Shown: positions 1-64,000 of the stretch, one piece after another | How positions within the stretch are numbered: position 1 is the first letter of the stretch | Layout: the number at the start of each line of letters is the position of its first letter | Virus record (IMG/VR): IMGVR_UViG_3300047483_000174 | Location: 49,051 to 113,050 of that record | Origin: a virus | Length of the DNA stretch: 64,000 bases | Strand: one strand, 5' to 3' | The notes under the pieces: generated by a model | What the model was told of the DNA's origin: nothing | The model's database searches: none | Seen by the model: only the letters and a program-made list of their open reading frames with translations | Translations under genes and position numbers: made by a program

Positions 1-196
1 TTTTCCGAACATACACGTTCACTGGAAGATTGTCATCCTCAATGAAAAGTGTCATCAAAATGTCATCGCGAAGTTCTGGATCGAATGCGTCCAGCATCGC
101 AAAAACTTTGTCTTGTCCCAAACTTCCCAATTCGGACTCAATGGACCGAATGAAGTTGATGGCGGTGTGAATCACATTTTCAGAGAACTTCGGCAT
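1..196 (-). CDS. Hypothetical protein, 3'-truncated at window edge (MPKFSENVIHTAINFIRSIESELG...)
   Basis: Manual translation: ATG at 196 with AAGGA upstream, open to position 1; overlaps the stop of the 180..560 ORF. Confidence 0.7.
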   Translation of the reverse strand, partial: MPKFSENVIHTAINFIRSIESELGSLGQDKVFAMLDAFDPELRDDILMTLFIEDDNLPVNVYVRK

Positions 197-560
197 TTAC
201 AATCAATCCTTCTTCTACAATACGTTTTGCTTCTTTGATTTGTTTCAGAGCTTCAACAATAGGGTAGTAATACATCGGAAACTCTTTTTTGCGAGACTCA
301 TAATGAGCCATCATTTTTTCTCGTTCAGCGATAATCGTGTCAAAATCTTCACTCCAAGCAGAAACCATAGTTTCATAAAAACCATCTTTCACACCGAGTC
401 CAAGACTTTCGGCTTGTTCTTTGATGCAACGCTGAATGTATAGCGGGTGGGTGTGAGGATGAACTTCAACCTTGGTGACGAAGTAAGTAATGTCTTTGCC
501 GCTATTGACTGCGCCACGTTCAGCTTTCAGGAGATAGGTCCAAGTCGTCATGTTCATCAT
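180..560 (-). CDS. Hypothetical early protein
   Basis: 126-aa ORF directly downstream of a sigma70-type promoter (607-579) with GAGGA RBS; no family recognised. Confidence 0.75.
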   Translation of the reverse strand: MMNMTTWTYLLKAERGAVNSGKDITYFVTKVEVHPHTHPLYIQRCIKEQAESLGLGVKDGFYETMVSAWSEDFDTIIAEREKMMAHYESRKKEFPMYYYPIVEALKQIKEAKRIVEEGLIVNAEVL

Positions 561-578
561 CCTCTTGATTACAGAATG

Positions 579-607
579 ACTATATAACGATTCGTTTCTC
601 TTGTCAA
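579..607 (-). promoter_or_regulatory. Sigma70-type early promoter TTGACA-N17-TATAGT
   Basis: TTGACA 607-602, 17-nt spacer, TATAGT 584-579 on the minus strand. Confidence 0.8.
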
Positions 608-608
608 C

Positions 609-634
609 AAAAAAGACCCCGAAGGGTCTTTTTA
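609..634 (-). terminator. Intrinsic terminator, GACCC-UUCG-GGGUC then U-tract
   Basis: Perfect stem with cUUCGg loop and A/T tracts on both sides, right after the stop of the GIY-YIG ORF. Confidence 0.9.
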
Positions 635-1687
635 TGTTTTATACCTACAGTTATCATTATGCCATCGCGCAATACTCGACTTATTACTAACATGGCCACA
701 TACGGTGCAAGTATGCTTTTCGGATTGCCGTGCACGATACTCTGGGTCTTCCCATAGCTTCTTAAATTGATTTTTTGACCTTTCGGATTGCAGTGCTCGG
801 TATTCTGGGTCTTCCCATCGCTTCTTGGCTTTCTGTCTAGACTTTTCGGATTGCTTTGCACGATACTCTGGGTCTTTCCATTGCTGTCTACACTTTTCGG
901 ATTGTTGTGCTCGGTATTCTGGGTCTTTCCACTGATTTTTTGACCTTTCGGATTGCTGTGCTCGGTATTGTGGGTCTTCCCATAGCTTCTTAAATTGATT
1001 TTTTGACCTTTCGGATTGCTGTGCTCGGTATTGTGGGTCTTCCCATTTCTTTTTGACTTGCTGTCTAAACTTTTCGGATTGCTGTGCTCGGTATTGTGGG
1101 TTTTCCCATTGCTTCTTTGTTAAATCGGATTTCATTTCACGATACTCTGGGTCTTTCCATAACTTCTTTACCGATACCGATTGCTTTGCACGAAAATCCG
1201 GGTCGCTCCATTGCTTCTTTGACTTTTCGGATTGCCGTGCACGATACTCTGGGTCTTCCCATAACTTCTTCAATTGCTGTTTCGACCTTTCAGATTTCTG
1301 TGCTCGGTATTCTGGGTCTTCCCATCGCTTCTTCATTTGTTCAGACATCTGCTCAGATTGCATTAAACGATATTCTGGATCGTCCCACATATATGGGTAT
1401 TCGTTAGCGTTCATATTATAATACTGTTGCCATCGTTTTTCTTTACGATTTTTTAGAAGTTTTGTTTCCAACGCAATCATATCGTCATTTGACCCAGTGG
1501 CAATTATTCTTCTGGTCACTCCCCTCGGAATGGCGTTTTTTGTAAAAGATTCAAACACCGTAGAGGAATGCGTATAGTCATCATCTGGATGACCTTTGTG
1601 ATAGCCAAGGTAATACATGTAAGGTTTTGTTCTGGCGTCTTGCCAAAGGTACACGAATGCGGGGTGTTCCATATTATTTTTTCCCAT
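632..1687 (-). CDS. GIY-YIG (Seg-like) homing endonuclease with 12 tandem WxDPxYR repeats and C-terminal Cys/His motif
   Basis: N-terminal VYLW...YYLGYH (GIY-YIG variant) with downstream E and N residues; repeats resembling NUMOD3-type DNA-binding repeats; terminal CTVCG...RWHNDNC. Confidence 0.75.
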   Translation of the reverse strand: MGKNNMEHPAFVYLWQDARTKPYMYYLGYHKGHPDDDYTHSSTVFESFTKNAIPRGVTRRIIATGSNDDMIALETKLLKNRKEKRWQQYYNMNANEYPYMWDDPEYRLMQSEQMSEQMKKRWEDPEYRAQKSERSKQQLKKLWEDPEYRARQSEKSKKQWSDPDFRAKQSVSVKKLWKDPEYREMKSDLTKKQWENPQYRAQQSEKFRQQVKKKWEDPQYRAQQSERSKNQFKKLWEDPQYRAQQSERSKNQWKDPEYRAQQSEKCRQQWKDPEYRAKQSEKSRQKAKKRWEDPEYRALQSERSKNQFKKLWEDPEYRARQSEKHTCTVCGHVSNKSSIARWHNDNCRYKT

Positions 1688-1709
1688 GCTATCTCCTATT
1701 TACAATACA

Positions 1710-1742
1710 AACAAAAATACAACATTTTTCTTATCGTGTCAA
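1710..1742 (-). promoter_or_regulatory. Sigma70-type early promoter TTGACA-N17-TATTTT for the GIY-YIG gene
   Basis: Minus strand reads TTGACAcgataagaaaaatgttgTATTTT, then AGGAG and ATG at 1687. Confidence 0.65.
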
Positions 1743-1743
1743 T

Positions 1744-1770
1744 AAAAAAAGACCCCGAAGGGTCTTTTTA
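1744..1770 (-). terminator. Intrinsic terminator with the same stem-loop as 609-634
   Basis: Same AAAAGACCCCGAAGGGTCTTTTT hairpin following the methyltransferase stop. Confidence 0.9.
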
Positions 1771-2298
1771 TGTTCTGCCATAAAATGCAGTTTCTCCAAT
1801 ATGGTTAGCATCAAACAGATACCATGCCGCATTATCCTTACCGACTGATGTCGATCCTTCTATCCACTTGACGCGACCAACAGAAACAATCTTTTCGCAC
1901 CAGGGCATATATGGAATGCTCTGCATCGTATGCATCCAGTCAGCATCAAACAATAGCCAAGTTGGTTTTATCATCGCAAATCGTTCAATTAGTGGATGAA
2001 GCAACTTTCTATCCCAAGGTGGATTTGTTATGATATAATCAACGGTTTCTGGTATGACTGCCTCTAATGCATCGCCAACCATAATCCAATCTTCCTGCGG
2101 ATCAACGTCACACATAAAAGTAGCAACGCCGCCATTGTTTGTTAGTTTTGCAATATGTTGAATTAGCCTTCCATCTCCAGCACAAGGTTCCGCAAAGGTG
2201 AATGTGTCTGGTAAATGCGTAACCAAAGGTTCTATCGCTTTCAATGGAGTTTGATAATAATCCCTTTCGTTTCTTACAAAATCTGATCGTTTTCCCAT
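1768..2298 (-). CDS. Orphan DNA N6-adenine (or N4-cytosine) methyltransferase; likely start MGKRSDF at 2298
   Basis: Motif I EPCAGDG, motif IV ITNPPW, N-terminal DYYQTP; GGAG RBS 6 nt before ATG 2298 (ORF track start 2349 overlaps the HNH gene too deeply). Confidence 0.8.
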   Translation of the reverse strand: MGKRSDFVRNERDYYQTPLKAIEPLVTHLPDTFTFAEPCAGDGRLIQHIAKLTNNGGVATFMCDVDPQEDWIMVGDALEAVIPETVDYIITNPPWDRKLLHPLIERFAMIKPTWLLFDADWMHTMQSIPYMPWCEKIVSVGRVKWIEGSTSVGKDNAAWYLFDANHIGETAFYGRT

Positions 2299-2876
2299 AA
2301 TACACTCCATCCGTTCGCAGTCTTTTGCGTTTTGTTTATTATTGTCCAAATACGTTTATGATTTAATCCGTATTTGAGGCATAGTTCATTTCTCGAACAT
2401 ATTTCTATTCCATATTTATCATGAACAAACGTATAAATCTTAGTATCGTGATTTCGTTTTGCAGATTTATTCCAATTTTTACTCATCTTTGATCTTACAT
2501 CAGTAGTATGATTTTTTCCATAGTATGGATTATTCGCTCCAAGATTTATTTCTTTCTTATGGGTTGCCATTTGTATTCTTGATATTTCGTATGTTCTTGA
2601 AAACATTGGGCGTTTACCATCGTGTCCTACATGCATAAGGAAAAAAGCAGACCACATTTTTCCTTTATCATTTTTGTTTTCTACCATTTTGGTCAATAGA
2701 TGATGAGCAACAAAGTGCTCTTTGGCGGTAAGCAACACTATATTTTCATAATCAGTTCCGCCAAGGCTCTTTGGAATTATGTGGTGTTTTTCCATATATA
2801 TTTCTACATTATTTCTGTTCTTGGCATTCTCAATTAATTTAAAATACCACTTAGTATATTTATTATCAATAAACAT
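2274..2876 (-). CDS. HNH homing endonuclease (Mob-like) with NUMOD3-type motif
   Basis: EKHHIIPKSLGG-ENIVLLTAKEHFVAHHLL HNH core; NPYYGKNHT motif; AAGGAG RBS and TACTAAATA late-type promoter upstream. Confidence 0.85.
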   Translation of the reverse strand: MFIDNKYTKWYFKLIENAKNRNNVEIYMEKHHIIPKSLGGTDYENIVLLTAKEHFVAHHLLTKMVENKNDKGKMWSAFFLMHVGHDGKRPMFSRTYEISRIQMATHKKEINLGANNPYYGKNHTTDVRSKMSKNWNKSAKRNHDTKIYTFVHDKYGIEICSRNELCLKYGLNHKRIWTIINKTQKTANGWSVLWENDQIL

Positions 2877-2898
2877 ATAAATCTCCTTACATGTCTAT

Positions 2899-2955
2899 TT
2901 AGTATAAATCTCGGACAATCGGGTAATAATCACGGAAATCACTTCTTTTTCCCAT
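2899..2955 (-). pseudogene. Remnant 5' end of the methyltransferase (mini-ORF MGKRSDFRDYYPIVRDLY*)
   Basis: Manual translation; first 7 residues identical to the MTase start (MGKRSDF) followed by RDYY; has its own AAGGA RBS. Confidence 0.7.
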
Positions 2956-2995
2956 TAGAAATCCTTCTAAGTTATACTAAGTGATTTTATTTATG

Positions 2996-3027
2996 AAAAA
3001 ATCTGGACCACTTTCGCAGTCCAGATT
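2996..3027 (-). terminator. Intrinsic terminator after nrdB
   Basis: AATCTGGAC/GTCCAGATT stem followed by a U-tract on the minus strand. Confidence 0.8.
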
Positions 3028-3053
3028 CCAATCTACCTTCAGTTTTTACATAA

Positions 3054-4184
3054 TTACAAGGAGAAACCGCTGAAGGTATTTTTATCTACGTCTTGCTTTA
3101 CTGCACCGATAGTGTAAGAACTTAGTTCAACTTCTTGTGGTGCAACCTGAACTTCTGCCCCCGCAATCCACTTTTGTGTCCAAGGTAGTGGGTTTGACTG
3201 AGAAACAGTGTATGGGCATTTTAGGTTTACCGCTTGCATACGCTTACATGCGATCCACTCAATGTAGTCGTTCAATAGCTTGACGTTTAGACCGATCATT
3301 GAACCATCTTTAAATAGGTATTCTGCCCACTTCTTTTCTTGTTCAACCGCATCGACAAACATATGAATGCATTCTTCTTCAACTTCTTGTGCGATCTTGA
3401 TGTAATCTGGATCGTCCTTTGGTAGAAGTTTTAGTAGAGTCTGAGTTGATGCAAGGTGTAGGTTTTCATCACGAGCAATTAGCTTGATGATCTTTGCATT
3501 GCCTTCCATCTTCTTGAGTTCTGCAAATGCCCAAGAACAAGCGAATGAAACATAGAAGCGAACACCTTCCAAAATGTTTACACTCATAAGTGTTTTGTAA
3601 AGAGATTTTTTAATCTCATATGGATCAATCACAATTTCTTTGCCGTTTACGGTATGTGTTCCAGCACCCAATAGATTGAAATATGCAGATTGTTCAATCA
3701 ACTCATCATAGTTACGAGAAATATCATCTGCGCAATCCATGATTTCCTGAATGTCCATCATTTCATCAAACACCTTTGATGGGTCTGCATAGATATTACG
3801 AATGATATGAGTATATGAACGTGAGTGAATAGTTTCGGAGAAGGTCCAAGTTTGAATCCATGCTTCCAATTCTGGAATGGAAACAAGTGGACCAAATGCT
3901 TCAACTGGAGCACGTCCCTGAACAGAGTCAAGCAAAATCTGACGCTTTAGGTTGGACGTAAAGATGTGCTTCTCGTGGTCGGTGAGTTGCTTGAAATCGT
4001 TTGCATCTTTGATTACGTCAATTTCTTCTGGACGCCAGAAGAAACCAAGCTGCTTATCAGTGAGTTTGTCAAACTGTTTGTATTTCAGCATATCGTAACG
4101 CTGAATAGTAACCCCACCACTTGGGTCCATAAACGCAAGTGTTTTGGTGTGGTCGGCTTTGTTTTTCGAGTCAAATACTGACAT
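3054..4184 (-). CDS. nrdB: Ribonucleotide reductase class Ia beta subunit
   Basis: FFWRPEEID, QILLDSVQGR, ETIHSRSYTH, LEGVRFYVSF and IARDENLH di-iron ligand motifs. Confidence 0.97.
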   Translation of the reverse strand: MSVFDSKNKADHTKTLAFMDPSGGVTIQRYDMLKYKQFDKLTDKQLGFFWRPEEIDVIKDANDFKQLTDHEKHIFTSNLKRQILLDSVQGRAPVEAFGPLVSIPELEAWIQTWTFSETIHSRSYTHIIRNIYADPSKVFDEMMDIQEIMDCADDISRNYDELIEQSAYFNLLGAGTHTVNGKEIVIDPYEIKKSLYKTLMSVNILEGVRFYVSFACSWAFAELKKMEGNAKIIKLIARDENLHLASTQTLLKLLPKDDPDYIKIAQEVEEECIHMFVDAVEQEKKWAEYLFKDGSMIGLNVKLLNDYIEWIACKRMQAVNLKCPYTVSQSNPLPWTQKWIAGAEVQVAPQEVELSSYTIGAVKQDVDKNTFSGFSL

Positions 4185-4206
4185 TTTTTCTCTCTCTCTT
4201 TTTATT

Positions 4207-6501
4207 TTAAATTACACAACTATCGCAATCTTCTGCCTCTATATCAGACAATTGCTCTTCTTGCATTAGTTTTCCTACGTCAACTTCGCCTTGGCCATCG
4301 TAAGTATTGAAGTAGTATAGCTGCTTTCCGCCATACTTATAGAACATGAGTAGATGCTGTAGCATCACCGACATTGGTATTTTTTCATCTTCAAAGTAAA
4401 CGGGGTTGTATGATGTGTTTACGGAAATACCTTGGTCAATATATTTCTGCAAAACTGCACAAATCTTCAAATAACCTTCTGGTGATTTCTGATCCCATAG
4501 AAGTTCATACTTATTCTTTAGTTTATGAATACCTGGAACAACTTGCTTCAATACCCCATGCTTTGACTGCTTTACAGAAACAAGTGAACGTGGCGGCTCA
4601 ATTCCATTCGTTGAGTTTGAAATTTGTGCCGATGTTTCTGCTGGCATAAGTGCCATAAGGGTTGAATTGCGAATACCGTAAGTTTTCAAATCTTCGCGGA
4701 GTGATACCCAATCCATACGCTCTTGATATGGAACAAGTTCGTCAACCTCTATCTTGCGGGTATCCATTGGAACGATACCAAGACCGTAGCGAGTTTCGTT
4801 GGTGCCTTCACATGGTCCTTGTTCTTTTGCCAGTTCAACAGACGCCTTGATTAGATAGTATGACCATGCTTCTGCCCACTCGTCAACCATTTCCAAGTTT
4901 GGGTTGCTGTAAGTCATATCATTCTTCGCCATCCAATATGCAAAGTTGATAATACCAACACCAATTGGGCGGCGCTTCATAGTAGAAAGCTGTGCCGCAA
5001 GGACTGGATAATTCTGGTAAGATAGCAATGCGTCAATGCCGCGAACCGCCAAACGACAAATACGTTCAAAATCGGAAAGAGTTTTGATTACGCCCCAATT
5101 TACCGCAGACAATGTGCAAAGTGAAATTTCACCATTTGGATCATTGAAGTCCGTCAATGGCTTTGTTGGTAGGTCAATCTCTTGGCAAAGGTTACTTTGA
5201 CGAATTGGTGCAACTTCTGGCAAGAATGAACCATGAGAGTTTACATGGTCTACGTTTTGTAGATAGATGCGACCAGTATTTTTACGTTCGTTCATAAACG
5301 AAGAAAACAGTTCAATTGCTGGAACTACTTTCTTACGTATCTTGTTTGAACGCTCTGCCTTTTCATATAGTTCTTTGAACTTATCTTGGTCAGCAAAGAA
5401 CGCTTCATACAACCCAGGAACATCACTCGGAGAGAATAAAGTAATATTTCCTCCAGTCAATAGGCGCTCATACATCAACTTGTTGAACTGAACACTGTAG
5501 TCAAGGTGACGAACTCGGTTTTCTTCGGTTCCTTTGTTGTTCTTGAGAACTAATAGGTCTTCAACTTCCAAATGCCAAATTGGATAGTGTAGTGTTGCAG
5601 CACCGCCTCTTACCCCACCTTGTGAGCAAGATTTGACCGCAGCTTGAAATAGTTTATAGAATGGAATGACACCAGTATGTGATGCATCGCCATTGCGAAT
5701 TGGAGAGTTGATTGCACGAATACTACCAGCGCCAATACCAATGCCAGCCTTTTGTGAAACATACTTCACCACTGCACTGGATGTGGCATTGATTGAATCC
5801 AAAGAGTCATCCGTTTCAATAACAACACAAGAACTGAATTGACGCTGTGGAGTTCTGACCCCCGCCATGATTGGGGTTGGAAGAGAAATTTCAAATAGAC
5901 TGATTGAGTCGTAGTAATCTTTTACCCACTTTAGACGCTCACTCTGTTCATATTCGCTGAACAGAGTTGCAGCGATAAGAATGTATGCGACCTGTGGGGT
6001 TTCAAATAGTTGTTTGGTGACTCGGTTTTGGACTAGATATTTGCCACGAAACTGTTCCATTCCGACATATGAAATGGTAAAGTCACGGTCATGCTTGATG
6101 AAGCCGTTGATTTTTTCCCATTCTTCTTCTGTGTAGGAAGTAAGCAATGCTGGATCATAGAAGCCTTTTTCTACGTTTCGTTTTACAATGTCTAGGATAT
6201 GCCAAGGAGTAAAATCGCCATACACTTCTTTGCGAATGTGATAGTTGATTAGGTTTCCTGCCACCCATTGATAATTTGGGGTGTCTTCTGTAATCAAGTC
6301 TGCGGCAGACTTGATTAGTGTTTCTTGAATTTCAGAACTTGAAATTCCATTAAAGAATTGAATGTGTGATTTGATTTCTACTTCACTTGGTGATACGCCA
6401 TTGATGCCTTCGCAAGCGGCGAATACAACTCGGTGCATCTTTTCAAGATCAATAGGTTCTTTACGTCCGTCTCTTTTTGTTATTAATATATTGCTCATCA
6501 T
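4207..6501 (-). CDS. nrdA: Ribonucleotide reductase class Ia alpha subunit with N-terminal ATP cone
   Basis: ITKRDG ATP cone, RQFSSC, QSNLCQEI, CTLSA, C-terminal CDSC. Confidence 0.97.
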   Translation of the reverse strand: MMSNILITKRDGRKEPIDLEKMHRVVFAACEGINGVSPSEVEIKSHIQFFNGISSSEIQETLIKSAADLITEDTPNYQWVAGNLINYHIRKEVYGDFTPWHILDIVKRNVEKGFYDPALLTSYTEEEWEKINGFIKHDRDFTISYVGMEQFRGKYLVQNRVTKQLFETPQVAYILIAATLFSEYEQSERLKWVKDYYDSISLFEISLPTPIMAGVRTPQRQFSSCVVIETDDSLDSINATSSAVVKYVSQKAGIGIGAGSIRAINSPIRNGDASHTGVIPFYKLFQAAVKSCSQGGVRGGAATLHYPIWHLEVEDLLVLKNNKGTEENRVRHLDYSVQFNKLMYERLLTGGNITLFSPSDVPGLYEAFFADQDKFKELYEKAERSNKIRKKVVPAIELFSSFMNERKNTGRIYLQNVDHVNSHGSFLPEVAPIRQSNLCQEIDLPTKPLTDFNDPNGEISLCTLSAVNWGVIKTLSDFERICRLAVRGIDALLSYQNYPVLAAQLSTMKRRPIGVGIINFAYWMAKNDMTYSNPNLEMVDEWAEAWSYYLIKASVELAKEQGPCEGTNETRYGLGIVPMDTRKIEVDELVPYQERMDWVSLREDLKTYGIRNSTLMALMPAETSAQISNSTNGIEPPRSLVSVKQSKHGVLKQVVPGIHKLKNKYELLWDQKSPEGYLKICAVLQKYIDQGISVNTSYNPVYFEDEKIPMSVMLQHLLMFYKYGGKQLYYFNTYDGQGEVDVGKLMQEEQLSDIEAEDCDSCVI

Positions 6502-6552
6502 GTTCCTTTACTCCGAAAAAACAGTAAGATATTTAGACTCAATTTTGAGATT

Positions 6553-7029
6553 TTAATATCTGTTGTTTATTTCGGCATCTTCCATACCAGCGACTCGCAA
6601 TTTGACGATGTTGGTAAGTTGATAATGTTTAATTTCGAAAGATTTGGTTATACCTAGATATTGATTTCTAACGTATGCAATTTGGTTTGCAACTTCGCTG
6701 ATGGCGACTACCTCGTCTTCGCCATCAGCATACTTTTCTGCATCCCTACTACTCAAAACTTTATTGTAGTTTTCTAGATATTTTCTAAAATACTCACTAC
6801 GTTTCTTTCGTAGTTGTATGTTGATATGTTCCAAAATGGCTTCAATCTCTTGTAGCTGTGCGAACCTAATTTCAACATATGCTGGTAGTTGCGTTGCGTT
6901 TTTTTCTACGTTACCGAAGATTTTGACTTCTTTTCGGGCTTCAATAAGTTCCTTCTCAAAGTGTTCTAAGCAATCTGGTATTTTAGACCAGTCCTTTGCC
7001 ACTTCACTGAACCAATTCATTCGTCCCAA
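6553..7029 (-). CDS. uvsY: UvsY-like recombination mediator
   Basis: Helical protein with YLENYNKVLSSRDAEKYADGE motif typical of UvsY; lies downstream of uvsX. Confidence 0.8.
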   Translation of the reverse strand: MGRMNWFSEVAKDWSKIPDCLEHFEKELIEARKEVKIFGNVEKNATQLPAYVEIRFAQLQEIEAILEHINIQLRKKRSEYFRKYLENYNKVLSSRDAEKYADGEDEVVAISEVANQIAYVRNQYLGITKSFEIKHYQLTNIVKLRVAGMEDAEINNRY

Positions 7030-7247
7030 TCTTCTTCCTCATCTTCTGCTTCTGCGAAATGCCGTGTATGGGCAGTTTCCAAAACTTTATTATCATCAAT
7101 CATATCATAGAACTCTTCCTCTGTAAAGCCTAATTCATCACAAAGACGAACTAATGCTTCCGCAGCGGTAAGACGTTCTTTCGCTGGAATGTATGATGAA
7201 AGTGTTGCCCAGATATCTGCAACATCAATTGGACCAATAGATGCCAT
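7017..7247 (-). CDS. Small acidic hypothetical protein
   Basis: 76-aa ORF with GGAG RBS filling the gap between uvsX and uvsY. Confidence 0.7.
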   Translation of the reverse strand: MASIGPIDVADIWATLSSYIPAKERLTAAEALVRLCDELGFTEEEFYDMIDDNKVLETAHTRHFAEAEDEEEDWDE

Positions 7248-7259
7248 TTTATTTACTCC

Positions 7260-8342
7260 TTAGTCTTGTTGTGGGTCTTCGGTTGGAGGCTCAAGTTCAT
7301 TTTCTTCTGCGTCAATGTTCTTGTTATTCCATTCTTTCATGATTATGTCAAGTTTTTCGTCAGTCCAGTTCTTACGGAACTCTGAAATTACTTCGCCCGT
7401 TGAATTTGAAGTATATGCTAGTTTGTTACCAACTTTCTTTAGAAGACCTTTTGCTTCAAAGAAATCCAACAGTCCAGAGTATGGAGACATACCAGTGTCA
7501 TATGGAATCTTTACTTGCACACCTTCAAATGGTTTAGCATATCGGGTTTTCATGACCTTACATGATGAACGAATGCCACGAACCTCGGAAATCTTGTTGC
7601 CATCTTCGTCTTCTTTTAGCTTTAGCTTGCGCATGGCGATAACGATAGAAGATGCATAGATGAACCCTTGACCGCCAGAGATTTTGTCGTCTGGATCGAA
7701 CATATCTTGTGATGCATAGGTATGGTTTGTTGCAATCATACCAATGTTATATTCACCAAACATGTTCACTGAGTTTCGGACCAATGCTGCCAACGCCTTT
7801 GGCTTACGACCCATGTCGCCCTTCATATCCCCCTTGTTGAACTGGTCAACGTCAGTTGGAGTTAGAAGCATACCAAGAGAGTCAATAACAAACAATACCT
7901 TTGGGCGTTCTTCGTCTGGTTTGTCTGCGTATTCAGCTTTGTAATCTTTCATAAAGTCAGAAATGATTTTAGCCACATCGTCAATCATTGCTACGTTTAG
8001 TTTTAGTAGTTTTTCTGGTTCGGTGCTTACACCCAACGCATGTAGCCAAGATTCGTCAAGTGCGTTTTCGCTGTCAATAAGAACTACGAAAATACCTTGG
8101 TCTTGAGCATTTTTTACAATGTTGCCCGATGCGATATATGACTTGCCAGCGCCAGATTCGCCAGCAAGCACGGTGACTTTTCCAAGAGGAATACCCTTGT
8201 AAAAATCACCAGAAATTAGTTTGTTCAGACAGTAGTTTCCTGTAGAAATCCATGTATCTGGGTCACGAAAACCAACGCTCATTCCTGGGACTGATTTTGT
8301 GATGCTTTTTCTAAATTTAGATACGTCAAATGCTTTTACCAT
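7260..8342 (-). CDS. uvsX: RecA-like recombinase UvsX; likely start MVKAFD at 8342
   Basis: Walker A GESGAGKS, DSENALD, Walker B FVIDSLG, GGQGFIYASS. Confidence 0.95.
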   Translation of the reverse strand: MVKAFDVSKFRKSITKSVPGMSVGFRDPDTWISTGNYCLNKLISGDFYKGIPLGKVTVLAGESGAGKSYIASGNIVKNAQDQGIFVVLIDSENALDESWLHALGVSTEPEKLLKLNVAMIDDVAKIISDFMKDYKAEYADKPDEERPKVLFVIDSLGMLLTPTDVDQFNKGDMKGDMGRKPKALAALVRNSVNMFGEYNIGMIATNHTYASQDMFDPDDKISGGQGFIYASSIVIAMRKLKLKEDEDGNKISEVRGIRSSCKVMKTRYAKPFEGVQVKIPYDTGMSPYSGLLDFFEAKGLLKKVGNKLAYTSNSTGEVISEFRKNWTDEKLDIIMKEWNNKNIDAEENELEPPTEDPQQD

Positions 8343-8365
8343 GATGGTCCTTTCAAATAAAGAAA

Positions 8366-8404
8366 GGAGCGGCAATATGTGCCGTAGTGTTGGCTTGCCG
8401 CTCC
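8366..8404 (-). terminator. Hairpin/terminator between gp32 and uvsX
   Basis: GGAGCGGCAA/TTGCCGCTCC 10-bp stem followed by a U-rich tract on the minus strand. Confidence 0.6.
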
Positions 8405-8423
8405 AAGTTCAGATACAGTTGTC

Positions 8424-9446
8424 TTAGTCTGCCTTGCGCTGACGGATCATTGCAAGGATATCAGATGCATCCTGTTTTGGCTTCGCTGGTGAAGAAACGG
8501 AAGCAGCTTTTTGTTTTACCTCGGCTTCTTCATTTGAATCAAAAGGGATGTCGTCATCCACTGGTGCTGGTGCTGATGCCTTCTTAGAAGGTGCAGCCGC
8601 CTGACCATTAGAGCCAGCACTATTGCTGGTAGATTTTGGATTGAACTCACCAAGATCAATGCCGTATGGACGATAGAAGTTCGCCCAACGTTCTGGATCA
8701 TAAAGTTCACCATCAACTGATGCTTCAAACATTTCCACCATGGCGGAAAGTTCTTCTGCATTTGGCTTCTTTGGCATGAAGTCATTTAGATCGCTTAGAC
8801 CGTATTGCTCAATTGCTGCACGTTCTAGTTCGTTCAGTGAACGTTCCTTACGCGCCCAGTTTGAGGTTCCATAGTCCGCATACTGACCATTTTGGGTTTT
8901 GATCAGACGGAAGTCAGTGCCAGCATCGTAATCAGTTGGGACTGTTTCCATATCTGGGTCCATCAGTGCGCCCTTCAGAATTTTGAAAATCTGTGGGGAA
9001 ATGATGAAACGGCGGATTGGGTTTTCTGGTGCATCCTTTTCATCAATAGGATTGGTGACAACAAAGCCTTGGAAAATGTATGAACGCTTCTTCCAATACT
9101 GACTTGCCAGTTTTTCCATTGATGGGTCTTTATACCAAGGACGAATTTCCGCGTGAATAGGGCATTGGTCGCCCCACATTTCAACACAAGGAACTTGAAT
9201 CGTGATTGGCTTGCTTTCAGCAATGCCTTTGATTCCAGAAAATGGTAGCTTGATGATTTGACGCTCACGCCAGAAAAAGTCGTTGGTCGCGTCTGCATCG
9301 GGGAGGAAACGCACAACCGCAGTGCTGTCAACTTCCATATTCCAAAATGGATATAGAGCGTTTGAACCTTGTGATTGGTTTGCGTTATTTTCTGCTTTTT
9401 TGTCTTGTGCCAAAAGTTTCGCACGGATTTCTGCTAGTGTAGCCAT
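8424..9446 (-). CDS. gp32: Single-stranded DNA-binding protein, T4 gp32-like
   Basis: MATLAEIRAKL N-terminus, VRFLPD, YWKKRSY, IISPQIFK, DFRLIKT, acidic tail with DDDIPF. Confidence 0.92.
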   Translation of the reverse strand: MATLAEIRAKLLAQDKKAENNANQSQGSNALYPFWNMEVDSTAVVRFLPDADATNDFFWRERQIIKLPFSGIKGIAESKPITIQVPCVEMWGDQCPIHAEIRPWYKDPSMEKLASQYWKKRSYIFQGFVVTNPIDEKDAPENPIRRFIISPQIFKILKGALMDPDMETVPTDYDAGTDFRLIKTQNGQYADYGTSNWARKERSLNELERAAIEQYGLSDLNDFMPKKPNAEELSAMVEMFEASVDGELYDPERWANFYRPYGIDLGEFNPKSTSNSAGSNGQAAAPSKKASAPAPVDDDIPFDSNEEAEVKQKAASVSSPAKPKQDASDILAMIRQRKAD

Positions 9447-9461
9447 AATATATTTCTCCTG

Positions 9462-9510
9462 TTAGTTAGATATTAGCTAGATATTAGATTTTATGTTAGT
9501 TAGATATTAG
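9462..9510 (-). repeat. CTAATATCTAACTAA-type repeats in the gp32 leader (putative autogenous operator)
   Basis: Two exact 15-mers (9462-9476, 9496-9510) plus a partial copy (9477-9487) immediately upstream of the AGGAG RBS. Confidence 0.8.
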
Positions 9511-9596
9511 GTTTTCTCAACACATCTCATAACAACATGTGTCCATATTACTTATCTTTTGAACAAAAGTCAAGCCCTAAATGCTTGATTTTGAAC

Positions 9597-9629
9597 AAAA
9601 AAATGAGGCGACCGAAGCCACCTCATTTT
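9597..9629 (-). terminator. Terminator after the 774-aa gene
   Basis: AAAATGAGG/CCTCATTTT stem with flanking A-tract on the plus strand. Confidence 0.75.
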
Positions 9630-9649
9630 CATTCGTCCAAGAGGGCCAT

Positions 9650-11974
9650 TTACTCCATTGAATGAACGGCGTCTGCTAGTGATAGGAACAATTCATCTGG
9701 TTCGCCAGATAGTGTTGCTCCGTTGCGATACAACCCATATTCACCAGTTTGTGTTTCAATGACCTCAAACTCTTTGCCATCTGGGGTTTCTACCTCAAAA
9801 CGAAGGCCACCTTCGCCACCAGCAATTTTTGAAACATAGATTGAGTATCCTTCTTTACGAAGGTCACTTACATATGATTGATAGTCTGTGTGTTCGCCAA
9901 GAGGATGTTTGTCACCCTGTTCGGCGTCAACAATATGACCATCCTTTAGGGTTACTTCCATCCAACCATTTGGCGAAATGTATTTCAATGGTTTCCAAGT
10001 AGAACGTCTTCCTTTTACAGTGCCATCTTCTACTCTGCCAATCAACTTATCTGTGATAGGTAGAGCACTTCTTGGTGGCAGAACACGCTTTCCATTGTGA
10101 AGTTTCTTACTCAACAAGTCTTTCAATATTTCGTCGGCATGTTGAAGAACAACCTGTTTTGCTTCTTCCGCAGAAGTTGCCAATACTGGATATGGACGTG
10201 GAGACCAATCCGCATACTTATTACGGTAATAGTTGTTCCAAATAGTGACTTCCCATACTTGTAGGTCGGAAGATGTGTCATCACCTTCTGCTTCGTTGGT
10301 TGCTTTTTTCTTTGAAGTTTTCATTGAATCTTTGGTAGATTTCATGATAGCCTTGCGAGAATCCATCTTTTCCTTGCGCTTGTTAGCAACATCCATCCAT
10401 AACGAATGACTATGGAAGTTTCTACGTGAAGCGTTCTTGATTCTATTTGCGTCTGTCACACCAGCCTGACGTTTTTTTACGTCATCCTTTGCGGCATCTA
10501 AATAACGATTCTTCATATCGTCCGAAATCTCATCGATCTGTTCTGCTTCATCAATACCAAATTCTTCAAAGACCGAATACTTTGACAATGACTCTTTTAG
10601 CATCTTGTCAAACTTCTTGTCAAGTGATTCTGCTACTTCGGCTGGCTTGTCAATCTTGGATAGTTTCAAGAAATAGGTAGCAAGTTGCATTTCTGGTTTG
10701 GTGATTGATTTTGGGTTTGTTTCTAACTTTTCTGACATATCATTCAAGAATAGAGAAATAACCGCAGCACGGTCGTGTCCTTTGTTCTTACGGCGATGGT
10801 CTTCCGTTGTATCAACATCGACACGTGATGCCAAATCTTGGAAGGTAGAAGCCATCTTTGCGTATTGAGATTGTGGAGTGTCTTTATACTGCTGTTTGAT
10901 TTTGTCAAAGTCGTATGACCCACCCGCAGAGAATGAAATTTTGTTTAGCTTCTCACCATTCTCATCTTTAGCAGAAATGATCTGCATGATGTTCTGCACC
11001 TGACCATCACGGTTGGAGCGATATTCTTCTTCGTTCACACGATGAACAAGTGGCAGAATGTCTTTCAAAGATTCTTCAAATGTTGATTTGGTGAACTTTG
11101 AAATGTATGAGTTGATTACGTCTTCTGTTATTTCTTCTTGCTGTTCGGTTTCATTCAACGCCAGAGATTCAACAAACGAAGTGTATCCACGGGAGGTTGA
11201 CAGTTTAGAAATGGTTTCTTTGATTTGACCAATCTTTTTCTTTACGTTGAAAACCACATCACGGTTTGCTTCGTTGATTAGACCTTGCTTAGAAACAATG
11301 CCCATAAACTCTTTTAGTTTGTATAGGTTTTCACTCATTTCAACAATAGCTGAACCAGTGGTATCCATAGGGTTTCCGCCAGATGAAACGTGGCGAGCCA
11401 TAGCGCGAGCACCAGACAAATGCTTGAATGGATATTTGAAACGTTCACCCGCATTGTTTTCGATGAAGATTGCAGAAATATTACGTGAACGAGACCCACG
11501 CTGTTCTTCATTGACTGGCGCACGGTGTCTTACGATTATTTTTGCATTTTCTAATGTCTGTCTACTTGTTCGGCTGGAACCCTCTAATGGGCTAATACTT
11601 TCAAATACATCGTCCACATTCTGCTCCTTATTTTGTTCTATTTTATAGCCATAATGACGAGGTTCAATACGCTTTCCAAAAGTTCTAATATCAAAGTCAA
11701 GAATGTTTCGTCTTGCCAACAATTTCATGTTTTTTGATATTTTGGATACGGTTGGGTCTTCAAGTGATACGTTTTCACCCATATGAAACTTTATTTCGCC
11801 AGTGCTGTCATCAAGAAAAACCATAATGTTTGGGTCTTCAACATAGAAATAACGTGCAGTAGTTGGGTCCGCGACACTCTTTCCGTTTTTATCATCAAAC
11901 ATTTGAACTTGAAGTCCATTCCCACGAATAAACTTCATTATCTTCTCTGCGATTACATTCATATTTACAGCCAT
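9650..11974 (-). CDS. Large hypothetical late protein, putative internal head protein
   Basis: 774-aa ORF with ATAAATA late-type promoter at 12007-12001; modular, with many xxE/NE junctions; no family recognised. Confidence 0.75.
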   Translation of the reverse strand: MAVNMNVIAEKIMKFIRGNGLQVQMFDDKNGKSVADPTTARYFYVEDPNIMVFLDDSTGEIKFHMGENVSLEDPTVSKISKNMKLLARRNILDFDIRTFGKRIEPRHYGYKIEQNKEQNVDDVFESISPLEGSSRTSRQTLENAKIIVRHRAPVNEEQRGSRSRNISAIFIENNAGERFKYPFKHLSGARAMARHVSSGGNPMDTTGSAIVEMSENLYKLKEFMGIVSKQGLINEANRDVVFNVKKKIGQIKETISKLSTSRGYTSFVESLALNETEQQEEITEDVINSYISKFTKSTFEESLKDILPLVHRVNEEEYRSNRDGQVQNIMQIISAKDENGEKLNKISFSAGGSYDFDKIKQQYKDTPQSQYAKMASTFQDLASRVDVDTTEDHRRKNKGHDRAAVISLFLNDMSEKLETNPKSITKPEMQLATYFLKLSKIDKPAEVAESLDKKFDKMLKESLSKYSVFEEFGIDEAEQIDEISDDMKNRYLDAAKDDVKKRQAGVTDANRIKNASRRNFHSHSLWMDVANKRKEKMDSRKAIMKSTKDSMKTSKKKATNEAEGDDTSSDLQVWEVTIWNNYYRNKYADWSPRPYPVLATSAEEAKQVVLQHADEILKDLLSKKLHNGKRVLPPRSALPITDKLIGRVEDGTVKGRRSTWKPLKYISPNGWMEVTLKDGHIVDAEQGDKHPLGEHTDYQSYVSDLRKEGYSIYVSKIAGGEGGLRFEVETPDGKEFEVIETQTGEYGLYRNGATLSGEPDELFLSLADAVHSME

Positions 11975-12009
11975 AGTATGTGTTCCTTATTGTATGATAG
12001 TATTTATCT

Positions 12010-13569
12010 TTAGAATACTACTGGCAGCGGGTCAAGTTCATAGCTGTCATCGTCAAGTGTTTCGCCTAATAAGTTTTCATACTTTTCATCAAAACGAGAT
12101 ATGACCTGAACTTGTCTTACGCACAGCATGGTCGCACTTACCAAGTCATCGTTTTCGCCAAGTTTGGCTTCATAGCTTTTGCCACTTGCGATAAACGTTT
12201 TGAACTCTCGTATCAAGTTTTTACTCTTTGGATGCATCTTATCCGATTCAACCCATGCCTTCAACTTCATACATGATGTAATCTTTGAGCGATGAGTTGT
12301 GGTAAATCCTTTTCTTACTGCCCGTTTTGCGCCAGCCTTCTTTGGTTCATGTAAAAACTCACCAGGAAATAGTTCTTCGCCCATTTCTTCTATAACGATA
12401 ATGGCAGCTTCACCAAGACTATTATTCTCAACGCTCCAATAAATCTCTGGTTGTTTAGCACCAAGTTCTTTTTGAGTAGAATAAATCTCTTTTAGAATTT
12501 CATGAAGTATTCGGACTTGACCTCTTACATCAGTTTTGTTATGTTGCCATTCGGCAACTTGACGCATCTCTGGCAGACTCCAAACTTCAATCGCAGCAAA
12601 GTCTCCCCCAGTTCCCATACTTGGGTCTAGTCCGACCACATATGATACATCCTTCTTGATACTATCGTACCAACGAATTTGGCCTGTTTTTCTAAGTGGT
12701 TCAGCACCTTGTAATGTAGCCAATTTCAAACTTGAAATGAGGGTTTCTTCTGCGGAAATAAATTCGCATCGGTGTTCGCGTCTAAAACGCTCTTCACCGA
12801 CACGACCTTGTTCTTCTTTCGCCCATTGTTCGTCTCTGTCGGGATGCTTATCCCATGTTGATAGATATGGTCGGAATCCATTCACGCCAATTTCGGTTTC
12901 GTTTCCATACTCGTCGACTCTTTTGTTTGCCCCTTGCCATATATGTGCAAATTGGTCATCGTCTAAGTTTGGAGTAGAGGTGATGATAGCTTTACCGCCA
13001 GTGGCAAGAGTAGGAGAGATAGAAGTCCAGAACTCTGTTGCAATAGATGGTCTAACGAATGCAAATTCGTCGCAATATAGTAGAGAAATAGCCAAACCAC
13101 GGCCAGTGTTTTCTGTGGTAGCTTGTGCAATGATACGAGAACCATTGTCAAATTCAATAGAACCCTTGTTGTATGACACAACTCCTGGGCGAATGAAATC
13201 TGGACATAATTCGTAAGCATAACGAATACGGTGCATGATTTCTAACGCACCAGAACCTTTGTGTGCAGCAATGAGAATGGTTTGGTCAGGCTTGAACATT
13301 GCATACCACAACAAATATCCAGCGGCAGTGGTTGACTTGCCCATCTGTCTGCCCAACATTGATATAGAATAACGATAGTTGTGGTATGAATTTACGAGTT
13401 CAACCTGATAATCATATGCAGAATATATCAAACTTCCTTTTGTTGGATGCTGAATATAAAAATAGTTGTTCAAAAAGTAATGCGGGTCATCCATACATTT
13501 ACTGAACTCCAACAACTCATTATTTGTAAATTCAGTTTTTTCGTATGCTTTTTTCGTAAGGTCGGCCAT
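12010..13569 (-). CDS. gp17: Terminase large subunit (T4 gp17-like)
   Basis: RQMGKST Walker A, LLYCDEFAF Walker B, ITSTPN, GLDPSMGTGGDF nuclease motif, NDDLVSA. Confidence 0.96.
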   Translation of the reverse strand: MADLTKKAYEKTEFTNNELLEFSKCMDDPHYFLNNYFYIQHPTKGSLIYSAYDYQVELVNSYHNYRYSISMLGRQMGKSTTAAGYLLWYAMFKPDQTILIAAHKGSGALEIMHRIRYAYELCPDFIRPGVVSYNKGSIEFDNGSRIIAQATTENTGRGLAISLLYCDEFAFVRPSIATEFWTSISPTLATGGKAIITSTPNLDDDQFAHIWQGANKRVDEYGNETEIGVNGFRPYLSTWDKHPDRDEQWAKEEQGRVGEERFRREHRCEFISAEETLISSLKLATLQGAEPLRKTGQIRWYDSIKKDVSYVVGLDPSMGTGGDFAAIEVWSLPEMRQVAEWQHNKTDVRGQVRILHEILKEIYSTQKELGAKQPEIYWSVENNSLGEAAIIVIEEMGEELFPGEFLHEPKKAGAKRAVRKGFTTTHRSKITSCMKLKAWVESDKMHPKSKNLIREFKTFIASGKSYEAKLGENDDLVSATMLCVRQVQVISRFDEKYENLLGETLDDDSYELDPLPVVF

Positions 13570-13570
13570 A

Positions 13571-15289
13571 TTATCCCTTGATTATACTTGACAATTTGAG
13601 AATTTGCTGCAATGATTCATTGTAAATCATCTGTCGTGTGAATATGTTTGCCGCAGTTTTTTCGTCAAACGATGTTTCGCTATCTGGTTTATAGTCATCT
13701 TCCAACAGAGGTGACATACGATCCCATACTTCTTTTTCTTCATCGCTCAAATTATACTTTAGATATTCGTCAACGTTGTATGTGTCAAAATCACTGAACC
13801 ATCCACCGTATGACCCTTTAGCTTTCTCAAAGAAGTATTTGTCATCGTTATAGTCATCTCCATCTTCGTCCATAACAGAAACGATACCATCAATGAAATC
13901 ACGAAGTCTCATTTTAGCAAGAACTTCTCCATTGTCATCTTCGGCAAACCATAGATTTGCAGATGGAAACCCACCATACAATGCGCTGAATAGAATATCT
14001 TTCATAGCCTTCATATCTTCGTCTGAAGGTGCAGTGGCCAACACGCTTGCTTCAATCATGGCTTTACGCATATCCTCATCATATTTACTTTTTGGCATAT
14101 CTTCTGCCATTGCTTTGAGTGTTCTATATTCGTTTACATCACCGTCAATCCCTAAGTCTCTTGCGATTTTTTGCAAATCTTTTTCAGTCAAGTATCTTAG
14201 AACTTCTTCGTAATCGTCAATAGATGGCTTGAAGTTTTCAGCGGCGGCTTCCTTGTCAACAAAACGATCAGAAAAGTCACCGTCCTTTATGCTTTCTTGA
14301 ATATCCGCAAACTTTTCTAACATATCAAAACCAACATCTCTGGCAAAGCGAGACATGTCTCTCCATGTTTCAAGAACAACTTCCTTTTCTTCGGTTCTAA
14401 CTTCATATATACTTGGAAAGTCAAGATCAGAAATAATATTACCCAACTGTTTTGGGTTCTTTTTCAGATAATCAACCAGACCTTCTGCGCCATTTCCATC
14501 CCCAGACATAACTTTACGGCGACTACTGTCTACATATAGGTCACGATGAAGTTCAACGATAGCAATACCTTCAAGACCTTGGTATTTTGTGTTTACCATC
14601 TTGACCCAATTGTTTACCGCATCCACAAACCCAGGGACGTTTGTTCCATATACTCGGTCTTCAATGCCAAAGTATACTTTTTCGTCTGAACTATATGTGT
14701 CATAAAACGGTTTGAGTAGGACACGCCCAGTGGGGTTGTTCAGATTTTTATCGTCGGAAGTAGTGACATAAGCAACCAACGAACCATGTTTTACATCAAG
14801 TGGAACATAATGACGATTGATACCATTCTTTAGGTTCATACAACTTGTCCATCCACGGTCGGTTGACATACCAGCAATATCATAAGGGTGACGAGAAATT
14901 ACAACAATGTATTGGCTTTTGGTTCCTTCACGGCGGCTGTCGTTGTTGAACTGTTGCAGCAAATCATCTCTTTTTAGTTTAGTCAGAACTTTTCCAAGTT
15001 TGATACTTTGCTTTTTTTCTTTGTTGTATACAATACCTTTGACATAATCTTGAATTTCAAAACCAGCGTCAGCCAAAACTTTTTGAATCTCTGGGGGTGC
15101 CATTACAGATTGAACGTTTCTTGATGGCTTACCGATAGGAATAAAAACGCGATAGCCATTTCTATCATGCTCAAAATTATCATCTTTGAAGATGTCTGCA
15201 TATCGTTCTTTATCCCAACCTTTTACGATGGCTCGGTATTGACTTGGCTTTAGGGCTTCTTCTATTTTGTTTATTATGTCACGCATCAT
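13571..15289 (-). CDS. Hypothetical late protein, putative internal head protein
   Basis: 572 aa; late promoter ATAAATA 15316-15310 and GGAG RBS; starts MMRDIINKIEEA and ends ESLQQILKLSSIIK, echoing the ends of the scaffold protein. Confidence 0.75.
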   Translation of the reverse strand: MMRDIINKIEEALKPSQYRAIVKGWDKERYADIFKDDNFEHDRNGYRVFIPIGKPSRNVQSVMAPPEIQKVLADAGFEIQDYVKGIVYNKEKKQSIKLGKVLTKLKRDDLLQQFNNDSRREGTKSQYIVVISRHPYDIAGMSTDRGWTSCMNLKNGINRHYVPLDVKHGSLVAYVTTSDDKNLNNPTGRVLLKPFYDTYSSDEKVYFGIEDRVYGTNVPGFVDAVNNWVKMVNTKYQGLEGIAIVELHRDLYVDSSRRKVMSGDGNGAEGLVDYLKKNPKQLGNIISDLDFPSIYEVRTEEKEVVLETWRDMSRFARDVGFDMLEKFADIQESIKDGDFSDRFVDKEAAAENFKPSIDDYEEVLRYLTEKDLQKIARDLGIDGDVNEYRTLKAMAEDMPKSKYDEDMRKAMIEASVLATAPSDEDMKAMKDILFSALYGGFPSANLWFAEDDNGEVLAKMRLRDFIDGIVSVMDEDGDDYNDDKYFFEKAKGSYGGWFSDFDTYNVDEYLKYNLSDEEKEVWDRMSPLLEDDYKPDSETSFDEKTAANIFTRQMIYNESLQQILKLSSIIKG

Positions 15290-15315
15290 AATCTCCGATT
15301 AGTTTCTTGTATTTA

Positions 15316-16221
15316 TCAATCGGAGAACCATTCATAGTTTATGTCGAAAACTTTATGATGTGTTTTATCATATTCCGTTGTTTCTTCTATGATTTTATTT
15401 AAATCTCCTGCATTCAAGTATGTAGCATTATTGTATTTTTTTCTCACAATAGTGCTTGGTGGTGCAATAATGTATTGCTCAATTGTGAAATAATCATCAT
15501 TGTCTTTTAGTTTGTTTGCCATAAATGAATTTGACGCAAATCTTATACAAGACTGGTGATAATCATTGATATGATGAATCATATCTTCTTTCCATATGGC
15601 ATATGAGTCCTCAATATAAGAAATAACATTTTCTTGAAAGTCATCTAAATACAATTTTTTCAAACAGTGGGAATTGGTTAAAAACATTTTGTCGTTCACA
15701 TGCACCATTGGCATTCTTGAAGATATAACATAGTTCATGTTAGTAACGAACATTCTACTATCAAATGCATTAGTCTCTACGAATCTTTGCAAAAACGAGT
15801 AATCTATATTATTTTTATAAGTTTGATATAATATGTCAGTTCTCATTACATAAATTGCATCGTATTCGGCGGGTAGCATGGATGCTATTTTATGAATTGA
15901 TATTATTTGATGAAATAACATCAAAACATTACTAGGATACAAAAAATCTATTTTCAATTTTTTATGTATTTGGTATGCAATTTTATGTTTATCTTCGTCT
16001 GTCACAAAATCATAAAATGACCTAAATCCATGAGAACTCACCAAGCGATCAATGACATCAATGTGTTCGTCTTCTATTGGGGCAGTAAAAAATCCAATAT
16101 CGATTGTTGTTGGGTCGGGAGACACAATATGATTAGTCATTTGCTTCATAACGACAATGTGATTTTCAATTGTTTGCGTTACATATCTAGGTTGTCCAAA
16201 ATACGCAAACAATATTTTCAT
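15316..16221 (-). CDS. Putative sugar-modifying / glycosyltransferase-like protein
   Basis: N-terminal ILFAYFGQPR and YDAIYVMRTD motifs recall phage GT-A-like proteins with xxxxxSGQPR and R-x-D motifs; assignment by recall only. Confidence 0.45.
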   Translation of the reverse strand: MKILFAYFGQPRYVTQTIENHIVVMKQMTNHIVSPDPTTIDIGFFTAPIEDEHIDVIDRLVSSHGFRSFYDFVTDEDKHKIAYQIHKKLKIDFLYPSNVLMLFHQIISIHKIASMLPAEYDAIYVMRTDILYQTYKNNIDYSFLQRFVETNAFDSRMFVTNMNYVISSRMPMVHVNDKMFLTNSHCLKKLYLDDFQENVISYIEDSYAIWKEDMIHHINDYHQSCIRFASNSFMANKLKDNDDYFTIEQYIIAPPSTIVRKKYNNATYLNAGDLNKIIEETTEYDKTHHKVFDINYEWFSD

Positions 16222-16466
16222 GTTTTTCCCCTTGGTTGAAGAATGATTTTCTTTTCCAAATCTGCGACACGCTTCGATAGGTCGGATAGTTCCTTATCTT
16301 GTGTGGTATCTTCTTCCTCGCCATGCATCGATGAACGCTGGACAAACTTCAAAATAGCAGCCAAATCGTTTGGTGCTTGAGGGTAATGATTTCTAACTTT
16401 GCTTAGTAGACGAGTGGTTTCTGGGTCAAACGGCTCATCAAAAACATCGTCATTTACTTCAGAGTT
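16218..16466 (-). CDS. Start-less 82-codon frame (NSEVNDDVFDEPFDPETT...LQPRGKT*), -1 extension of the 491-aa gene
   Basis: Open in the -1 frame from the A9 run at 16473-16465 to a TGA overlapping the next ATG (ATGA at 16221-16218). Confidence 0.7.
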   Translation of the reverse strand, partial: NSEVNDDVFDEPFDPETTRLLSKVRNHYPQAPNDLAAILKFVQRSSMHGEEEDTTQDKELSDLSKRVADLEKKIILQPRGKT

Positions 16467-17929
16467 TTTTTTTGAGTTGATTCAGTCTTGTAGTATCTTG
16501 ACTTGAAACCAGCTTTATCATACCCAGGCCATGTTTTTCCTGGGTTTTCTTTTTTCCACTTATCTTTGAATTGACGCTGTTCAATATATTCACGGTCTGA
16601 TTGTTCAGCACCAGCCGCACGATGAATTGCATCTCTTGGACCAAGTAGTGGAGCCTCATTCATTGGCGCTTCTGCTTTTTGAACTTTTGTGATATGAAAT
16701 TGCTTTGTCCCACCGTATGAGTCTGGACCAAGATATTCACCAACATCAACCATACTTCCAGTAAAGCCAAACACACGATACAACTTGCCGTTGTTGGTTA
16801 CGAAATCACCTTTTTTGAGTCCACGAGAAACTCGATCCAACTTGTTTGACGCACGTGCCACCCCAGCATAACGGTTGTCTACTTTATTCAGTGGTAGATT
16901 TCTATGACCTCTTGCATCAGATGCTTTGTCAATGTAATTAGTCATAGTCTCTGGTGATAGTTCATCCAGTTGTGATTCTTCATTCGTTGGTTTTGATTTG
17001 GACCATACACCTGTGTTTCTAAGACGTGAGGTGCTTCCATATTCGACTCTTCCGTTGTCGGAAACAGTAAATAATACGCCATTCAATACATATGCTTCTC
17101 TTGGTTTAGAAGAACCGTACCAATCTTTGACGCCGCCAATGTTTTTTGTTTTTGGGTAGTTCTTTAGCCAGTCAATAAACGAATTGACATTATTTCTGGT
17201 TTCAGAGTCGCCCCAATACGAAACGATTTTTCCTGGGTCACGATATCGTGAACCATCTCCACGAGTCCAACTTCCTAAGCCTGGAGGATTGTAATCAACC
17301 CAATTTTTACGCTCTACATTGGAATTGTAAGCGTTGACAATTTGAGATATCTTACTAACCTTACGGGCTTCGTCTATTTTTTCACTTTTTTTTTGAGCGG
17401 ATTCGTTCTTTTGAACAGCCTTGGCAATCTTATGTGCTTTTTTTATGGTTGACTTTTTGAGTGGTGGTTCGTCACCAGCCTCTTTTTTGGCAGCAGCCAT
17501 GCCAACGGCATATGCGTTCTTTGCTTCTTCTAGCTTACTGAACTCTGCAAGTAGAGATTCATAGATATCATCTTCATCTGATGAATACATAAGTGGGTTG
17601 TCACCACGTGACGGCTGAACAAACTTCTTTTGACGTGAAATACTGTCGGCAGTTTTCTTTGAGAAATCATCCAAGTCCAAGTCCTGTGGACCAGTTGGTT
17701 CATACTCAGCTTCTTCAACTGAATCTACGATCTCTACCGTGCCGCCGCATCCGCAATCAGATTCTGGCTCTGCTTGTGGCTGTGGTTGAGTAGCTTGTGC
17801 TTGTGCCAATCCAGCAAGTGTCATTAGACGAACAATCTCATCTGGGTGCTTTGTGCTCACATTGGTTGTGGTTAGTGACTTGCCGTTGTCGTCGGTCACG
17901 GTTAGGTTATAATGCTTATCGCCGTTCAT
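16454..17929 (-). CDS. Modular hypothetical late protein, putative internal head protein, containing two A9 slippage sites
   Basis: 491-aa ORF, ATGA-coupled to the upstream gene; repeated (L/I/N)xE junctions and a DELS...YIDKA module. Confidence 0.75.
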   Translation of the reverse strand: MNGDKHYNLTVTDDNGKSLTTTNVSTKHPDEIVRLMTLAGLAQAQATQPQPQAEPESDCGCGGTVEIVDSVEEAEYEPTGPQDLDLDDFSKKTADSISRQKKFVQPSRGDNPLMYSSDEDDIYESLLAEFSKLEEAKNAYAVGMAAAKKEAGDEPPLKKSTIKKAHKIAKAVQKNESAQKKSEKIDEARKVSKISQIVNAYNSNVERKNWVDYNPPGLGSWTRGDGSRYRDPGKIVSYWGDSETRNNVNSFIDWLKNYPKTKNIGGVKDWYGSSKPREAYVLNGVLFTVSDNGRVEYGSTSRLRNTGVWSKSKPTNEESQLDELSPETMTNYIDKASDARGHRNLPLNKVDNRYAGVARASNKLDRVSRGLKKGDFVTNNGKLYRVFGFTGSMVDVGEYLGPDSYGGTKQFHITKVQKAEAPMNEAPLLGPRDAIHRAAGAEQSDREYIEQRQFKDKWKKENPGKTWPGYDKAGFKSRYYKTESTQKKTLK

Positions 17930-18498
17930 TTTTTCTTCTCCCCAGAAATAACAGATTTACTACTGCCTTCTTCAGTTGACATTTGTGGTTGTGCTTTGTC
18001 TTTTGGTGGTTTTACACTCAATGCATTTACGACTTCAACAGTGTTTCTTTTTGATAGAGATTTTAGGAATTTTGTTACAAACTCACGGCCATAGTTCTCT
18101 CCATTATCCGACTTATCATCGTATGGAGTATCAAGCAACGCTGGCTTGTCTTCTTTCACTTCAATTTCTTCTTGTGGAGACCATCCCTCTGGGTGTATAA
18201 GAATGTGAGTGATATTCATAGGTATCAAATCGGATAGTTGCTGTCTCAAAATATCGGCAGCAATTGGATATCCAGTTGTGATATCAATCTTTGAAACTTC
18301 TACGTTTTCAACTTCCTTGAAGAAAAGTGGGTTCTTTGAAATAGGTGTCACCGACACACTTGACATTGTTCGTAGGTCATATTTTCCCAAAAATCTTTCA
18401 ATGCGGTCAACGTCATGTTCATCCAACTTACACGCAAAACGCAGTGTAAACTTGTATTCCTTAGCGGACTCTGCCAGAAATTGCTCAAATTTTTTCAT
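17926..18498 (-). CDS. Hypothetical late protein (MKKFEQFLAES...)
   Basis: 190 aa, GGAG RBS, late promoter ATAAATA 18532-18526. Confidence 0.75.
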   Translation of the reverse strand: MKKFEQFLAESAKEYKFTLRFACKLDEHDVDRIERFLGKYDLRTMSSVSVTPISKNPLFFKEVENVEVSKIDITTGYPIAADILRQQLSDLIPMNITHILIHPEGWSPQEEIEVKEDKPALLDTPYDDKSDNGENYGREFVTKFLKSLSKRNTVEVVNALSVKPPKDKAQPQMSTEEGSSKSVISGEKKK

Positions 18499-18524
18499 AG
18501 GTTAGTCTCCAAATGCATATACTC

Positions 18525-19034
18525 TTATTTATCATCTTGGAGATTTTTACTCGCAGATGCAATACGGCGCATCAATTCATTACGGTCAATCACAACTGAC
18601 CCTTCTGATTCTATCTCATTTGAATCTTTGACCTTGTTTTCTTCTTTTTCTATGGCATGGTCAAGTCTTGCTTTTTGCAACTGTAGATTGATCATACGTA
18701 GCTTTCGGTCAACTTTACTGTCTTTGGCTTCCATGGCAGTTTTCAACATAACAGCAGCGGTTTCCATAATCTTTGCGCCAGCATGAACTTCTACATTCAT
18801 GCCAAGAGTAACGAGTTCATCAAATGTTTTCATTGCCTTTTTGTGAATCTCGTCCATATCTCTGTCATGTTCATTCAAATCTCTTACGACTGGCAGTGCC
18901 GCATCAATCTTATCGGTTTCTGATAGAGTTTCAGTGAGTGCTTCAATCATATTTGTTGAGGTTTCAATGTCAACTACATCGTCTTCATCATCGGCTGATG
19001 GCAAGTTGAATACTTCTTCCAATTTTTTGGTCAT
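18525..19034 (-). CDS. Probable terminase small subunit (gp16-like)
   Basis: MTKKLEEVFNL start, helical core DEIHKKAMKTFDELVTLGMNV, C-terminal VVIDRNELM; adjacent to the head-completion nuclease. Confidence 0.6.
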   Translation of the reverse strand: MTKKLEEVFNLPSADDEDDVVDIETSTNMIEALTETLSETDKIDAALPVVRDLNEHDRDMDEIHKKAMKTFDELVTLGMNVEVHAGAKIMETAAVMLKTAMEAKDSKVDRKLRMINLQLQKARLDHAIEKEENKVKDSNEIESEGSVVIDRNELMRRIASASKNLQDDK

Positions 19035-19483
19035 TTTATTTTCCTTGGTTTTGGTTTCTTTGTATTCATATATATATCATTTTCATTTATCACTCTAAAC
19101 TTCATACCTCGTTTTGCCGCCCATTTTACCGCAGCGTCCCATTTTGCAAGATTGATTGCAGTTTGTGCTTGCTGTCCTTTTGTTCTTGCAAGCATAGGGT
19201 CTGATTGGTTGGCGGGTTTGATTTCTATAAGTTCTGCATGTTTCTTTTTGTTCTTGTCCATATAAACAACTATGAAATCTGGAATGTATGTAGACATCTT
19301 CCCCGTAAGAGGATGAGTATAATTTATTGACACGGGTTCAGATGCCCACGAAATTATGTTTGGGTTGTTGTCACAAAACTGCATAAAGGTCAACTCCCAT
19401 CCACTTCGGTATGTAGGAGTTCCAACCCCGGCATATTTACTCTCATTGATTACAGTATATTTGCCTTGGGTGTATTTGCTCAT
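19031..19483 (-). CDS. gp4: Head completion nuclease, T4 gp4-like (TnsA-like PD-(D/E)xK)
   Basis: YRSGWE..FM..CD.NP.I..WASE, YIPDF, IEIKP motifs. Confidence 0.88.
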   Translation of the reverse strand: MSKYTQGKYTVINESKYAGVGTPTYRSGWELTFMQFCDNNPNIISWASEPVSINYTHPLTGKMSTYIPDFIVVYMDKNKKKHAELIEIKPANQSDPMLARTKGQQAQTAINLAKWDAAVKWAAKRGMKFRVINENDIYMNTKKPKPRKIK

Positions 19484-19740
19484 AATAGAATGTTTCTATC
19501 AAGTATTGACTTTTTTGGTTTTTTCATTACACCCGTGGCGACACCGTTATAGTGAGCCTGAATGTTATCTGAAACACCAAGGTCTGCAAATGTAAAGTAT
19601 GTTGAAAGGTTATCAACCAATTCTGAAACAGGAATATCAATAGATTTAGATGTCGAAAGTATGTAACCAGCATACTTCTTCGCTTTGGTATCAGTGAAGC
19701 CTCTGCGCTTCAATAGTGCTACGATTACATCTATGTCCAT
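19480..19740 (-). CDS. Hypothetical protein
   Basis: 86-aa ORF coupled to its neighbours in the late operon. Confidence 0.65.
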   Translation of the reverse strand: MDIDVIVALLKRRGFTDTKAKKYAGYILSTSKSIDIPVSELVDNLSTYFTFADLGVSDNIQAHYNGVATGVMKKPKKSILDRNILL

Positions 19741-19745
19741 AGTTC

Positions 19746-20453
19746 TTACCTCGGTGCGTTGGTCCTGTTAGATTCGGCAAGAGTTTGAACGCCTTCGGAA
19801 ATCCAACCTGGTATTGCTTCTGGTTTTGCCTGAGAATCAATGATTATATTTTCAGGTTGCAATGTCATTGTAATAGTTCTAACTTCGGAAGTAGAATAAT
19901 CGTGGTTAGAAAATGATATTGCAGTAACTAAAGGATTAGATAATGATATCTTATGTTTTATACTATCCTTATAAAGAGAACCAAAATGATAAATGTTTAT
20001 TTGTGTAAAGTAATGATTTTGTGGTTGTATAACACTACCCTTGTTTTTCAATCCATAATTGGAATGATCGCTTATAGCAGTATTGACTTCTACTGTCTTG
20101 TTTGTGTTATTTTTGAAACCATACTCATATATTTGAGAAACCAAATCAAAAATTTTACCATCTACTGTATCATATAACACAATGGTAACTGGTGAAAAGT
20201 CAACTCTCTGTGGCACATAAATGCGTTTTCCATATTGGTCATAGCTGGCATTTGTAACATCAATTTGAACTTCTGACACTGTTTTTACACTTCTTGAGTA
20301 TAAATTAGTTTGATTTCCAGAATTGGTATATAATTCCAAATACCACATGTCTGTCATTTTTGGAGTTGCTTTTATGTCATTTGAGCCAGTCGAATTACCG
20401 ACCAGCCCAAATCTATGTAGTGCATTTCCACTGCCAACTAAAAAATTACTCAT
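19746..20453 (-). CDS. Tail-tube-like protein (baseplate tube initiator, gp48/gp54-type)
   Basis: Tube-fold-like motifs (VDFSPVTIVLYD; TAISFSNHDYSTSEVRTITMTLQPE) paralleling the adjacent gp19. Confidence 0.6.
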   Translation of the reverse strand: MSNFLVGSGNALHRFGLVGNSTGSNDIKATPKMTDMWYLELYTNSGNQTNLYSRSVKTVSEVQIDVTNASYDQYGKRIYVPQRVDFSPVTIVLYDTVDGKIFDLVSQIYEYGFKNNTNKTVEVNTAISDHSNYGLKNKGSVIQPQNHYFTQINIYHFGSLYKDSIKHKISLSNPLVTAISFSNHDYSTSEVRTITMTLQPENIIIDSQAKPEAIPGWISEGVQTLAESNRTNAPR

Positions 20454-20465
20454 TTACGTTGCTTG

Positions 20466-21074
20466 TTACTGAGGACCGAAATCGTTTGTTGGGTATATTG
20501 ATGTATCTGATGTAAATTGTGTTTCGCCCAACAGGCAGTTGTCAAAACGAACAGTCAACGTAATTTGAACTGGATCAGATGAAGTGTAATCGGTCTGCCC
20601 GTAATCAACGTTTTGAATAAAGCAGCCCTCTAGTGAAAATACTTCAACTGGGGTTTTGCTATTACCATCCAATGTTTCTACAAACATGTTGAATTTGTAA
20701 TCGTCTCCAGCTTTGAACCCGCCAGTTGGCGACTTTTGCTGACGGTGGTCCATTTGACGTTGAATTTGACTACCAACCAACTTGGTTAGGTTGTTTGAAA
20801 TGTCATCTCGTAGGACAACGGTAACTGCTTCCCAGGTGTGCTTACCAGCAATATATGCTTTTGAGTTGTATGAATCTAATACTACTTCTTCGTGGTTTAG
20901 TTTTGGACGAGTAACGTTCATGACTTGACGAGTGAATTCATTTGTTACATTGGCACCGCCAAGACCAAATCGTGTAACCCTAACTCTAAAACGATAATTT
21001 AGTTTTGGTTGAAGAATACCAGAGCCAGATGTTGAAAATCCAATTGGAACTCCAAAATTTTGTAATGTTGACAT
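20466..21074 (-). CDS. gp19: Tail tube protein (gp19-like); likely start MSTLQNFG at 21074
   Basis: KLNYRFRV, GKHTWEAVTVVLRDD, EGCFIQNVDYG...TVRFDN; directly downstream of the sheath gene. Confidence 0.85.
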   Translation of the reverse strand: MSTLQNFGVPIGFSTSGSGILQPKLNYRFRVRVTRFGLGGANVTNEFTRQVMNVTRPKLNHEEVVLDSYNSKAYIAGKHTWEAVTVVLRDDISNNLTKLVGSQIQRQMDHRQQKSPTGGFKAGDDYKFNMFVETLDGNSKTPVEVFSLEGCFIQNVDYGQTDYTSSDPVQITLTVRFDNCLLGETQFTSDTSIYPTNDFGPQ

Positions 21075-21168
21075 GTGTTGTCTCCTGTAAATAATATACA
21101 AAGTATTTCTTTGCTATAAGTATTTATCCGAAACCACTATTATTATATGCAGATATTATGTTTCGAAT

Positions 21169-21196
21169 AAAAAAACCCCGCCGAAGCGGGGTTTTT
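21169..21196 (-). terminator. Terminator after the sheath gene
   Basis: AACCCCGC-UUCG-GCGGGGUU with U-tract. Confidence 0.9.
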
Positions 21197-21202
21197 ATTA
21201 TA

Positions 21203-23884
21203 TTATAGTGTTTCGCCAGTGTTACGAATACGTAGTGGAATATAGATAAATTCAACAGATTTTACTGGTTGAATTGCAACATCTACCCACAATTCGTTTC
21301 TATCGATACGTGCTGGGGTGTTATTTGTATCATCACACACAACCGCATAATCATATAGACCACGCTGTGAAACAAGTGTAGCACAGAAACGGTCAACCGC
21401 AGTTCGTATGTTGTCACGGGTAAATTCATCATTTTGTTCAAATAGGAAACCACGTGATAGTAGGTCCAAATTGTAACGCATGTAGTTTACAAGACGTGCT
21501 ACGTTGATACGGTCCATTGCTGATGAGAAACCCTGTAGGGTCTTTTGTCCATAAACTACCAATCCTTGATTTGGAAGGTCTGCGATTGGGTTCATACGTG
21601 CAGTATACATTACGTCACGCTGTCCTTCTGATAGACGGACTCTTACAAACTCATTGCTTGAATTTACGTATCCAACCTGTGAAGCGTTTGACACAACACC
21701 ACGTGTTAGACCCGCTGGAGCAAACCATGGGAAGGAAACGTTATCGGAATATGCGATAGTGCGTAGTGCAACCGCCGATGCTGGAATAACAACGTCATTT
21801 CCTTTTAGGTCAGTTGATAGACCATGTGGATAATATACGCCAGAATATGAATCGCCAGATAGATTTGCATCCGCCCATGCCTTGATTGCAGTTGTAGTGC
21901 CTTCAAGGGTTAGAGGTGCATCACCGATAACAAACGCAATTTCTTTTTTGTCTTTGTTTAGGGTAATCATCTCGTCCATCATCTCTGGGTAACCAGGTGC
22001 TGCGATTAGGTTGAAGTAAACTGATTCGGCACGAATACCATCGTTTGCTGCAAGTGCTGATTGCATTGCTTCAACTACCATAGCACGTTGCGCTGCTGCA
22101 CCAAAGTGCGCTGAACCGTCTGCATTACTTCCTGATACCCATTCCCATGCTCCATCAACATACTTCTTGACGTTGTATGTTGAATAGTCCATATTTACCA
22201 TTAGAATGTTCTCTGGTAGTAGTTCTGGATTTGCTGCTTTTGGATGAACTGTGCGATTCACAGAGAAACCATCCGCATCAAATGGCTCAACTGGGGAATA
22301 GTTACTGAAAATCACACCGTTGGTTGATGTTTGGTCAGCGTTGTCCAGTTTTACCCAAACTTCTTCTGCTTCATTATAGATATAGATTTCTGGATATGGA
22401 TTTGAATTTGACTTTACCCACATGTCGCCATCTACAAGTGCTGATAGGCCATCTTTTCTTTTTACTGGTTCTGAAGCTCTTAGTTGAAGTTCAGCTTGTG
22501 ACAGACCGTCTGCGTCTTCGGACCAAGCATATGGAACCCAAGTTAGTTCAGACCCATCATATTCGTTACGTAGGATTTCTATTTTCAAATCAGAGTTGAA
22601 CCATAGAGTTCCTTCTTCAACAGTTCCATTTGGCTGGACTGATGATGCTTCGTATGATAGATTTTCCCAAACTGATGCAACGATCACAGATTGGTCAAAA
22701 CCAAAGTCAACGTAGCCGGAGTTGAACTCAATGTTTAGTTCGCGGCCATCAGTTTTTGTGAAACGAATACGGTTTGCACCAACTTTTTCTACTCTTACGT
22801 TTGCGCTGTTTAGAGTTGAGTTACCCTGTAACTGAACAATAACATCACTTAGTGAAGCGTTTGAGAAGTTGAAGGTTACACCCTCAATTGTAACTACCGC
22901 AGTGATACTTGATACCGATGGGAAAGCACCTGTTGTAATGGTAGTGGTTTGAGCGCCACTATGACGACGAAGTTCAATAAATCCTAGTTCAGAATTGTAA
23001 CGAGCATATACATCGCCAGAATCAATTAGGTCAACAAGTGCTAGGTCATCACTTGCATAGGTTTCAACTTGTAGCGAAACAAAGCCGCCAACATTTGAAC
23101 TATACATATTTACTGCTAGGTCAACACCACCACCCTGCTTTGCAAGACGGACATAGGTATCGTTTACCGATAGAGAACCACCATCTGAATTTTGGGTAGG
23201 AGCGAATTTTGAGAATTGGAAATCTGGCGAACCGATGTCACCAAGTAGAACCCAGTTTGAACCTATTTTTTTGTAGTATCCAATCTTTTCAGATGACGTT
23301 ACAACCGCGAAGTCACCGGCTGATCCGAATGTATTGATTGGCTGCGCGAAACCGTCAACGTTTACACTATCAACGTTTCCTGTTCCTGGTTCATCCGATA
23401 GAACAAAAGGAGATGTTGCCACCCACTTTGCGCCATCCCATACGAATAGACCGAACTCGGATGACGAAACATCATGCCAGTATGTTCCATTTGCAACTGG
23501 ACCCGCTGGTTCAACAGTGTTTGACTCTAGCTGTGCAAGGTCAATGTCTGCGCGAATTACATATGCGTTTGATGAAACGCCCAAGTATTGATATGCAGCT
23601 AGTAGACCATATTCGTTTAGTTCCGAACCTTGAACCACTGCGCCGCCAACTTCATAGAAAGTTGGTGTTCCAAATGTTGAAACTAGTTCGCGCTGTGAGG
23701 CTACAAGATATGCTACGCCCGCATTGGTAGGAATAGTGCCTGATGCAATTGCGGTTCCTGATGCATCAAATTTGTTACTACGAGTAGCAACTACGATTAG
23801 AGGTAGGGTTCCTTGGGTCGCTGAAACGTATTGTGCCTCATCAACCACCATTACGGAAACTCCTGGGGATACTAAAGTAGCCAT
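21203..23884 (-). CDS. gp18: Tail sheath protein (gp18-like) with large insertion
   Basis: LVSPGVSV N-terminus; WFAPAGLTRG, RINVARL, FLFEQND, VCDDTNNTP..IDRNELWVDVAIQPVKSVEFIYI C-terminus. Confidence 0.95.
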   Translation of the reverse strand: MATLVSPGVSVMVVDEAQYVSATQGTLPLIVVATRSNKFDASGTAIASGTIPTNAGVAYLVASQRELVSTFGTPTFYEVGGAVVQGSELNEYGLLAAYQYLGVSSNAYVIRADIDLAQLESNTVEPAGPVANGTYWHDVSSSEFGLFVWDGAKWVATSPFVLSDEPGTGNVDSVNVDGFAQPINTFGSAGDFAVVTSSEKIGYYKKIGSNWVLLGDIGSPDFQFSKFAPTQNSDGGSLSVNDTYVRLAKQGGGVDLAVNMYSSNVGGFVSLQVETYASDDLALVDLIDSGDVYARYNSELGFIELRRHSGAQTTTITTGAFPSVSSITAVVTIEGVTFNFSNASLSDVIVQLQGNSTLNSANVRVEKVGANRIRFTKTDGRELNIEFNSGYVDFGFDQSVIVASVWENLSYEASSVQPNGTVEEGTLWFNSDLKIEILRNEYDGSELTWVPYAWSEDADGLSQAELQLRASEPVKRKDGLSALVDGDMWVKSNSNPYPEIYIYNEAEEVWVKLDNADQTSTNGVIFSNYSPVEPFDADGFSVNRTVHPKAANPELLPENILMVNMDYSTYNVKKYVDGAWEWVSGSNADGSAHFGAAAQRAMVVEAMQSALAANDGIRAESVYFNLIAAPGYPEMMDEMITLNKDKKEIAFVIGDAPLTLEGTTTAIKAWADANLSGDSYSGVYYPHGLSTDLKGNDVVIPASAVALRTIAYSDNVSFPWFAPAGLTRGVVSNASQVGYVNSSNEFVRVRLSEGQRDVMYTARMNPIADLPNQGLVVYGQKTLQGFSSAMDRINVARLVNYMRYNLDLLSRGFLFEQNDEFTRDNIRTAVDRFCATLVSQRGLYDYAVVCDDTNNTPARIDRNELWVDVAIQPVKSVEFIYIPLRIRNTGETL

Positions 23885-23975
23885 TCTGTCTCTCCTTTAT
23901 AATTATGAATTGCTAATAGTATTTAGCGAAAAATACAAAAAAGAGACAGAATTTTTATTATGTTGGTAGTTTATG

Positions 23976-24482
23976 TTACTTCAAAGAAGATATATAGCCC
24001 ATCAAAGCATTGACGTTGAAGTGCAAATCTTCTAAAGTTCCGTTATTATCAATAGTAAAGTCAGCCATCCACTGTTCAAGACTCATACTTTCTTTCGCCT
24101 CTGGTAGCAAAAAGTCAGAACGGTCCACCCAGATAGCATAGTCAAATACACCAGTATTCTTCATGGCATGAAACTCTTTTTTGTTTCGTAGGCCACAATA
24201 AATATCGTGCTCTTTGAATATCTCTCTGCCAAGTTTAGCAGGATCGGGAATGTTATAGTCACAAATGGCATTATACCATTCTGCTCTGTGATTGTGTCTG
24301 TCGGCGTAACATTCTTCTTCATTCTTATACCCATAGGTATCTTTTAGCATATCAAAAATGAATAGTTTTGAACAGAACTGGCTACTGCTTTCAAAACTAT
24401 ATCCATATTCTCTTGCTAAAATATCACAAACAGTATCCTTGCCATGTCTTCCATGGCCAATAACCAAAAGTTTTGGCTTCAC
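23976..24482 (-). CDS. Deoxynucleoside monophosphate kinase-like P-loop protein
   Basis: LLVIGHGRHGKDTV P-loop; ADFTIDNNGTLEDL C-terminal motif as in T4 gp1-type kinases. Confidence 0.7.
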   Translation of the reverse strand: MKPKLLVIGHGRHGKDTVCDILAREYGYSFESSSQFCSKLFIFDMLKDTYGYKNEEECYADRHNHRAEWYNAICDYNIPDPAKLGREIFKEHDIYCGLRNKKEFHAMKNTGVFDYAIWVDRSDFLLPEAKESMSLEQWMADFTIDNNGTLEDLHFNVNALMGYISSLK

Positions 24483-24504
24483 GTATTACTCCATTATTGT
24501 TATG

Positions 24505-25254
24505 TTATCCGATAGTAAATCCAAGCGGAGCGGAACCATCAATGTAGTTGGTAAGGTCCAATTCCAACTTTTCAATCATCGCATCTGCTTCATTTTTCAT
24601 TTCAACACCATTCAGAGTCACACCACCCGAACCACTTGGCAGGGATGAAAACTTTGAACGTGCTTCACCAATCATTTTCTTGCAATATGCAGTGGCATAA
24701 TCTCTTACCCACGACTTCAAATAACGGTCTTCAAGAAGTTGGTCATCGCCACGTTCCAAGAATACATGAAGCAATACAACCTCGTCTGCCCGCATACGTC
24801 TCATTAGCTTTATCTTGTGCGATGATGGATTCCAGTTGAACCCAATATCGGTAGCCGCAATACGGTTTAGAGATTCACGATATTGCGCAAAGAAGTCGTA
24901 GGTTGCGAGTCCACCAATATGGTTGTTCATAAAGAAATATGAGTTTGCATATGCAAGTTCGAATGGGTCCATATCAGGTCCACCAGATATACCATGCCCA
25001 AATGAACGGTTCCATATCTGTCTAACTTCTATGATTTCTTCTGGAAGTGTATATTCGTCTACATCTTCCTTGAGTTGAAGTGTGTAGAAATCTTCCTCAA
25101 CTGCATTTTCTGAACGTTGTCGTATCTTGCCAAGTGCTATGTCCACTGCCAAATCGTAGTGGTCTGGGTCAAGTTCAATATCTATCATTCCGTCACCAAG
25201 CAGAAGTTTTATCTGCTTGATGATGTTGTTTCTTACTTTGTTTCGGTCACTCAT
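24505..25254 (-). CDS. gp13: Neck protein / head-tail adaptor (gp13-like)
   Basis: LGDGMIDIELDPDHY, WVRDYATAYCKKMIGEARSKF, GGVTLNG. Confidence 0.88.
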   Translation of the reverse strand: MSDRNKVRNNIIKQIKLLLGDGMIDIELDPDHYDLAVDIALGKIRQRSENAVEEDFYTLQLKEDVDEYTLPEEIIEVRQIWNRSFGHGISGGPDMDPFELAYANSYFFMNNHIGGLATYDFFAQYRESLNRIAATDIGFNWNPSSHKIKLMRRMRADEVVLLHVFLERGDDQLLEDRYLKSWVRDYATAYCKKMIGEARSKFSSLPSGSGGVTLNGVEMKNEADAMIEKLELDLTNYIDGSAPLGFTIG

Positions 25255-25281
25255 TATATGCCCTCCAATATGTAGTATTTA

Positions 25282-26541
25282 TCAGAAGACTTTTACAATC
25301 ACAATCTGGTCACTGAACCTACCATTCATTTTGGTTTCTACGCTCTTGATTGCTTCAAATGCGGCTGGTAGAGCACGGCGAGTGACTTTTTTGAACGGAG
25401 CAAGTTGCTCTACTGGCTTACGCAGAGTCTTTTGAACACTCTTGTCTTCGTCAAACCCAACAAGAGAAGCACCTTTGATAGTGAATCCAGCCGCATCTTG
25501 GGCAATATAGATTCCAAGTTTCCGCGTCTTCACATTGTAAACCAATGCCGCGACCGCACCAAGAAGATCAATAGGTTTAGCACTCACCAGTTTTGTTTCT
25601 TCGTGAGAAACACAATACTTGATACCAGTTACAAGTTTTTCTTTACTCACTGGTTTCTTTTTACGAGGCGCACGATTTACCTTGCCTTCGTTTACAATCA
25701 TTTCACAAGCATCGAGAACACTTCGGAACAACGCAACGTAAGCATCAATCTCTGCCTTTTTCAGATGATTGTATCCTTCCTTCAACTGCTCATAGTCTGC
25801 CTTCTTTTCGGCGGTCATACGAGCGGGCGGATTAGTCAGTTCGATCAACTCATCATACTCTTTCTTGTAGAGTTTCATGATGATGTTGGCATGTAGAGGC
25901 TTTGCTTCATTTTTCCGAAGAATTCCAAGAGGATCGAAATCCCGAAGCGATGTTTTTTTGTAGTCAAATCCGTCAATAAACGTTTCAAGTTCCTCGGTCA
26001 TCGCAAACGCTTTTTCACGTGTCAGTTCCTGAACTGACTGTTTCGGAACATCCTTCTTAGGCTCTTTTTCTTCCTTTTCAACCTTTATAGTTGTGGACTT
26101 TGACAGGTATTCTTTGATTTTTCCAATAACATATTCTTTTGCATTTGGAACTGCTGTGTCAGAAACCCCAGGAAGTGTGGACAAGTAATCCTTCATTCCC
26201 ACATGTTCTTCTGGCATACCCTTGATGAGAGCACGACAATATGAACAAACTGTCATACTTACATATGAATCAGGGACAGAACGAACCGCAGAAATCTCGT
26301 CTTTTTTGTATCCTGCCCGCTTCATCCATTCCAGCACCCAAGGCTTTCCTTCCTTCTGAGTGTAGAAATAGTTGTAATAGAACGTAGTGCGAACTCGTTC
26401 TTTGTAGTATTGGCTTGCGGGCCAAGATTCGGCATTGTCCCATTCTGGTTCTGGACCAGTAAACTTTTCGTCAACAAACTTTGGTGTCCGAATAGTTTGT
26501 TTTTTCTTTTTCGGCATTACGCTACGTGCTACACGGGCCAT
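25282..26541 (-). CDS. Hypothetical protein
   Basis: 419-aa basic ORF with GGAG RBS; no family recognised. Confidence 0.75.
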   Translation of the reverse strand: MARVARSVMPKKKKQTIRTPKFVDEKFTGPEPEWDNAESWPASQYYKERVRTTFYYNYFYTQKEGKPWVLEWMKRAGYKKDEISAVRSVPDSYVSMTVCSYCRALIKGMPEEHVGMKDYLSTLPGVSDTAVPNAKEYVIGKIKEYLSKSTTIKVEKEEKEPKKDVPKQSVQELTREKAFAMTEELETFIDGFDYKKTSLRDFDPLGILRKNEAKPLHANIIMKLYKKEYDELIELTNPPARMTAEKKADYEQLKEGYNHLKKAEIDAYVALFRSVLDACEMIVNEGKVNRAPRKKKPVSKEKLVTGIKYCVSHEETKLVSAKPIDLLGAVAALVYNVKTRKLGIYIAQDAAGFTIKGASLVGFDEDKSVQKTLRKPVEQLAPFKKVTRRALPAAFEAIKSVETKMNGRFSDQIVIVKVF

Positions 26542-26576
26542 AGATTTCTCCTAAGAATCTCTTCGACTCATGTATA

Positions 26577-27287
26577 TCACAACCAGTCCATAGAGTCAAT
26601 AGCTACAAAGTCAGTATTTTTGTCCAACTCTTTCACTCTCGGTAGTATTTCCTCTAACAGAACGTTTATGAGCAAGGCACTTCGGTATCGGTCACTGTTA
26701 TTTGGCATTGTGCTATGAAGAGTTCTGCCATCATACATCAATACGTCACCCGCATTTGATACAAACTGTTGGCCGTGAGTGACTAAAAGTTCATTATACT
26801 CCTGTCGGTTTTCCTCCAAATCTCTAAAGTCTATCATCATTTGATGCGATGATGGAAGAAACGCGGTAGCACCATTTTCAAGTGTGAAGTCATCAAGTGG
26901 AATGATTATCTGAACACCAAGTGTCCTGTCAACCGCCGCAAACTCCTCAAAGCGATAAGGGGTATCAATGTGAGCATATAGTTTAGAACTATGCGGGCGA
27001 GTTGTGATACAATCCACACAATGAACTGCCCAAGGTCCATCAAAAAACATATCTATTTGTGGAGTCAACATTCTGACGATTGGAAGCCACATTTCCATCG
27101 GTGGTTGCTTTGTCCACCACACATCGTATTTTCTATCCCCATCATGCTCTGCATAATAGTTTCCATCCACGCCATTTCCACGATGAATGTTATGAGGATT
27201 TCTTGCGAACAGTCTAAACTGTTCAATTGTCATTTGTGGTAGAATATTTGATAATGTCAAATATCCATCGCCTGATACTGAAACCAT
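26577..27287 (-). CDS. 2OG-Fe(II) dioxygenase, PhyH-like
   Basis: HID (HxD) motif, DDFTLENGAT..LPSSH, GDVLMYDGRTLHSTMPN, distal R. Confidence 0.85.
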   Translation of the reverse strand: MVSVSGDGYLTLSNILPQMTIEQFRLFARNPHNIHRGNGVDGNYYAEHDGDRKYDVWWTKQPPMEMWLPIVRMLTPQIDMFFDGPWAVHCVDCITTRPHSSKLYAHIDTPYRFEEFAAVDRTLGVQIIIPLDDFTLENGATAFLPSSHQMMIDFRDLEENRQEYNELLVTHGQQFVSNAGDVLMYDGRTLHSTMPNNSDRYRSALLINVLLEEILPRVKELDKNTDFVAIDSMDWL

Positions 27288-27349
27288 TTGTAACCTCCTA
27301 TAAATGATTTATTATATGATAAATACAGTAATAATGCAAGGGGAATGTC

Positions 27350-28327
27350 ATGCCAAGACTTAGTTTATGGAATCCACGAAAAGGTAATGATTACAAATAC
27401 ATTGACAAAATAGTCAAAGCATCATTTGACCATGGTGGAACCGCTATGCTTGTTCATAAGTATATTGGAAGTGGTGACGGAAACGAAACCAATATCCAAG
27501 ACATGTTATTTATGGAAAACCGCGACCGCAACTATGATGACACCGTATATGAACTAAGAGCGGTATATACCCTTTCCGACCAAGACTTTGACCTATCGCA
27601 GTTTGGGCTTTTTCTTGGAACTGACCAACAGATTTTCACCGTTCATCTCAATACTATGGTGGAGATGATTGGAAGAAAAATAATGACGGGAGATGTCATT
27701 GAACTCCCGCATATGAGAGATGACTTACTGCTTGATGAAAATGCATCTGCCGTAAACCAATATTGGGTAGTCCAAGAAGCAACAAAAGCAGCAGATGGCT
27801 ATGACCCAGGTTGGTGGCCACATGTTTGGAGAATACGTTGCAAGCAACTACAAGACACCCAAGAATACTCTGACATTTTTGGAACTGGCGAAAACGCAGA
27901 TGACTTGAAAAATCTTCTATCAACATACAACAAAGAACTTGAAATCACAGATGCAATTGTAGCAGAAGCAGAAGTAAACGTGCCAGGGCCATATTATGAC
28001 TGGGACACTCGCAATCTAATGTATGCTGGCGAAGGTGAAAATCCAGACGATTTAGATTGGTCAACCGTATCCAGTGGAACAGGATTTCCAGCAAGTCCAG
28101 AAAGTGGAGAGTATTTCTTGAGAGTAGATTATAAACCGCACCGCCTATTTCAATATCGTGACGGCAAGTGGTATAAGATTGAAGATGATAACAGTGGAGC
28201 ATGGAGAGTAGGAAATCGCCTACATCAGATGCATATAAACAATGAAGACGTATTTACTGCCGACGATGGAACTGTTCAACCATCAAAAGTAAATCTGTCA
28301 AAAGCAGTAAAACCAAGGATTGACTAA
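27350..28327 (+). CDS. gp14: Neck / head-closure protein (gp14-like)
   Basis: MPRLSLW, DQDFDLSQFGLFL, GDVIELPH; late promoter ATAAATA 27319-27325; followed by a gp15-like gene. Confidence 0.7.
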   Translation: MPRLSLWNPRKGNDYKYIDKIVKASFDHGGTAMLVHKYIGSGDGNETNIQDMLFMENRDRNYDDTVYELRAVYTLSDQDFDLSQFGLFLGTDQQIFTVHLNTMVEMIGRKIMTGDVIELPHMRDDLLLDENASAVNQYWVVQEATKAADGYDPGWWPHVWRIRCKQLQDTQEYSDIFGTGENADDLKNLLSTYNKELEITDAIVAEAEVNVPGPYYDWDTRNLMYAGEGENPDDLDWSTVSSGTGFPASPESGEYFLRVDYKPHRLFQYRDGKWYKIEDDNSGAWRVGNRLHQMHINNEDVFTADDGTVQPSKVNLSKAVKPRID

Positions 28328-29703
28328 TGGCAACACAAATACACTTTTACGATTCGCAAGTTCGTCGCTACCTTCTTCAGTTTATTCGTATGTTTTCTGG
28401 TTTCACTGTGAAAACGGGAAAGACAATGAATGATGGAGTGACAGATTATTACATTCGTGTTCCAGTTCGCTATGGCGATGTTTCTCGCATGGCGGCGTCT
28501 ATTGTCAAGAACAATAGCGAAAACATCGTGAACTCAGCACCATTTATAGCATGTTATGTTCAATCTCTTGACCTTGACCGCAATCGTATGCAAGACCCTA
28601 CATATAGAGATACTATTGCAGTGAATGAGAGAAAATATGACGCTGAAAATCACCAATATCTTTCGGTGAAGGGTAATTCATACAACGTAAAAAGAATGAT
28701 GCCAGTTCCGTATTCAATGGTGATGCAAGTTGACATATGGACTTCCAATACCGACCAAAAGCTACAACTGTTTGAACAAATCGGTGTTCTATTCAATCCA
28801 TCCCTTGATATACAAACCATAAATAACCCACTTGATTGGTCCAGTATTACAACTGTTGAGATGACAAATGTAACTTGGACAAGTCGTGCCATTCCCGCTG
28901 GCTTGGAAGACCAAATTGATATTATGACGTTGACGTTTCAAGTTCCGATATGGATCAACCCACCAGCAATCGTATCAAGGCAGAACCTTGTTCGTAACGT
29001 TATAAACAATATGTATATTGAAAATAGTATTTCTGGACTGGACTACGATGGCGATGCGTTTGAGTTCTTTAGTGACTTGAGCAAAGATAGTTGTGTGGTA
29101 GTAACGCCAAACAATTATACGATTGACGTATTTGAAGATAATGGACTAGTTTTTATCAGACCATTGGCAAACGGAAACTATGATGCAAATATAACGTGGG
29201 CCGAAGTTCTATCAAATTACGGGATATTACACGACAACACCAGTCGCCTAAGATTGAAATGGCATGATGATATTGAGAACTTGGATGAGGATGTTATTGG
29301 AACATTGTCATCTACAGATTCACCAAACCTTCTTGTTTTCAATGTGGACAGAGATACGTTGCCAGTAAATACTATTGCGGCTGTAAATAAGATTATAGAC
29401 CAGACAACCGCTCGTCCTGGGTTCTACGGATTACCGAACCCTGCGTTGGGACAAAGATACTTGTGCGCTGGTGATAGCGTTGGACCCGATTCAGTATGGG
29501 GAATAACGGTTGAAACCAACGACATAATAGAATACAATGGAAGTGAATGGGTGGTAAGTTTTGATGCCTCTACATTTACTGGAACTGTATTTGTAACTAA
29601 CACCTTTACCTTACAACAGTTGAAATTTGTTGATGGTGAATGGCAAGACACCTTCTTGGGTATTTACGAGAGTGGATACTGGAGACTTGAACTATTGGAA
29701 TAA
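28327..29703 (+). CDS. gp15: Tail terminator / sheath stabiliser (gp15-like) with C-terminal extension
   Basis: HFYD.Q.RRYL.QF.RMF, VPVRYGD, MPVPY...QVDIWT, QKLQLFEQI.VLFNPS. Confidence 0.85.
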   Translation: MATQIHFYDSQVRRYLLQFIRMFSGFTVKTGKTMNDGVTDYYIRVPVRYGDVSRMAASIVKNNSENIVNSAPFIACYVQSLDLDRNRMQDPTYRDTIAVNERKYDAENHQYLSVKGNSYNVKRMMPVPYSMVMQVDIWTSNTDQKLQLFEQIGVLFNPSLDIQTINNPLDWSSITTVEMTNVTWTSRAIPAGLEDQIDIMTLTFQVPIWINPPAIVSRQNLVRNVINNMYIENSISGLDYDGDAFEFFSDLSKDSCVVVTPNNYTIDVFEDNGLVFIRPLANGNYDANITWAEVLSNYGILHDNTSRLRLKWHDDIENLDEDVIGTLSSTDSPNLLVFNVDRDTLPVNTIAAVNKIIDQTTARPGFYGLPNPALGQRYLCAGDSVGPDSVWGITVETNDIIEYNGSEWVVSFDASTFTGTVFVTNTFTLQQLKFVDGEWQDTFLGIYESGYWRLELLE

Positions 29704-29706
29704 TGA

Positions 29707-30132
29707 ATGCTAAAAGCTGCGGGCGCTTGTATCGTCGCCAAAGATACTAAAAGAATACTACTCCAACAACGCTCATTGGACAGTAGTTATCCACGAACTT
29801 GGGGGTTCTGGGGCGGAAAAGTAGAACCAAAAGAAAACGTATCTCAGGGTATGTTGAGAGAAGTTGGTGAAGAAGTCGGCGTTGATATATTAGATTATAT
29901 TCACAAGATATACCCATACGACCAATATCATTCTCGTGATTCAGAATTTAGCTATTACACGTTTATCGTAGTTGTTCAAAATGAATTTATCCCCAATATA
30001 AATGAAGAAACTGGAGGGTATGCTTGGGTAAATGTAAATTATCTACCAAAGCCTCTGCATCCGGGTGCTAAAAGAACACTTTTCAAAAAAAATAAACTAT
30101 CAGACCTAAAAGATATAATATCCAATCTTTAG
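29707..30132 (+). CDS. Nudix hydrolase
   Basis: Nudix box GGKVEPKENVSQGMLREVGEEVG. Confidence 0.9.
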   Translation: MLKAAGACIVAKDTKRILLQQRSLDSSYPRTWGFWGGKVEPKENVSQGMLREVGEEVGVDILDYIHKIYPYDQYHSRDSEFSYYTFIVVVQNEFIPNINEETGGYAWVNVNYLPKPLHPGAKRTLFKKNKLSDLKDIISNL

Positions 30133-30158
30133 AGACAAACTCAGAAGGTAAATACAGT

Positions 30159-30863
30159 ATGGCTAAAGATATTATAGATTTCAAAACAGAAAAGTTCATG
30201 TATGAGTGTAGAGAGTTCCTAAAGACTGGGAACGTCTCCGATGACCTACGTTCTGCGATCTATAATTCTACACCAGCCGAAATGGAATCTTTTAGAATAA
30301 AGTTGTCGGAAGAAAATAGAAGAATTTTTGATATCGCAATAAATGAAATAGCAAAAATTACTGAAACCGACATAATAAAATTCAAGCAAAAAGTAAATTT
30401 ACTATGTCAAAATTTACTAGACACATTGGAAACTAATAATGATACATATTCAATACCAGAAATAATAAATCGGTATAGAGATACGATAAATCCAATCAAG
30501 GCTTTGTATTATGATTTACAAGAAATAATATTTCTATATGATGGCAAACCAAAAAACCGTCATCATTTGTTTCTAATTGAATTGTTTCGTGATGACCAAT
30601 ATATTGACAAATATATTTTGGCAATTGATAAGGATATAAAACGCCTTGATGATTGCCTGAATAGCATAAACTATTTGAAGTCAGAATATAAAATAACTCT
30701 CAATAGTAGCTATGCCACAAAAGTAAAAGAGTTGAGAGTGGAAATGGGACAATGGAGAAAACTTATTCTTCGTTTCCCAGAGTGGATAAAAGAAAATGCG
30801 CCTTCCCCAAAAAAGGAAAGCACATTTGATTTTCTAACTAAATGGTTTAGACGAGATAGATAA
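30159..30863 (+). CDS. Hypothetical protein
   Basis: 234-aa helical ORF downstream of GTAAATAC; no family recognised. Confidence 0.7.
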   Translation: MAKDIIDFKTEKFMYECREFLKTGNVSDDLRSAIYNSTPAEMESFRIKLSEENRRIFDIAINEIAKITETDIIKFKQKVNLLCQNLLDTLETNNDTYSIPEIINRYRDTINPIKALYYDLQEIIFLYDGKPKNRHHLFLIELFRDDQYIDKYILAIDKDIKRLDDCLNSINYLKSEYKITLNSSYATKVKELRVEMGQWRKLILRFPEWIKENAPSPKKESTFDFLTKWFRRDR

Positions 30864-30871
30864 CGAGTGCA

Positions 30872-33800
30872 TTACTGCACTCGTCTAAAATGATAATCTC
30901 CATCTACGTCAGTATAGCAGAACCGTGATACGAGTTCAAACCCATTTTCCCGCATGAAGTCTATAACTTCTTCAACCTTTGGTGCACCCTCGTTGTAATT
31001 CACATGCTGTGCCTCAAGGATTACATCCTTGGCATTTGCCAGACATTCTTTACCACCACGTAGGATATCTAGTTCTGCGCCCTGAACATCAATCTTAATC
31101 AAGTCAGGCTTTGGCAGTTTAGCAGTGACCGTATCAAGCGTCAAGGTAATACGTTGCGTTGCATGGCTTTCGTCATAAAATGGTGTGTTTTCTTTGTAAT
31201 ACGAATTGCCACCTGGGTTTTGTGGGTCTTCATAAAATTTAATCAACTTTCCATCTTCATCGGACAAGACGCCAAGATAATATGGATGACCAGATGCCGC
31301 CAAGAACTCACGGGTCGTTTCAGTTGCATCAGCTAAGAAATATTCAGCATTTGGCCAAACTTCCTTTGCTTTTTTAGTCCAATGAAGCAAACTTGCTCCA
31401 ATATCATAAATCACTTTTGGTTGGATGCCCATATTTTTTAGATATTCTGCGTGTGGGGCAGGAAGCAAGTCGATTTCTGCAATTGTCTGAACGTGGGTTT
31501 TTTGAGGTGCTGCTGGTTTTGGAAATTCTCCAACTTTGAACTTTGTATTGCCAATATGATCACAAATGATGGAAGTATCGGCATATAGTTCATACCCAAG
31601 ACTTCTGGCCTTTGCACAGAAGTAAATATCTTCTGACACTGTGTGCTTATGGTCTATTGCTGATTTATAGACAAAGTGTGGATATTCCATGTTTCGGAAA
31701 ACTTCGCCTTTGATAAGAGCACACCCAAATCCACATCCAGCAATCTGAACCAATCCCCTGCCTTGGATTTCTTCGTATGGGATATTTACTGTGCCACCCA
31801 TCCCGCTGTCTTTATATACTTCTAACGTATGAGTATTTGGTATACGCTGAATGTATAACCCAGATACCAATGGGTTATCGGCGTTTAGCATTTTACGAAG
31901 TGAATCTCTTGGTAGGACAATATCCGAATCAACAGAGAATAGATAATCGTAATTTTTAGCCCAATCAGCAATAAGGTTGCGGATTTGGTCTACTTGGTAT
32001 CCGTAGAAGAATTGAAGTTCTGTCGTGTATCCATCTGGAACATCTAAATCATATATGGATTTCATTGTTTCAGTCTCAACGTATTTGTTGGTTGGAACTG
32101 CGATAAGGATAGATTTTGTTTTCATCGTTTGCTTTTCTGTTGACAATGAGGCGTTAGCATTTTGTTCTGCACCTCGTATTTTGTAATCATTCAATGGGTT
32201 TACATCATTATAGTTCACCATGATTTCTTTGACCGCATAAGGATATGACGCCCGTTCAATTAGTTCATAGAATAGTGGATTGTCTGCGCCAGCCTTCATC
32301 CAATCTCCATTTACTCTGAACACATCGCTGTCCAATGTTTCAAGTAACGAACCTCTAAATGTCCGAAGATGCGTGTATGGTATCCCCCAATTGAACTTAT
32401 GATTGCGATACTCTTTTTTGAGTATTACATCTTTGGGATAGTCTTGTGCTATCAATGGTATATTGTCAGCCAAACTCCACATAGAGCCGTATGTAAAATC
32501 GTAACCATCAAAATATAAGTCGTTATAATAATGGAATATTGTGTTGTTGTTTACCAGCCAATCATCGCCATCCAGCATCATAACAATATCGTCATTCTCA
32601 ACATACAAACTAAACGCTTTGAGTTGATTTGCAATCGCTCCAACGTTCTTTTTATTTTTTAGAACTTTGAACTTGTCTTGTATGTCCAGCGGAAGTTTAC
32701 TTACCGTTTTAGTTGCAATATCATACGAATTATCGTCGGATGCATCGTCAATCAGAACATGAATATAGTTATCGTATGATTGTTGCGCTACACTCAGAAT
32801 ATGATTTTCGATATAATTCTCTGCGTTCCAGAACGGAGAAACGACAACAATACGGCGTTGTTTTCCACTGCTACGATACTCAGTAATTTGTTCGGCGTTT
32901 GTAAATCTACGGCCAAATACACGAGCCACTTTATCATTTATGCGAGACACCGCCTCATATTCGTAAACTGGAAGTGGAACGTTCAGCTTTTTATAAAGGT
33001 GCTGCTTCCATTGAAGTGCTACCGTATCCCATCCTGCGATATCTACAACAACATCACAATAGTTCTGTTTTTGTTGGTGCAAGTATGTATTGTTGTATGC
33101 CCGTATTACTGTCTGAACAAACTTTTGTGCCTGAGATTGAGCATCAATATGGGGATACAATCCATTCGGAACGGCTGGATAATCTATCTTATAACATGCC
33201 ATGTCAATGGCAGTTTCTTCTAACGCACCAAAATTTCCAGTGATAATTGGAGTTTTATATAAAAGTGATTCAAGAGATGAAATGCCAAATGTTTCTGGGA
33301 AGTCTGGCGGATAAAGCATGAAACTTGCATCTGCAAGTATTTCAGCGATTTCTTGTTGGCTGATGACGCCAGTAAATTTGACATCCATGTCCAGAATGTA
33401 TTGACTCTTCATCAACTCTCTTACTGTTTTTTCTTGTTCGTCTGGTTCCGCGCCTTCACGAAAACGATAGAACCCACCAATACAAGTCAGTTTTGCGGTT
33501 GGAATATTTCTCTTTACTTCTGGCCAAATATTACGAAGAAGCGGAAGCAGTCCTTTTGTGGCAGATGCGTTATATACAAAATGGTTTCTATCTTTCTTTG
33601 AAAGGTCAACTTCATCTATATGTTTCACTGCGCCATTTCGTGTTTGCCAAACATATTTCTTCAACACCTCAAACATTCGTTTTGGGCCGTGAGCGCATGT
33701 GGTCACATATGAAGTATGCCAATCTGATAGAGTAAATAACTCATTTATCACACCAGAGGTAAGCATGTTTTCAATATGCTCATCACCTTGGCAGAACGTA

Positions 33801-34135
33801 TCGTGCATCCACAAAACTTTGTGTTTAGCATCATTTGCCATTTTTGCATACTGGTGTCCCATGAAAAATGGGAACACTGAACGAGAAGATATGAATACGT
33901 CATATGAAGGATGCGAACCTTTATATTCGGTATGGTCTATATGCCTTACTCCATCATAAGTTCCAGATGAAGATTTACTATCATTACAGTTATTATACAC
34001 ATCAACTTGAAATCCAAGTTTTACAAGTTCTTTAGAAATAAGAATGACGGCAGACTCGCTGCCGCCCAACCCTTGTTTAGAAAGGGTTGTGCCATCATAG
34101 CACAACCCCAATAAATCAACTATGGCAATTTTCAT
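30872..34135 (-). CDS. Multidomain glycosyltransferase (GT-B/GT4 + GT2 + second GT-A) fused to an FkbM-type methyltransferase
   Basis: N-terminal GGSE...ETFGISSLES (GT4); SPFWNAENYI...DDASDD...LDGDD (GT2); IAVPT...FSVDSDIV...SEDIYFC (GT-A); VIYDIGAS...IKIDVQGAE (FkbM). Confidence 0.85.
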   Translation of the reverse strand: MKIAIVDLLGLCYDGTTLSKQGLGGSESAVILISKELVKLGFQVDVYNNCNDSKSSSGTYDGVRHIDHTEYKGSHPSYDVFISSRSVFPFFMGHQYAKMANDAKHKVLWMHDTFCQGDEHIENMLTSGVINELFTLSDWHTSYVTTCAHGPKRMFEVLKKYVWQTRNGAVKHIDEVDLSKKDRNHFVYNASATKGLLPLLRNIWPEVKRNIPTAKLTCIGGFYRFREGAEPDEQEKTVRELMKSQYILDMDVKFTGVISQQEIAEILADASFMLYPPDFPETFGISSLESLLYKTPIITGNFGALEETAIDMACYKIDYPAVPNGLYPHIDAQSQAQKFVQTVIRAYNNTYLHQQKQNYCDVVVDIAGWDTVALQWKQHLYKKLNVPLPVYEYEAVSRINDKVARVFGRRFTNAEQITEYRSSGKQRRIVVVSPFWNAENYIENHILSVAQQSYDNYIHVLIDDASDDNSYDIATKTVSKLPLDIQDKFKVLKNKKNVGAIANQLKAFSLYVENDDIVMMLDGDDWLVNNNTIFHYYNDLYFDGYDFTYGSMWSLADNIPLIAQDYPKDVILKKEYRNHKFNWGIPYTHLRTFRGSLLETLDSDVFRVNGDWMKAGADNPLFYELIERASYPYAVKEIMVNYNDVNPLNDYKIRGAEQNANASLSTEKQTMKTKSILIAVPTNKYVETETMKSIYDLDVPDGYTTELQFFYGYQVDQIRNLIADWAKNYDYLFSVDSDIVLPRDSLRKMLNADNPLVSGLYIQRIPNTHTLEVYKDSGMGGTVNIPYEEIQGRGLVQIAGCGFGCALIKGEVFRNMEYPHFVYKSAIDHKHTVSEDIYFCAKARSLGYELYADTSIICDHIGNTKFKVGEFPKPAAPQKTHVQTIAEIDLLPAPHAEYLKNMGIQPKVIYDIGASLLHWTKKAKEVWPNAEYFLADATETTREFLAASGHPYYLGVLSDEDGKLIKFYEDPQNPGGNSYYKENTPFYDESHATQRITLTLDTVTAKLPKPDLIKIDVQGAELDILRGGKECLANAKDVILEAQHVNYNEGAPKVEEVIDFMRENGFELVSRFCYTDVDGDYHFRRVQ

Positions 34136-34187
34136 AGATTACACCTCATTTTTCATATATTATATATGAAAAAATATTGGGTGTCAA

Positions 34188-34808
34188 TCACTTTCCTACT
34201 TTTACTTCAACGTATCCTGCTTCGTCGCCAATTTTGTCTTCAATAGCTATGCCGATATATGCAGTCATTCGTGGGTCTGCGTCTTGGTCGTTCCAAGTTA
34301 CAGCATGTCCGACAACATCAGATGCAACAAGAATGTCACCCTTTTTTACTTTCCCAATTACTTTACACGGAACTCGCCCCTGAAGTGCTATATATGGGTG
34401 TGTCGAATCATTACCAGCAGTATCATTCATGCATAGAGCAGGATTTTCAGAAATGACGCCAGCAATTCCAGTTTGTGCAAGTTTCGATGATGCGGTGACT
34501 TCTTTACTTCCACCAAATACCATTACGGTTCCATACGTGTATTCTGAATCGGCTGCATATCTTTCTGCCAAGTCAGCGTATCTTGCACGGTATGCAGTTC
34601 CATAAATGTCACCAAACTGGTTAGTCAGAGAACCAATATCCGAAGTCGCATTTGAGGTCGGGAGAATATCCCCCGATACCGTAACGTTTGCAAAGTTACC
34701 ATTTGTTTGAATGTTCCACGATGAACCATTCCAAACCCAAGTGGTGCCAGTTGTAGCATACACATACGTTTGCCCTACTGTTGGACTCGCTGGAAAATTC
34801 AATGCCAT
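34188..34808 (-). CDS. Small fibre-associated protein with intramolecular-chaperone-like C-terminus
   Basis: N-terminal LNFPASPTVGQTY...WVWNGSSW module; ADLAERY...GTVMVFGG...IALQGRVPCKV C-terminus. Confidence 0.65.
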   Translation of the reverse strand: MALNFPASPTVGQTYVYATTGTTWVWNGSSWNIQTNGNFANVTVSGDILPTSNATSDIGSLTNQFGDIYGTAYRARYADLAERYAADSEYTYGTVMVFGGSKEVTASSKLAQTGIAGVISENPALCMNDTAGNDSTHPYIALQGRVPCKVIGKVKKGDILVASDVVGHAVTWNDQDADPRMTAYIGIAIEDKIGDEAGYVEVKVGK

Positions 34809-34856
34809 TATTATCTCCTAATTATATACACTATTTATGCAATAAAACTTTTAGTG

Positions 34857-35495
34857 TTACCACCATTTGTCATCATTGAAATCCTCTGGGATTGTTTCCA
34901 TATCTTTCAATGTTCTTGCGGCAAAAATATGCACTCTTTCCCATTCAGCCGCAGTTTTTGCAAAATCAATGACTGTCTGCGCATCCATAAATACGACACT
35001 GTTGTCTTGTGCGATCCATCCGAATGGCTGTGTTGAAGCCCACATATAGTCATTTGGTTGTGCTCCGTTTAGCATTGCCATAAATGCCAATTGCGCAGCA
35101 GCAGAAATACGCTTTTGGTCTTCTGGACGGCTGTCATACTTTATTTCATTGAACACAAAACCAGACTGGATTCTGCGGTCGCGTTCAGCATTTATCAAGT
35201 TTCTTCGTATGTTGCTTTCTGATTGAAGTTCTGCTATAGTTTTGTCTCTTACTATCCATTCTGTTCCTACCCACTCCACTACCTGAGTTGATAGCGAAGT
35301 TGGTTGGTCAGGAGCTAAAATATATCCAGCCGCCGATATTTCTTCGTCCGTAAAAGTAGAAGGGTCAGTTCTTGACATTCCGTTTGATAGTCGTATTCTA
35401 AACGGCAACTCAGATGGATACGAACCATTTTTTGTATAAAGTTTCATTTTGTCTCCTGTTAGCTTATCTTGTAGGCTTGCCAGCCATCCCACCAT
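34857..35495 (-). CDS. Tail fibre assembly-type protein (DUF4376-like)
   Basis: INAERDRRIQSGFVFNEIKYDSRPEDQKRI...WIAQDNSVVFMDAQ motif pattern. Confidence 0.6.
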   Translation of the reverse strand: MVGWLASLQDKLTGDKMKLYTKNGSYPSELPFRIRLSNGMSRTDPSTFTDEEISAAGYILAPDQPTSLSTQVVEWVGTEWIVRDKTIAELQSESNIRRNLINAERDRRIQSGFVFNEIKYDSRPEDQKRISAAAQLAFMAMLNGAQPNDYMWASTQPFGWIAQDNSVVFMDAQTVIDFAKTAAEWERVHIFAARTLKDMETIPEDFNDDKWW

Positions 35496-36076
35496 ATGTT
35501 GATTCCAACGCCACCAGCGTGTGTTCCATCAAGACGAGATTGTAAAAAAGCAACCTGTGGTTGGTCCATTGTTATTGTGTGGGAAAACTCACTCCATGTA
35601 GTTCCTATGGTTATCGTTTTAGCGACTATAGGTAGGTTTATTCCGCCTGTTCCAGCACCAGCCCAAATACCAGATGAGTTTGCACCAAATATATAAATCT
35701 CGCCAGTAGTGGCCACGCTTGCTTTTGCAAGCACTCTTATTTCCCAAGTTTCTCCATTTATAGCGGGTGTTATATTAGATGCTAAAGTGTTATACTTGGC
35801 GTTGTGTGGGTCTGCACCAGTTATTGCCATCTTCAGTGGAATTCCACCATACGGCGAATCAGTAACAGTAGTATCGCTACTCAACGTGCAAGCGTTTGCA
35901 GTAGTTGAGGTCCAAGCAAAAATGTTGAGGGTGTTTGGAAACTTGTTTGCTGTGTTCAACCATTGTAATGGCCAGTTGTTTCCGAGTCTTGCATTATATT
36001 GTTCATTTCGTTTCCATAATCCACTACCGACCGTTGTAGTAGAAGTGTTTGGTTTTCCTATTATATTACCGCCCAT
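35459..36076 (-). CDS. Fibre tip protein with carbohydrate-binding-module-like domain
   Basis: GTTWSEFSHT and NIWWDGWQ beta-sandwich pattern; N-terminal SGLWKRNEQ module resembling SGIWNL in the upstream gene. Confidence 0.5.
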   Translation of the reverse strand: MGGNIIGKPNTSTTTVGSGLWKRNEQYNARLGNNWPLQWLNTANKFPNTLNIFAWTSTTANACTLSSDTTVTDSPYGGIPLKMAITGADPHNAKYNTLASNITPAINGETWEIRVLAKASVATTGEIYIFGANSSGIWAGAGTGGINLPIVAKTITIGTTWSEFSHTITMDQPQVAFLQSRLDGTHAGGVGINIWWDGWQAYKIS

Positions 36077-37602
36077 TACAAGTTGAACCTTCCTCTAAAC
36101 GCATTGAAATTTTGTGTTATTTCTGCATCGGTAATACCACGATTATAATACTGCACTATATACATATTTCCATTGAACCACTCGGCAGTAGCAGATATAC
36201 CAAAAGCAGCAGGGGTAGGCAGTGTTGCAGTGGCAGTAAGTGTCCCTACCAGTGTTCCGTTATTCCACAACGTAAATGTTGTTCCGTTATAACGGTAAAC
36301 AAAGTTATCATACTGTCCAGCGTAAACTTGGTTGGCAATGTTCAAGTTTCGCATTACGTTTCCGCTGTCAAATAAGTAGCCATGTAAACTGGCAGTAGAT
36401 GCAGAATCATGTCTCAACACTGGACCTTCATTTGGACTACTTCCAAGTGTAAAATATCGTTGCGTACGCTGAGTATTGACTATTCCATTATGTTTTAGCC
36501 ATACTGATATAGTAAACCCGCCTCCTGAGAAGTTCAACCCAGCAGAAGTCCCAGCGTATGATGATGAACTGGAAAATACAATTCCCCCGCCAGCATCAGT
36601 GGTATATGTAGTCGACGTCAAGGTAGCGTTGAAGGATGGGTTTGCTAGATTTGTCCATGTAGTTCCAGAACCTGGGTAACTGTTACTGTCTCCAGCATCT
36701 AACCATAGCTGTAATCCAGATGTCACAGGAGAAGGAACTGGCGATCTCGTTTCAAATGGTGCGTTCAAGTTCCATATTCCGCTATTTTTTCGATTCAAAT
36801 AGAGTGGAACACTCGCGGTAGCGGGACGCAACGCAAACACAACAGAGCAATAAGCGTATGAAGTTGAGTTGGTTCCACCAAACGTCCATGCCAGTGGAGT
36901 ATAAGTAGCCCCATCTTGGGGGGTCCAATTAGATATTGATCCCATACCAACCGTTCCATCATACGAGTCGTTTCCCACAGCAGTCAAAAAATTTGATAGT
37001 GAGGTTGCAGTATACGTAACAGCGTTAGCAATGTGACCAGAACCAGCGGCACATATAATAACTGCTCCAGAAGTAGTTGGAGTTACTGCGCCAAATGCTG
37101 GGATTGCAGTATTCAACACCGCAGCGGTGACAGGAGTAGAATCAATCGGTGTGACACTATCAACATTTCTCCAAACATGAACTGCAATCGCCATACCATC
37201 AGTTGAAACGCCACTACCCCCTGTTATAGTTGCAGTCGTGTCGGGAGTTGACCCCATACGTTTCCATCCGACTTGTAAGTTTGCATCGTATGTATCATTG
37301 GCATACAAGGATGCAATCTGAGTATACGTAGATATTCTATATGTCTTACTTGTAACAGCACCAATAGATACTGCAATAATAACTATGTCTCCTGCGGCGG
37401 GCGCAGTTGCTATTCCACCAGTTAGACCTGTTAGAGCAACAGATATGTTTGCAGTTCCGCCTAATGCGGTTGTGGTTGAACCTCCAACATATTGTATATT
37501 TTGAGTCACAGTTTGGTTTGAGTTTGTATAACTTGTCGTGTTTCCAAACGACATTGGATTTCCAATAACCCCACCGTTGTCAAATACATTGCTAATGGTC
37601 AT
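36076..37602 (-). CDS. Fibre/lectin protein with C-terminal LamG (concanavalin-A-like) domain
   Basis: GLQLWLDAG.SNSYPGSGTTWTNL, FTISVW, FNGNMYIVQYYNRGITDAEITQNF. Confidence 0.75.
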   Translation of the reverse strand: MTISNVFDNGGVIGNPMSFGNTTSYTNSNQTVTQNIQYVGGSTTTALGGTANISVALTGLTGGIATAPAAGDIVIIAVSIGAVTSKTYRISTYTQIASLYANDTYDANLQVGWKRMGSTPDTTATITGGSGVSTDGMAIAVHVWRNVDSVTPIDSTPVTAAVLNTAIPAFGAVTPTTSGAVIICAAGSGHIANAVTYTATSLSNFLTAVGNDSYDGTVGMGSISNWTPQDGATYTPLAWTFGGTNSTSYAYCSVVFALRPATASVPLYLNRKNSGIWNLNAPFETRSPVPSPVTSGLQLWLDAGDSNSYPGSGTTWTNLANPSFNATLTSTTYTTDAGGGIVFSSSSSYAGTSAGLNFSGGGFTISVWLKHNGIVNTQRTQRYFTLGSSPNEGPVLRHDSASTASLHGYLFDSGNVMRNLNIANQVYAGQYDNFVYRYNGTTFTLWNNGTLVGTLTATATLPTPAAFGISATAEWFNGNMYIVQYYNRGITDAEITQNFNAFRGRFNL

Positions 37603-37961
37603 TAGCTGATTTCCTCATAACTGCAAACTGCTTGAAGAGTGCTGAGTGCGGAGGCTGTTACTCGTATGGTGTCTCCTTCTTCAAGATATATAGTTGTATC
37701 TTTTGATACAATTACCAACGTAGCATCGGCTGGAACTGTAATCGTACTTGCTATTTTGTATTCCACTGCACCTCTAAACACGCTTGCTGTAATATCAGCA
37801 GAGTTTATGCCGCTGATATTAGAAACAATGAGTGAATTTACTTTCAATACCTTGCCCGATGCTGCACTGTTTGTTACAATGTCAGCAGCCGTAGTGCTTA
37901 CGTTAGCAACGGCAGTTTTTCCTGTGATCGTGGTTACGTTTATTATGTTTGGCGCTGCCAT
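37602..37961 (-). CDS. Small beta-rich virion accessory protein
   Basis: 119 aa, MAAPNIINV...YLEEGD...SYEEIS; late promoter ATAAATA 37991-37985. Confidence 0.65.
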   Translation of the reverse strand: MAAPNIINVTTITGKTAVANVSTTAADIVTNSAASGKVLKVNSLIVSNISGINSADITASVFRGAVEYKIASTITVPADATLVIVSKDTTIYLEEGDTIRVTASALSTLQAVCSYEEIS

Positions 37962-37987
37962 TTACATACTCCTTTTATTTGTTGTAT

Positions 37988-40900
37988 TTATCCGAAAATA
38001 ATTGCCATTGCGATTGCCAATCCAGTGCCGCCACGTGATCCGGTATAACCAATTACACCTTGAATACCCTGTGAACCAGTATAACCAATTACCCCTTGGG
38101 AACCAGTATAACCAATTACACCTTGAATACCCTGTGAGCCTGTATAACCAATTACACCCTGTGAACCTGTATATCCAATTACGCCTTGTGAACCAGTGAA
38201 ACCAGTAGCACCACGGGAACCAGTGTAACCAATTACACCTTGACTGCCTGTGTAACCAATTGGCCCCTGCACACCAGCAGCGGTAACCCACTGCGATGTA
38301 TCGCCATCGTTGAAATAAACTTTTATGGTTCCAGATTCAGTATCAAACCATATGTCACCGTTGTTTGGAGTAGATGGTGCAGTCGCAAGTGTTTGAGTGT
38401 TGAAACCTTGTGAACCCGTAAAGCCCTGTGAACCAGTGTATCCACGTGAACCAATAAAACCAGTAGAACCAGTATAACCAATAACACCTTGCGAACCAGT
38501 GTAACCAATTACACCTTGAATGCCTTGGCTACCTGTATAACCAATTACACCTTGGTCACCTTTAGACCCAGTGTATCCAATAATACCTTGTATACCTTGG
38601 CTACCAGTGAAGCCCTGAATGCCTTGAGAACCAGTAAATCCCTGAATACCTTGAATACCTTGACTTCCAGTAAAACCCTGAATACCCTGTATGCCTTGTG
38701 AACCAGTGAAACCAACATCACCCGATCTGTAGAACTGAATGGTGCAAGCCTCGGCGTTAGTAGGAAGAGACCCCGATACATATGTTACGTTTAGTTTTCT
38801 ATAACCAGTTGCGGTAGTGATAGAGTTGAGTCTGAAAACACACTTCGTTGTATCACTGTTTGTGTTAGAGTCAATGATAACAAAGCCTTTCACGGTGTTG
38901 GTGCTGTCGTCCCACGAATCTATGTAAGACGTGAAATCGACAGAACCTTGGTTCAGAATATCAATAAAAATTTGAGTTACAGAACCGATAGTAGCATTGT
39001 CAAAGCGGAAAATACCCGTTCCAGGATCAGCATCAGTCACCGTTGTAGAGAAATTATAGCGTAGACCAGCATTGTTACCCTCGCTTCCGGTGTAACCGAT
39101 TGGACCTTGCGAACCAGTAAAACCAATCACACCTTGCGAACCAGTATAACCAATAACACCTTGTATGCCTTGAGAACCAGTAAAGCCCTGAATGCCTTGG
39201 ATGCCCTGACTTCCAGTAAAGCCTTGAATACCCTGAATGCCTTGTGACCCTGTGTATCCAATAACACCTTGAATACCTTGTGAACCAGTATAACCAATTA
39301 CACCTTGTATGCCCTGAGAACCAGTAAAACCACGAGAACCAGTGTATCCAATTACACCTTGGCTTCCAGTGAAACCGATTATGCCTTGCGAACCAGTGAA
39401 ACCTTGGCTACCAGAGTATCCGATTGGTCCTTGGCTTCCAGTAAATCCCTGAATACCTTGAATACCTTGGTCGCCCTTAGAACCAGTGTATCCGATTGGA
39501 CCCTGAACCCCTTGGGAACCAGTATAACCAATAGAACCTGTATAACCAAGAGAACCAGTATATCCGATAACACCCTGCGAACCTGTATAACCAATATCAC
39601 CCTTGTCCCCAGTTCTTGCGAATGTAACAATGATATCATCGTTGTTGGCAAATGTGCCACTGCCAGATACATAACTACAGTTTACAGTAAACCAGCCTGT
39701 ATTGTTAGTCAAAGAAGTGATAGTATAAAGAGCAAAAGTAGATGCATCAAACTTTTTAGAAACTCTGAAGTGTCCTTTGATTGTACTTGTGCTGTCATCA
39801 ATTGTATTCAAATATGTTGAAATATCTGTTGCTGCATCGTTTGCCGCATCAATGTAGAGTGCAGTAGCAGAAGAAAGTGTAGCGTTATTGAATTTCAAAC
39901 GTCCAGTGGTTGGGTCTGCGGCGGTTGTAGTGCTGTCAAATGTATAATCAAACGTTGCTCCACCAAAGTTACCATCTGAACCACGAGAACCAGTAAAACC
40001 AATATCACCTTTGGAACCCGTGTAACCTATAACACCTTGAATGCCTTGACTACCTGTGTAACCAATAACGCCCTGTGAACCAGTGAAGCCCTGAGAACCT
40101 GTGTAACCAATTACGCCTTGACTTCCAGTAAACCCCTGAATACCCTGACTTCCAGTAAAGCCCTGTGACCCAGAGTATCCGATTGGTCCTTGTGAACCAG
40201 TAAAACCGATGTCGCCTTTTGAACCAGTAAAACCCTGCGAACCACTATACCCAATTACACCTTGAATACCTTGGCTACCTGTATAACCGATAACACCTTG
40301 TATGCCCTGACTTCCAGTAAAACCAGTCACGCCTTGAATACCCTGATTACCCTGTGAACCAGTAAATCCCTGTATACCTTGAATACCCTGTATACCTTGT
40401 GAACCCGTGTATCCGATTGGACCCTGAACACCCTGTGATCCTGTGTATCCCAAGTTACCAGAACGTGACAGATCAATGCTAACTATTTCGGCAGATGATG
40501 GAGTCAATGCACCAGCACCAGACACAAATGATACGTTCAACTGAACCCAAGTTGTGTTATCTACAACGCTGGTAACTTCATAAACATAATCTCGCTGTAA
40601 ATATCCAACAAGAGTGATATATGCTTTCACTGGGTTGTTCGAGCTTGCCCATTGAAGCAAATATGTTCTGTGTCCATTTCCGAGTGCATCGGTAGCGTTG
40701 AATGCCATAGCGGTAACAGAAGATGGTGTCGCATTGTTGAATCTAAAATAACCAGTTGTTGGTAGTGCCATTGTTGTTGTGGTTTCAAATTGCCAAGGCA
40801 ATCCGCCACCATAACCACGAGAACCAGTGAAACCAAGAGAACCTGTATAACCAATTACACCTTGACTGCCTGTGTAACCAATTACACCTTGGCTACCTGT

Positions 40901-41128
40901 ATAACCACGTGAGCCAATAAAACCCACTGAACCTGTATATCCGATTGGACCTTGAGAACCCGTAAAACCTTGAATACCTTGAATACCTTGAGAACCAGTA
41001 AATCCCTGTGAACCAGTATACCCTATCAGTCCACTAGTTGGACCTATCCAATTTCCGTTAGAATCAATAACGGGGGTTGACCCAGAAGTCAACCCATTCT
41101 TTACTATAAATTTCTTATCATTTGCCAT
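37988..41128 (-). CDS. Collagen-like fibre protein (GYTGSQ-type Gly-X-Y repeats) with three ~100-aa globular inserts
   Basis: Long Gly-X-Y tracts visible in the translation; C-terminal AIAMAIIFG. Confidence 0.85.
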   Translation of the reverse strand: MANDKKFIVKNGLTSGSTPVIDSNGNWIGPTSGLIGYTGSQGFTGSQGIQGIQGFTGSQGPIGYTGSVGFIGSRGYTGSQGVIGYTGSQGVIGYTGSLGFTGSRGYGGGLPWQFETTTTMALPTTGYFRFNNATPSSVTAMAFNATDALGNGHRTYLLQWASSNNPVKAYITLVGYLQRDYVYEVTSVVDNTTWVQLNVSFVSGAGALTPSSAEIVSIDLSRSGNLGYTGSQGVQGPIGYTGSQGIQGIQGIQGFTGSQGNQGIQGVTGFTGSQGIQGVIGYTGSQGIQGVIGYSGSQGFTGSKGDIGFTGSQGPIGYSGSQGFTGSQGIQGFTGSQGVIGYTGSQGFTGSQGVIGYTGSQGIQGVIGYTGSKGDIGFTGSRGSDGNFGGATFDYTFDSTTTAADPTTGRLKFNNATLSSATALYIDAANDAATDISTYLNTIDDSTSTIKGHFRVSKKFDASTFALYTITSLTNNTGWFTVNCSYVSGSGTFANNDDIIVTFARTGDKGDIGYTGSQGVIGYTGSLGYTGSIGYTGSQGVQGPIGYTGSKGDQGIQGIQGFTGSQGPIGYSGSQGFTGSQGIIGFTGSQGVIGYTGSRGFTGSQGIQGVIGYTGSQGIQGVIGYTGSQGIQGIQGFTGSQGIQGIQGFTGSQGIQGVIGYTGSQGVIGFTGSQGPIGYTGSEGNNAGLRYNFSTTVTDADPGTGIFRFDNATIGSVTQIFIDILNQGSVDFTSYIDSWDDSTNTVKGFVIIDSNTNSDTTKCVFRLNSITTATGYRKLNVTYVSGSLPTNAEACTIQFYRSGDVGFTGSQGIQGIQGFTGSQGIQGIQGFTGSQGIQGFTGSQGIQGIIGYTGSKGDQGVIGYTGSQGIQGVIGYTGSQGVIGYTGSTGFIGSRGYTGSQGFTGSQGFNTQTLATAPSTPNNGDIWFDTESGTIKVYFNDGDTSQWVTAAGVQGPIGYTGSQGVIGYTGSRGATGFTGSQGVIGYTGSQGVIGYTGSQGIQGVIGYTGSQGVIGYTGSQGIQGVIGYTGSRGGTGLAIAMAIIFG

Positions 41129-41167
41129 GGTTCACTCTCCCCTTTAGCAATCTATTATTTGTTATAT

Positions 41168-43288
41168 TTATGCAACTATCAAGGTCTCTGACACTTTATA
41201 TTGGGTTGAGTTTGCACTTGTTCCAGTTGCCATTATTCTCGCATTTCCCGAACTAATATCTACGTCATATGTGACAAATGCAGAACCTCCAGTATAAACA
41301 ACGCCATATTCAGTTGCGGATGCTGTTGTTCCATCATGTGCAACCAATAACTCCGTAACTTGAACTTCTCCTGATACTGTGTCATATGCTTGAACTATCA
41401 TCTTTCCAGAACGGAAAGACGCGACTGCAAACGATGCAATTTGAGTTTTCGTGGTTGTTGCGAGAGTAGTTGTTTCAGAATTTAGATTGACATTTGAGTT
41501 TATTTCAATATCCCCTGCCACATCAAGTGTTGCCGATGGGGATGTTGTTTTTATACCAACTCTATTATTTACATCATCATAGTAGAGGTTGGCAGCACCG
41601 CCAGATATTCCGCCATTATTGTATATTACCTGGCCATCTGTTCCTGCAACTGGACCAGTAGAACCAGTGTATCCAATTACACCTTGGCTTCCAGTGAAAC
41701 CGATTATGCCTTGAATACCTTGAACACCTTGACTTCCAGTAAATCCTTGAATACCTTGAACACCTTGTGAACCAGTGAAACCAATAACACCTTGGTCTCC
41801 TTTGGACCCTGTATAACCAATTACGCCCTGAATACCTTGACTGCCTGTATAACCAATCACGCCTTGTATACCTTGGCTTCCTGTATAACCAATTACGCCT
41901 TGTGAGCCAGTATAACCTGTTGTACCTCTAGAACCAGTATATCCAATTAGCCCTTGAGAACCAGTATATCCAATTACACCCTGTGGTCCAGTAATACCCT
42001 GCGAACCAGACAAATCACTTACATATGAATAGATACTTCCATTCCATAGATATAGACGTGAATTTTCTGCGTTCTCTACATCACCAGTTTCAATAATAGC
42101 AAATTGACCCGCAACAATACCAGTTGGTGCAGTGTCGGCAGTAAGAGCAGCAACAGATGCATACGATTTTGCGATAGAGAAACCAAGTCCTGTATCACCT
42201 TTGGAACCAGTGAAACCCTGTATTCCCTGAGAACCAGTAAAACCACGTGAACCACTATAACCAATAACACCTTGGCTTCCAGTGAACCCTTGGATGCCTT
42301 GTATGCCTTGAGAACCAGTATAACCAATTACACCCTGAATACCCTGTGATCCTGTATATCCGATTACACCTTGAATGCCTTGTATGCCCTGAGAACCAGT
42401 AAATCCTTGGCTTCCTGTATACCCAATTACACCCTGAACACCTTGTATGCCTTGACTTCCAGTATAACCAATAACGCCCTGTATGCCTTGACTTCCAGTA
42501 AATCCCTGAATACCTTGAATACCTTGACTTCCAGTAAATCCTCGGCTACCAGTAAAACCAATTACACCCTGAATACCTTGACTTCCAGTATAACCAATAA
42601 CGCCCTGTATGCCCTGACTTCCAGTAAATCCCTGAATACCTTGACTACCCGTGTACCCAATTACACCTTGTGAACCAGTGAAACCAATAACACCTTGGTC
42701 TCCTTTGGACCCTGTATAACCAATTACACCCTGTGAACCAGTAAAGCCCTGTATACCTTGTATACCTTGGCTACCTGTATAACCAATATTCCCTTGGTCT
42801 CCTTTTGAACCAGTGTAGCCAATTACGCCTTGACTTCCAGTATATCCCTGAATACCTTGGCTACCTGTGTAACCGTGCGACCCTGTGTAACCAATTACGC
42901 CTTGACTTCCAGTATATCCCTGAATACCTTGACTTCCAGTAAAGCCCTGACTACCAGTATATCCTATGGTTACTGGACTCGCATCAACCCATTGACTGTT
43001 GTTCCATACATATAAACGACCAGTATCGCCAGTATCATACCAAAGTGTTCCGTAATCTGGATTTTCTGGTGCAGTAGATGAAACCACAACTGGTGAAGTT
43101 CCAACAGACCACGTATTTTGCGCAGTTCGGTATCTTATACTTTTTGATGATACGTCAATCCATACGTCATTTGGTTCAATTGTGTATGATGATGATGGGT
43201 CAGATGATCCTTGGTAAATGGTTGTCCCACCTTTACCTATTTTGAAGTATGGCACTGTTGTGCCTTTTGCGTTTATTGTTATAGCCAT
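41168..43288 (-). CDS. Collagen-like fibre protein with C-terminal globular domain
   Basis: Gly-X-Y GYTGSQ/GIQ tracts; C-terminal FRSGKMIVQ...ELLVAHDG...TEYG domain also present in the 187-aa protein. Confidence 0.85.
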   Translation of the reverse strand: MAITINAKGTTVPYFKIGKGGTTIYQGSSDPSSSYTIEPNDVWIDVSSKSIRYRTAQNTWSVGTSPVVVSSTAPENPDYGTLWYDTGDTGRLYVWNNSQWVDASPVTIGYTGSQGFTGSQGIQGYTGSQGVIGYTGSHGYTGSQGIQGYTGSQGVIGYTGSKGDQGNIGYTGSQGIQGIQGFTGSQGVIGYTGSKGDQGVIGFTGSQGVIGYTGSQGIQGFTGSQGIQGVIGYTGSQGIQGVIGFTGSRGFTGSQGIQGIQGFTGSQGIQGVIGYTGSQGIQGVQGVIGYTGSQGFTGSQGIQGIQGVIGYTGSQGIQGVIGYTGSQGIQGIQGFTGSQGVIGYSGSRGFTGSQGIQGFTGSKGDTGLGFSIAKSYASVAALTADTAPTGIVAGQFAIIETGDVENAENSRLYLWNGSIYSYVSDLSGSQGITGPQGVIGYTGSQGLIGYTGSRGTTGYTGSQGVIGYTGSQGIQGVIGYTGSQGIQGVIGYTGSKGDQGVIGFTGSQGVQGIQGFTGSQGVQGIQGIIGFTGSQGVIGYTGSTGPVAGTDGQVIYNNGGISGGAANLYYDDVNNRVGIKTTSPSATLDVAGDIEINSNVNLNSETTTLATTTKTQIASFAVASFRSGKMIVQAYDTVSGEVQVTELLVAHDGTTASATEYGVVYTGGSAFVTYDVDISSGNARIMATGTSANSTQYKVSETLIVA

Positions 43289-43364
43289 TTTATGTCCTCA
43301 ACGTTCTGGGTTTTGGGTCAGGATATTATCCTGTCGTCAAGAGTTGCACGATACTTATATTTAT

Positions 43365-43400
43365 CATAAAGATAAAAGGACAGAATCCCTTTATCTTTAT
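43365..43400. terminator. Long AT-rich hairpin between the chaperone gene and the next late promoter
   Basis: ATAAAGATAAA-AGGA / TCC-CTTTATCTTTAT inverted repeat. Confidence 0.55.
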
Positions 43401-43412
43401 TTCGCAAATCTA

Positions 43413-43775
43413 TTACTCAGATGGCCAAACAATATTGAACGGATCAGATTGAGATTGTGGCAAATCTCGCAACGCCTGACGATAACCCACCAATTCATTA
43501 GGAACTGGAGTTCCAACTTCCAAAAACCGAAGTATTCTTGCATCGGTTTCATTCAAAAGCCTATTTCTCAAGTCTCTTATTTCTTGCCATTTGATTGCAA
43601 GTTCAGAACTTGTTGGTTCTTGTATTTGCCAATTTTCACCATCCCATTTTAATGATTGCCCTGATATTAATTCTGGCTTGTCTGGTGCAAGAACAAAATC
43701 GTTTATGTCATATTCCGCCACGTTACTTGGTAATGGATAAGGATATGCACCTTTATAACTATATAGATTCGACAT
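43413..43775 (-). CDS. Tail fibre assembly chaperone
   Basis: WQEIRDLRNRLLNETD...YRQALRDLPQ..SDPFNIVWP motif. Confidence 0.8.
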   Translation of the reverse strand: MSNLYSYKGAYPYPLPSNVAEYDINDFVLAPDKPELISGQSLKWDGENWQIQEPTSSELAIKWQEIRDLRNRLLNETDARILRFLEVGTPVPNELVGYRQALRDLPQSQSDPFNIVWPSE

Positions 43776-44527
43776 TATAGAACTCCTGTATTAGTTGATG
43801 GGAACGCTCTATTTGGACCCCAAATGATGCGAACTGCTCCGTCACCTCCGTTGCCAGCGGAATAGCTACTAAAGTCTGATCCCGCACCACCACCGCCATA
43901 CGTGCCAGCAGCAGAGCCAACTCCACTACTTCCACCACTACCAGCCGTTCCGCCGACAGTAGTAGAACCTCCAGACCCAGAAGTTCCTTGACCTAATATT
44001 CCTACACCGCCACCAGAGCCACCATTTGTGGCTGTTCCGCCACCACCTCCACCGCCGACACAAACCACATGAACATAGTTGACTCCAGCGGGACATACCC
44101 ATGAATAAGTTCCTGGTTGTGTATAAGTGGCTTCTCCATTTTCTGAAGGATATACTATACTCTGAGTGCTATTGAAATATTGCCAAGCACTTCCATCCCA
44201 TATTGATAAAGTTTTAGTAGATGGCTTAAACCACATATCACCAGTAGACGGAAATGATGGTTGAGTTTCGGTAGACTGAACCGATGAACCACCGGCACCC
44301 GTACCAGCAGACCCAGTATACCCGATTACACCCTGACTACCTTGCGAACCAGTATAACCTTGCGAACCAGTATAACCTTGCGAACCAGTATAGCCACCAC
44401 TTGCCTCAATGATATTCGTTGGAGTTGCCTCCCCTCTCCATTTTACGCCGTCATATTTGTATCTAACTCCGTTATTCGCCACATGAATCTGGTTCAATGA
44501 TGGATTGGTTGGAAGGCTAAATGTCAT
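43775..44527 (-). CDS. Glycine-rich fibre protein with short collagen-like tract
   Basis: FSLPTNPSLNQ N-terminus, GYTGSQ x4, WVCPAGVNYVHVVCVGGGGGG Gly-rich domain. Confidence 0.7.
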   Translation of the reverse strand: MTFSLPTNPSLNQIHVANNGVRYKYDGVKWRGEATPTNIIEASGGYTGSQGYTGSQGYTGSQGSQGVIGYTGSAGTGAGGSSVQSTETQPSFPSTGDMWFKPSTKTLSIWDGSAWQYFNSTQSIVYPSENGEATYTQPGTYSWVCPAGVNYVHVVCVGGGGGGGTATNGGSGGGVGILGQGTSGSGGSTTVGGTAGSGGSSGVGSAAGTYGGGGAGSDFSSYSAGNGGDGAVRIIWGPNRAFPSTNTGVL

Positions 44528-44551
44528 AATTATCTCCTTATTTTTCTGTAT

Positions 44552-47362
44552 TTATATTATTACAACTTCGATTATTTTTTGGGCGTCACTTGAATCTTCT
44601 TGCAAAGATTTTGCAAATACAGCCGCGCCTTTGTCTATTTTTCCAACACTTTTTGCAAATCCAGCAACTTCGCTTGTAACTAATAAATCGCCCTTTTTTA
44701 CTGGACCGATAACCTTACACAGAACACGGCCACGCAATGCAATATACGGATGTGTTGAATCTGTTCCAGCTTGTGAGTTCATCTTGAAAGCTGGGTTGCC
44801 AGAAATAACACCAGCAACAGAAACATCTTCTTCGGTTGTAGTTGTAGTAATTTCTTTTTCGCCGCCAAACACAACAACAGTTCCGACTTCATATTCCAAG
44901 TCAGATTCGTATCTTTCCGCCAAGTCAGCATAGGTTGCCTCTATAGTTCTACCATACACCGCCCGCCACTGATTGGTAGAAGTTCCCAAGTCATATGTGT
45001 TATCTGCATCAACCAATATTGACCCGCTCATCGTTCCACCAGAAATATTCAAATAACTTCCAGTGATACCACCAATAACTTGGTAGCCAACATGGCGAAC
45101 AATAGTAACTTGACCGTTTGGTAATGGATTTACAAATGATATTGTTGTTCCAGAAACTGTGTAATCACCGCCTGGGGTTTGTGTAACGCCGTTCATAGTT
45201 ACGATCAACGCTTCTGGACTTCCTGGAGTTGCAGAAAGTGTGAAATCAGTTTGCGTTCCGTTTCCAGTGAAAACATCTTTCACAACCGTTGGAACATTCG
45301 TTAGATTGTTAAAATGAACAGATGAACTGCCACTGGTTTCTAATTCTGTTCGTAAAATATCAACTCTTGCGTCAGCACGAGAATCAGTATAATATAGATT
45401 TGTAGTCCCCTCTGCTAAGTCATCGGTTGACGATGCAGATAGAGAACCTATGTTCTGATATACAATGCCATCGTTTGTAAATTGCCATGTATCGGTAAAT
45501 TCGTTCCAACGAATTGAAACATCATTTTCTATTCCACGGTTAATTTCTATACCAGAATTTAAAGTTGGATATTCGGTAGGTCCAACACCAGCGTTCAAAA
45601 TTATGATATTATCATTTACAACCAATTCAACGGTGTTGATGAAAGTAGTATTACCAGAAACGGTCAAGTCGCCAGTCAATACCATGTCAACAAATTCAAC
45701 AGACGCAGTTGAATCTAACTCTATTACGCCAGTAGTGGAATTGTATGTAACACCATTTGTTGCACTGATGGTTTGTCGTATTTCGCTTGTTGTAACACTA
45801 ACATAATCAATCTTATCAGTGAGCGAATTATATGTTAAACTGCCGTATTCAGCGGTGTCATTTATAATATTGCTGATTAGAGTATTGACTCTATCGTCAG
45901 TGTAATAAAGATTTACAGTTCCTTCTGCCAAATCATCAGTGCTGTTGCCAGATAAGTCGTATCCGCCGTTTGTGAATGAAGAAATGGTTAACGTGTTTGC
46001 AACATCGTTATAAGATAAAGTAATATTGCTTCCAGCAACCAATAACGCCGCAACCCTATCATCAACTCTTTCATTCGTAAAATAAAGATTTGTGCCTTCT
46101 GCTAAATCACTTGTTGTTTTCAAAGCAAAATCGTTATTGAAATTTACAGATTTGTATGTTGTTACGGATAATACACCAGTAGAAGGATTATACGACAAAT
46201 CACCAGAAACACTTATTGCATTTCTCGCTCGTGTATTAGTAAAATACAGATTAGTGCCTTCTGCTAGATTCGTGGTTGTCTTTGTAGCAAAATCGTTATT
46301 GAAATTTACAGATTTGTATGTTGTTACGGATAATACACCAGTAGAAGGATTATACGACAAGTCGCCAGATACACTTATAGCATCCCTTGCTCTTGTATTG
46401 GTAAAATATAGATTAGTGCCTTCTGTTAAATCTGTCGTAGTATGATTTGAAATACTCGAAACTGTTCCTGTCACGTTTCCGACAAGTTCGGAATATACAG
46501 TGTTTGCTTGGAAGTTGGCCAGTTCAAATGACGGATGGGCAGTGTCTATATATATACTTGTATCTGGTTCTGGTGTATAACCCTGAAATATTTTCCATCT
46601 TCCATCGGTGGCATCTCGGAAGAATCCAGTATGGTGATATGTTCCATCATTGTAGTTTCCTGCGATTCCTAAGTCTGGATTGGTATTTGTGCTTCCATCG
46701 TTTAAATAAATCAGGTTGTCGGCAATTGCCAAATTTTCAGACGATATTGTAATTGTGGTTCCGCTTACAGTAAGGTTTCCATCAATCTGAACGTTACCAG
46801 TTGCGTTTATGTCATTGAATGTAACATTAGAAGTGTTGGTTAAATCCTGCCCGACTGATATTTCACCGTCAGTAATTGTAACACCAGTTCCGCCAGTAAA
46901 ATGAGCGCGAACTTCTGTCGCAGTTGGTCCAGTGTATGTAATTTCGCCAGTTGATGAGTTATATGAAAGTGAACCATCGCCACTCACATCTGTCACTGAT
47001 ATCGCGTTTCTTGCTCGTGCATTTGTGAAGTATAGGTTGGAGGTTCCCTCTGACACATCATCAGATGTCAACACAACATCACCGATTTGTCCGTTGACAC
47101 TGCCAACCGAGCCAGTGGCGCTGAAGCTAAGACTTCCATTTATATCGTCATATACAATTGTTATATTCGTATGTGTTCCAGCATTTATCAATGCGGCAAC
47201 GCGGTCATCAATTGAATCAGGAGATACCAGATCAGTAAAATAAAAGTTATATGAAGAATCAATTGCTAAAACTTGGCCGTCAGTTCCTGGAACCACTTTT
47301 AATTTTTCGGCAGTTATACTGTTATTACCTATAACAAATTCGGATACTTGTGTAATAGTCAT
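44552..47362 (-). CDS. Long fibre protein with TDDLxEGTTNLY(F/Y)T repeats and chaperone-like C-terminus
   Basis: Six recognisable EGTxNLY motifs; ADLAERY...GTVVVFGG C-terminal domain. Confidence 0.75.
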   Translation of the reverse strand: MTITQVSEFVIGNNSITAEKLKVVPGTDGQVLAIDSSYNFYFTDLVSPDSIDDRVAALINAGTHTNITIVYDDINGSLSFSATGSVGSVNGQIGDVVLTSDDVSEGTSNLYFTNARARNAISVTDVSGDGSLSYNSSTGEITYTGPTATEVRAHFTGGTGVTITDGEISVGQDLTNTSNVTFNDINATGNVQIDGNLTVSGTTITISSENLAIADNLIYLNDGSTNTNPDLGIAGNYNDGTYHHTGFFRDATDGRWKIFQGYTPEPDTSIYIDTAHPSFELANFQANTVYSELVGNVTGTVSSISNHTTTDLTEGTNLYFTNTRARDAISVSGDLSYNPSTGVLSVTTYKSVNFNNDFATKTTTNLAEGTNLYFTNTRARNAISVSGDLSYNPSTGVLSVTTYKSVNFNNDFALKTTSDLAEGTNLYFTNERVDDRVAALLVAGSNITLSYNDVANTLTISSFTNGGYDLSGNSTDDLAEGTVNLYYTDDRVNTLISNIINDTAEYGSLTYNSLTDKIDYVSVTTSEIRQTISATNGVTYNSTTGVIELDSTASVEFVDMVLTGDLTVSGNTTFINTVELVVNDNIIILNAGVGPTEYPTLNSGIEINRGIENDVSIRWNEFTDTWQFTNDGIVYQNIGSLSASSTDDLAEGTTNLYYTDSRADARVDILRTELETSGSSSVHFNNLTNVPTVVKDVFTGNGTQTDFTLSATPGSPEALIVTMNGVTQTPGGDYTVSGTTISFVNPLPNGQVTIVRHVGYQVIGGITGSYLNISGGTMSGSILVDADNTYDLGTSTNQWRAVYGRTIEATYADLAERYESDLEYEVGTVVVFGGEKEITTTTTEEDVSVAGVISGNPAFKMNSQAGTDSTHPYIALRGRVLCKVIGPVKKGDLLVTSEVAGFAKSVGKIDKGAAVFAKSLQEDSSDAQKIIEVVII
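46124..46360. repeat. 75-bp exact direct repeat with 162-bp period inside the 936-aa fibre gene
   Basis: 46124-46198 is identical to 46286-46360. Confidence 0.9.
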
Positions 47363-47378
47363 TTATATCTCCATATCC

Positions 47379-47942
47379 TCAATTATATAACAAAGTAGAT
47401 ATTACTTTGTATTTTACCGTATTACTTGAAACTCCAGTTGCAACCAATGATACGTTGCCAGATACAACAGAAACTTCATATGAGGATATGATATTATTTG
47501 TAGTAACGGTCGCATATTCAGTGGCAACAACTGATGAGTTTGTATTTGATGCTAATAGCTCAGTTGTTTGTCTAACCCCAGACGCTTGGTCGTATGCCAA
47601 TACAACAAACTTTGCGCCGCCATATGTGGATGCCGAATAATTTATAATTTCGGTTGGTGTGACGCCCGATACAATAGTGGTTGACGATACTATGGTTGCG
47701 TCATTGTTTATTGTAATTTGAGAATATTGGGGGGAAGATGGCTCGGTATAATCAATTGTGATAGTTCCGCCATCACCAAGTGTTATTGTTCCGCCGCCAG
47801 TTAGACTTCCAGTAGTATTGATTTCAACAGTTGTATTACCGCGAACAGCATTTGTTGAACCATTACCGAAAACGTCTGAGTTCAGATGAAAAAAATGAAC
47901 CTCAGTGTTTCCCAGTAAATTGCTGTTAACCTTCGTTGTCAT
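47379..47942 (-). CDS. Virion structural protein sharing the C-terminal domain of the 706-aa fibre
   Basis: YGGAKFVVLAYD...TELLASN...TEYA, compared with FRSGKMIVQAYD...TELLVAH...TEYG. Confidence 0.65.
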   Translation of the reverse strand: MTTKVNSNLLGNTEVHFFHLNSDVFGNGSTNAVRGNTTVEINTTGSLTGGGTITLGDGGTITIDYTEPSSPQYSQITINNDATIVSSTTIVSGVTPTEIINYSASTYGGAKFVVLAYDQASGVRQTTELLASNTNSSVVATEYATVTTNNIISSYEVSVVSGNVSLVATGVSSNTVKYKVISTLLYN

Positions 47943-47943
47943 A

Positions 47944-49521
47944 TTACATCAAACTCACTAAAATTTCAATTATTCCAAACCCAGACGCTTGGCTTCCCAA
48001 CGCTTTGCCGATTACTGTTCCAACCGCAGGAGTTGAAGATGCAGTGGCGTATCCTGCTTGATCTGATGTAACAAGCAAATCGCCTTTGTTTATTGTTCCG
48101 TAAACCTTACATGTGGCACGTCCACTCAACACGACTGATGGGTGTGTAGTTGAAGTTCCTGCGTTTGCGTTCATCAAAATTGTTTCGTTTGAACCAATAA
48201 CACCGACAACAGTTTTATCGTCTGCAATTGTAGATTGGGTAATTTCGTTTGTTCCGCCAAACACCACAACAGTTCCAACATCATATACAGCATCAGTTGC
48301 GAAACGTTCAGATATATTAGTCCCGCTCACAGAATTGCTTGCATCTGTTACCATTGTATTGGTTGGAGTATTGGTAAAGTTATTATAATCCAAGTAATAT
48401 GATGGCAGTTGCGTATCTAACAAATCAGCATTTGTCGTAGTGGTCACAGTCGATGTTGTTGCTAATCTCAGAACATTCATTACTGAATTTAGAGCTAAAG
48501 GAGAAGATAGTGTAATTGTAGAACCAGTTACAGTATATGAGATGTCTGGATTCTGAACTACTCCGTCAATATACAATAGTATATGCCAAGATTGAGAGAC
48601 GAAATATGGAAGTGTGTATATACTCGTAGAACCGTTGCCAACAAATGTATCATAATACAACTGATTTATCTTTGCCGATGTGTCCAATACTATCTCATCA
48701 CCGACAACTGATACGGTCAAATCTCCGTTTCCTCCATTTGATATATTACCAACTGAAATTGTTTTGAATGATGCCATTGTGATATTTGATGAGTCGTATA
48801 TCGCAGCGCCAGTTCCAACATTTTGAGCAACAAAATCTATGGTATAAGTTCCTAATATATCATCATAGTTTGATTCCAATGAGTATCCAGAATCAAACAG
48901 TGAATTGAAACGGTCATCTACTCTTTCGTTTGTGTAGTAAAGATTGGTGGTTCCTTCGGTAAGGTCATCTGTCGTATAGTTTGTCAATACGTTTGTGATG
49001 TCAGTTCCATCGCCTATAATACTTGTGAAGTATCCAACTGCCGGAGTAGTAGCACCTATTACCGTGTTATCTATGTTTCCAGCACGAATATCAACTAAGC
49101 CATCGCCTGTGTTGTCTATGATGACTACACCATTTTGCGATGTTACATTACCAGAGATAGTTGCAAATACCACATTTGCATTTATGTTACCAGTAGTATG
49201 AAAGTCTTTATCGTCAAGAGTCCAGTAATCTTCTGTTTCATTCCAGAAGAGTCTGGCCCAAGTAAGATCGCCACGGTTTACTTCAATACCAACATCTTCT
49301 GTTGGTATTCCTTCAAAATCTGCATTTAGAGTTATGAATGGGTCCGCAAAAACCGTTTGTATTGAATTTACAGTGGTTGTGTTTCCTTCAACCTTTAAGT
49401 TTCCTCTTATAATAAGAGTTCCATTTCTTGATTCGATAACGGCATCATTGTCTCCATTGTCAAATGAGACGGTTTCACCACGTAAGAATAGACGATCACC
49501 AAATTTTATTTGTTCTGACAT
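47944..49521 (-). CDS. Fibre/structural protein with chaperone-like C-terminus
   Basis: GIEVNRG, TTDDLTEGTTNLYY and ERFATDAVYDVGTVVVFGG modules shared with the 936-aa protein. Confidence 0.7.
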   Translation of the reverse strand: MSEQIKFGDRLFLRGETVSFDNGDNDAVIESRNGTLIIRGNLKVEGNTTTVNSIQTVFADPFITLNADFEGIPTEDVGIEVNRGDLTWARLFWNETEDYWTLDDKDFHTTGNINANVVFATISGNVTSQNGVVIIDNTGDGLVDIRAGNIDNTVIGATTPAVGYFTSIIGDGTDITNVLTNYTTDDLTEGTTNLYYTNERVDDRFNSLFDSGYSLESNYDDILGTYTIDFVAQNVGTGAAIYDSSNITMASFKTISVGNISNGGNGDLTVSVVGDEIVLDTSAKINQLYYDTFVGNGSTSIYTLPYFVSQSWHILLYIDGVVQNPDISYTVTGSTITLSSPLALNSVMNVLRLATTSTVTTTTNADLLDTQLPSYYLDYNNFTNTPTNTMVTDASNSVSGTNISERFATDAVYDVGTVVVFGGTNEITQSTIADDKTVVGVIGSNETILMNANAGTSTTHPSVVLSGRATCKVYGTINKGDLLVTSDQAGYATASSTPAVGTVIGKALGSQASGFGIIEILVSLM

Positions 49522-49581
49522 TTTTTCATCCCAGTTATAGCTTGTTATATAGTCTATTTATCTGATTGGATGCCTTTGAAT

Positions 49582-49612
49582 AAAAGAAAACCCAGTGCTT
49601 TCGCACTGGGTT
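49582..49612 (-). terminator. Terminator after the major capsid gene
   Basis: AACCCAGTGC-GAAA-GCACTGGGTT stem with U-tract on the minus strand. Confidence 0.9.
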
Positions 49613-49637
49613 GACTTTGTTTCCACGTTCGTATATA

Positions 49638-50795
49638 TTATACGAATGATAGGTTTGCAACGTTGATCTTTGATAGATAGTCTGCTGCGTTACCTAGAGA
49701 TGAAGCGGTGTTGGTTAGTTCAACATATCCGTAACGAGTCATGAAGGACACGACTGGTTCGAAGGTTGATGGGTCAACCACAACGCCTGATGACATTAGA
49801 GGAACGTATGGGCAGTAGAACGCTGCTGCGTCGATCTCGCCCTGACCCTTGTAACCTAGTAGAACTGGTGCGGTGTCTGATGCGTAGGTGTTGACGTAAA
49901 CGCGCATTGTGCCGTTTAGAGTTCCAACAAACTTGGTGTTGGTTGGTGCTTCAAATGTGCCTTCGGTTGTACGAGCGAATGCTGAAGTGGTAGCTGACTG
50001 TAGAACAGTTAGTGCTGCTGGTGAGATAACTGCCCAGTTAGCTGCGCCACGACGAGTGCGCTGTGCAACTAGGTTTGCTTGCTGGTTGATTAGTGTTGCT
50101 AGAACAGCGTGACGATCACCAACGAAGTGTGGGGTGCCTGTGAAGGTGCCGTTCATGTCGTAGGTTGCGCCTAGTGTTGCTAGGTTGGTTAGTGAGCCAA
50201 GGATTTCCTGGTCGATTTCAGCGGTGATTTCCATCGCTAGAGCCGCCATGATTTCTGCTTCGATGTCTAGACCGTGCATTGCGTTAGCATCTTGTGCTGC
50301 TTCAAAAGTCCAACGTGCTGATAGCTTACGTGTTTTAGCTTCAACAGTTTGCTTTAGGACTTGAATTGACATACGGTTACCAGCTACACCTTCTAGGTTT
50401 GCAGTTGGTAGAGGTGCGGTTGTGCCGTTACCTGAGTATGCAGTTGCAATGTTGAATGGTGATAGTGCTTCTGAACCAGCGGTTGTAGCACCAGCGTTGT
50501 CTGCGTAACGAACACGTAGAGTGTGGATTTGGCCTACTGGACCAGTCATTGGCTGAACGCCGATGATTTCGTTAGCAATAACGGTTGGCATAACACGGCG
50601 AATAACTGGTAGAATTACTTTGTTTAGAGTAGCAATGTTACCTGCCTGAGTTGCACCTGCGGTTGCACTTTCATTTAGTGCTTTCTTTGTGTTTTCTAGA
50701 ACTGATGACATTACATCGCGCTTGGTTCCGACTAGACCTTCTAGTAGTGCTTCGCGTGTCGCGTTCCAGTTTTTACCTTCAAAAAGATTTTCCAT
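49638..50795 (-). CDS. gp23: Major capsid protein (gp23-like)
   Basis: IIGVQPMTGPVGQIHTLR, VEAKTRKLSARWTFEAAQD, FYCPYVPL, MTRYG. Confidence 0.97.
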   Translation of the reverse strand: MENLFEGKNWNATREALLEGLVGTKRDVMSSVLENTKKALNESATAGATQAGNIATLNKVILPVIRRVMPTVIANEIIGVQPMTGPVGQIHTLRVRYADNAGATTAGSEALSPFNIATAYSGNGTTAPLPTANLEGVAGNRMSIQVLKQTVEAKTRKLSARWTFEAAQDANAMHGLDIEAEIMAALAMEITAEIDQEILGSLTNLATLGATYDMNGTFTGTPHFVGDRHAVLATLINQQANLVAQRTRRGAANWAVISPAALTVLQSATTSAFARTTEGTFEAPTNTKFVGTLNGTMRVYVNTYASDTAPVLLGYKGQGEIDAAAFYCPYVPLMSSGVVVDPSTFEPVVSFMTRYGYVELTNTASSLGNAADYLSKINVANLSFV

Positions 50796-50822
50796 CTTTA
50801 AGTTCTCCTGTATCTGGTTAAA

Positions 50823-51932
50823 TTATTTCAATCCTGCCAATTTCTTTAGCACGACAATATCGGCATCGCCGTTCTGACTTGATTGTGTTTCCACAATACG
50901 GTCGCCAGTACGTTCTGTAACTTTGCCTTCAGTTAGTTTTTGTTTTGTTTCTGCTCTCGCAGTAACATTTTCGTTCAAAACTGCTGGTAGATATTTCTTA
51001 AAAGCAGTTTTTAGATTTGCTGTCTTTACTGATTCAAGAAGATCAGTCATTACACGGCGCTTTTCACCTGAAAGTGGTGATAGTAGACTTTCCATAACCG
51101 CTTTACGGTTAGCACGGTCTTCCATGATACGCACTTTCTTGTTTGCCGCCGCGATTGCCGCTTCTTTCTCAGCAATCATCGCTTTCAGCGTTGCAACTTC
51201 GTTAGCATTTTCGTTTAGCTTCTTATTCATTTTAGAAACTTCAGTTCCTTCATTTAGCTGTGAAGCCATGAATTCACCAGCAAATGCTTCAAATAGACGA
51301 CGACCAAAATCATTTTCTTTGGCCTGTTTGATGTCTTCTTTCAAAACATTTAGTTCTGAACGTAGAGTTTTGTTGATTGATTTTTCAACTAGCTCTGCTG
51401 AACGTTTGATAAATGATTGCTTAGTTTTATTAAGCAATTCTTTACCTTCTGCTATCATACGCACCTTGGTTTCTACCAATTCGCGCTTGTCATTGTGGAA
51501 CTCTGCTAGTTCGCGTGAAAGCTGTTTTGTTACGAATAGCTTGGTTGTTTCCAAGTGTTCGTTCATCTTCGCACGGTCAACACGTAGTTCCTTGACCTCG
51601 TTTGCAAGCTGAGAAGTAATGAATTTTTCAAGAAGTTTAGCGTGTTCAGCAATTGCCTTTTTATAGGCAACACGTTCTGAGATTAGAGACGCACGGTCTG
51701 CTTGGAACTCTTCAATTTCTTTGCGAATTGCCGATTCAATGGTGTGACCCATAGCTTCTACAATTACGCTCTTGTCGTGTTCAAACTTCTGTGCAAACTC
51801 TTCACGCAGTTCTGCTGTGACTTCTTCTCTCGCTTCATTTAGTTTTGCTTCCCAAGCCTCTTTAATTTGCATACTAACTTCTTCGGTTAGAACGCCTGAC
51901 TCAAAAAGACCAGCAAGGATATCGTTTGCCAT
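50823..51932 (-). CDS. gp22: Prohead core scaffolding protein (gp22-like)
   Basis: Coiled-coil protein between protease and capsid; IKEAWEAKLNEARE, GRRLFEAFAGEF. Confidence 0.85.
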   Translation of the reverse strand: MANDILAGLFESGVLTEEVSMQIKEAWEAKLNEAREEVTAELREEFAQKFEHDKSVIVEAMGHTIESAIRKEIEEFQADRASLISERVAYKKAIAEHAKLLEKFITSQLANEVKELRVDRAKMNEHLETTKLFVTKQLSRELAEFHNDKRELVETKVRMIAEGKELLNKTKQSFIKRSAELVEKSINKTLRSELNVLKEDIKQAKENDFGRRLFEAFAGEFMASQLNEGTEVSKMNKKLNENANEVATLKAMIAEKEAAIAAANKKVRIMEDRANRKAVMESLLSPLSGEKRRVMTDLLESVKTANLKTAFKKYLPAVLNENVTARAETKQKLTEGKVTERTGDRIVETQSSQNGDADIVVLKKLAGLK

Positions 51933-51946
51933 TGTTGGTTCTCCTG

Positions 51947-52576
51947 TTAAAGTTTCAGTTCACGAATGAACTTTACTATTTGTTCTGACAAATACTTTTG
52001 CGCAGTCTTGTCATGTTGAACATCATGTGCCAGTTGCCAAGTTTGATAACCGCCACGCATATTCATTAGCCCTTCATATATCGCTTTTGGATAAGCATTA
52101 GGAGCACTAGGTTGTGCAACAATGTCTACCGTAACGATTTCAAAATTGCTTACATTACCGTTACCATCAACTTCACCCGAACCACGAGATGAAACACCAA
52201 GTGTTGCGCCAGACTCAATCAATGTTCTGATAATGTTTCCCATTGGAGTGGGAACAATTTTTAGTTTTCCAAAACCATTTGGTCCGTCCATCCACATATT
52301 CTCAATAATGTGAGAAACGCGGTCAACGTTCACTGTTAGTTCTGGTGGATGGTCGCACTCTCCAAGAACTGGAAAACCTTCAGATATTTTTTGCTGAACG
52401 CTTTCCACTGCTCTTGAAATTTCGGAGACCGGATATACTCTTTGGTTGGCATTCTTCACGCCACCTTGCACAAAGATACCTTCCATGAACATCGTTTTAT
52501 GTCCATTTTCACCCTCGACAATACGTGACTTGACGTTTGCTTGGTTATGAGATAGTCTTTCTATAAGAATGGCCAT
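51947..52576 (-). CDS. gp21: Prohead protease (gp21-like)
   Basis: EGIFVQGGVKNANQRVYP, LGECDHP, LGVSSRGSG, DIVAQPSAPNA. Confidence 0.95.
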   Translation of the reverse strand: MAILIERLSHNQANVKSRIVEGENGHKTMFMEGIFVQGGVKNANQRVYPVSEISRAVESVQQKISEGFPVLGECDHPPELTVNVDRVSHIIENMWMDGPNGFGKLKIVPTPMGNIIRTLIESGATLGVSSRGSGEVDGNGNVSNFEIVTVDIVAQPSAPNAYPKAIYEGLMNMRGGYQTWQLAHDVQHDKTAQKYLSEQIVKFIRELKL

Positions 52577-52596
52577 GATTTTTTCCCCTCAAAAAA

Positions 52597-53445
52597 TTAT
52601 AGTAGTGACTTCTTGTTTACACCGTTATCACCTGGCTTTGCGGTTTGACCCTTCCAAGCTGGTGATTTTTTGTTACCAGAAACGTTTACGTTCTTGGTTG
52701 ACATGTCTTTTGGTGCTTCACCCTTGCCACCAGATGTGTTACCATCTTTGACACGAACTGGTGCTGCATTTGAATCATCACCTGGGCGCTTTGGATTTGC
52801 GTTTACAGTTGTCTTGTTTTGAATGCCATTGTCACCAACTTTTGCAGTTTGTGGAGTTACATATTCAACAAGGTCATCATCCTCAGATTCATCTAGGTCA
52901 AGGTCGAATGATTCTTTGAAATCATCTTCTTCTTCACCTTCTTCATCTTCGTCTTCCATACCGTAGTCGTCATCTTCGCCTTCATCTTCACCTTCGAAGC
53001 CGTATTCCTCTTCGCCTTCGCCTTCTTCTTCACCTTCTTCACCAGACATAATTTTTTCAAATTCTGCTTCTAGTTGTGCAAGTGCAGATTCTAGGTCATC
53101 AACACGAGATTCAACATCGCCTTCGCCTTCATCTTCGAACTCGCCGCCCATATCATCACCCATCTCTAGGTCGTCAACGGCTGCATCATCACCCATTTCG
53201 TCTTCGTCATAGAATTCTTCTGTGTCGATTTCGTCTGAGTCATCTTCAAGGTCGTCAGCATAATCTTCTTCTGACTCATCTAAATCCTCTAGGTCTTCTT
53301 CTACAACTTCATCACTTTCGCTTAGAAGTTCTTCGTGGATTTGACGAGCGTTTTCAACGATAAAATCATGTAGCAGTTCTTCTGCTGCTTCACGCTCTTC
53401 ATTGATAAGAAGTTCTAACACTTGTTCTAGCGTACTTCTTGACAT
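52597..53445 (-). CDS. Highly acidic prohead-core-associated protein
   Basis: Long D/E tracts; position upstream of the protease as for T4 gp67/gp68. Confidence 0.65.
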   Translation of the reverse strand: MSRSTLEQVLELLINEEREAAEELLHDFIVENARQIHEELLSESDEVVEEDLEDLDESEEDYADDLEDDSDEIDTEEFYDEDEMGDDAAVDDLEMGDDMGGEFEDEGEGDVESRVDDLESALAQLEAEFEKIMSGEEGEEEGEGEEEYGFEGEDEGEDDDYGMEDEDEEGEEEDDFKESFDLDLDESEDDDLVEYVTPQTAKVGDNGIQNKTTVNANPKRPGDDSNAAPVRVKDGNTSGGKGEAPKDMSTKNVNVSGNKKSPAWKGQTAKPGDNGVNKKSLL

Positions 53446-53630
53446 TATATAGTCTCCTTATCTTTTAAAAGCCACAAAGTGTGGCAAAGTTATAGAACAC
53501 TTCCTGTTCTAAATATATTTACTCATTGTGGGGGAATATATGTGTATAATACGCAAAAAACGGCACTTTTTCTTTGAAAAATGCCGTAGAGATATTTAGA
53601 TACTAGTCCAAAAAAATAAACTTCGGAGTT

Positions 53631-53882
53631 TTATGCTCCGAAGTCCATTCCGTCCATTGGTGGCATTCCGCCTTCTTCACCGCCAGCGGCAGCTTGTCCA
53701 CCATACATTCTCTTTACTAACTCTCCACGTGTCTTGTCCTGATACTTTCTGTATTCACGCATTCTACGTAGCTTTGCCAAATGTGCAAGAGTGAGACGAG
53801 CCTTTCGGGTGTCGCCCACTTTCTTTGCGTTCTGTTTATCTGCCTCTGGTGAGTAGTTCTCACTAATTTGTTTGTATCTCAT
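53631..53882 (-). CDS. Small basic hypothetical protein
   Basis: 83 aa, TRKARLTLAHLAKLRRMRE; directly after portal; late promoter ATAAATA 53894-53888. Confidence 0.7.
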   Translation of the reverse strand: MRYKQISENYSPEADKQNAKKVGDTRKARLTLAHLAKLRRMREYRKYQDKTRGELVKRMYGGQAAAGGEEGGMPPMDGMDFGA

Positions 53883-53890
53883 ATAACTAT

Positions 53891-55612
53891 TTATACTTTC
53901 GTTATATCTTCTTCACCTTCTTCTGGTGCGTTTTCGGCCCCAGATATTGGCGAACCTTCTTCTTGGTCGGGTTCTTCATTTTCAAAATCGAACTCATCAC
54001 CTCCACCAAAATCTGGTGCTGGTGGCGGTGCAGCGCCCATACTCTGTAGTTCATCTTCAGATGCTTGTGTTGGGTCATTTACGTCATGTTCTTCTCGCCA
54101 CATACGTTCGTTTTCTAGAATCTCATCTTCTGTCATCCCAAGGAAACGCTTCATAGCAAAACGCTTACTGATATATTCAACATCTGCAATTGAAGTAAAG
54201 ACTTGCATCATTACGCTATCAACTTCTGCCTGACGGAACTTTCCAAAGTGCTGTGGCGGATTGAATTTTATGTCAAACATAGAACTTTCAACTTCAATGC
54301 CACGGTGCTTCAAGAACATCTTGAACTCTCTATCAAGTTCTTCTGCAATAAGTGATTGCAATCTTTCGCAGAACTTGGTAAATCTAAATTCTTGAATCAT
54401 TGCAGTTCCGACACGGCCATCAGAATAAGATGAACCAGCATCCGCATCACTTGTTCCCATATAGCTCGGCGGAACTCTCAATCCACGGAATAGTTTGTTA
54501 TTGAAGAAACGCAAATCGTCAATCTGTCCTAAATTTTCACCACCAGGAAGTGTTTCTACCTTGGAACCACGCCCTTCTGATGTTTGAGCAAAAAAGTAAT
54601 CTTCCATAATTGAAAGTGGGTTATACGCACTATCAGTAATGTTCTGACCACCACCAGTTTTTGATGGTATTCTGCGCTGGTGAATTTCATTCTTGATGCG
54701 TTCCAAATGAGCACGAGCCTTGTGAGTTGGCATGTTTCCAACATCAATATAGAACACTCTGCGTTCTGGAGCACGCTGAACACGATAGATTAGAATAGCA
54801 TCTTCAAGAAGTTCTTTTTGCTTGTATACCTTGAATACTGGTTCAAGAATACTTGTTCCAAATGGCCAATAGTTATCAATACCTTCGCTTAGAGAGATAT
54901 GAACAATGTGGGCTGCATCTATTGGCATAGACTGTTGTTCGTTTGAATATCTTGAACCACCAGAACCTATTGGCATAACCGATGTTGCGCCCGCTGCACT
55001 GGCATTGATAGATGGAATACCAACCGAATAGCCTGTAGGAAGATTTTGCATCTTCTCTTGCGGTGCGGCAACCGACATAGATTCAACATTCAAATCAATG
55101 TCCTTGATGAAATACACTTCTGGTTTTTTACCCTTGCCTTCGTTTACAAGAACCTTTTCAACTTTGGCAGGGTCAACCCAATATAGCTTATATGTTTCTG
55201 GGTCACGAACAAATACTTGATCCCCGTATTTGATTGCGTTTCTGAATATACGAAATGCTCTTTTCTTCAAGTCATTTATATTGACCCATTGACGTAATGA
55301 TTTTTGAAGAACTTCACTTTCAGATTCAGATGGGTCTTCGTTCCATTCAATCATGAATGGAATGTTGGTATTTTCGTCTTTGAGAGTTGAGAACTCGGCA
55401 ATGACATCAAGGGCAGCATTTACTTCGCTGTCCAAATCCATTTGGTCATATTGTCCATAACGCTGAACTCTGTTTGGTTGTCCTTGATAAACTTCTGGCA
55501 ACCAACTTGAATACTTCTTATTTGAAGCATCACCAGCATTATAAGACGCCGATCTTTCTGTAACTCTATCAGACCCCGTATAAGGTTTGAAGTATTTTTT
55601 CCAAGTCGCCAT
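53891..55612 (-). CDS. gp20: Portal protein (gp20-like)
   Basis: LLEDAILIYRVQRAPERRVFYIDVGNMP, MEDYFF, GSKVETLPGG, LRVPPSY. Confidence 0.97.
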   Translation of the reverse strand: MATWKKYFKPYTGSDRVTERSASYNAGDASNKKYSSWLPEVYQGQPNRVQRYGQYDQMDLDSEVNAALDVIAEFSTLKDENTNIPFMIEWNEDPSESESEVLQKSLRQWVNINDLKKRAFRIFRNAIKYGDQVFVRDPETYKLYWVDPAKVEKVLVNEGKGKKPEVYFIKDIDLNVESMSVAAPQEKMQNLPTGYSVGIPSINASAAGATSVMPIGSGGSRYSNEQQSMPIDAAHIVHISLSEGIDNYWPFGTSILEPVFKVYKQKELLEDAILIYRVQRAPERRVFYIDVGNMPTHKARAHLERIKNEIHQRRIPSKTGGGQNITDSAYNPLSIMEDYFFAQTSEGRGSKVETLPGGENLGQIDDLRFFNNKLFRGLRVPPSYMGTSDADAGSSYSDGRVGTAMIQEFRFTKFCERLQSLIAEELDREFKMFLKHRGIEVESSMFDIKFNPPQHFGKFRQAEVDSVMMQVFTSIADVEYISKRFAMKRFLGMTEDEILENERMWREEHDVNDPTQASEDELQSMGAAPPPAPDFGGGDEFDFENEEPDQEEGSPISGAENAPEEGEEDITKV

Positions 55613-55667
55613 ATATATTTTCCTCTAATCTCTTATTATATCATTATTTTAGTTATTTGTAAATAGT

Positions 55668-58619
55668 TTATTGCAATGCGCCAATCAATTGGTCTAACTT
55701 TGCAGTGAGTATACGTATATCTTCTGAACCAGTTTTCTGTTCTAATTGTGGTTTATTAGCTGCTACACTCTCACTAAGTTGCTGTAAAATCTGAAGCATC
55801 TGTCGTTTTGATTCTTCGCTATCACCAAGACTTTTTTGAAGATCATCAAAATAGGCAGAAAACTGTTCATCGGTCGCATTGATACCCGTATCATTGAAAC
55901 CAACAATGTTACTTACGCCAGTATATACTTGCTGCATTTGCTCTGTATTTTGCTGACCAGGAATCATCATTCCTTGAACGAATGATCTTTCTGCAAGTTT
56001 TTGCTCAGATACAGACAAAACAGGAACTTCAGATGGTGATTGAAGAGATTCAACTGTAATTCCTGGTAGGTCGGAAAGAAGTGCTTCTCTTAGACTATCG
56101 GCATTTCCTCCAAGGAGATTTATAAAATCTTGATTTGTAAACATCTCGTCAATGATTTTTTTCATCTCATCAGACGTTATACCAGTTTCTCTCATATTAT
56201 TAACTGCTTCTTGAGCAAGCATAGTTGCTTTTATTTCGTCAGAAACATCGCTCATATCGTTTACAGCGGGTATCACTTCGCTGAGACGTTCTTGTATAGC
56301 AATTGGTGCTATTTCTTTTATAGCTGCTGTTGCCTGTTCTTGGTCGAGTCGGGCAGAAGTATTGGTTCCGTTTTCAGATTCAATCTTTGCATTGCGATAA
56401 GACTCGTAGTATCTTTCTCTCATTAGTCTATTCATACGAGTTTCAATATTGTCAGTGGCAGCTTCTAATCCACTTGTTATAATCTTAGATTGTTCTTCTA
56501 TGATATATGTATCAATTGCGTTCTGTTCCAATGGGTCAGTCATTTGAGAACGTAATGCTTCAAGCTCTGCTATTCGTTGCCTTGCTTCTTCTACGTTGCC
56601 AGCCCAAGTAAAGTTATTCCACGTTGAGTACTCTGTGTCTTCCACTGCGGATTCTACCTTTTTAATTTGTTCTGGGTTCATATTGGCATAGATGTCTTGT
56701 CTTTTTACCCGTTGTTGTTCCTGAATTACTTCGGATGTATCGGCCAATTCTCTGTAGTCACCAGCCATATGATGGTCTGGAAACAAGTCTGCTACTCCCT
56801 GTGCGAACACATTTATTGTTCCCATTAACATTTCATTTGCGGTAGCGCCCATACTAACAAGGCTTGCTAAAAATCCATCTGCCTTTGTTGCTAACGTGTC
56901 AATTACATCAATTTGACCTTCTATTATACCGGTCTGTGCATTTAAAATTCTACTAAGTTCACGTGTGTTATCCAATGTTTTTAATACACTCGCGTTTAAG
57001 TTATCAAGGGCAACGCCTCTACGTCTTTCCGCATCTTGGCGGCGGCGTTCCGCTCTGTCCACTTCTGGAGCAGATATTTTATTAACAGCATCCTGTGCGG
57101 TTTGTGCCATTCTACCAAGACCAGCAACAATTGAAGAAACTTCTGCATCACCACTGGCAACAAGTTGTGCAACAAGAGGGTCATTTGCGACTGTATCTGC
57201 CATCTGCTTGGTATAACGAGCAACAAGTTCGTCTGTTCCCCTCCCAGCACGTAATTCCATCATCATTTGTTCAGCAATCGCCCTTACACCAGACAATGCT
57301 GGATTGTTAAGTGCTGCAAACTCTTGAGTCAACATAAATCTATTTGGGTCAATCGCACCTTTCGCAATAATCTCTCCAAGTGGACCCATTTTAGCCATAG
57401 CACCAATTTCATTTATAACTTCTTGTGAAAGTTGCATTGAATTTGTCATAAGCATTGCAGATATATCATCTCTACCAAGGTAATCTCGTATCATTTTTGC
57501 AGATTCTTCAAGTGAAGTTTTGAGAACCATCGATACACCCTCAACAGCATCCATAAATGATTTCATACCTCTATCTCGTTCTGAGGCAGAGATTTGTTCT
57601 AGTAATCCAGTTCTTTGAAGTGTGTCGAGATATGTTCCCGAAATCTTAGCGACTTGCGAGAAATTCACACCATATCTATCCATTATGTCTGTTGCATAGG
57701 CTACTTTATTGACAAACTCCAATGCGGCATTAGTTCCAGTGACACCAACAGCATTTGAAAATTCTCTTACAAATTGTGTTGCCTCAACGATAGTCATACC
57801 ATTATCGCTAAAGGCTTTAGTGGTATCAACAAAAGATGCACCCAAATCTTCGATGAGTCCACTTTGTCTTAGTTCGGTGGTTATTTCAAAACGGTCTTTG
57901 ACTTGTTGCATCATCATCTCAAATGGAACTTGAGATGCAGCATAAGCTGCACTAGCTGCGCCAAACGCTTTTTTAGCAACTCCCATAGGACCAGAGCCTA
58001 ATCCGATAGAATCAAGAAGTCCACTTAACATATCATCGCCCTTGACTGGTGCATTGACTCCCAAATTATTCTTAATATCTTTTAGATTTGCAACTATGTC
58101 TTTAGTATTAAATCCTTTTGTTACCTCGTCTCCGAAATCTTTAAAAAACTCTTTCATAGCTTTAGCCTGTGACATAATACTTCTATTATTTTGTTTCAAC
58201 AAGTCTTCAACATATTTTTTAATATTTGGTTCTAATTTTTGTAATCCAGAAACAGCTTGTGTAACCTCGTCTTGTTGTAACGATGGAGGTGGAGTTGCAT
58301 CTGTTGACTTTTTATTTTTTAAGTATGACAAGGATTTTATAATATCGGTATGAGTTTGTTGCAAAATACCTATAATCTTTTTAAATTCTTTTGCAGCCTC
58401 GGAATTCCCAGATGATATAGAACTAACATTAGACAAAAGCGTATTCATATTCCCAATAAGTTTTGCAGTATTAGAATCGCCACTTTTTATTGCATTTGCT
58501 ATATTATTATCACCATTTTTTATGGCGTTCAAAATACCCTGTTGCGTTGTTTCAGACGCCCAAGATGGTAAATCAGTTCCTGTAATATGAACGTTTTGTT
58601 GATTTGGATCAGTTGCCAT
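55668..58619 (-). CDS. Tape-measure-like protein
   Basis: 983 aa, helical Ala/Met/Gln-rich; LPSWASETT N-terminus; divergent from the tail chaperone gene. Confidence 0.6.
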   Translation of the reverse strand: MATDPNQQNVHITGTDLPSWASETTQQGILNAIKNGDNNIANAIKSGDSNTAKLIGNMNTLLSNVSSISSGNSEAAKEFKKIIGILQQTHTDIIKSLSYLKNKKSTDATPPPSLQQDEVTQAVSGLQKLEPNIKKYVEDLLKQNNRSIMSQAKAMKEFFKDFGDEVTKGFNTKDIVANLKDIKNNLGVNAPVKGDDMLSGLLDSIGLGSGPMGVAKKAFGAASAAYAASQVPFEMMMQQVKDRFEITTELRQSGLIEDLGASFVDTTKAFSDNGMTIVEATQFVREFSNAVGVTGTNAALEFVNKVAYATDIMDRYGVNFSQVAKISGTYLDTLQRTGLLEQISASERDRGMKSFMDAVEGVSMVLKTSLEESAKMIRDYLGRDDISAMLMTNSMQLSQEVINEIGAMAKMGPLGEIIAKGAIDPNRFMLTQEFAALNNPALSGVRAIAEQMMMELRAGRGTDELVARYTKQMADTVANDPLVAQLVASGDAEVSSIVAGLGRMAQTAQDAVNKISAPEVDRAERRRQDAERRRGVALDNLNASVLKTLDNTRELSRILNAQTGIIEGQIDVIDTLATKADGFLASLVSMGATANEMLMGTINVFAQGVADLFPDHHMAGDYRELADTSEVIQEQQRVKRQDIYANMNPEQIKKVESAVEDTEYSTWNNFTWAGNVEEARQRIAELEALRSQMTDPLEQNAIDTYIIEEQSKIITSGLEAATDNIETRMNRLMRERYYESYRNAKIESENGTNTSARLDQEQATAAIKEIAPIAIQERLSEVIPAVNDMSDVSDEIKATMLAQEAVNNMRETGITSDEMKKIIDEMFTNQDFINLLGGNADSLREALLSDLPGITVESLQSPSEVPVLSVSEQKLAERSFVQGMMIPGQQNTEQMQQVYTGVSNIVGFNDTGINATDEQFSAYFDDLQKSLGDSEESKRQMLQILQQLSESVAANKPQLEQKTGSEDIRILTAKLDQLIGALQ

Positions 58620-58656
58620 AAATTTTCACCTTGACTTTTATTATTATTTTGTGTAT

Positions 58657-58696
58657 TATAAATACAACCATAAATATAACTCGTTAGTGTATTTAT
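58657..58696. promoter_or_regulatory. Divergent T4-type late promoters (TATAAATA plus at 58657-58664; ATAAATA minus at 58696-58690)
   Basis: The same ATAAATA core precedes many structural genes (minus-strand copies at 12001, 15310, 18526, 21121, 25276, 34832, 37985, 43358, 44549, 49555, 53888; plus at 27319). Confidence 0.8.
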
Positions 58697-58713
58697 CAAA
58701 GGTAAAAGATACG

Positions 58714-59553
58714 ATGTCAAACCCATTACTAAAACATTTTAGAAAACCAACCGCTTACATTCAATTGCCAACTCGTGGTATTTTCAACCCAGAAATAGAA
58801 AAAACAGTCATAGATGAAGTTCCAATACTTCCGATGACCGCCATAGACGAAATCGGATTGAAAAACCCTGACGCCCTACTGAACGGAGAAGCACTCGTAA
58901 ATCTCATTCGTAGCTGCGTTCCGTCTATTCCTGACCCATACAAAATTCCAAACATAGATGCAGAAGCATTGTATTTGGCGATACGTTATGCAACGTATGG
59001 AAAAGATACAACTCACACTCATACATGCAGCAAGTGTAAGGAAGTCAGTGATTTTAATATAGACATAAACTACATTCTGAGTAGATTTCCAGTGATAGAT
59101 GAATCGCCAACCGTTTCATATGATGGACTCACCATTCACATAAGACCAAACACCCTTCGTTCAATAATGAAAGTTTCAATTATTGAAGCAGAACAAACAA
59201 AACTGATAAACTTTTACGCATCCCCAGAATTTGAATACAATGATGAAGAGTCTGCCGCAAAAAGAATTTACGACAGTTTCAGAAAAATTGCTATTCATAA
59301 TGTGGATGTGGTTTCGGACGCCATCTTGAAAATTGAAGATGATGAAGGAAACGAGATTGATGACCAAAAATATATTGCAGAATTTTTGAATAACGTTCCA
59401 AGTAGTCTTATTGCGGAAATTCAACAAAAAGTAAAATCAATTTCAAAACTTCCAGAAGATGCATCAATTACAGAATTCCAATGTCCTTCTTGTAATCACA
59501 AAGACAAAGTGAAGATTGAGTTTAACCCAGTAAATTTTTCCGTAGCTGGCTAG
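58714..59553 (+). CDS. gp26-like baseplate hub / tail assembly chaperone; likely start MSNPLL at 58714
   Basis: NPLLKHFRKPTAYIQLPTRG, PMTAIDE..LKNPDALLNGEA, D...L.LAIR.ATYG, two CxxC motifs. Confidence 0.8.
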   Translation: MSNPLLKHFRKPTAYIQLPTRGIFNPEIEKTVIDEVPILPMTAIDEIGLKNPDALLNGEALVNLIRSCVPSIPDPYKIPNIDAEALYLAIRYATYGKDTTHTHTCSKCKEVSDFNIDINYILSRFPVIDESPTVSYDGLTIHIRPNTLRSIMKVSIIEAEQTKLINFYASPEFEYNDEESAAKRIYDSFRKIAIHNVDVVSDAILKIEDDEGNEIDDQKYIAEFLNNVPSSLIAEIQQKVKSISKLPEDASITEFQCPSCNHKDKVKIEFNPVNFSVAG

Positions 59554-59771
59554 TAACCGCTAGTCAGCAGGATATAGCAAAAAAATTGTCAGATTATAAA
59601 AAACAGCTTGACGCGACTCACAAGAATCTGATACAATTAACTTGGTATATGAGAGGCGGCGTGTCACTATCTGAGATATATGACATGCCAGTTACGCACA
59701 TTCAACATATTCACAAAGTTATTGGTGAAAATTTTGAAATGTCGAAAAAAGCTAAAACACCAATTATATAA
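59538..59771 (+). CDS. -1 frameshift extension of the chaperone (gp51-/gpT-like segment, WYMRGGVSLSEIYDM)
   Basis: Frame open from 59526; no ATG with RBS; slippery heptamer and hairpin at the junction. Confidence 0.75.
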   Translation, partial: FRSWLVTASQQDIAKKLSDYKKQLDATHKNLIQLTWYMRGGVSLSEIYDMPVTHIQHIHKVIGENFEMSKKAKTPII

Positions 59772-60325
59772 AATACACATCTAATATCTAACTAATACAT
59801 ACCCGTATTGAGGGACGCGCACCTGATGATAAAAGCGCACTTCCAAACAAATGAGATTAAGGTTGACACGCCGTCTGTAATTGTGTCGGGAATCCGTTCT
59901 GATGTGTGACGGTAACCAAACGGGTATGCTCATTTACTCGCTGCAACACACTACCCCATCCTTGTAGGTGGGATGCCTTAAACGTCCTAATTAGTGAACC
60001 GTTTGTGTTGTAGGAATGGTTGGTAGTCTGGAAACAGATGAAAAAACGTGGGTAGCCCTGAAGGCTACTTTACGACCAGTTTTATGTGACATACTAAACA
60101 ATAGTCACTAACCGTGGACAGGCAATAATACGCACTGTCAACTACTCTATATACTGAAGTCTTGTCTTGTTTTAGAGTGGTGCCGTTGGGTCGAAAGACG
60201 CAAAACTGAATGATGGGGGGATAGCCAACCGACCCCGCCCTACTCTGGGGGCTAGTTCAATGACGAGATAACCGATGCCAGAGATGTATCTGTTTTTTAA
60301 TTTGCTCCCCCAGTGGGGGCAAATA
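59772..60325 (+). ncRNA. Putative large structured non-coding RNA of unassigned family
   Basis: No convincing ORF; at least eight predicted helices including long-range pairings, a GAAA tetraloop and a possible pseudoknot; GC-richer than the downstream AT-rich flank. Confidence 0.55.
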
Positions 60326-60479
60326 TACCTCAACCGAGATGATATATATCATTGATGATTCAATGATAATATGTAATACATAAGTAATAAGAAAGAATAA
60401 TCCCGATGAATGGAATAACGAATGATAATGAGTTATTCCATTCAGAGAGGATTGGTCTTTAGACCAAATAGGATTCCTT

Positions 60480-61139
60480 ATGAAATATAACATAATATCT
60501 ATACCTCGTTCTGGAAGTGGTTATCTGAGATCATTGATAGCAAAAAACTTGGAAACAAATGATAATTTCTATACAATAAGTGAGCCGTTTAATCCTACCA
60601 AGAACAGAAGTATTTCATATGAAGAAATGATTAAGTGTATGTCTATGTCTGATACTGTAGTAACAAAGAACCATATATTTGACTTGCTGGAATTAAAAAA
60701 TACAAACGAAGAATTGTATCAATCGTTCATAGGTATAGATTTCATTCACGTATGCTTATTAAGACGTGATTTGTTCGAATGCACGTTAAGCAGATGTATC
60801 GCAAAGATTACTAATCAATGGAATGAATACACATATTCGGAGAATGACAACATAGTCGTTCCCGAATATTTTTTTATGTCTGAGTTAAAAGACACAGTTG
60901 ATATGTTAGATGCCATATCTACATTGAACCTTGATTTCAGTAAAGTCATATATTATGAAGATTTGACATTCAATTCGGAAAAGGATTGTGAGTTATTTGG
61001 TATTCAGTATAATGGCGCAGATGTGACATACCAAAAATCCCCAAATAAGAATATGATAGTATCTAATATTGATGTCTTAAAACAGTCATTTTTTAATGAA
61101 ATAAATACTGTATCAGTTTCAAATATAGAGGGTTTATGA
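60480..61139 (+). CDS. Sulfotransferase-family protein
   Basis: 5'-PSB IPRSGSGYL, EPFN, 3'-PB RRDLFECTLS, IYYEDL. Confidence 0.75.
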   Translation: MKYNIISIPRSGSGYLRSLIAKNLETNDNFYTISEPFNPTKNRSISYEEMIKCMSMSDTVVTKNHIFDLLELKNTNEELYQSFIGIDFIHVCLLRRDLFECTLSRCIAKITNQWNEYTYSENDNIVVPEYFFMSELKDTVDMLDAISTLNLDFSKVIYYEDLTFNSEKDCELFGIQYNGADVTYQKSPNKNMIVSNIDVLKQSFFNEINTVSVSNIEGL

Positions 61140-61651
61140 AATACGCAATAACTGGACATACCTATGGAATAGGCGAAGGTCTTTATAATAGACTATCCCC
61201 AAACGCAATAGGATTTAGTAAATCTACTGGATACGACATAACAAAAAAAGAAGACCGCCAACGTATAATATATGAGGCATCTGACTGTTCGGTATTCATT
61301 AACAATGCCACCGATGGATTTGGTCAAAGCGAATTACTATTGGAGTTATGGCATCGTTGGAAAGATTCCGATAAGATTATCATAAATGTTGGTAGTAGAA
61401 TAGCAGAGGATCATATCAAACTGGACTACGCTTATTCTCATTTGCTGAGTTATAGTATGTATAAGAGAACACTCAAAAAACTTTCATACGATTTGATGAA
61501 TGTTGAAACACCTTTGAAAGTAAAATATTGCTGGTTTGGATACGTTGGCGTTCCACACATTTTAGCAAAGTATCCTCATTTTACGGAAAAGGATTATATA
61601 CCTGTCAGCGAGGCAGTTGATATTATATTGAAAGAAGAACATGGCGAGTAA
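61136..61651 (+). CDS. Truncated short-chain dehydrogenase/reductase-like protein
   Basis: AITGHTYGIG Rossmann motif, VFINNA, IINVGS, YSMYK (YxxxK-like). Confidence 0.7.
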   Translation: MKYAITGHTYGIGEGLYNRLSPNAIGFSKSTGYDITKKEDRQRIIYEASDCSVFINNATDGFGQSELLLELWHRWKDSDKIIINVGSRIAEDHIKLDYAYSHLLSYSMYKRTLKKLSYDLMNVETPLKVKYCWFGYVGVPHILAKYPHFTEKDYIPVSEAVDIILKEEHGE

Positions 61652-62159
61652 GAGTAAAGTCAAAGGTTCAAGTTACGAACGTGACATGGCAAAGTTTCTA
61701 AGTGAATTATACGATGGTAGTTTCGTAAGGGTTCCAAACTCAGGCGCATTTATCGGCGGAAAAAACAATAAGAGAACAGAAGTATTGAGTGAAGGTCAGA
61801 TACGTTCATTCAAGGGTGATATTATTCCTCCAGACGATTGGAAGTTCTTTAATTGTGAGTGCAAGTCATATGCTGATTTCCAGTTTCATCAACTGTTTTC
61901 TGATGGCGTCATTCCATTATTGGAAGGATGGATTAATCAGACTATGGAGGTTGCAGATAAAGGTGACTTGAATATCATCTTTATGAAGTTCACTCGTAAA
62001 GGTCAATATATCTGCTACCAGAAGTCTCTCGAATGGGAAACCCCGCATTCAACCGTCTACCATAGTAAGAAACATGGTGATTGGATATTCTGCGGGGCTG
62101 AAAAGTTTTGGGAGTTTCACTATGATAAAGTGAAAACCGTATCTATTGACGGTGTTTAG
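61641..62159 (+). CDS. Holliday-junction-resolvase-like PD-(D/E)xK nuclease
   Basis: KGSSYER, GDII, CECKSY motifs. Confidence 0.7.
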   Translation: MASKSKVKGSSYERDMAKFLSELYDGSFVRVPNSGAFIGGKNNKRTEVLSEGQIRSFKGDIIPPDDWKFFNCECKSYADFQFHQLFSDGVIPLLEGWINQTMEVADKGDLNIIFMKFTRKGQYICYQKSLEWETPHSTVYHSKKHGDWIFCGAEKFWEFHYDKVKTVSIDGV

Positions 62160-63289
62160 TCTGTTCTGATTTCGTCAAAACCCCAATCAATTGCGACTGG
62201 AAATCTGGGTATACCATCAGGTGTGTAATCAAAAAACCTGATGGTTGCCCATTTTGGTTTTGTCGGATTGTCGTAAAGGTCTTTCAGAAGTTCTTGATTT
62301 CCTCTTACGCCCGATCCAAACGGCTTGCCGTCTTTGTTTTCCAGAACAAACCGCTTGGCATGACCAGCCCAATTTCCAAGACCTTCTTCAATGCCAGTAA
62401 CTTTGAACTCGTCTGTCTTGAACTCTTTTCGTTTGATTAGATTATGAGAACGCTTGTTTTCATATTCCTTGTTACGACGAATCATCTGTCCCTCATATCC
62501 ATCTTCAATATATGCGGCATATAGGCTGTTCATATGGTCTTCATCAAGAATCATAAATGTTTCTACCTTTACAACGCATTCAGTCTTCGGTAGTAGTTTG
62601 AGGTATCTCTTGCTTCGTTCTTCAAATATCAAATCTTCTTCCACGCAATCAATAACGTCATAGATATGATATTCAATTAGCTTCTTTGAAATTTCAATGT
62701 CTTTTGGGGTAGGCTTTGTCTTTCTTACGATTGACGTAATCTTGTTGAAGTTTGTCTTCAGTTTGTGATTGTAAAGTTCGCCATCAAACGTCAGATTTGG
62801 ATGGTCAACAAATACATCCTTGATTGCTTCCCAGACGTGTGGAACGGATGTAATCTCTTTACCAGAACGAGTCCATAGCCCATCGGCCCTTGCGATACAG
62901 CGAATGCCATCCAGCTTTGGCTGCGAGTATAGCTTATCTTCCTCTGTGTTTATTTTTTCGTCGGCAAAGCCTTGAGCCAACATTGGATTAAACGTAGTCT
63001 TTGTATTGACTTCATCTACGTTTTCAAAGTAGCCAGAGTTCTTCTTGTTGGTGTAGTTGGCTACGATTTCTTTTTCAGCTTGTGAACGAATGGTAGTCGC
63101 GTTTGATTTTCCAGTATTCTTTGGAACACATTTATGCCAAGATGATGTAACTAAGTTTCCGCCACGAATACCAGAAACAGTTCGGTATCCAGCCGTATCT
63201 TCACCTTCTCCAAGTTCCATATACCATATTCGTATATTCTGTGAACTGTCAATCTTGAACAATGGTTCGTAAGTTTTTATGAGTTGCAT
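62156..63289 (-). CDS. ATP-dependent DNA ligase
   Basis: QPKLDGIR (KxDG), FDGELY, YDV, YEGQMIR, LIKRK, GIPRFP. Confidence 0.93.
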   Translation of the reverse strand: MQLIKTYEPLFKIDSSQNIRIWYMELGEGEDTAGYRTVSGIRGGNLVTSSWHKCVPKNTGKSNATTIRSQAEKEIVANYTNKKNSGYFENVDEVNTKTTFNPMLAQGFADEKINTEEDKLYSQPKLDGIRCIARADGLWTRSGKEITSVPHVWEAIKDVFVDHPNLTFDGELYNHKLKTNFNKITSIVRKTKPTPKDIEISKKLIEYHIYDVIDCVEEDLIFEERSKRYLKLLPKTECVVKVETFMILDEDHMNSLYAAYIEDGYEGQMIRRNKEYENKRSHNLIKRKEFKTDEFKVTGIEEGLGNWAGHAKRFVLENKDGKPFGSGVRGNQELLKDLYDNPTKPKWATIRFFDYTPDGIPRFPVAIDWGFDEIRTD

Positions 63290-63308
63290 GTGTTATCCTT
63301 TTACTGCA

Positions 63309-63337
63309 TTATACTGAATAGTTCACGGACTGTCAAT
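63309..63337 (-). promoter_or_regulatory. Consensus sigma70 promoter TTGACA-N17-TATAAT for the ligase gene
   Basis: Minus strand reads TTGACAgtccgtgaactattcagTATAAT, then AAGGA and ATG 63289. Confidence 0.88.
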
Positions 63338-63365
63338 AAAAAAGGCTCCACATATGTGGAGCCTT
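63338..63365 (-). terminator. Intrinsic terminator AAGGCTCCACAT/ATGTGGAGCCTT plus U-tract
   Basis: Long perfect inverted repeat immediately followed by the ligase -35 box. Confidence 0.88.
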
Positions 63366-63442
63366 AGTTTTCTCGTATGAGATATTAAGGAAGCCTCGCT
63401 GAGATGAGAGAGGTTGAGAGGAGACACAGGACTTCCCTAATG
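63338..63442 (-). ncRNA. Putative ~100 nt small RNA with a CU-rich loop
   Basis: Own promoter (63476-63448), 12-bp stem, small hairpin and terminator; no RBS-led ORF. Confidence 0.6.
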
Positions 63443-63447
63443 TTTAT

Positions 63448-63476
63448 AGAATATCAAATACGAATCATATTGTCAA
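63448..63476 (-). promoter_or_regulatory. Sigma70-type promoter TTGACA-N17-TATTCT
   Basis: TTGACA 63476-63471, spacer atatgattcgtatttga, TATTCT 63453-63448. Confidence 0.7.
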
Positions 63477-63492
63477 GAACTTTTTTCATATT

Positions 63493-64000
63493 TTATGCAA
63501 ATATTTCAGATTCTTCTGTCGCAATAACTTCTTCTTCTTGACTAAATGATGTGAACCCATTCTCTTTCACAACATTCAATACGTTGGAAACCCGCCCTTG
63601 AAGTTCGTCTCTATGTGAAACCAAGAAAATTGTCCGATTACTTTCTCTTACCATTTTCTTTAGAACTGACAATGATGCTTCTACGCCGTTTGTATCCATA
63701 CCACTATCAATCAACTCATCTACAAACAGAACATTGATGGTGCTGTATAGTGACTCGAAGATATCTCTGAACGCCCATGACAAGCCAAGGATAAGTCGGT
63801 TTCGTTCACCACGTGACAGGTTATCAAAGTCAAGGTCTCTACCGAGTTCTTTGATTTCAACACTCAAATCGCTCTGGAACCGAACTTCATGTGGCAAACC
63901 AAGTTTTTCAAGGAAGAAATCAAGACGAGAATTTAGATAGTTTAGGTTTTGGTCAATGATTTTCTTGCGAATAAAGCTATCTTTGTTGGTAAGTAGTTTC
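63493..64000 (-). CDS. gp46: Recombination nuclease ATPase subunit (gp46/SbcC-like), C-terminal part; gene starts beyond the window
   Basis: ABC signature LSRGE, Walker B LFVDE, D-loop SGMD, H-loop LVSH. Confidence 0.9.
   Translation of the reverse strand, partial: KLLTNKDSFIRKKIIDQNLNYLNSRLDFFLEKLGLPHEVRFQSDLSVEIKELGRDLDFDNLSRGERNRLILGLSWAFRDIFESLYSTINVLFVDELIDSGMDTNGVEASLSVLKKMVRESNRTIFLVSHRDELQGRVSNVLNVVKENGFTSFSQEEEVIATEESEIFA

Follow-up and report, generated by a model that had tools for sequence, protein, structure and literature searches.

Probable programmed −1 recoding at cassette joints of a jumbo-phage gene predicted to encode three nested proteins

Introduction

Phage structural genes are known to use −1 ribosomal frameshifts, as in the lambda G/GT tail chaperone and T7 10A/10B, and the phage G/GT tail chaperones and E. 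coli dnaX serve as models of the translational route. To our knowledge, homopolymer-run recoding is established in a few cellular genes, IS elements and RNA viruses and has rarely been reported for structural genes of dsDNA phages. Runs of nine A or T cause efficient slippage of bacterial RNA polymerase, for example in Thermus dnaX and Shigella spa13 (PMC5009743). In Thermus thermophilus dnaX, transcriptional slippage on nine A/T yields tau and gamma (Larsen et al. 2000, reviewed in PMC5009743), and in Shigella several slippage runs occur within a single operon, in the type III secretion genes spa13, mxiE, mxiA and spa33 (PMC5009743). Phage A-tracts can also change in the DNA itself: the A9 tract of T2 agt mutates at ~7e-4, and a wide occurrence of such tracts among phages has been proposed (PMC12633550).

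Here we describe a phage gene with two A9 runs, found in a 64,000-nt stretch of IMG/VR record IMGVR_UViG_3300047483_000174 (the window; its lineage is called WIN). An earlier note, made from the sequence alone, had read the runs as recoding sites that set the ratio of a common N-terminal module to optional C-terminal cargo; the comparative tests that we ran all favour this predicted model and support it at the level of sequence.

Two A9 runs in one gene

The features of the window on which the argument turns are as follows.

16454..17929, minus strand: modular carrier-plus-cargo protein P0001, frame-0 ORF of 491 aa (translation, alignment)
17386..17394, minus strand: candidate slip site 1, A9, at joint E-S-A-Q-K-K-S-E-K-I-D-E (invariant in eight lineages)
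17382..17384, minus strand: −1-frame TGA stop, one codon past site 1 (sequence; TGA or TAA in all relatives)
16465..16473, minus strand: candidate slip site 2, A9, at joint E-S-T-Q-K-K (sequence, assemblies)
16454..16456, minus strand: TAA, the frame-0 stop for the 491-aa product (sequence)
16218..16466, minus strand: −1-frame tail, 82 codons plus TGA (dN/dS, start scan, predicted fold)
15316..16221, minus strand: downstream 301-aa gene, function unassigned, its start overlapping the tail-frame stop
17926..18498, minus strand: upstream 190-aa gene with an ATGA overlap with the 491-aa gene (weak PHROG matches)
51947..52576, minus strand: T4-type prohead core serine protease (Peptidase_S77; PF03420 match)

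In alignment, the N-terminal ~135 aa of the 491-aa protein are highly conserved and are followed by modules bounded by [L/I/M]-x-E. At site 1, frame 0 reads CAA AAA AAA AGT GAA and stays open; with one added A the reading becomes AAG TGA and the product, of 182 aa, ends ESAQKKK, and one lost A gives QKKVKK-stop, the two shifted-frame stops lying 1 and 3 codons off. At site 2, frame 0 reads CAA AAA AAA ACT CTG AAG TAA and ends after T-L-K at 491 aa; one added A opens the 82 codons of the tail frame, giving a 570-aa product, and that frame ends in an ATGA (16221-16218) overlapping the ATG of the next gene. The two sites have an identical codon phase and an identical 19-nt context, and at both, in all loci, an A AAA AAA heptamer (CA-A AAA AAA) lies in zero-frame phase. 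The run coordinates, the phase, the opposite frame outcomes and the 182/491/570-aa lengths thus all stand as the earlier note had given them.

Without the tail frame, a 232-nt stretch would be the largest gap of the 18-kb gene block, and neither a terminator nor a promoter was found on the gene strand within it. Pfam and PHROGs searches with the 491-aa protein and with the tail returned no family, and the ESM Atlas was uninformative for both; the predicted fold of the tail is four helices at low confidence (pLDDT 63). The diagnostic peptide of the −1-frame tail begins NSEVNDDVFDEPFDPETTR. A record look-up of a 48-aa TTG-start ORF returned no entry, a module common to the 491-aa protein and a 774-aa neighbour was only marginal (E = 0.013), and the downstream 301-aa gene lies in a variable region, being found in only part of the relatives.

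Conservation among relatives

The runs proved to be conserved, at synonymous positions as well, in all relatives with the joint. The site 1 run is invariant in 8/8 lineages despite high synonymous divergence, and both shifted frames there stop within 1–3 codons in every lineage, including L003, in which TAA replaces TGA. Site 2 is conserved in six lineages; in five of them frame 0 ends within 1–3 codons and the −1 frame continues, either into an 82–84-aa tail (three lineages) or into a DUF6934-like module followed by the same tail (L004 and L007), while the sixth carries a ParB-like module in frame 0 at joint 2. Joint 2 and the tail are both missing from L002 and L006, so the extension is dispensable, and a more distant relative, L014, has neither joints nor runs, which limits the device to the WIN clade.

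Further afield, megablast of the region against cultured phages gave no match, and the sole tblastn match of the 491-aa protein was a 42-aa motif in cyanomyovirus genes. IMG/VR scans for relatives found none, and a metagenome scan added one locus. In every assembly, the tail and the start of the cargo domain are unannotated or mis-started.

Coding constraint on the out-of-frame extension

The tail evolves under purifying selection (dN/dS 0.03–0.25 at dS 0.5–2.2), and the signal holds in its first 35 codons (pS 0.31–0.70 versus pN 0.02–0.11). The −1-frame extension is under coding constraint from its first codon, with no start codon before codon 35 in WIN and L005, and the conservation of an out-of-frame extension that the earlier note had called for is borne out. 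The DUF6934-like module of L004 and L007 offers a second, unrelated case of optional cargo: its conserved N-terminus lies in the −1 frame and, lacking a start codon, begins directly at the run, and the module aligns from residue 1 with phrog_6387 and with homologues whose N-termini are their own. For one cargo module, the free-standing homologues open with short peptides ending L-T-E.

Two other ways of translating the tail were considered and rejected. An independent start in WIN and L005 is ruled out by codons 1–34, which hold no ATG, GTG, TTG, CTG or ATH, the first possible start being codon 35; in L003 and L007, a GTG at tail codon 8 is a candidate start. Reinitiation past the frame-0 stop is ruled out in that the sole nearby ATG is a frame-0 codon that begins an ORF of 16 codons.

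Compared with L003, L004 has a tail nearer to that of WIN, so the start-less arrangement could be younger than part of the purifying-selection signal.

Run lengths and their stability

The two A9 runs are the sole homopolymers of at least nine across the 137-kb phage contig. The A9 count by itself is in no excess over chance, the window holding two against 6.5 expected from dinucleotide shuffles; that is, long runs are depleted. The 19-nt context GAATCNNNTCAAAAAAAAA, whose duplication the earlier note had held against a sequencing error, is present twice and was duplicated in 0/100 shuffles; the duplication is real, but it is merely that of a repeated module joint and is not independent evidence of slippage.

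The window is a metagenome contig and some platforms are error-prone at homopolymers, and a miscall might have split one 570-aa gene; alternatively, the tail might be the dead remnant of a lost module. We consider both extremely unlikely because 13 assemblies from differing samples and pipelines agree and because the tail is under strong purifying selection. In L016, an independent assembly 99.3% identical to the window, both runs are A9. A sister strain has four assemblies (L003, L011, L012 and L013), each with A9 at site 2, and the pair that covers site 1 (L003 and L011) has A9 there. Overall, site 1 is A9 in 11/11 covering assemblies, and site 2 is A9 in the window, L016, L003, L011–13, L005, L008 and L010 and A10 in L004 and L007, with the −1 relation unchanged. 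Run-length polymorphism was sought among the 13 assemblies and none was found, run lengths being identical within lineages that are 98.3–99.3% identical, which is evidence against both error and switching in the DNA. Sequencing error, already doubted in the earlier note, and decay are thus largely ruled out by the comparison of assemblies and the constraint on the tail.

An alternative reading is that the runs are contingency loci: replication slippage would switch A9 to A10 or back in a minority of genomes, as a bet-hedge of fused and truncated genes, with no recoding of RNA or protein. The A9 tract of T2 agt and its mutation rate provide the precedent, but contingency loci should vary in length, with on and off states among close genomes, and here site 2 is off in 9/9 assemblies of the five −1-cargo lineages, including strains 0.7–1.7% apart, with no on allele among them. 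The constancy of site 1 is equally at odds with toggling, the A10 lineages retain the same −1 offset, and expression in ~0.1% of genomes would be unable to sustain the dN/dS of the tail. We regard this reading as improbable.

Probable mechanism of recoding

Taken together, the sequences point to programmed −1 recoding at cassette joints, with one gene probably giving three nested proteins of 182, 491 and 570 aa. Both runs are at least as long as the RNA:DNA hybrid (nine or more), being A9 at both sites and A10 at site 2 of L004 and L007, and in relatives a conserved run goes together with a constrained shifted frame; slippage by RNA polymerase seems a more likely mechanism than slippage by ribosomes.

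Recoding might instead be purely translational, with ribosomes slipping −1 on A AAA AAA with tRNA-Lys along an mRNA that is a faithful A9 copy. The in-phase X XXY YYZ heptamer typical of −1 ribosomal frameshifting is present at both sites, in the correct phase at all loci, the products would be the same as those of the extra-A route, and spontaneous −1 slippage on lysine A-runs is documented (PMC9307594, PMC4344849). However, RNA folding of the 80 nt 3′ of the run at six loci revealed no conserved hairpin or pseudoknot and no shared or significant structure (z-scores −2.0 to +0.07), and no upstream Shine-Dalgarno-like element was seen. The run is also 9–10 long when seven would suffice, nine fitting the hybrid length of RNA polymerase, and unstimulated shifting of ~1–2% is low for so constrained a tail. 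We therefore consider a purely ribosomal route unlikely, although less so than switching in the DNA.

Role of the first site

We infer that selection, rather than tolerance, lies behind the truncation at site 1. A competing view is that only site 2 is functional and that the A9 of site 1 is a passive copy of the joint, kept because cassettes are exchanged by recombination at the joint or because of codon bias, with the 182-aa product as tolerated waste. Both sites do copy one joint, modules are gained and lost exactly at joints, this AT-rich genome favours AAA and CAA, and the 182-aa product has no assigned function; we accordingly give this view appreciable weight while favouring selection. 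What tells against passivity is that a single synonymous A-to-G change would end the cost, yet the three A-ending codons are invariant in eight lineages. All three codons at each A-run site are all-A, whereas only 11/52 other invariant K/Q/E columns (~21%) are, and the immediate stops in both shifted frames in every lineage, together with a genome otherwise depleted in long runs, are also difficult to reconcile with a passive site.

Probable capsid packaging and putative processing

The prohead protease matches PF03420 at 89.7 bits (cut-off 27), and for the 190-aa gene PHROGs gave weak matches to families labelled virion structural protein and internal head protein. Module boundaries fall directly after [L/I/M]-x-E in 4/4 cases; overall, [LIMV]-x-E motifs show no enrichment (8 against 7 expected), and cleavage is putative. 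The product of the 491-aa gene is probably packed in the capsid, a reading advanced in the earlier note, because the T4-type protease, the [L/I/M]-x-E boundaries and the virion-like neighbours fit it, and the Peptidase_S77 protease is the likely candidate for cutting the modules apart.

Our best explanation, which we hold to be probable as a whole, is that the gene encodes a polyprotein packed in the head of a marine jumbo myovirus, in which a conserved N-terminal carrier precedes exchangeable cargo modules; within it, we infer polymerase slippage and the product ratios as well as capsid packaging and protease cleavage. The joints observed consist of an E-S-x-Q-K-K linker, the A-run and then an [L/I]-x-E site, which would serve the phage protease. 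The RNA:DNA hybrid of bacterial RNA polymerase is likewise nine long, which should leave a share of transcripts with an A added or dropped; unstimulated −1 slippage of ribosomes at A AAA AAA may contribute some product. Slippage at joint 1 would give messages that stop after 1–3 codons, for a carrier-only product of 182 aa. At joint 2, messages that did not slip would stop three codons on, at 491 aa, and those with one extra A would continue into the 82-aa tail, at 570 aa; sister phages would reach from this joint, in the −1 frame, the DUF6934-like module and then the same tail or, in frame 0, the ParB-like module.

More tentatively, and with less confidence than doubt, the joint (linker, A9 and protease site) might be a general plug-in adaptor for capsid cargo: a cassette recombined behind it in frame 0 or −1 would be dosed by polymerase slippage; the common N-terminal carrier would bring it into the prohead, and cleavage would then release it. 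If true, these jumbo phages could exchange injected proteins, possibly anti-defence ones, and adjust their dose with no need to evolve promoters, start sites or targeting signals anew.

Comparison with known systems

We found no description in the literature of recoding at the joints of internal, ejection or polyvalent proteins, and this case has two opposite-outcome sites in one gene, exactly at the joints of cassette exchange between sister phages. Gene callers miss homopolymer-run recoding, and the joint could provide a rule for spotting hidden cargo genes in jumbo-phage metagenomes. It would also link slippage-set stoichiometry, prohead-protease processing and the modular evolution of injected proteins, usually studied apart, and its short joints and clear diagnostic peptides make a clean system for tests.

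Like lambda G/GT and T7 10A/10B, this is a late structural gene with a −1-frame C-terminal extension on a fixed minority of products (here predicted); those genes have a 7-nt heptamer, one site and a fixed homologous extension, whereas here the run is 9–10 long, no stimulator was found in the 80 nt downstream at six loci, and the cargo varies between sister phages. As with T4 IPI-III and Alt, which carry capsid targeting sequences, the late gene lies beside head and packaging genes and a T4-type prohead protease is present, but there is no sequence homology to the T4 IPs and several cargo modules sit on one carrier. Module boundaries after x-x-E recall the giant-phage ejection proteins with long propeptides (SPN3US, phiKZ), and hypervariable cargo that includes a ParB-like domain is typical of polyvalent proteins (PMC5694885, PMC5512222).

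Frame-shifting A-runs inside phage accessory genes are also found in the T2 agt A9 and T4 rIIA A6 contingency loci (preprint PMC12633550); those switch in the DNA and both states occur, whereas here run length is fixed in all assemblies and selection on the shifted frame is constant. With Thermus dnaX the locus shares a run of exactly nine and, at site 1, slipped transcripts that would stop at once to leave a truncated product with a common N-terminus; dnaX, however, is a cellular replication gene with a single site and no extension, and the present case is a phage structural gene with two sites of opposite outcome. As in Shigella spa13, in which 25–30% of the product is extended, slippage at an A/T run would give a C-terminal extension, the end of the extension overlaps the start of the next gene (ATGA here), and one assembly system has multiple sites; the Shigella sites lie in separate genes and not at module joints, whereas here cassettes are exchanged at the joints themselves.

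Gene neighbourhood and modular architecture

The window comes from an IMG/VR viral contig with an estimated completeness of 37%, which implies a jumbo-sized phage genome. Its large terminase shares 56% identity with that of Pseudomonas phage PA5oct and 51-52% with that of Agrobacterium phage Atu_ph07, and a T4-type prohead protease is encoded (Peptidase_S77, 89.7 bits). The gene studied here (491 aa, minus strand, ATG at 17929, TAA stop at 16456-16454) lies in a tightly packed late block comprising a sheath gene, small unknown genes, a TnsA-like endonuclease, a 190-aa gene, the 491-aa gene, variable genes, a 572-aa gene and the terminase. The 190-aa gene upstream has weak matches to PHROG families annotated as virion structural protein and internal head protein. 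The TnsA-like gene, among the small late genes upstream, holds the same position in all relatives. Between the 491-aa gene and the conserved 572-aa gene is a hypervariable stretch (window 15316-16453; also in loci L002-L007 and L010), in which sister phages carry 0, 1 or 2 additional genes (77, 192 and 299-306 aa).

Features discussed in the text
19031-19483, minus strand: TnsA-like endonuclease N-terminal domain protein, 150 aa (PF08722, E = 4.6e-22)
17394-17386, minus strand: A9 run, site 1, within the 491-aa frame
16473-16465, minus strand: A9 run, site 2, within the 491-aa frame
L010:3766-4209 (and L008), frame 0: ParB-like nuclease-fold module with a DGHHR motif, preceded by D-L-N-E

A protein search over 5.8 billion sequences returned seven close relatives (331-585 aa); their contigs, one marine-metagenome locus and several independent assemblies gave a comparison set of 13 assemblies from 8 lineages. 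Protein alignment revealed a modular gene in which a near-invariant N-terminal region of ~135 aa is followed by modules that are either wholly present or wholly absent. In the window protein, each of the four module boundaries directly follows an [L/I/M]-x-E motif (KLEE, KIDE, QLDE and PMNE); across the protein, motifs of the [L/I/M/V]-x-E type are not enriched (8 observed versus 7 expected). Hundreds of marine phage proteins share this N-terminal region and continue into unrelated C-terminal sequences; two of the modules also occur behind another N-terminus.

Several further similarities were observed. Residues 135-176 (window 17402-17527) form a 42-aa motif (A-K-N-A-Y-A-V-G-M-A... K-K-A-H-K-I-A-K-A-V) that shows ~70% identity to a segment of a 591-aa hypothetical cyanomyovirus protein (for example, S-RIM8 gp114), whose gene has the small terminase gene on one side and that of a virion structural protein on the other. 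Residues 315-369 (module 4) have marginal similarity (E = 0.013), centred on Q-I/L-D-E-I/L-S...Y-x-D-x-A, to a 774-aa virion-structural-like protein (window 9650-11974, minus strand), which also has a G-E-G-G-L-R-F-E-V-E-T-P stretch in common with protein P0013. One 90%-identity cluster of P0041, representing distant relatives with the same N-terminal region, contains members of 390 aa and several of 284 aa, which may reflect another module indel or break.

Two A9 sites with opposite outcomes

Re-reading of frames and stops confirmed the observation in the earlier note of two matching A9 sites with opposite outcomes and predicted nested products of 182, 491 and 570 aa. In both cases the first A of the run is position 2 of a CAA codon, and GAA TCn nnT C comes before it. 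Frame 0 stays open at site 1 (Q-K-K-S-E-K-I-D-E), one additional A leads to AAG TGA and a 182-aa product, and loss of one A leads to Q-K-K-V-K-K-stop. Frame 0 at site 2 terminates as Q-K-K-T-L-K-stop, one additional A opens 82 further codons (570 aa in total) whose closing TGA shares bases with the start ATG of the following gene, and one A fewer gives a stop after one codon.

A9 runs are not more frequent than expected by chance; the window has 2 compared with 6.5 expected from shuffles, so long runs are depleted. Run counts in the contig drop steeply (T6, 118; T7, 25; T8, 2), and the two A9 runs, the only homopolymers of at least nine in the entire 137 kb, are conspicuous against this depletion of long A/T runs. 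Double occurrence of the 19-nt context common to both sites was found in 0 of 100 shuffles.

Conservation of both sites

The sequence CAA AAA AAA AGT was present at site 1 in all 8 lineages, with differing flanking codons (TCC/TCT; GCT/ACT/TCT/GTT; GAA/AAA; AAA/AAG; ATA/TTA). One additional A gives a stop after one codon in 8/8 lineages (TGA, or TAA in L003), and one A fewer gives a stop after three codons in all of them. As a synonymous baseline, we took 52 further alignment columns in which K, Q or E is invariant, of which only 11 kept a third-position A in every lineage; three all-A columns in succession at each of two sites are thus unlikely under drift (~1% per site, a rough estimate on the same tree). 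The 182-aa product would be the N-terminal carrier alone, and this synonymous conservation, together with the tidy stops in both shifted frames, leads us to favour its use over mere tolerance.

The second joint (E-S-x-Q-K-K plus the run) occurs in 6 lineages with three outcomes. The window, L003 and L005 combine an A9 run with a frame 0 that terminates as T-L-K-stop and a -1 frame that contains a homologous 82-84-aa tail. In L004 and L007, the run is A10 and frame 0 terminates as N-stop; the -1 frame continues through K-L-N-E into a DUF6934-like module (~145 aa) and then the same tail, in frame. In L008 and L010, the run is A9, the -1 frame stops immediately, and frame 0 runs via D-L-N-E into the ParB-like module (phrog_2859, E = 1.9e-27); domains of this type are characteristic of phage polyvalent proteins. 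The protein ends before joint 2 in L002 and L006. The window arrangement equals that of L004 without the DUF6934-like module, the deletion being in frame in the -1 frame and changing the joint from S-K-K-K-L-N-E to S-K-K-N-S-E-V and A10 to A9.

Coding evidence for the -1 frame

Tail dN/dS values were 0.03-0.25 at dS of 0.5-2.2 (pairwise Nei-Gojobori), and over tail codons 1-35, pS was 0.31-0.70 versus pN of 0.02-0.11. Before codon 35, ATG, GTG, TTG, CTG and ATH are all absent from the tails of the window and L005; L003 and L007 have a GTG at tail codon 8. Gene callers place the cargo-gene start in L004 and L007 at an ATG 34 codons past the run, and those 34 codons align to free-standing homologues with invariant L, E, L, F, D, P, Y, P and Y. 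This cargo aligns to phrog_6387 from residue one, and its Pfam match also implies a domain start upstream of the called ATG. Tail constraint and cargo alignments together indicate that two unrelated cargoes have their first codon precisely at the run, in the -1 frame, and lack a start codon. The 232 nt from the frame-0 stop to the next gene would, as a gap, be the largest in the 18-kb block, and they contain neither a terminator nor a promoter on the gene strand. The tail, missing from three lineages, is predicted to form four helices with low confidence (pLDDT 63); a search for recognisable relatives found none.

Assembly error is addressed by independent data. L016, which derives from a different sequencing run, aligns to the window without gaps at 99.3% identity and has A9 at both sites. 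L003 and L011-L013 (98.3-98.8% identical to L003) represent four samples; all four have A9 at site 2, the two that cover site 1 (L003 and L011) have A9 there as well, and no assembly contained an in-frame fused allele. An alternative interpretation is that the A-runs are contingency loci switching at the DNA level, such as the A9 tract of T2 agt, which mutate at ~7e-4 and are found in both states (PMC12633550). Here, however, run length is fixed and the shifted frame is under strong constraint, which argues against DNA-level switching. With the runs and the out-of-frame extension conserved in relatives, the comparative evidence supports the interpretation in the earlier note, in which slippage at the two sites would yield the nested products.

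Possible mechanism of the proposed recoding

In vivo, runs of nine A or T, which match the length of the RNA:DNA hybrid, are efficient slippage sites for bacterial RNA polymerase; by this route Thermus dnaX gives ~50% full-length product and Shigella spa13 gives 25-30% extended product (PMC5009743). The runs here, of 9 or 10, are longer than a ribosomal heptamer requires; no downstream structure common to six loci was found (folding z-scores, -2.0 to +0.07) and no SD-like element was seen upstream of the runs. We caution that an A AAA AAA heptamer lies in phase at each site, so that -1 slippage by the ribosome may play a part or may even be the main route. If recoding occurs, transcriptional slippage is nevertheless, in our judgement, considerably the more probable of the two.

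Comparison with known head cargo systems

In T4, cleavage by gp21 follows L/I-x-E. This protease cuts propeptides off head proteins, and T4 internal proteins bear short targeting peptides (PMC5694885). The free-standing homologues of the L004 cargo (P0128 and P0129) have N-terminal peptides of their own, 17-19 aa long, which end in L-T-E immediately ahead of the conserved L-F-D-K-P-Y-P-Y and look like T4-style capsid targeting propeptides. From the protease gene, boundary motifs, neighbouring genes and precedents in T4 and giant phages (PMC5694885, PMC5512222), we infer head packaging and cleavage at the joints. No description of recoding at joints of phage internal or ejection proteins was found in the literature. 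A9 slippage, nested products and protease-cut head cargo are each already known singly; their combination, the presence of two opposite-outcome sites within one gene, and the use of one joint for frame-0 or frame -1 cargo among sister phages appear to be new.

What the first reader, a model, noticed from the sequence alone, without database searches (positions are those of the whole stretch)
59526..59771. Canonical -1 frameshift joining the gp26-like protein to a gp51/gpT-like tail: lambda G/GT logic in a T4-like jumbo phage
Seen: slippery heptamer A AAT TTT (59532-59538, in-frame N-F), a 6-nt spacer, then a 9-bp hairpin GCTGGCTAG/CTAGTCAGC (59545-59568) containing the frame-0 stop. The -1 frame is open for 77 codons (FRSWLVTASQQ...WYMRGGVSLSEIYDM...) with no ATG/RBS of its own, giving 279-aa and 352-aa products. 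The gene is adjacent (divergent) to the tape-measure-like gene. Established: lambda G/GT and P2 E/E' tail chaperones use such a frameshift. Inference: proteins usually labelled baseplate hub gp26 and gp51 in this group are a frameshifting tape-measure chaperone pair.
Basis: partly seen in the sequence, partly recalled or inferred. Interest (0 to 1): 0.75.

Follow-up and report, generated by a model that had tools for sequence, protein, structure and literature searches.

The report
Conserved frameshift makes gp26 and gp51 forms
In this marine jumbo phage and its RaK2/121Q/PA5oct-like relatives, one tail-hub assembly gene appears to make a short and a long protein by a conserved -1 ribosomal slip. 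Phage T4 encodes the same two forms as separate genes (gp26 and gp51), which ties the one phage lineage reported to lack the lambda G/GT-type frameshift back to that logic.

Summary
The PF12322 (T4 gp26/gp51 family) gene at 58714-59553 carries an in-register A_AAT_TTT heptamer (59532-59538). A 6-nt spacer and a 10-bp hairpin follow, and a 77-codon -1 frame opens just before the site.

All 30 related loci examined carry an in-register heptamer, mostly T_TTT_TTC, at the homologous codon, followed by a homologous -1 ORF of 69-80 codons. These loci include 14 cultured jumbo phages with only 24-34% protein identity. Several extensions have no usable start codon, and PA5oct has none at all.

The extension aligns with the C-terminal segment that T4 gp51 has and gp26 lacks. 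Complete jumbo genomes hold one PF12322 gene, whereas T4 holds two. Other jumbo lineages carry a tandem short copy plus a long copy with the extension fused in frame at a non-slippery junction.

No fusion protein has been observed. The tape-measure-chaperone role is inferred only: no sequence or fold similarity to lambda gpG/gpT-type chaperones was found. None of the 14 GenBank records marks the slippage, and no paper I could search describes it.

The parts
58714..59553 (+). Zero-frame ORF for the short product (279 aa). It is a gp26-like hub assembly protein with two CxxC zinc-ribbon motifs.
   Evidence: PF12322 T4_baseplate E 5e-18 and phrog_150 E 8e-19, covering profile positions 10-229 of 282. 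The AF2 model has pLDDT 85.5.
59532..59538 (+). Slippery heptamer A_AAT_TTT (Asn-Phe in the zero frame).
   Evidence: The homologous position holds T_TTT_TTC, T_TTT_TTT or A_AAT_TTT in 30 of 30 related loci. Both motifs fall in the H_HH.U_UU.Y class, which is among the most efficient in E. coli (PMC4066793).
59539..59544 (+). 6-nt spacer between the heptamer and the hairpin.
59545..59568 (+). Stem-loop with a 10-bp stem and 4-nt loop, containing the zero-frame stop TAG 59551-59553. It is a candidate frameshift stimulator.
   Evidence: -17.8 kcal/mol, z -4.2. A 5-8 bp core recurs in clade relatives, but covariation is not significant.
59538..59771 (+). -1 frame extension of 77 codons plus stop. 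Joined to the first 275 codons it gives the 352-aa long, gp51-like product.
   Evidence: A coding signature in the -1 frame is present even before any start codon. The extension is homologous in all relatives, aligns with the gp51 C-terminus, and occurs fused in frame in 19 representative proteins.
55668..58619 (-). Divergent 983-aa neighbour, a candidate tail tape measure protein.
   Evidence: The synteny portal / large protein / PF12322 gene is seen in most relatives. Homologues are virion proteins by mass spectrometry in PA5oct and CBB (29 peptides). The nearest named Atlas clusters are tape measure proteins at 0.92, which is weak evidence. There is no Pfam tape-measure hit.
53891..55612 (-). 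T4-type portal gene (gp20-like). This is context only.
   Evidence: PF07230 E 1e-111.

Best explanation
The gene at 58714-59553 is the single PF12322 (T4 gp26/gp51 family) hub-assembly gene of this jumbo myovirus.

Most ribosomes terminate at TAG 59551 and make a 279-aa gp26-like protein. A minority slip back one base on A_AAU_UUU. The Asn tRNA re-pairs from AAU to AAA and the Phe tRNA from UUU to UUU, probably helped by the hairpin 6 nt downstream. These ribosomes then read 77 more codons and give a 352-aa protein whose extra helical C-terminal module matches the one that distinguishes T4 gp51 from gp26.

The phage therefore makes both forms, in a ratio set by slip efficiency, from one gene. 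T4 encodes them as two paralogous genes, and some other jumbo phages as two tandem genes.

What is shown: the sequence anatomy, its conservation, the coding signature of the extension, the homology to gp51, and the existence of in-frame fusions and tandem pairs. What is inferred: that the slip is ribosomal and actually occurs, its efficiency, and the function. By analogy with T4 gp26/gp51 (hub assembly chaperones, with gp51 absent from the virion) and with lambda G/GT, the pair probably assists assembly of the central hub and tape-measure complex.
For: 1. Slip-site conservation. An in-register heptamer plus an open -1 ORF of 69-80 codons is found in 30 of 30 loci. These include 14 cultured phages at 24-34% identity. 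The background heptamer rate is 0.005 per codon, and the synonymous conservation has p about 1e-7.
2. Lack of independent starts. PA5oct has no ATG, GTG or TTG anywhere in its extension. The first start lies at codon index 26-37 (from 0) in RaK2, L016-L022, L024 and L027. Even so, the residues FFR..LL..PEEI just after the site are conserved, and the -1 frame shows a synonymous excess before any start codon.
3. T4 comparison. gp26 and gp51 are both PF12322/phrog_150. gp26 ends (..KEFFELL*) where the jumbo zero frame ends (..DPSxFF..), and gp51 continues for about 48 more residues.
4. Extension-to-gp51 homology. An extension MSA against a gp51 C-terminus MSA gives hhalign score 23.5, P 0.0011, while 30 column-shuffled controls reach at most 16.4. 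Fused products against full gp51 align colinearly to the end of gp51, E 7.5e-5. The natural long forms P0233 and P0295 align to phrog_150 positions 258 and 270, a part that gp51 reaches but gp26 does not.
5. Gene counts. 121Q, RaK2, PA5oct and Atu_ph07 each have one PF12322 gene, and T4 has two.
6. Natural fusions. 19 representative proteins of 319-351 aa carry the extension in frame, and 8 of 8 tested are PF12322. In L039 and L040 such a long gene sits in tandem with a short copy. L039 shows the full portal / large protein / PF12322 synteny. The long genes' junctions are non-slippery.
7. Motif class. H_HH.U_UU.Y motifs are efficient -1 shifters in E. coli (PMC4066793).
8. Virion absence. The gp26-like protein is not in the CBB virion mass-spectrometry table although its neighbour is. 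T4 gp51 is required for assembly but absent from particles (PMC3004832).
Against: - No protein or RNA data exist for the fusion. The junction peptide has not been observed.
- In Phosso, Atu_ph07 and 121Q an ATG overlaps or abuts the zero-frame stop (ATGA / TAATG). There a separate ~75-aa product made by translational coupling is also possible.
- Hairpin covariation in the window's clade is not significant. In several relatives the downstream structure is weak or absent.
- The extension-to-gp51 similarity is modest: hhalign probability is only 11-20% for the short segment alone.
- No similarity to known tail assembly chaperones was detected.
- The neighbouring gene is not demonstrably a tape measure.
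Confidence: 0.85

Rival explanations
1. There are two separate proteins and no fusion. The downstream frame is translated on its own, by initiation at TTG 59586 or by termination-reinitiation coupling at the gp26-like stop, and gives a small independent partner protein.
For: GenBank annotators call a separate small ORF in 12 of 14 relatives, and PHROGs has a family for it (phrog_18291). Phosso and Atu_ph07 have ATGA overlaps and 121Q has TAATG. An AGGA lies 13 nt upstream of TTG 59586 in the window.
Against: - PA5oct has no start codon in the extension. RaK2, L016-L022, L024 and L027 have none before codon index 26-37.
- Conserved residues and a coding signature lie upstream of the window's TTG.
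- The slippery heptamer is conserved at synonymous sites, which a coupling model does not need.
- In-frame fusions and T4 gp51 show that the module works as a C-terminal extension.
- The AGGA-to-TTG spacing of 13 nt is poor.
Confidence: 0.07
2. The same fused protein arises by transcriptional slippage. RNA polymerase adds one U on the T-run, so that a fraction of the mRNAs carries the extension in frame.
For: The site is a T6 run in most relatives and T7 in RAS14. Homopolymer runs are known slippage sites, and AAAAAAA/UUUUUUU are avoided in E. coli genes partly for that reason (PMC4066793).
Against: - The window and several relatives (L016, L018-L020, L022, L028, L029, L031) have only T5 preceded by A3, still in exact X_XXY_YYZ register.
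- The second Phe codon is TTC in 15 of 16 lineages, which keeps the run at six.
- From my own knowledge, productive bacterial RNA polymerase slippage usually needs runs of about 7-9.
- A hairpin 6 nt downstream is the usual geometry for ribosomal -1 shifting.
Confidence: 0.06
3. The arrangement is a sequencing or assembly error, or a decaying gene: a real single ORF broken by a homopolymer miscall, or a pseudogene.
For: The break lies in a homopolymer run, which is a typical error site.
Against: The same -1 arrangement appears in 30 independent assemblies, including 14 finished isolate genomes from different laboratories. Both frames are under purifying selection. Lineages that have a single in-frame long gene also carry a separate short copy.
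Confidence: 0.02

Closest known systems
Lambda gpG/gpGT tail assembly chaperones (-1 frameshift at G_GGA_AAG). The P2 E/E' pair, which I recall from memory as using a T-rich heptamer, is a second example.
   Same: A -1 slip near the 3' end of a tail-assembly gene gives an abundant short form and a rarer long form that share an N-terminal part. In lambda neither product is in the virion. The gene neighbours the presumed tape measure gene. The reviewed literature states that this frameshift is conserved in long-tailed phages 'except T4' (PMC5009743).
   Different: - The protein family differs: PF12322 with two zinc ribbons and 279 aa, against about 130-aa TACs.
- No Pfam, PHROGs or fold match to TACs was found.
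- The gene is transcribed divergently from the tape-measure-like gene, not placed between the tube and tape measure genes.
- Binding to the tape measure and tube proteins is untested.
T4 gp26 and gp51 (baseplate hub assembly chaperone / 'catalyst')
   Same: They belong to the same family, PF12322 and phrog_150. The short product ends where gp26 ends. The long product carries the gp51-type C-terminal module. gp51 is required for hub assembly but absent from the particle (PMC3004832).
   Different: T4 uses two divergently transcribed paralogous genes and has no slippery site (AAA GAG TTC TTT GAG). T4 gene 26 also has an annotated internal product, 26'. In the tree, T4 gp26 and gp51 are each other's closest relatives, so the T4 split looks independent of the tandem pairs in jumbo phages.
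Tandem short and long PF12322 gene pairs in other uncultured jumbo phages (L039, L040)
   Same: L039 shows the same synteny (portal, large protein, then PF12322 genes). L040 is a short contig on which that context cannot be seen. Both have the same two forms, and the long form carries the same extension.
   Different: There is no frameshift. The junction of the long gene is non-slippery. The short copy of L040 keeps a relic AAT TTT TTC, but its -1 frame is closed.

Membership tests
-1 programmed ribosomal frameshift site (tandem-slippage type) | X_XXY_YYZ heptamer in register with the zero frame | tested here: met
   A_AAT_TTT lies at 59532-59538. T_TTT_TTY or A_AAT_TTT is in register in 30 of 30 relatives.
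-1 programmed ribosomal frameshift site (tandem-slippage type) | A -1 ORF that overlaps the end of the zero-frame ORF, is under coding selection, and lacks its own conserved start | tested here: met
   The extension is 69-80 codons in all loci. PA5oct has no start codon and others have none before codon index 26-37. Synonymous excess is specific to the -1 frame.
-1 programmed ribosomal frameshift site (tandem-slippage type) | Downstream stimulatory RNA structure at a 5-9 nt spacing | tested here: inconclusive
   The window has a strong hairpin (-17.8 kcal/mol, z -4.2, 6-nt spacer). Many relatives have weaker stems at a similar distance, and some have none. Covariation is not significant.
-1 programmed ribosomal frameshift site (tandem-slippage type) | The trans-frame protein is actually produced | not testable with these tools
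   No proteomic or reporter data are available for this phage. The published data I saw for PA5oct and CBB are virion-only.
PF12322 T4_baseplate (gp26/gp51 family) | HMM match above the curated threshold | tested here: met
   66 bits against a cut-off of 24.5. The genome search gives 65.3 bits.
T4 gp51-type long form | C-terminal module after the second zinc ribbon, homologous to the gp51-specific tail | tested here: met
   - hhalign P 0.0011, score 23.5, against at most 16.4 in 30 shuffles.
- Colinear full-length alignment, E 7.5e-5.
- The long forms P0233 and P0295 reach phrog_150 positions 258 and 270.

Support is moderate because the segment is short.
Lambda G/GT-type tail assembly chaperone | Sequence or fold similarity to known TAC families | tested here: inconclusive
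   No TAC family appears in Pfam or PHROGs for either part. No solved-structure match was found beyond a generic helical hairpin. An absent match does not exclude a shared fold.
Lambda G/GT-type tail assembly chaperone | Gene located directly upstream of, and co-transcribed with, the tape measure gene | tested here: not met
   The gene is divergent from the 983-aa tape-measure-like gene. In Atu_ph07, RAS14 and Vibrio 2.275.O the upstream neighbours are arranged differently.
Lambda G/GT-type tail assembly chaperone | Both forms bind the tape measure protein, the long form also binds the tube protein, and both are absent from virions | not testable with these tools
   Only indirect evidence exists. 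CBB_250 is missing from the virion MS table while CBB_251 is present. The PA5oct gp26-like gene carries no MS note while its neighbour does.

The most novel reading that the evidence does not exclude
The PF12322 proteins are the missing tail-assembly-chaperone system of T4-type myoviruses. Under this reading the short (gp26-like) form coats the tape measure and hub, and the long (gp51-like) form uses its C-terminal module to recruit the tube-initiating proteins, exactly as lambda G/GT does.

The -1 frameshift would be the ancestral way of setting the ratio of the two forms. T4 and some jumbo lineages would then have independently replaced it by gene duplication, which would explain why T4 looked like the sole exception to the conserved G/GT frameshift.
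Probability: 0.35. Interest if true: 0.85.

Novelty: new variant of a known kind. Interest (0 to 1): 0.72.

Why it matters
The conserved -1 frameshift in tail assembly chaperone genes is a textbook feature of long-tailed phages, and T4 is cited as the exception (PMC5009743). This finding bears on that exception in three ways.

- It shows a conserved frameshift of the same logic in distant T4 relatives, in the very gene family whose two T4 paralogues (gp26 and gp51) have been 'hub assembly chaperones' of unknown mechanism for decades.
- It gives a concrete, testable model for gp26 and gp51: the same protein with or without a C-terminal adaptor module, needed in unequal amounts.
- It provides natural examples of one function encoded in three ways: by frameshift, by tandem genes, and by divergent genes.

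Practically, it corrects the annotation of roughly a hundred jumbo phage genomes. There the extension is currently a 'hypothetical protein' or is missed entirely.

Tried and rejected
- DNA-level search of the region against GenBank phages found nothing. Protein-level search was needed.
- Pfam and PHROGs on the 77-aa extension alone gave no significant family. The small ORFs of RaK2-like phages fall in phrog_18291, which has unknown function.
- A sequence search of the PDB gave no relative.
- Foldseek against the PDB, VIA-align against 48,000 chains, and Foldseek against AFDB Swiss-Prot gave no meaningful match for the short or long model. Only a generic helical hairpin (residues 144-207) matched. 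T4 gp26 and gp51 did not surface in the Swiss-Prot search, although BFVD returned many 'baseplate hub assembly' proteins.
- The tape-measure identity of the neighbour could not be confirmed. There are no Pfam TMP hits in the window protein or in five relatives. The T4 gp29 family is absent from four jumbo genomes. There is only a weak language-model lead.
- The hairpin covariation test was not significant.
- I could not fold or scan the exact 352-aa fused product, because a -1 join has no DNA reference. Natural in-frame long forms were used as proxies instead.
- The literature searches found no description of this frameshift. Subscription journals are not covered, so prior description cannot be excluded.

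Full report
**What is at the site**

The + strand ORF at 58714-59553 encodes a 279-aa protein of the T4_baseplate family (PF12322, E 5e-18; phrog_150 'baseplate hub', E 8e-19). Its last codons are AAC CCA GTA AAT TTT TCC GTA GCT GGC TAG. The heptamer A_AAT_TTT (59532-59538) is therefore in X_XXY_YYZ register.

The -1 frame is closed by a TAA just upstream and opens at 59526. From 59538 it runs 77 codons to a stop at 59769-59771. A -1 slip gives a 352-aa protein with the junction ..NPVNF-FRSWLV... A 6-nt spacer precedes a hairpin at 59545-59568 with a 10-bp stem, and the zero-frame stop sits in its 5' arm. The 45 nt after the heptamer fold to -17.8 kcal/mol, z -4.2.

**Context**

Upstream and divergent lies a 983-aa ORF, followed by a T4-type portal gene (PF07230, E 1e-111). 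The window belongs to a 137-kb fragment of an uncultured virus. Its closest relatives are metagenomic, partly marine, contigs of up to 350 kb. Its cultured relatives are the RaK2, 121Q, GAP32, CBB, PA5oct, Atu_ph07, Phosso and XaC1 jumbo myoviruses: 94 GenBank records at 24-34% identity.

**Conservation of the slip site**

I fetched 14 diverse cultured relatives, 12 IMG/VR loci and 4 further metagenomic loci.

- In all 30 loci that could be read, the PF12322 gene ends with ..(F/Y)(D/N)P.xFF.. and carries an in-register heptamer at that spot. The heptamer is T_TTT_TTC in most, T_TTT_TTT in RAS14, and A_AAT_TTT in the window, L028, L029, L016, L018-L020, L022 and L031. Some clade members have both as A_AAT_TTT_TTC.
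- In all of them the -1 frame is open from there for 69-80 codons.
- In-register heptamers elsewhere in these genes occur at 0.005 per codon.
- Given the amino acids, the synonymous choices that make T_TTT_TTY in 16 diverged lineages have a joint probability of about 1e-7. This holds even in the GC-richer Phosso and RAS14, where TTT is the minority Phe codon.
- Both motifs belong to the H_HH.U_UU.Y class, listed among the most efficient -1 shifters in E. coli (PMC4066793).

**The extension is coding and needs the upstream ORF**

- The -1 peptides are homologous across all lineages. The RaK2 group reads FFR.(K/R)LL.S.PEE(I/V)...NTSYEMLLNMPV..RDL.V..YNKK. The window clade reads FFRSWL.TAS...WYMRGGVS.SE...MP..HI.
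- PA5oct has no ATG, GTG or TTG anywhere in its 73-codon extension. RaK2 has none before codon index 30 (from 0), L018-L020 and L022 none before 37, L017, L021 and L024 none before 29, L027 none before 32 and L016 none before 26. The window has none before 16.
- In the window's clade, substitutions show third-position and synonymous excess specific to the -1 frame. This also holds in the first 15 codons, which lie upstream of TTG 59586.
- Independent initiation therefore cannot be the general way this peptide is made.
- It remains possible as an additional route where an ATG overlaps the stop (ATGA in Phosso and Atu_ph07, TAATG in 121Q).

**Relation to T4 gp26 and gp51**

- T4 gp26 (208 aa) and gp51 (249 aa) are paralogues. 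Both are PF12322 and phrog_150. gp26 covers profile positions 14-235 and gp51 covers 13-280 of 282.
- gp26 ends ..GLKEFFELL*, aligned with the jumbo zero-frame end ..DPSxFF. T4 has no slippery sequence there.
- gp51 continues as ..VFKLLVNPDEIF....[28 protein letters not shown]. This resembles the jumbo extension in its KLL..P.EI motif and its ..Y.....MP..(E/D)R...L motif.
- Profile comparison of the extension against the gp51 C-terminus gives P 0.0027 with 26 sequences. With 156 sequences it gives P 0.0011 and score 23.5. Thirty column-shuffled controls scored 6.0-16.4 and the reversed control 11.0.
- Fused products align colinearly with full-length gp51 to its last residues (E 7.5e-5).
- This similarity is moderate on its own. 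It is reinforced by position, by the PHROG bridging below, and by the gene counts.

**One gene or two**

A six-frame search finds two PF12322 genes in T4 but only one in each of the complete genomes of 121Q, RaK2, PA5oct and Atu_ph07. The window's own incomplete record holds one. A phage with one gene would lack a gp51-type form unless the extension is added by recoding.

**Natural in-frame fusions and tandem pairs**

- A profile of the extension searched against 1.84 billion representative proteins found 192 hits at E <= 1e-3.
- Nineteen of these representatives are 319-351 aa and carry the extension at their C-terminus. Eight of eight tested are PF12322.
- Their junctions read ..LDPSTHFYQRLI.. 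or ..LDWSSSFRSRIL.., which is the frameshift product less one Phe, on non-slippery codons.
- Two of them, P0233 and P0295, align to phrog_150 as far as positions 258 and 270, a region gp26 does not reach.
- About eleven further representatives are gene-caller ORFs in the -1 frame that read ..FFR..LL.. across a slip site. They extend the count of lineages with the frameshift arrangement.
- On the 327-kb contig L039 the order is portal, 783-aa protein, then a 281-aa short PF12322 gene followed directly by the 335-aa long one. L040 carries a similar 294 + 351 aa pair.
- The short copies have a closed -1 frame. The L040 short copy still holds a relic AAT TTT TTC.

The same two forms are thus encoded in three ways: by frameshift, by tandem genes, and by divergent genes in T4.

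**Phylogeny of the N-terminal domains**

In a maximum-likelihood tree, T4 gp26 and the gp51 group are sisters (100/99), apart from all jumbo sequences. Jumbo long forms and frameshift genes are intermixed. With the root between the two groups, this implies at least two independent splits into short and long genes. The deep branches are unresolved and three rows sit on long branches, so I draw no conclusion on which state is ancestral.

**Structure**

- AF2 models are confident for the window's short form (pLDDT 85.5) and for a natural long form (P0225, pLDDT 86.6, pTM 0.84). In the long form the extension forms three to four helices with pLDDT 83-95.
- Searches of solved structures and of AFDB Swiss-Prot gave nothing beyond a generic helical hairpin.
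- BFVD shows that the fold is widespread in large myoviruses.
- No similarity to lambda gpG/gpT-type chaperones was detected. That is not evidence of absence, but it means membership in that family is not supported.

**The hairpin**

The hairpin is strong in the window, L028, L029 and L031. A 5-8-bp CUGG(C/U)...(G)CCAG core recurs in the clade. In L017 and L024 the 3' arm is supplied by different codons than in the others. The formal covariation test is not significant. Several distant relatives have only weak stems. I treat the hairpin as a likely but unproven stimulator.

**Function**

- The T4 literature lists gp26 and gp51 as hub assembly chaperones. gp51 is essential but absent from the particle (PMC3004832), and several sources name it 'baseplate hub assembly catalyst'.
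- In CBB the large neighbour (CBB_251, 722 aa) is a virion protein with 29 peptides. The gp26-like CBB_250 is not in the virion table. The tail measures 123 nm.
- The 983-aa window protein has tape measure clusters as its nearest named neighbours in the ESM Atlas. The score of 0.92 is weak evidence. There is no Pfam support.
- A tape-measure and hub chaperone role with lambda G/GT logic is therefore a reasonable inference, but it was not tested here.

**Prior knowledge**

None of the 14 GenBank records marks a joined or slipped CDS. Full-text searches found no description. A major review states that the G-T frameshift is conserved in long-tailed phages 'except T4' (PMC5009743).

**Verdict**

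This is a real, conserved recoding site. I put the chance that a trans-frame long product is made at about 0.9, and at about 0.85 specifically by ribosomal -1 slippage. The gp26/gp51 correspondence is well supported. The chaperone mechanism remains open.

Noticed in passing
window 59772-60479; also L028, L029 and L031 downstream of the extension: A gene-free stretch of about 700-900 nt follows the extension in the window and in three clade relatives. Gene callers find nothing between the PF12322 gene and the next gene, or at most a 40-aa ORF that lies in the C-terminal part of the extension itself.
   Followed up: no
L040:411-1295: The short copy of a tandem short and long PF12322 pair still ends with an in-register AAT TTT TTC, but its -1 frame is closed at once (FFH**). 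It looks like a relic of a former slip site.
   Followed up: partly
L015 (T4) 3803-5229; tree: T4 gp26 and gp51 are each other's closest relatives (100/99) compared with all jumbo-phage homologues. The T4 split into two genes therefore seems independent of the tandem pairs in jumbo phages.
   Followed up: partly
slip sites of 16 lineages: The second Phe codon of the heptamer is TTC in 15 of 16 lineages, although TTT is the commoner Phe codon in most of these genes. The run is thus held at six T. This may be selection for U_UUU_UUC or against a longer, unstable homopolymer.
   Followed up: no
GenBank records behind, L012 and L006: Several homologues are misnamed. Yersinia phage fHe-Yen9-04 g243c is called 'Lead, cadmium, zinc and mercury transporting ATPase' (probably triggered by the CxxC motifs). 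Escherichia phage WPEC5 calls it 'portal protein'. CBB_250 is called 'structural protein', although it is absent from the published virion MS table.
   Followed up: partly
BFVD hits: The PF12322-type fold is found by structure in many other large myoviruses, often in longer proteins of 400-690 aa. Examples are Bacillus SP-15 and BCD7, Campylobacter CP220, Ralstonia phiRSL1 and RSF1, Pseudomonas PaBG, Erwinia phiEaH2 and Special G, and Ackermannviridae. Whether any of these use recoding was not examined.
   Followed up: no

What the first reader, a model, noticed from the sequence alone, without database searches (positions are those of the whole stretch)
59772..60325. ~550 nt ornate non-coding region: candidate new large structured phage RNA
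Seen on the plus strand: long-range helix CATACCCGT(59798-806)/ACGGGTATG(59920-28); hairpin GACAC(59865-69)/GTGTC(59883-87) whose loop GCCGTC can pair with GACGGT(59908-13), a possible pseudoknot; CAACACA(59944-50)/TGTGTTG(60004-10); GTAGCC/GGCTAC(60052-68); ACTACTCTA(60141-49)/TAGAGTGGT(60173-81); GTC-GAAA-GAC(60190-99); GGTTGG(60018-23)/CCAACC(60225-30); and a closing hairpin at 60301-60323. I recognise no tRNA, tmRNA, RNase P or group I/II intron hallmarks. Established: phages encode large ornate RNAs (GOLLD, ROOL) of largely unknown function. Inference: a late-expressed RNA of a possibly undescribed class, or a structured replication-origin transcript.
Basis: partly seen in the sequence, partly recalled or inferred. 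Interest (0 to 1): 0.8.

Follow-up and report, generated by a model that had tools for sequence, protein, structure and literature searches.

The report
Large knotted phage RNA gene
The gene-free stretch after the baseplate-hub gene of this uncultivated marine jumbo T4-like phage is a real gene for a roughly 550-base, doubly knotted non-coding RNA, and hundreds of environmental phages carry related RNAs whose function is still unknown.

Summary
Window 59781-60345 (+) has no credible ORF, is richer in G+C than its flanks (45% against 33%), and encodes a large structured RNA. Six are confirmed by compensatory changes in relatives, one by a close marine relative (L427), and two proposed long-range pairings are replaced by better-supported partners.

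The RNA belongs to a phage-restricted family of at least 200 IMG/VR contigs, including a complete 343 kb genome. It lies beside the gp26 baseplate-hub gene, in either orientation. The conserved 3' core has two covarying pseudoknots: 96% of cells are paired, 18 of 40 pairs carry compensatory changes, and no shuffle of 500 matched this. A terminal hairpin follows, flanked by two short boxes that are identical within each RNA (92 of 92 type-B relatives) yet differ between lineages.

In the 'type B' relatives the 5' third is the catalogued Rfam motif Polynucleobacter-1 (RF01718, function unknown). The window's own RNA gets no Rfam hit and is a hybrid variant. This scan had already met type-B copies, and a near-identical copy of this RNA, on other DNA.

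The function is unknown. My best guess is a stand-alone, trans-acting RNA or RNA-protein particle; a replication-origin primer RNA is not excluded. I found no support for late expression.

The parts
59608..59637 (+). Candidate sigma-70-type promoter (TTGACG-N18-TACAAT with TG) inside the small upstream ORF. It is the only plausible own promoter for the RNA in this window.
   Evidence: Consensus scan, 10 of 12 matches. The same TTGAC..TA-AT arrangement is kept in all type-A relatives (alignment columns about 160-200). It lies in coding sequence, so that conservation is ambiguous.
59781..59797 (+). Unstructured 5' leader with three CUAAUA-type repeats. The 15-mer CTAATATCTAACTAA is identical to the repeats in the SSB (gp32-like) mRNA leader at 9462-9510 (-).
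   Evidence: Relatives with a 66%-identical SSB also carry CTAATA repeats in both their SSB leader and their RNA leader. L427 has one extra repeat.
59798..59928 (+). Lineage-specific outer helix CATACCCGT (59798-59806) / ACGGGTATG (59920-59928). It encloses hairpin 59812-59844 and the P1 and P2 hairpins.
   Evidence: L427 keeps it with one compensatory and two wobble changes.
59849..59935 (+). Crossing helix AAATGAG (59849-59855) / CTCATTT (59929-59935). It is the equivalent of the type-B pseudoknot between the strand upstream of P1 and the P3 loop.
   Evidence: Present in L076 and unchanged in L427. The type-B equivalent covaries, with 4 of 5 pairs showing double changes, though the alignment register is imperfect (67% paired).
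59865..59887 (+). P1 hairpin GACAC / GTGTC
   Evidence: 97.7% paired, and all 5 pairs show compensatory changes in 53 sequences.
59894..59912 (+). P2 hairpin CCGT / ACGG with loop UCUGAUGUGUG. The hairpin is identical to that of type-B locus L299.
59944..60010 (+). P4 long-range helix CAACACA (59944-59950) / TGTGTTG (60004-60010). It encloses the CACUACCC motif, the P5 hairpin (59955-59972) and a P6-like hairpin.
   Evidence: 97% paired, 4 of 5 pairs covary. L076 has CTACAC/GTGTAG.
60027..60038 (+). Small hairpin UCUG-GAAA-CAGA (GNRA loop) in the linker between the two domains.
   Evidence: Kept in L427. Not found in other subtypes.
60047..60074 (+). H6 hairpin CGUGGGUAGCC / GGCUACUUUACG
   Evidence: Covaries in type A (columns 164-192). 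L427 has a G-C to A-U change.
60086..60139 (+). Variable insert hairpin (60086-60108) and H7 hairpin GACAG / CUGUC (60117-60139).
   Evidence: H7 covaries (columns 228-249) and shows A-U to G-C in L427. Type A1 has a different GAAA hairpin at the insert position.
60141..60181 (+). H8a hairpin ACUACUCUA / UAGAGUGGU. Its loop strand UCUUGUC (60160-60166) forms pseudoknot 1.
60160..60268 (+). Pseudoknot 1: UCUUGUC (60160-60166) with GACGAGA (60262-60268).
   Evidence: 99.5% paired, 4 of 7 pairs with double changes. The type-B equivalent is UUAGCGU/ACGCUAA.
60185..60229 (+). Pseudoknot 2: GUUGG (60185-60189) with CCAAC (60225-60229) in the H11 loop. GUC-GAAA-GAC (60190-60199) lies between them.
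   Evidence: 100% paired, and the R:Y pair covaries in 11 of 29 rows. The tetraloop stays GNRA: GAAA or GCAA.
60207..60259 (+). H10 UGAAU (60207-60211) / GUUCA (60255-60259). It encloses H11 (GGGG 60215-60218 region with CCCC 60233-60236) and the H12 hairpin (60237-60252).
   Evidence: H10, H11 and H12 all show compensatory changes.
60270..60286 (+). Twin box, first copy: AACCGA (60270-60275) ... GAGAUG (60281-60286).
   Evidence: In L427 both copies read UACCGA instead.
60301..60323 (+). Terminal hairpin UUUGCUCCCCC / GGGGGCAAA, with no U-tract after it.
   Evidence: columns 429-454.
60324..60345 (+). 3' tail holding the second twin box, AACCGAGAUG (60332-60341).
60407..60466 (+). Two further conserved hairpins: 60407-60444 with loop GAAUGAUAAUGA, and 60453-60466 UGGUC-UUUA-GACCA. 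They lie downstream of an A+T-rich spacer. They may be a 3' extension of the RNA or the leader of the next gene.
   Evidence: The second hairpin is present in 53 of 59 type-A loci and the first in at least 27 of 59. Both are rare in type B. L076 has both without a downstream gene.

Best explanation
Window 59781-60345 (+ strand) is a stand-alone gene for a non-coding RNA of about 550 nt.

Shown:
- It belongs to a large RNA family restricted to phages, found in uncultivated aquatic jumbo T4-like myoviruses. Their nearest cultured relatives by gp26 are Phosso, Atu_ph07 and PA5oct.
- The RNA has a variable 5' domain and a conserved 3' core. The core is held by two pseudoknots and GNRA hairpins.
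- A terminal hairpin follows, flanked by two short boxes that are identical within any one RNA but differ between lineages.
- The gene sits between the baseplate-hub gene and the recombination and repair genes, in either orientation, so it is its own unit.

Inferred mechanism:
- Host RNA polymerase transcribes it from a sigma-70-type promoter.
- It folds into a compact tertiary structure.
- It acts in trans as an RNA or RNA-protein particle, not as a leader of a neighbouring gene.
- The twin boxes are a specificity code read twice by one co-evolving partner.
- The CUAAUA-repeat leader, shared with the SSB mRNA leader, is bound by the same factor that controls SSB. By analogy with T4 gene 32 autoregulation, that factor is most plausibly the phage SSB itself.

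I put the 'functional structured RNA gene' part at about 0.9 and the 'trans-acting particle with a twin-box code' part at about 0.4.
For: Conservation: nhmmer finds the region in about 40 gp26-linked loci, although gp26 itself is only 50-55% identical. Pattern scans give 99 (type A) and at least 119 (type B) IMG/VR stretches.

Structure:
- 29 of 82 RNAalifold pairs show compensatory changes.
- 3' core with both pseudoknots: 96.2% paired against 26-43% for slid controls, 18 of 40 pairs compensatory, 0 of 500 shuffles as good.
- 5' domain in type B: 88.8% paired, 23 of 34 pairs compensatory, 0 of 500.
- The close relative L427 confirms the window-specific helices.

Strand: G-U pairs outnumber A-C by 56 to 6 and 117 to 53.

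Own unit: the RNA is on the opposite strand to gp26 in type B and L076. Half of the type-B loci have no co-directional gene downstream. Intergenic sigma-70-type promoters precede it in relatives.

Phage-restricted: only 2 of 71 pattern hits in 185,579 species genomes are real, and both are MAG contigs.

Twin boxes: identical in 92 of 92 type-B RNAs across 8 variants, against 16.5 +/- 3.6 in shuffles. They also occur in type A, and they changed together between the window and L427.

Leader: the 15-mer is shared with the SSB leader, and the link is kept in relatives.
Against: So the transcript, its ends and its timing are all inferred.

The window has no intergenic promoter of its own. The only candidate lies inside the upstream ORF, so read-through from the gp26 operon is possible. 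No terminator follows the terminal hairpin.

No partner protein or target was found. The box has no complement inside the RNA, and no enrichment in the complete 343 kb genome G003.

The neighbouring GIY-YIG nuclease, common in relatives, is absent here and from G003, so it cannot be the partner.

The SSB link rests on a shared repeat and on analogy with T4.
Confidence: 0.55

Rival explanations
1. Replication-origin primer RNA. A promoter-driven transcript forms a persistent R-loop and primes leading-strand synthesis, as with ColE1 RNA II or the T4 oriE, oriF and oriG transcripts. Its fold governs R-loop formation. The CUAAUA-repeat leader is the DNA-unwinding and SSB-loading zone.
For: The RNA lies at the border between the late structural genes and the replication, recombination and repair genes: ligase and a PDDEXK resolvase-like gene in the window, gp46/SbcC-like genes in relatives, and RNase HI next to the syntenic gap in Phosso. 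Sigma-70 promoters stand in front of it in relatives. The leader shares its repeats with the SSB leader. In the complete genome G003 the RNA (185.9 kb) lies about 7 kb from the main local minimum of cumulative GC skew and from the main switch of gene orientation.
Against: The skew follows gene orientation, and its minimum is at 178 kb, not at the RNA. Two covarying pseudoknots, GNRA loops and twin boxes conserved over hundreds of phages are more than a primer is known to need. The gene's orientation is flipped between subtypes. No iteron array occurs in most members; only L076 has many AGGCUAA repeats.
Confidence: 0.15
2. A ribozyme. The double-pseudoknot core is a catalytic centre. Either it cuts itself out of a longer transcript at the two identical boxes, or it acts on another RNA.
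For: Its size, its two pseudoknots, its invariant junction nucleotides (GUGCCGUUG, CAACCGAC) and its GNRA tetraloops are typical of large ribozymes. No terminator defines the 3' end. Identical boxes on both sides of the terminal hairpin would suit two equivalent processing sites.
Against: It matches no ribozyme family in Rfam 15. If cleavage depended only on the fold, there would be no reason for the boxes to change together between lineages. There is no biochemical evidence.
Confidence: 0.12
3. A cis-regulatory element: a leader or 3' UTR that controls a neighbouring gene. This was the original guess for the Polynucleobacter-1 motif.
For: Weinberg et al. 2010 listed Polynucleobacter-1 as possibly cis-regulatory. 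In the window and in type A a co-directional gene follows 130-230 nt downstream. In type B the RNA starts a few nucleotides after the GIY-YIG gene's stop codon.
Against: The downstream gene differs from lineage to lineage: GIY-YIG, PDDEXK, or unrelated ORFs of 168-446 aa, and a 219-aa ORF here. In about half of the type-B loci and in L076 no co-directional gene follows at all. Some relatives have a separate promoter between the RNA and the next gene. At about 450-550 nt with two pseudoknots, it is far larger than known phage leaders.
Confidence: 0.08
4. A relic or cargo of a mobile element: an intron-like RNA or a homing-endonuclease cassette with no function of its own for the phage.
For: A minimal GIY-YIG (SegE-type, PF19835) gene sits beside the RNA in types A1 and B. 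That gene is 66% identical between these types although their gp26 is only about 32% identical, which is the behaviour of a mobile gene.
Against: The RNA persists without the nuclease in the window, in the L009 group and in the complete genome G003. It interrupts no gene. Rfam's group I and group II intron models do not match. The strong purifying and compensatory evolution argues for a function. More likely the endonuclease homes next to a conserved RNA gene.
Confidence: 0.05

Closest known systems
Polynucleobacter-1 RNA motif (Rfam RF01718; Weinberg et al. 2010, Genome Biol 11:R31, PMC2864571)
   Same: The 5' third (141 nt) of the type-B relatives is this motif, at 59-119 bits against a gathering score of 37. 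The window's 5' domain shares its architecture: the P1 and P2 hairpins, the ACUAYCC motif and the P4 helix enclosing P5 and P6. Its P2 hairpin is identical to that of the RF01718-positive locus L299. The function is unknown in both.
   Different: The window's RNA is not recognised by RF01718, by my own model of that domain, or by a sequence profile. It has an extra 5' helix, a different linker and no P3 hairpin. The catalogued motif covers only a third of the real RNA; the double-pseudoknot core, the terminal hairpin and the twin boxes are not in Rfam. The motif was listed as bacterial (Burkholderiales, fresh water), whereas here the family is phage-borne.
Large ornate bacterial and phage RNAs of unknown function (GOLLD, ROOL, OLE, raiA, HEARO)
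   Same: It is several hundred nucleotides long, has many covarying helices, pseudoknots and GNRA loops, is often phage-borne, and has no known function (established knowledge; bioRxiv 10.1101/2024.12.08.627333 for the structures).
   Different: No sequence or structure match to any of their Rfam models. It has a different architecture and a different host range (aquatic jumbo T4-like phages). None of those families is known to have twin boxes.
ColE1 RNA II and T4 origin transcripts (oriE, oriF, oriG)
   Same: A promoter-driven non-coding transcript several hundred nucleotides long, lying among replication and recombination genes. T4 oriE likewise lies in the baseplate gene region, with repeats and an early transcript (established knowledge from the T4 literature, not tested here).
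   Different: There is no evidence of an R-loop or of priming. The fold is much more conserved and more knotted. The orientation is variable. The GC-skew minimum is 7 kb away.
T4 gene 32 (SSB) translational operator
   Same: Short unstructured A/U-rich repeats lie next to a folded element, and the same 15-mer occurs in the phage's own SSB leader. The pairing of motifs is conserved in relatives.
   Different: Here the repeats precede a non-coding RNA, not a start codon. Binding by SSB is inferred by analogy only.

Membership tests
Polynucleobacter-1 (RF01718) | Match to the Rfam covariance model at or above the gathering score (37 bits) | tested here: not met
   No RF01718 match for the window at gathering score or at E<=10. 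Type-B relatives score 59-119 bits.
Polynucleobacter-1 (RF01718) | Match to an independent covariance model or profile of the same domain, built from 50 type-B sequences | tested here: not met
   Model R2 with filters off gives no hit at 59.8-60.0 kb. The nhmmer profile gives no hit.
Polynucleobacter-1 (RF01718) | Helix order: P1 hairpin, P2 hairpin, P3 hairpin, then the P4 helix enclosing the ACUAYCC motif, P5 and P6 | tested here: inconclusive
   P1, P2, P4, P5 and CACUACCC are present in that order. P3 and the GGAA linker are missing or replaced. Direct sequence similarity to RF01718-positive loci is weak (nhmmer E 4e-4 to 4e-3).
Extended family (3' double-pseudoknot core with twin boxes; uncatalogued) | H8a hairpin whose loop pairs downstream (PK1); GCCGUUGR paired with YCAAC in the H11 loop (PK2); H10, H11 and H12 nested between them | tested here: met
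   The window aligns over the whole core with 29 type-A sequences and keeps all helices, some through compensatory changes.
Extended family (3' double-pseudoknot core with twin boxes; uncatalogued) | Two identical short boxes flanking the terminal hairpin | tested here: met
   AACCGA...GAGAUG and AACCGAGAUG. Both copies read UACCGA in L427. In type B the boxes are identical in 92 of 92 RNAs.
Group I / group II introns | Match to the intron models; interruption of a host gene with flanking exons | tested here: not met
   No Rfam match. The upstream ORF ends at a stop codon and the downstream genes differ between relatives. The orientation is inverted in type B.
tmRNA / tRNA-like RNAs | tRNA-like acceptor and T arm, tag reading frame | tested here: not met
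   ARAGORN finds none in the window. No Rfam tmRNA match.
RNase P RNA, 6S, SRP, GOLLD, ROOL, OLE, HEARO, raiA | Match to the family covariance model | tested here: not met
   cmscan of the window, L017 and L076 at E<=10 lists only noise.
Origin primer RNA (ColE1 RNA II / T4 ori transcripts) | RNA-DNA hybrid at the locus, and an RNA 3' end joined to nascent DNA | not testable with these tools
   Only indirect context is available.

The most novel reading that the evidence does not exclude
The family is a new class of large phage RNA whose conserved double-pseudoknot core is a catalytic or protein-organising machine. Its two always-identical, lineage-specific boxes would be a short programmable specificity code, read twice by base pairing with a co-evolving nucleic-acid partner. 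That would make it a guide-like or ribozyme-like system, not a passive scaffold.
Probability: 0.2. Interest if true: 0.9.

Novelty: new variant of a known kind. Interest (0 to 1): 0.7.

Why it matters
Large, intricately folded RNAs are rare, and almost every well-understood one does something fundamental (ribosome, RNase P, introns, tmRNA). This family is about 450-550 nt long and is proven by abundant compensatory change. It is confined to phages and spread over hundreds of uncultivated jumbo T4-like viruses of sea and fresh water. Only a third of one subtype has been catalogued, as a bacterial 'motif' of unknown function.

Three points follow from this work:
- The catalogued Polynucleobacter-1 motif is the 5' domain of a much larger phage RNA.
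- That domain can be swapped while the double-pseudoknot core is kept.
- The twin boxes change in step in every lineage.

Together these give a concrete, testable handle on a new RNA function in phage biology, through box-swap genetics, pull-downs and cryo-EM.

Tried and rejected
- My first collection pattern had one N too many and returned only chance matches. The corrected pattern worked.
- The 17-mer GGGATGCCTTAAACGTC gave mostly chance hits in viral contigs. In metagenome contigs it found one valuable close relative, L427.
- blastn of the window, type-A and type-B versions against 50,697 phage records gave no match.
- Model R1 (type-A 3' core) detects type B only marginally (E 0.16-0.9). 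It finds nothing in the syntenic gene-poor gaps of Phosso, Atu_ph07, PA5oct or Vibrio phage 2.275.O. Rfam finds nothing there either.
- The four published ncRNAs of PA5oct lie elsewhere in that genome (PMC7318152).
- The CUAAUA motif as a general promoter: rejected. There are only 26 copies in 64 kb, and they cluster at the SSB leader and the RNA leader.
- Cumulative GC skew as an origin test on the complete genome G003: the local minimum is at 178 kb and the RNA is at 185.9 kb, and the skew tracks gene orientation. Not decisive.
- An internal 'anti-box' complementary to the twin boxes: none once G-U-rich artefacts are removed. The box and its complement are not enriched in G003.
- A gene-60-like bypass reading of the boxes (a sense codon followed by a stop codon): considered and dropped, because no ORF leads into box 1.
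- RNA-guided GIY-YIG nuclease: unlikely, because the nuclease gene is absent from the window and from the complete genome G003.
- The catalogue of 10,006 viral candidate structured RNAs (PMC10690425) reports only motifs of 29-151 nt. Its supplements are not held, so I could not check for overlap.
Full report
**What is in the window.** The stretch 59772-60325 follows a T4-type baseplate-hub gene (gp26-like, 58651-59553; Pfam T4_baseplate 6.5e-18, PHROG baseplate hub) and a small ORF that ends at 59771. It holds no ORF longer than 53 aa. Its G+C is 0.43-0.48 against 0.30-0.35 on either side. ARAGORN finds no tRNA or tmRNA. Rfam 15 gives nothing at gathering score for the whole window, and nothing but noise at E<=10 for the region. 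The window belongs to a 137 kb IMG/VR record that CheckV rates 37% complete, so this is a jumbo phage. By gp26 the nearest cultured relatives, at about 30% identity, are Sinorhizobium phage Phosso, Agrobacterium phage Atu_ph07, Pseudomonas phage PA5oct and other Rak2-like jumbo phages.

All listed motifs are at exactly the stated coordinates. The minimum-free-energy fold is only about 2 SD better than shuffles, and it is so on both strands. The single sequence is therefore suggestive, not decisive.

**Relatives.** I collected loci that encode gp26 relatives and searched them with the non-coding region. It is conserved at the nucleotide level in about 40 loci at the same place, although gp26 itself is only 50-55% identical. 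I call this group 'type A'. One more distant locus, L076, matches the window's 5' half on the opposite strand relative to gp26 (E 2e-16). From the alignments I took two signature patterns:
- GTGCCGTTGNNNCGNAAGNNGCA finds 99 IMG/VR stretches (type A).

The contigs reach 345 kb. One, G003, is a complete 342,607 bp genome with terminal repeats and a single copy of the RNA. In 185,579 bacterial and archaeal species genomes the type-B 17-mer occurs 71 times, which is the number expected by chance. Only two of these carry the full signature, and both are MAG contigs that look like misbinned phage. The family is therefore phage-restricted. blastn against 50,697 deposited phage genomes finds nothing.

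**Structure, 3' core.** RNAalifold on 32 type-A sequences predicts 82 pairs, and 29 of them have compensatory double changes with almost no broken pairs. By eye I added two pseudoknots. In PK1 the loop of hairpin H8a pairs with a strand about 100 nt downstream. In PK2, GUUGR pairs with YCAAC in the loop of H11. Counted on an alignment of the window plus 29 type-A sequences, the 40 pairs of this core gave these figures:
- 96.2% of cells are paired, against 26-43% when partners are slid by 1-3 columns.
- 18 pairs show double changes.
- None of 500 shuffles reaches the observed values.

The R:Y pair of PK2 switches G-C to A-U in 11 of 29 rows. The GUC-GAAA-GAC hairpin keeps a GNRA loop (GAAA or GCAA) while its stem covaries.

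**Structure, 5' domain.** In 53 sequences (mostly type B), 34 pairs are 88.8% paired, 23 have double changes, and no shuffle of 500 matches.

**Strand.** G-U pairs outnumber A-C by 56 to 6 and by 117 to 53, so the RNA is read from the plus strand of the window.

**Window-specific helices.** A marine metagenome contig, L427, carries an 88%-identical copy over the full length (462 bits). It keeps the window-specific helix CAUACCCGU/ACGGGUAUG through one U-A to C-G double change and two wobble changes. It also shows compensatory changes in the 59812-59844 hairpin, in H6 and in H7, and a GAAA to GCAA loop change.

**The window is a hybrid.** Its 3' half aligns with type A. Its 5' half aligns with L076, whose 3' half carries the type-B signature.

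**Link to a catalogued motif.** An earlier follow-up in this scan reported that the first third of the type-B RNA is the Rfam motif Polynucleobacter-1. I tested this. Six type-B loci hit RF01718 at 59-119 bits against a gathering score of 37. Weinberg et al. 2010 list the motif as a likely RNA, possibly cis-regulatory, from Burkholderiales and fresh water. The window itself is not recognised by RF01718, by my own covariance model of that domain (R2, filters off), or by a sequence profile. It still shares the order P1, P2, ACUAYCC, P4 enclosing P5 and P6, and it has a P2 hairpin identical to that of the RF01718-positive locus L299. Type A has a different 5' domain again. The family therefore has a conserved, uncatalogued core and an exchangeable 5' domain.

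**Twin boxes.** The same earlier follow-up reported two identical boxes. In my own set, 92 of 92 type-B RNAs with two boxes have identical 7-mers (RGAURAN, 8 variants). The boxes lie 50-58 nt apart on either side of the terminal hairpin. Shuffled pairings give 16.5 +/- 3.6 identical, with a maximum of 31. Type A has quite different but again matching boxes: UAUCAAG, UGACAAG, UGAACAAG, GGGACAGA and others. The window has AACCGA...GAGAUG before the hairpin and AACCGAGAUG after it. In L427 both copies have become UACCGA. I found no complementary 'anti-box' inside the RNA, and no enrichment of the box or its complement in the complete genome G003. The sequence around each box differs between the two copies, so gene conversion is an unlikely cause. 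Something appears to read the same short code twice. This remains unexplained.

**Gene context.** The RNA is its own unit.
- In type A and the window it is co-oriented with gp26. In type B and L076 it is on the other strand.
- In type B it begins a few nucleotides after a 142-147 aa GIY-YIG gene (PF19835, E 1e-32 to 5e-37), which itself follows a gp46/SbcC-like gene.
- In type A1 the same nuclease gene lies downstream of the RNA. In the L009 group a PDDEXK_15 gene follows. In the window a 219-aa ORF, a 171-aa ORF and then the PDDEXK gene follow.
- The GIY-YIG gene is 66% identical between types A1 and B, but it is absent from the window and from the complete genome G003. It behaves like a free-standing homing endonuclease that settles beside a conserved RNA gene (inference), not like a partner of the RNA.
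- About half of the type-B loci have no co-directional gene after the RNA, which argues against a leader function.
- Type A1 and L076 have canonical sigma-70-type promoters in front of the RNA. The window has only a candidate promoter inside the upstream ORF (59608-59637).
- No U-tract terminator follows the terminal hairpin.

**Leader.** Immediately before the first helix the window has CTAATATCTAACTAA (59781-59795). The same 15-mer is repeated in the leader of the SSB (gp32-like) gene between its promoter and its Shine-Dalgarno sequence. CTAATA is not a general motif in this genome: there are 26 copies in 64 kb, clustered at these two places. Relatives with a 66%-identical SSB also have CTAATA repeats in both places, and L427 has an extra repeat. 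T4 gp32 represses its own mRNA by cooperative binding to unstructured repeats next to a folded element (established knowledge). By that analogy, the same factor probably binds the RNA's leader. This is an inference.

**How it most likely works.** Shown: this is a conserved, phage-specific, plus-strand, multi-pseudoknotted RNA gene. Inferred: host polymerase transcribes it, it folds compactly, and it acts in trans as an RNA or RNA-protein particle whose twin boxes provide lineage-specific recognition. The rivals are an origin primer RNA, a ribozyme that processes at the boxes, a cis-regulator, and a mobile-element relic.
- Origin primer RNA. The context fits: a module border, nearby RNase H, resolvase, ligase and gp46 genes, and SSB-type repeats. 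But the GC-skew minimum in G003 is 7 kb away and simply follows gene orientation.
- Ribozyme that processes at the boxes. This is possible but untested.
- Cis-regulator. This is disfavoured because the neighbouring genes vary and are sometimes absent.
- Mobile-element relic. This is disfavoured because the RNA persists without the nuclease gene.

**Novelty and limits.** Rfam, the phage genome collection and the literature searches did not turn up a description of the full RNA. The 2023 catalogue of viral candidate structured RNAs lists only motifs of 29-151 nt, and its supplements could not be searched, so fragments of this RNA may be listed there. This scan had already met the type-B RNA, and a near-identical copy of the window's RNA, on other DNA. 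I file the finding as a new variant, with most of its length uncatalogued, of a known but functionally unexplained RNA family. No expression data were available.

Noticed in passing
window 59526-59771; alignment columns about 85-125: The end of the gp26-like gene carries a heptamer of the type A-AAU-UUU followed by a GCUGG...CCAGC hairpin that spans the stop codon. Both are conserved in all type-A relatives, with the -1 frame open for the 61-aa downstream ORF. This fits the frameshift noted by another first-stage finding.
   Followed up: partly
window 9440-9600 (-): The SSB (gp32-like) leader consists of a sigma-70-type promoter, a hairpin, and then 2.5 copies of CTAATATCTAACTAAC running up to the Shine-Dalgarno sequence. 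It looks like an autoregulatory operator. Relatives have GGCTAATA/ACTAATA repeats in the same place (L321-L324).
   Followed up: partly
window 60407-60466; type-A loci: Two further conserved hairpins lie between the RNA and the next gene. One has a loop of the form GA-NN-GA-N-A-NN-GA with covarying stems. The other is GGUC-UUUA-GACC (53 of 59 type-A loci). L076 has both although no gene follows.
   Followed up: partly
type-B loci L198-L316; type-A1 loci such as L017:4396-4833: A minimal 142-147 aa GIY-YIG (SegE-type) nuclease gene always abuts the RNA in types B and A1. It is 66% identical between them, while gp26 is only about 32% identical. It is missing from the window and from the complete genome G003. 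It behaves like a mobile homing endonuclease that targets the surroundings of the RNA gene.
   Followed up: partly
L076:5760-6240 (-): In this relative the RNA is preceded by a leader of about 480 nt with some 15 AGGCUAA/AGGCAUA repeats and two copies of a roughly 60-nt hairpin unit. All of this lies behind a perfect TTGACA-N17-TATAAT promoter.
   Followed up: no
L317:7302-8315 (Phosso), L318:5832-6938 (Atu_ph07), L320:6565-8077 (PA5oct): The cultured relatives have gene-poor gaps of 1-1.5 kb, with only tiny annotated ORFs, at the syntenic place between gp26 and the resolvase or gp46 genes. In PA5oct part of the gap is richer in G+C than its flanks. My model and Rfam detect no homologue of this RNA there. 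These gaps may hold unrelated or very diverged RNAs.
   Followed up: partly
type-B RNAs, both sides of the terminal hairpin: Each twin box sits in a larger repeated module (R-GUGAC, 5-8 nt, YCUY, box). In type B every box variant reads as GGA or AGA followed by UGA or UAA. I could attach no meaning to this.
   Followed up: partly
G003 (IMGVR_UViG_3300020469_003050), whole genome: This is a complete 342,607 bp relative with direct terminal repeats. Its cumulative GC skew has a local minimum at about 178 kb, at the main switch of gene orientation and 7 kb from the RNA gene.
   Followed up: partly

Follow-up and report, generated by a model that had tools for sequence, protein, structure and literature searches.

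A probable small-RNA gene with an anti-Shine-Dalgarno-like loop is conserved among uncultured T4-like jumbo phages of the ocean

We identify, in a 64,000-nt stretch of viral DNA (IMG/VR virus record IMGVR_UViG_3300047483_000174, positions 49,051 to 113,050; hereafter the window), a gene of ~104 nt that lies between the genes for gp46 and DNA ligase and is very probably a real small-RNA gene maintained by selection. The explanation that best accounts for all of the evidence, and that we hold with moderate confidence, is a phage small RNA that would act by pairing of its loop with Shine-Dalgarno regions. The CU-loop RNA is a new family of a known functional kind, and a full-text literature search found no description of it.

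The viral record that contains the window is 137 kb long, has a G+C content of 39.7% and is rated 37% complete. Among its products are a T4-type portal, major capsid protein and tail sheath, along with terminase, gp32 and NrdAB; the capsid protein is ~70% identical to those of the jumbo phages PA5oct (Pseudomonas), 2.275.O (Vibrio) and Phosso (Sinorhizobium), and gp46 is ~47% identical to PA5oct gp46. Related viral contigs reach up to 342 kb, and one contig of 342.6 kb with terminal repeats is rated 100% complete. From the gene content, the capsid and gp46 relatives and the sizes of related contigs, we assign the source as an uncultured marine T4-like jumbo phage. By capsid and gp46 proteins, the closest phages are jumbo phages of Pseudomonas, Vibrio, Sinorhizobium and Agrobacterium, a span that does not establish the alphaproteobacterial host in which the original prediction had framed the RNA. 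Elsewhere in the window, collagen triple-helix repeats (PF01391, E = 2e-89 and 1e-58) fill two minus-strand proteins of 1046 and 706 residues (37988-41128 and 41168-43288) that sit among structural genes and may be fibres, and a minus-strand gene at 30872-34135 encodes a 1087-residue fusion of two glycosyltransferase domains and an FkbM-type methyltransferase domain. A three-gene plus-strand cluster with a RusA-like Holliday-junction resolvase (60480-62159) opposes the minus-strand flow and is convergent with the end of the ligase gene.

On the minus strand, a gap of 203 nt separates the gp46 stop codon (63493) from the DNA ligase ATG (63289), and a complete small-RNA unit lies inside it (Table 1). 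The promoter is of sigma-70 type and matches 10 of 12 consensus positions, with a 17-nt spacer that ends in TGA and places a TG at 63456-63455 to give an extended −10. Judged from these signals, the 5′ end of the RNA would lie ~7 nt past the −10 and the 3′ end would be the U-run. Stem 1 comprises 12 pairs, two of which are G-U, and encloses a loop in which C or U make up 76% of positions; the GC-rich stem of the terminator occupies 63365-63342, and its U-run reaches 63338. Promoter, stem, CU loop, small hairpin and terminator had all been described in the original prediction, and each is present on the minus strand where it was placed; the description of a stand-alone non-coding unit of ~100 nt likewise agrees with the presence of both a promoter and a terminator of its own. 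The 109-nt RNA has a predicted folding energy of −35.9 kcal/mol (z = −4.9), which none of 200 shuffles equals. Promoter-like matches number 6 in 2 kb against 5.0 expected, so that the promoter alone is not above chance; the element rises above chance because it is conserved in relatives and not because of the promoter match alone. A tRNA scan gave no match.

Table 1. Features of the small-RNA locus, its neighbours and the candidate target genes (window coordinates)
Feature	Position	Strand	Details
Small-RNA promoter	63448..63476	−	−35 TTGACA, 63476-63471; −10 TATTCT, 63453-63448
Predicted small-RNA transcript	63338..63441	−	~104 nt; both ends predicted
Stem 1, 5′ arm	63430..63441	−	ATTAGGGAAGTC
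Stem 1, 3′ arm	63384..63395	−	GGCTTCCTTAAT
CU-rich loop	63396..63429	−	34 nt
Loop core	63425-63405	−	21 nt, GTCTCCTCTCAACCTCTCTCA; nearly invariant
Small hairpin 2	63371..63382	−	4 bp, TCTC-ATAC-GAGA
Intrinsic terminator	63338..63365	−	10-bp stem AAGGCTCCAC/GTGGAGCCTT, loop ATAT, then U-run
Separate ligase promoter	63308..63336	−	TTGACA-N17-TATAAT, consensus 12/12; neighbour, outside the RNA
gp46, 3′ part	63493..64000	−	SbcC/Rad50-like recombination nuclease subunit; conserved upstream neighbour
Candidate target, NrdB	start 4184		
Candidate target, tail sheath	start 23884		
Candidate target, gene	51947-52576		
Candidate target, portal	start 55612		
Candidate target, gp46 itself	start 65286		

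Homologues of the unit define a gene family linked to gp46. Searching a phage isolate collection with the DNA of the 203-nt gap gave no match, and an exact 25-mer from the window found none in viral contigs because stem-side bases vary. Ligase was rejected as an anchor, as 80 relatives (≤52% identity) have other upstream genes and no gp46; with gp46 as the anchor, relatives share the neighbourhood. Four contigs that are identical in sequence at this locus, the L093 group, have the order gp46, a 237-nt gap and ligase, and their proteins are 71% (gp46) and 57% (ligase) identical to those of the window. The L093 loop DNA is nearly identical to that of the window, the stem differences are compensatory (G-C to A-U and G-U to A-U), the terminator has another stem sequence with the hairpin retained, and the −35 and TG −10 are kept. 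The original prediction had looked to relatives for conservation between gp46 and ligase, and in this group the element is retained within the same gene order.

A covariance model (R1) built from two sequences, the window and L093, matches 64 gp46-linked viral loci, in each case 0.2-2.6 kb downstream of gp46 and on its strand, and finds a single copy in the 137-kb record. A second-round covariance model (R2) finds one copy in each of five larger relatives, including the complete 342.6-kb genome with terminal repeats, and has no match in the isolates PA5oct, Vibrio phage 2.275.O and Sinorhizobium phage Phosso. Promoter and terminator are both retained in 53 of 55 distinct copies; among the 53 promoter-bearing copies the −35 is TTGACA in 34 and TTGACT in 19, the spacer is 17 nt in 49, and the −10 is TG-extended in 52. 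Predicted lengths fall into classes of 104-127 nt (32 copies, the window's included) and 157-221 nt (21 copies). Members of the long class (for example L142:2241-2420, L157:4293-4470 and L126:7126-7300) have an extra conserved hairpin with a loop of roughly GUUAGACCUUAACGUA, followed by AAAAAGCACAAAAAGG before the terminator, which may be a second functional module; the long-class loci L142, L157, L125 and L133 gave no match to Rfam. The exact 21-mer core is present in 78 viral contigs and in 86 marine metagenome contigs, Tara Oceans scaffolds among them, and is absent on both strands from 185,579 bacterial and archaeal species genomes, which indicates a phage-specific sequence with no host copy, perfect host target or CRISPR spacer in those genomes. 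The carriers appear to form a clade of uncultured marine T4-like jumbo phages of ~340 kb with one copy of the small RNA each, and we have high confidence that what they carry is a real, selected RNA gene.

Comparison of the copies further supports the predicted RNA fold. Pairing holds for 89.9% of cells in the model-fitted alignment and for 40-52% once the partners are slid by 1-3 columns; changes on both sides occur in 16 of 17 pairs overall and in 12 of 12 pairs of stem 1, and none of 500 shuffles reaches the observed covariation values. Hairpin 2 is paired in 93% of cells across homologues, with two of three pairs covarying. Because a model-fitted alignment leans towards its model, the count was redone on a structure-blind MAFFT alignment of 48 sequences, where 71% of cells are paired against 37-56% and again no shuffle of 500 reaches the observed level. 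RNAalifold predicted no pairs on the MAFFT alignment because the 3′ arms are misaligned, and the count for the named structure on that same alignment supports the stem. Stem 1 cells comprise 270 Watson-Crick, 54 G-U and 3 A-C pairs, and this excess of G-U over A-C indicates that the fold exists solely on the gp46-sense strand, that is, as RNA. The 21-nt core of the loop, GUCUCCUCU(C/A)AACCUCUCUCA, shows almost no variation across copies, with one subclade carrying the variant GUUACCCUCUCAAC-UCUCA. Predictions for 55 homologues put the mean unpaired probability of the core at 0.89 and that of the remaining RNA at 0.33, in keeping with the exposed loop that had been claimed.

The loop sequence matches the ribosome-binding sites of the phage. 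Its core holds two pyrimidine boxes, UCUCCUCU and ACCUCUCUC; the words AGGAG and GGAGA are the most enriched upstream of phage starts, and UCUCCU in the loop is the exact complement of AGGAGA, the commonest ribosome-binding motif of the phage, which bears out the anti-Shine-Dalgarno-like character originally ascribed to the loop. With compact duplex scoring, a start-region match of ≤ −12 kcal/mol is conserved in 11 orthologue pairs from two complete genomes, compared with 0-3 matches when the same scoring is applied to eight shuffled loops of equal composition, indicating that the base order of the loop fits the ribosome-binding sites of the clade better than mere CU-richness would. The conserved matches fit generic AGGAGA and GAGAGG leaders. 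Unrestricted RNAduplex scans gave bulged duplexes, and under that scoring start regions were hardly better than gene interiors or shuffled loops. GGAGAC, the extension that would make a match specific to the RNA, shows no enrichment after GGAG, and a search of five related genomes for the 19-nt loop complement with ≤3 mismatches returned no match besides the RNA gene itself.

Candidate targets were ranked by their start regions. The best-scoring leaders in the window (Table 1) each pair over 7-9 bp at −12 to −14.5 kcal/mol; set against shuffled CU-rich loops, none of the predicted targets is clearly better, and none is outstanding. Conservation is greatest for the gp46 start region, which ranks 2 of 471 in the relative G002: in almost all relatives the gp46 leader reads GCAAGAGAGAGGUA before a TTG start and pairs over 9 bp with loop box 2. 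The corresponding leader in the window, AGAGAGAGAUAAUG, pairs over 7 bp and ranks 16 of 184. The gp46 start region outperforms shuffled loops only at p 0.01-0.08, and the conserved leader also encodes the last residues of the upstream gene (A-R-E-R-stop), which weakens its reading as a target. In the window the gp46 start is an ATG that overlaps the upstream stop codon (TAATG), and relatives use TTG. The leader of a 105-residue membrane protein in the relative G001 (75982-76299, minus strand), which lies behind a late-type ATAAATAC motif and matches ~18 of 22 loop positions, reached −27.7 kcal/mol and was discarded as a target because the match is lost in the 87%-identical G002 orthologue. The phage S21 gene does not fit as a target.

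We propose that host RNA polymerase would transcribe the small RNA early from the strong sigma-70-type promoter and stop at the RNA's own terminator, that the 12-bp stem would hold a loop of ~30 nt open, and that the loop would pair in trans with purine-rich Shine-Dalgarno regions (AGGAGA, AGAGGAGAC and GAGAGAGG) of phage messages and perhaps of host messages. Such pairing would block 30S binding or change message decay. In the specific form of an early, abundant RNA that pairs in trans with many purine-rich leaders, we give this proposal about an even chance; the loop might then be unable to change because many targets must be fitted at once. We rank message pairing first, a protein or ribosome decoy second and a cis-acting gp46 3′ UTR third.

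Early expression of the small RNA is plausible because its homologues share one promoter class, TTGAC(A/T)-N17 with a TG-extended −10. Start regions directly behind early-type promoters pair with the loop better than others do (p = 7e-5), and those that immediately follow late-type TATAAATA motifs show no such advantage (p = 0.53; 29 genes flagged). The original prediction had proposed an early phage small RNA that could delay late translation. The early part is plausible, given the promoter class in 53 of 55 copies, whereas the link to late genes is unsupported, since it is the genes with early-type promoters that pair better and not the late-type ones, in what is a weak test with 29 late genes.

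The foremost alternative accepts a real RNA and holds that its invariant pyrimidine loop serves as a decoy or platform that binds a protein or the ribosome and not messages, with ribosomal protein S1, Rho, a cold-shock protein or a phage protein as possible partners; we regard it as unlikely. The loop is invariant over 21 nt even though the gp46 proteins of the carriers are only 54-73% identical to that of the window, and because this length exceeds the typical seed of 6-9 nt, a protein or the ribosome could also be the partner; the finding that no message target is outstanding points the same way. Unstructured pyrimidine-rich RNA is the preferred ligand of S1, Rho and cold-shock proteins. These proteins bind degenerate sequences, however, and would not demand an invariant 21-mer, and both boxes of the loop exactly complement ribosome-binding words used by the phage itself. 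Co-occurrence likewise points to no partner protein. Genes for bS21 (PF01165, above cut-off) are present in four relatives (G002:293050-293205, G001:178386-178541, G003:11263-11418 and G004:170132-170293) and were not found in the 137-kb record; they are also present in PA5oct, Vibrio phage 2.275.O and Phosso, all of which are without the small RNA, so that co-occurrence is not specific. A search for an Hfq gene found none, and a search for a RegA-type gene gave no match, with a family that matched no control genome either.

A variant that stays closer to Shine-Dalgarno pairing is that the RNA mimics the 16S rRNA 3′ tail and, as a bulk early RNA, competes with ribosomes for strong Shine-Dalgarno sequences, which we think improbable. 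If true, the choice among host and phage messages would be reset and the RNA would be a general device for translation takeover, not a regulator of a few genes, that may act alongside the ribosomal protein S21 encoded by these jumbo phages.

More doubtful still is a role in cis, in which the element forms the 3′ end of the gp46 message as a stabilising or terminating 3′-UTR module that possibly folds back on the gp46 start region, with the internal promoter secondary. The stretch from the gp46 stop (63493) to the element has no terminator, which means that read-through transcripts must carry the element; in 64 of 64 model loci it follows gp46 on the same strand, and in most relatives the conserved gp46 leader GAGAGAGGU has a 9-bp match to loop box 2. 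Against this reading, 53 of 55 copies retain a near-consensus promoter of their own, most relatives have one to several genes between gp46 and the element at distances of up to 2.6 kb, and the gp46 match extends over just 7 bp in the window phage.

Two further explanations have very little probability. Position directly upstream of ligase, together with a terminator, could suggest a leader or attenuator of the downstream gene or a promoter-terminator spacer without RNA function, but ligase has its own promoter (12/12) past the terminator, so that the RNA is not its leader, the downstream gene varies among relatives (at least five families in a rough ORF call), and a mere spacer would not keep an invariant 21-nt loop and a covarying stem. 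The sole ORF at the element is a 34-codon GTG frame (63427-63323) with AGGGAAG 4 nt 5′ of the GTG, which could be read as a micropeptide, and loop invariance could in principle act at the level of DNA, for example as a protein-bound polypyrimidine tract; the frame, however, runs through the terminator, and it is disrupted in L093 by a deletion of 2 nt and also by further indels that are not multiples of three. Loop invariance is equal at all three codon positions with no third-position drift, and stem changes come in pairs. The indels and the equal invariance of codon positions exclude a peptide, and the one-strand folding seen in the G-U and A-C counts argues against a DNA-level site.

We compared the RNA with known families. 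An Rfam scan of 63200-63600 lists none of alpha-r14/cuckoo, alpha-r15 (AbcR), RsaE/RoxS or Yfr1 even at E ≤ 10, and nothing in a scan of the whole window reaches its gathering score. The comparators are the trans-acting bacterial small RNAs whose C/U-rich loops obstruct Shine-Dalgarno sites: AbcR1/2 (alpha-r15), cuckoo/alpha-r14 (CcsR and NfeR1), RoxS/RsaE and RNAIII of Bacillota, and cyanobacterial Yfr1. Like these, the phage RNA is a non-coding unit of ~100 nt with its own promoter and intrinsic terminator, and it presents an unpaired pyrimidine-rich loop motif complementary to ribosome-binding sites of the GGAG type. Unlike them, it has no sequence or structure homology to any by Rfam models, its carrier is a jumbo phage of lytic type with a core that none of the 185,579 species genomes contains, and its pyrimidine motifs, two boxes within an invariant core of 21 nt, sit in a single very large loop of ~30 nt where the comparators have several short ones.

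Among Rfam families with a genuine shared motif, the nearest miss is the Betaproteobacteria toxic small RNA (RF02278), with which the phage RNA has in common the 5′ word UGUCUCCU and a short, terminator-ended plan. Cloning of RF02278 members in E. coli is reported to be toxic, and what they do in Burkholderia is not known (PMC4603805). The phage RNA scores 21.3 bits (E = 0.046), mostly from the terminator, against a gathering score of 50, leaves the middle helix of RF02278 unmatched and is not a member of that family. A different parallel is the chlamydial small RNA IhtA, which represses the histone-like protein Hc1. In most relatives the phage RNA lies directly behind a very basic 58-residue gene product of the Hc1 family (PF07432, E = 9e-12) that is encoded between gp46 and the small RNA (for example L086:3800-3973, plus strand, and G002:183645-183818); the stop codon of the Hc1-like gene abuts the small-RNA promoter. 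The start region of the Hc1-like gene has just a generic UAGGAG, and its pairing with the loop does not exceed that with shuffled loops (p 0.03-0.9); the gene is absent from the record that contains the window and from the 92%-complete relative G001, both of which have the small RNA. Unlike IhtA, the phage RNA thus has no specific pairing with Hc1, no strict co-occurrence with it and no Rfam match, and neither the Hc1-like gene as a target nor an IhtA-like regulator of Hc1 fits the results.

Very little has been charted of the regulatory RNAs of virulent phages, and nothing of those of uncultured giant phages. With dozens of diverged copies, a covarying stem and conserved expression signals, the present case brings the support that sequence can give near to its limit, and it centres on a 21-nt loop that is unchanged across phages found ocean-wide, including in Tara Oceans scaffolds. 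Such an invariant loop points to a single unchanging partner, and identifying that partner could also reveal the host. If the RNA does block ribosome-binding sites, large lytic phages would use a bacterial-type RNA layer of translation control, and the loop would represent a compact natural anti-Shine-Dalgarno module.
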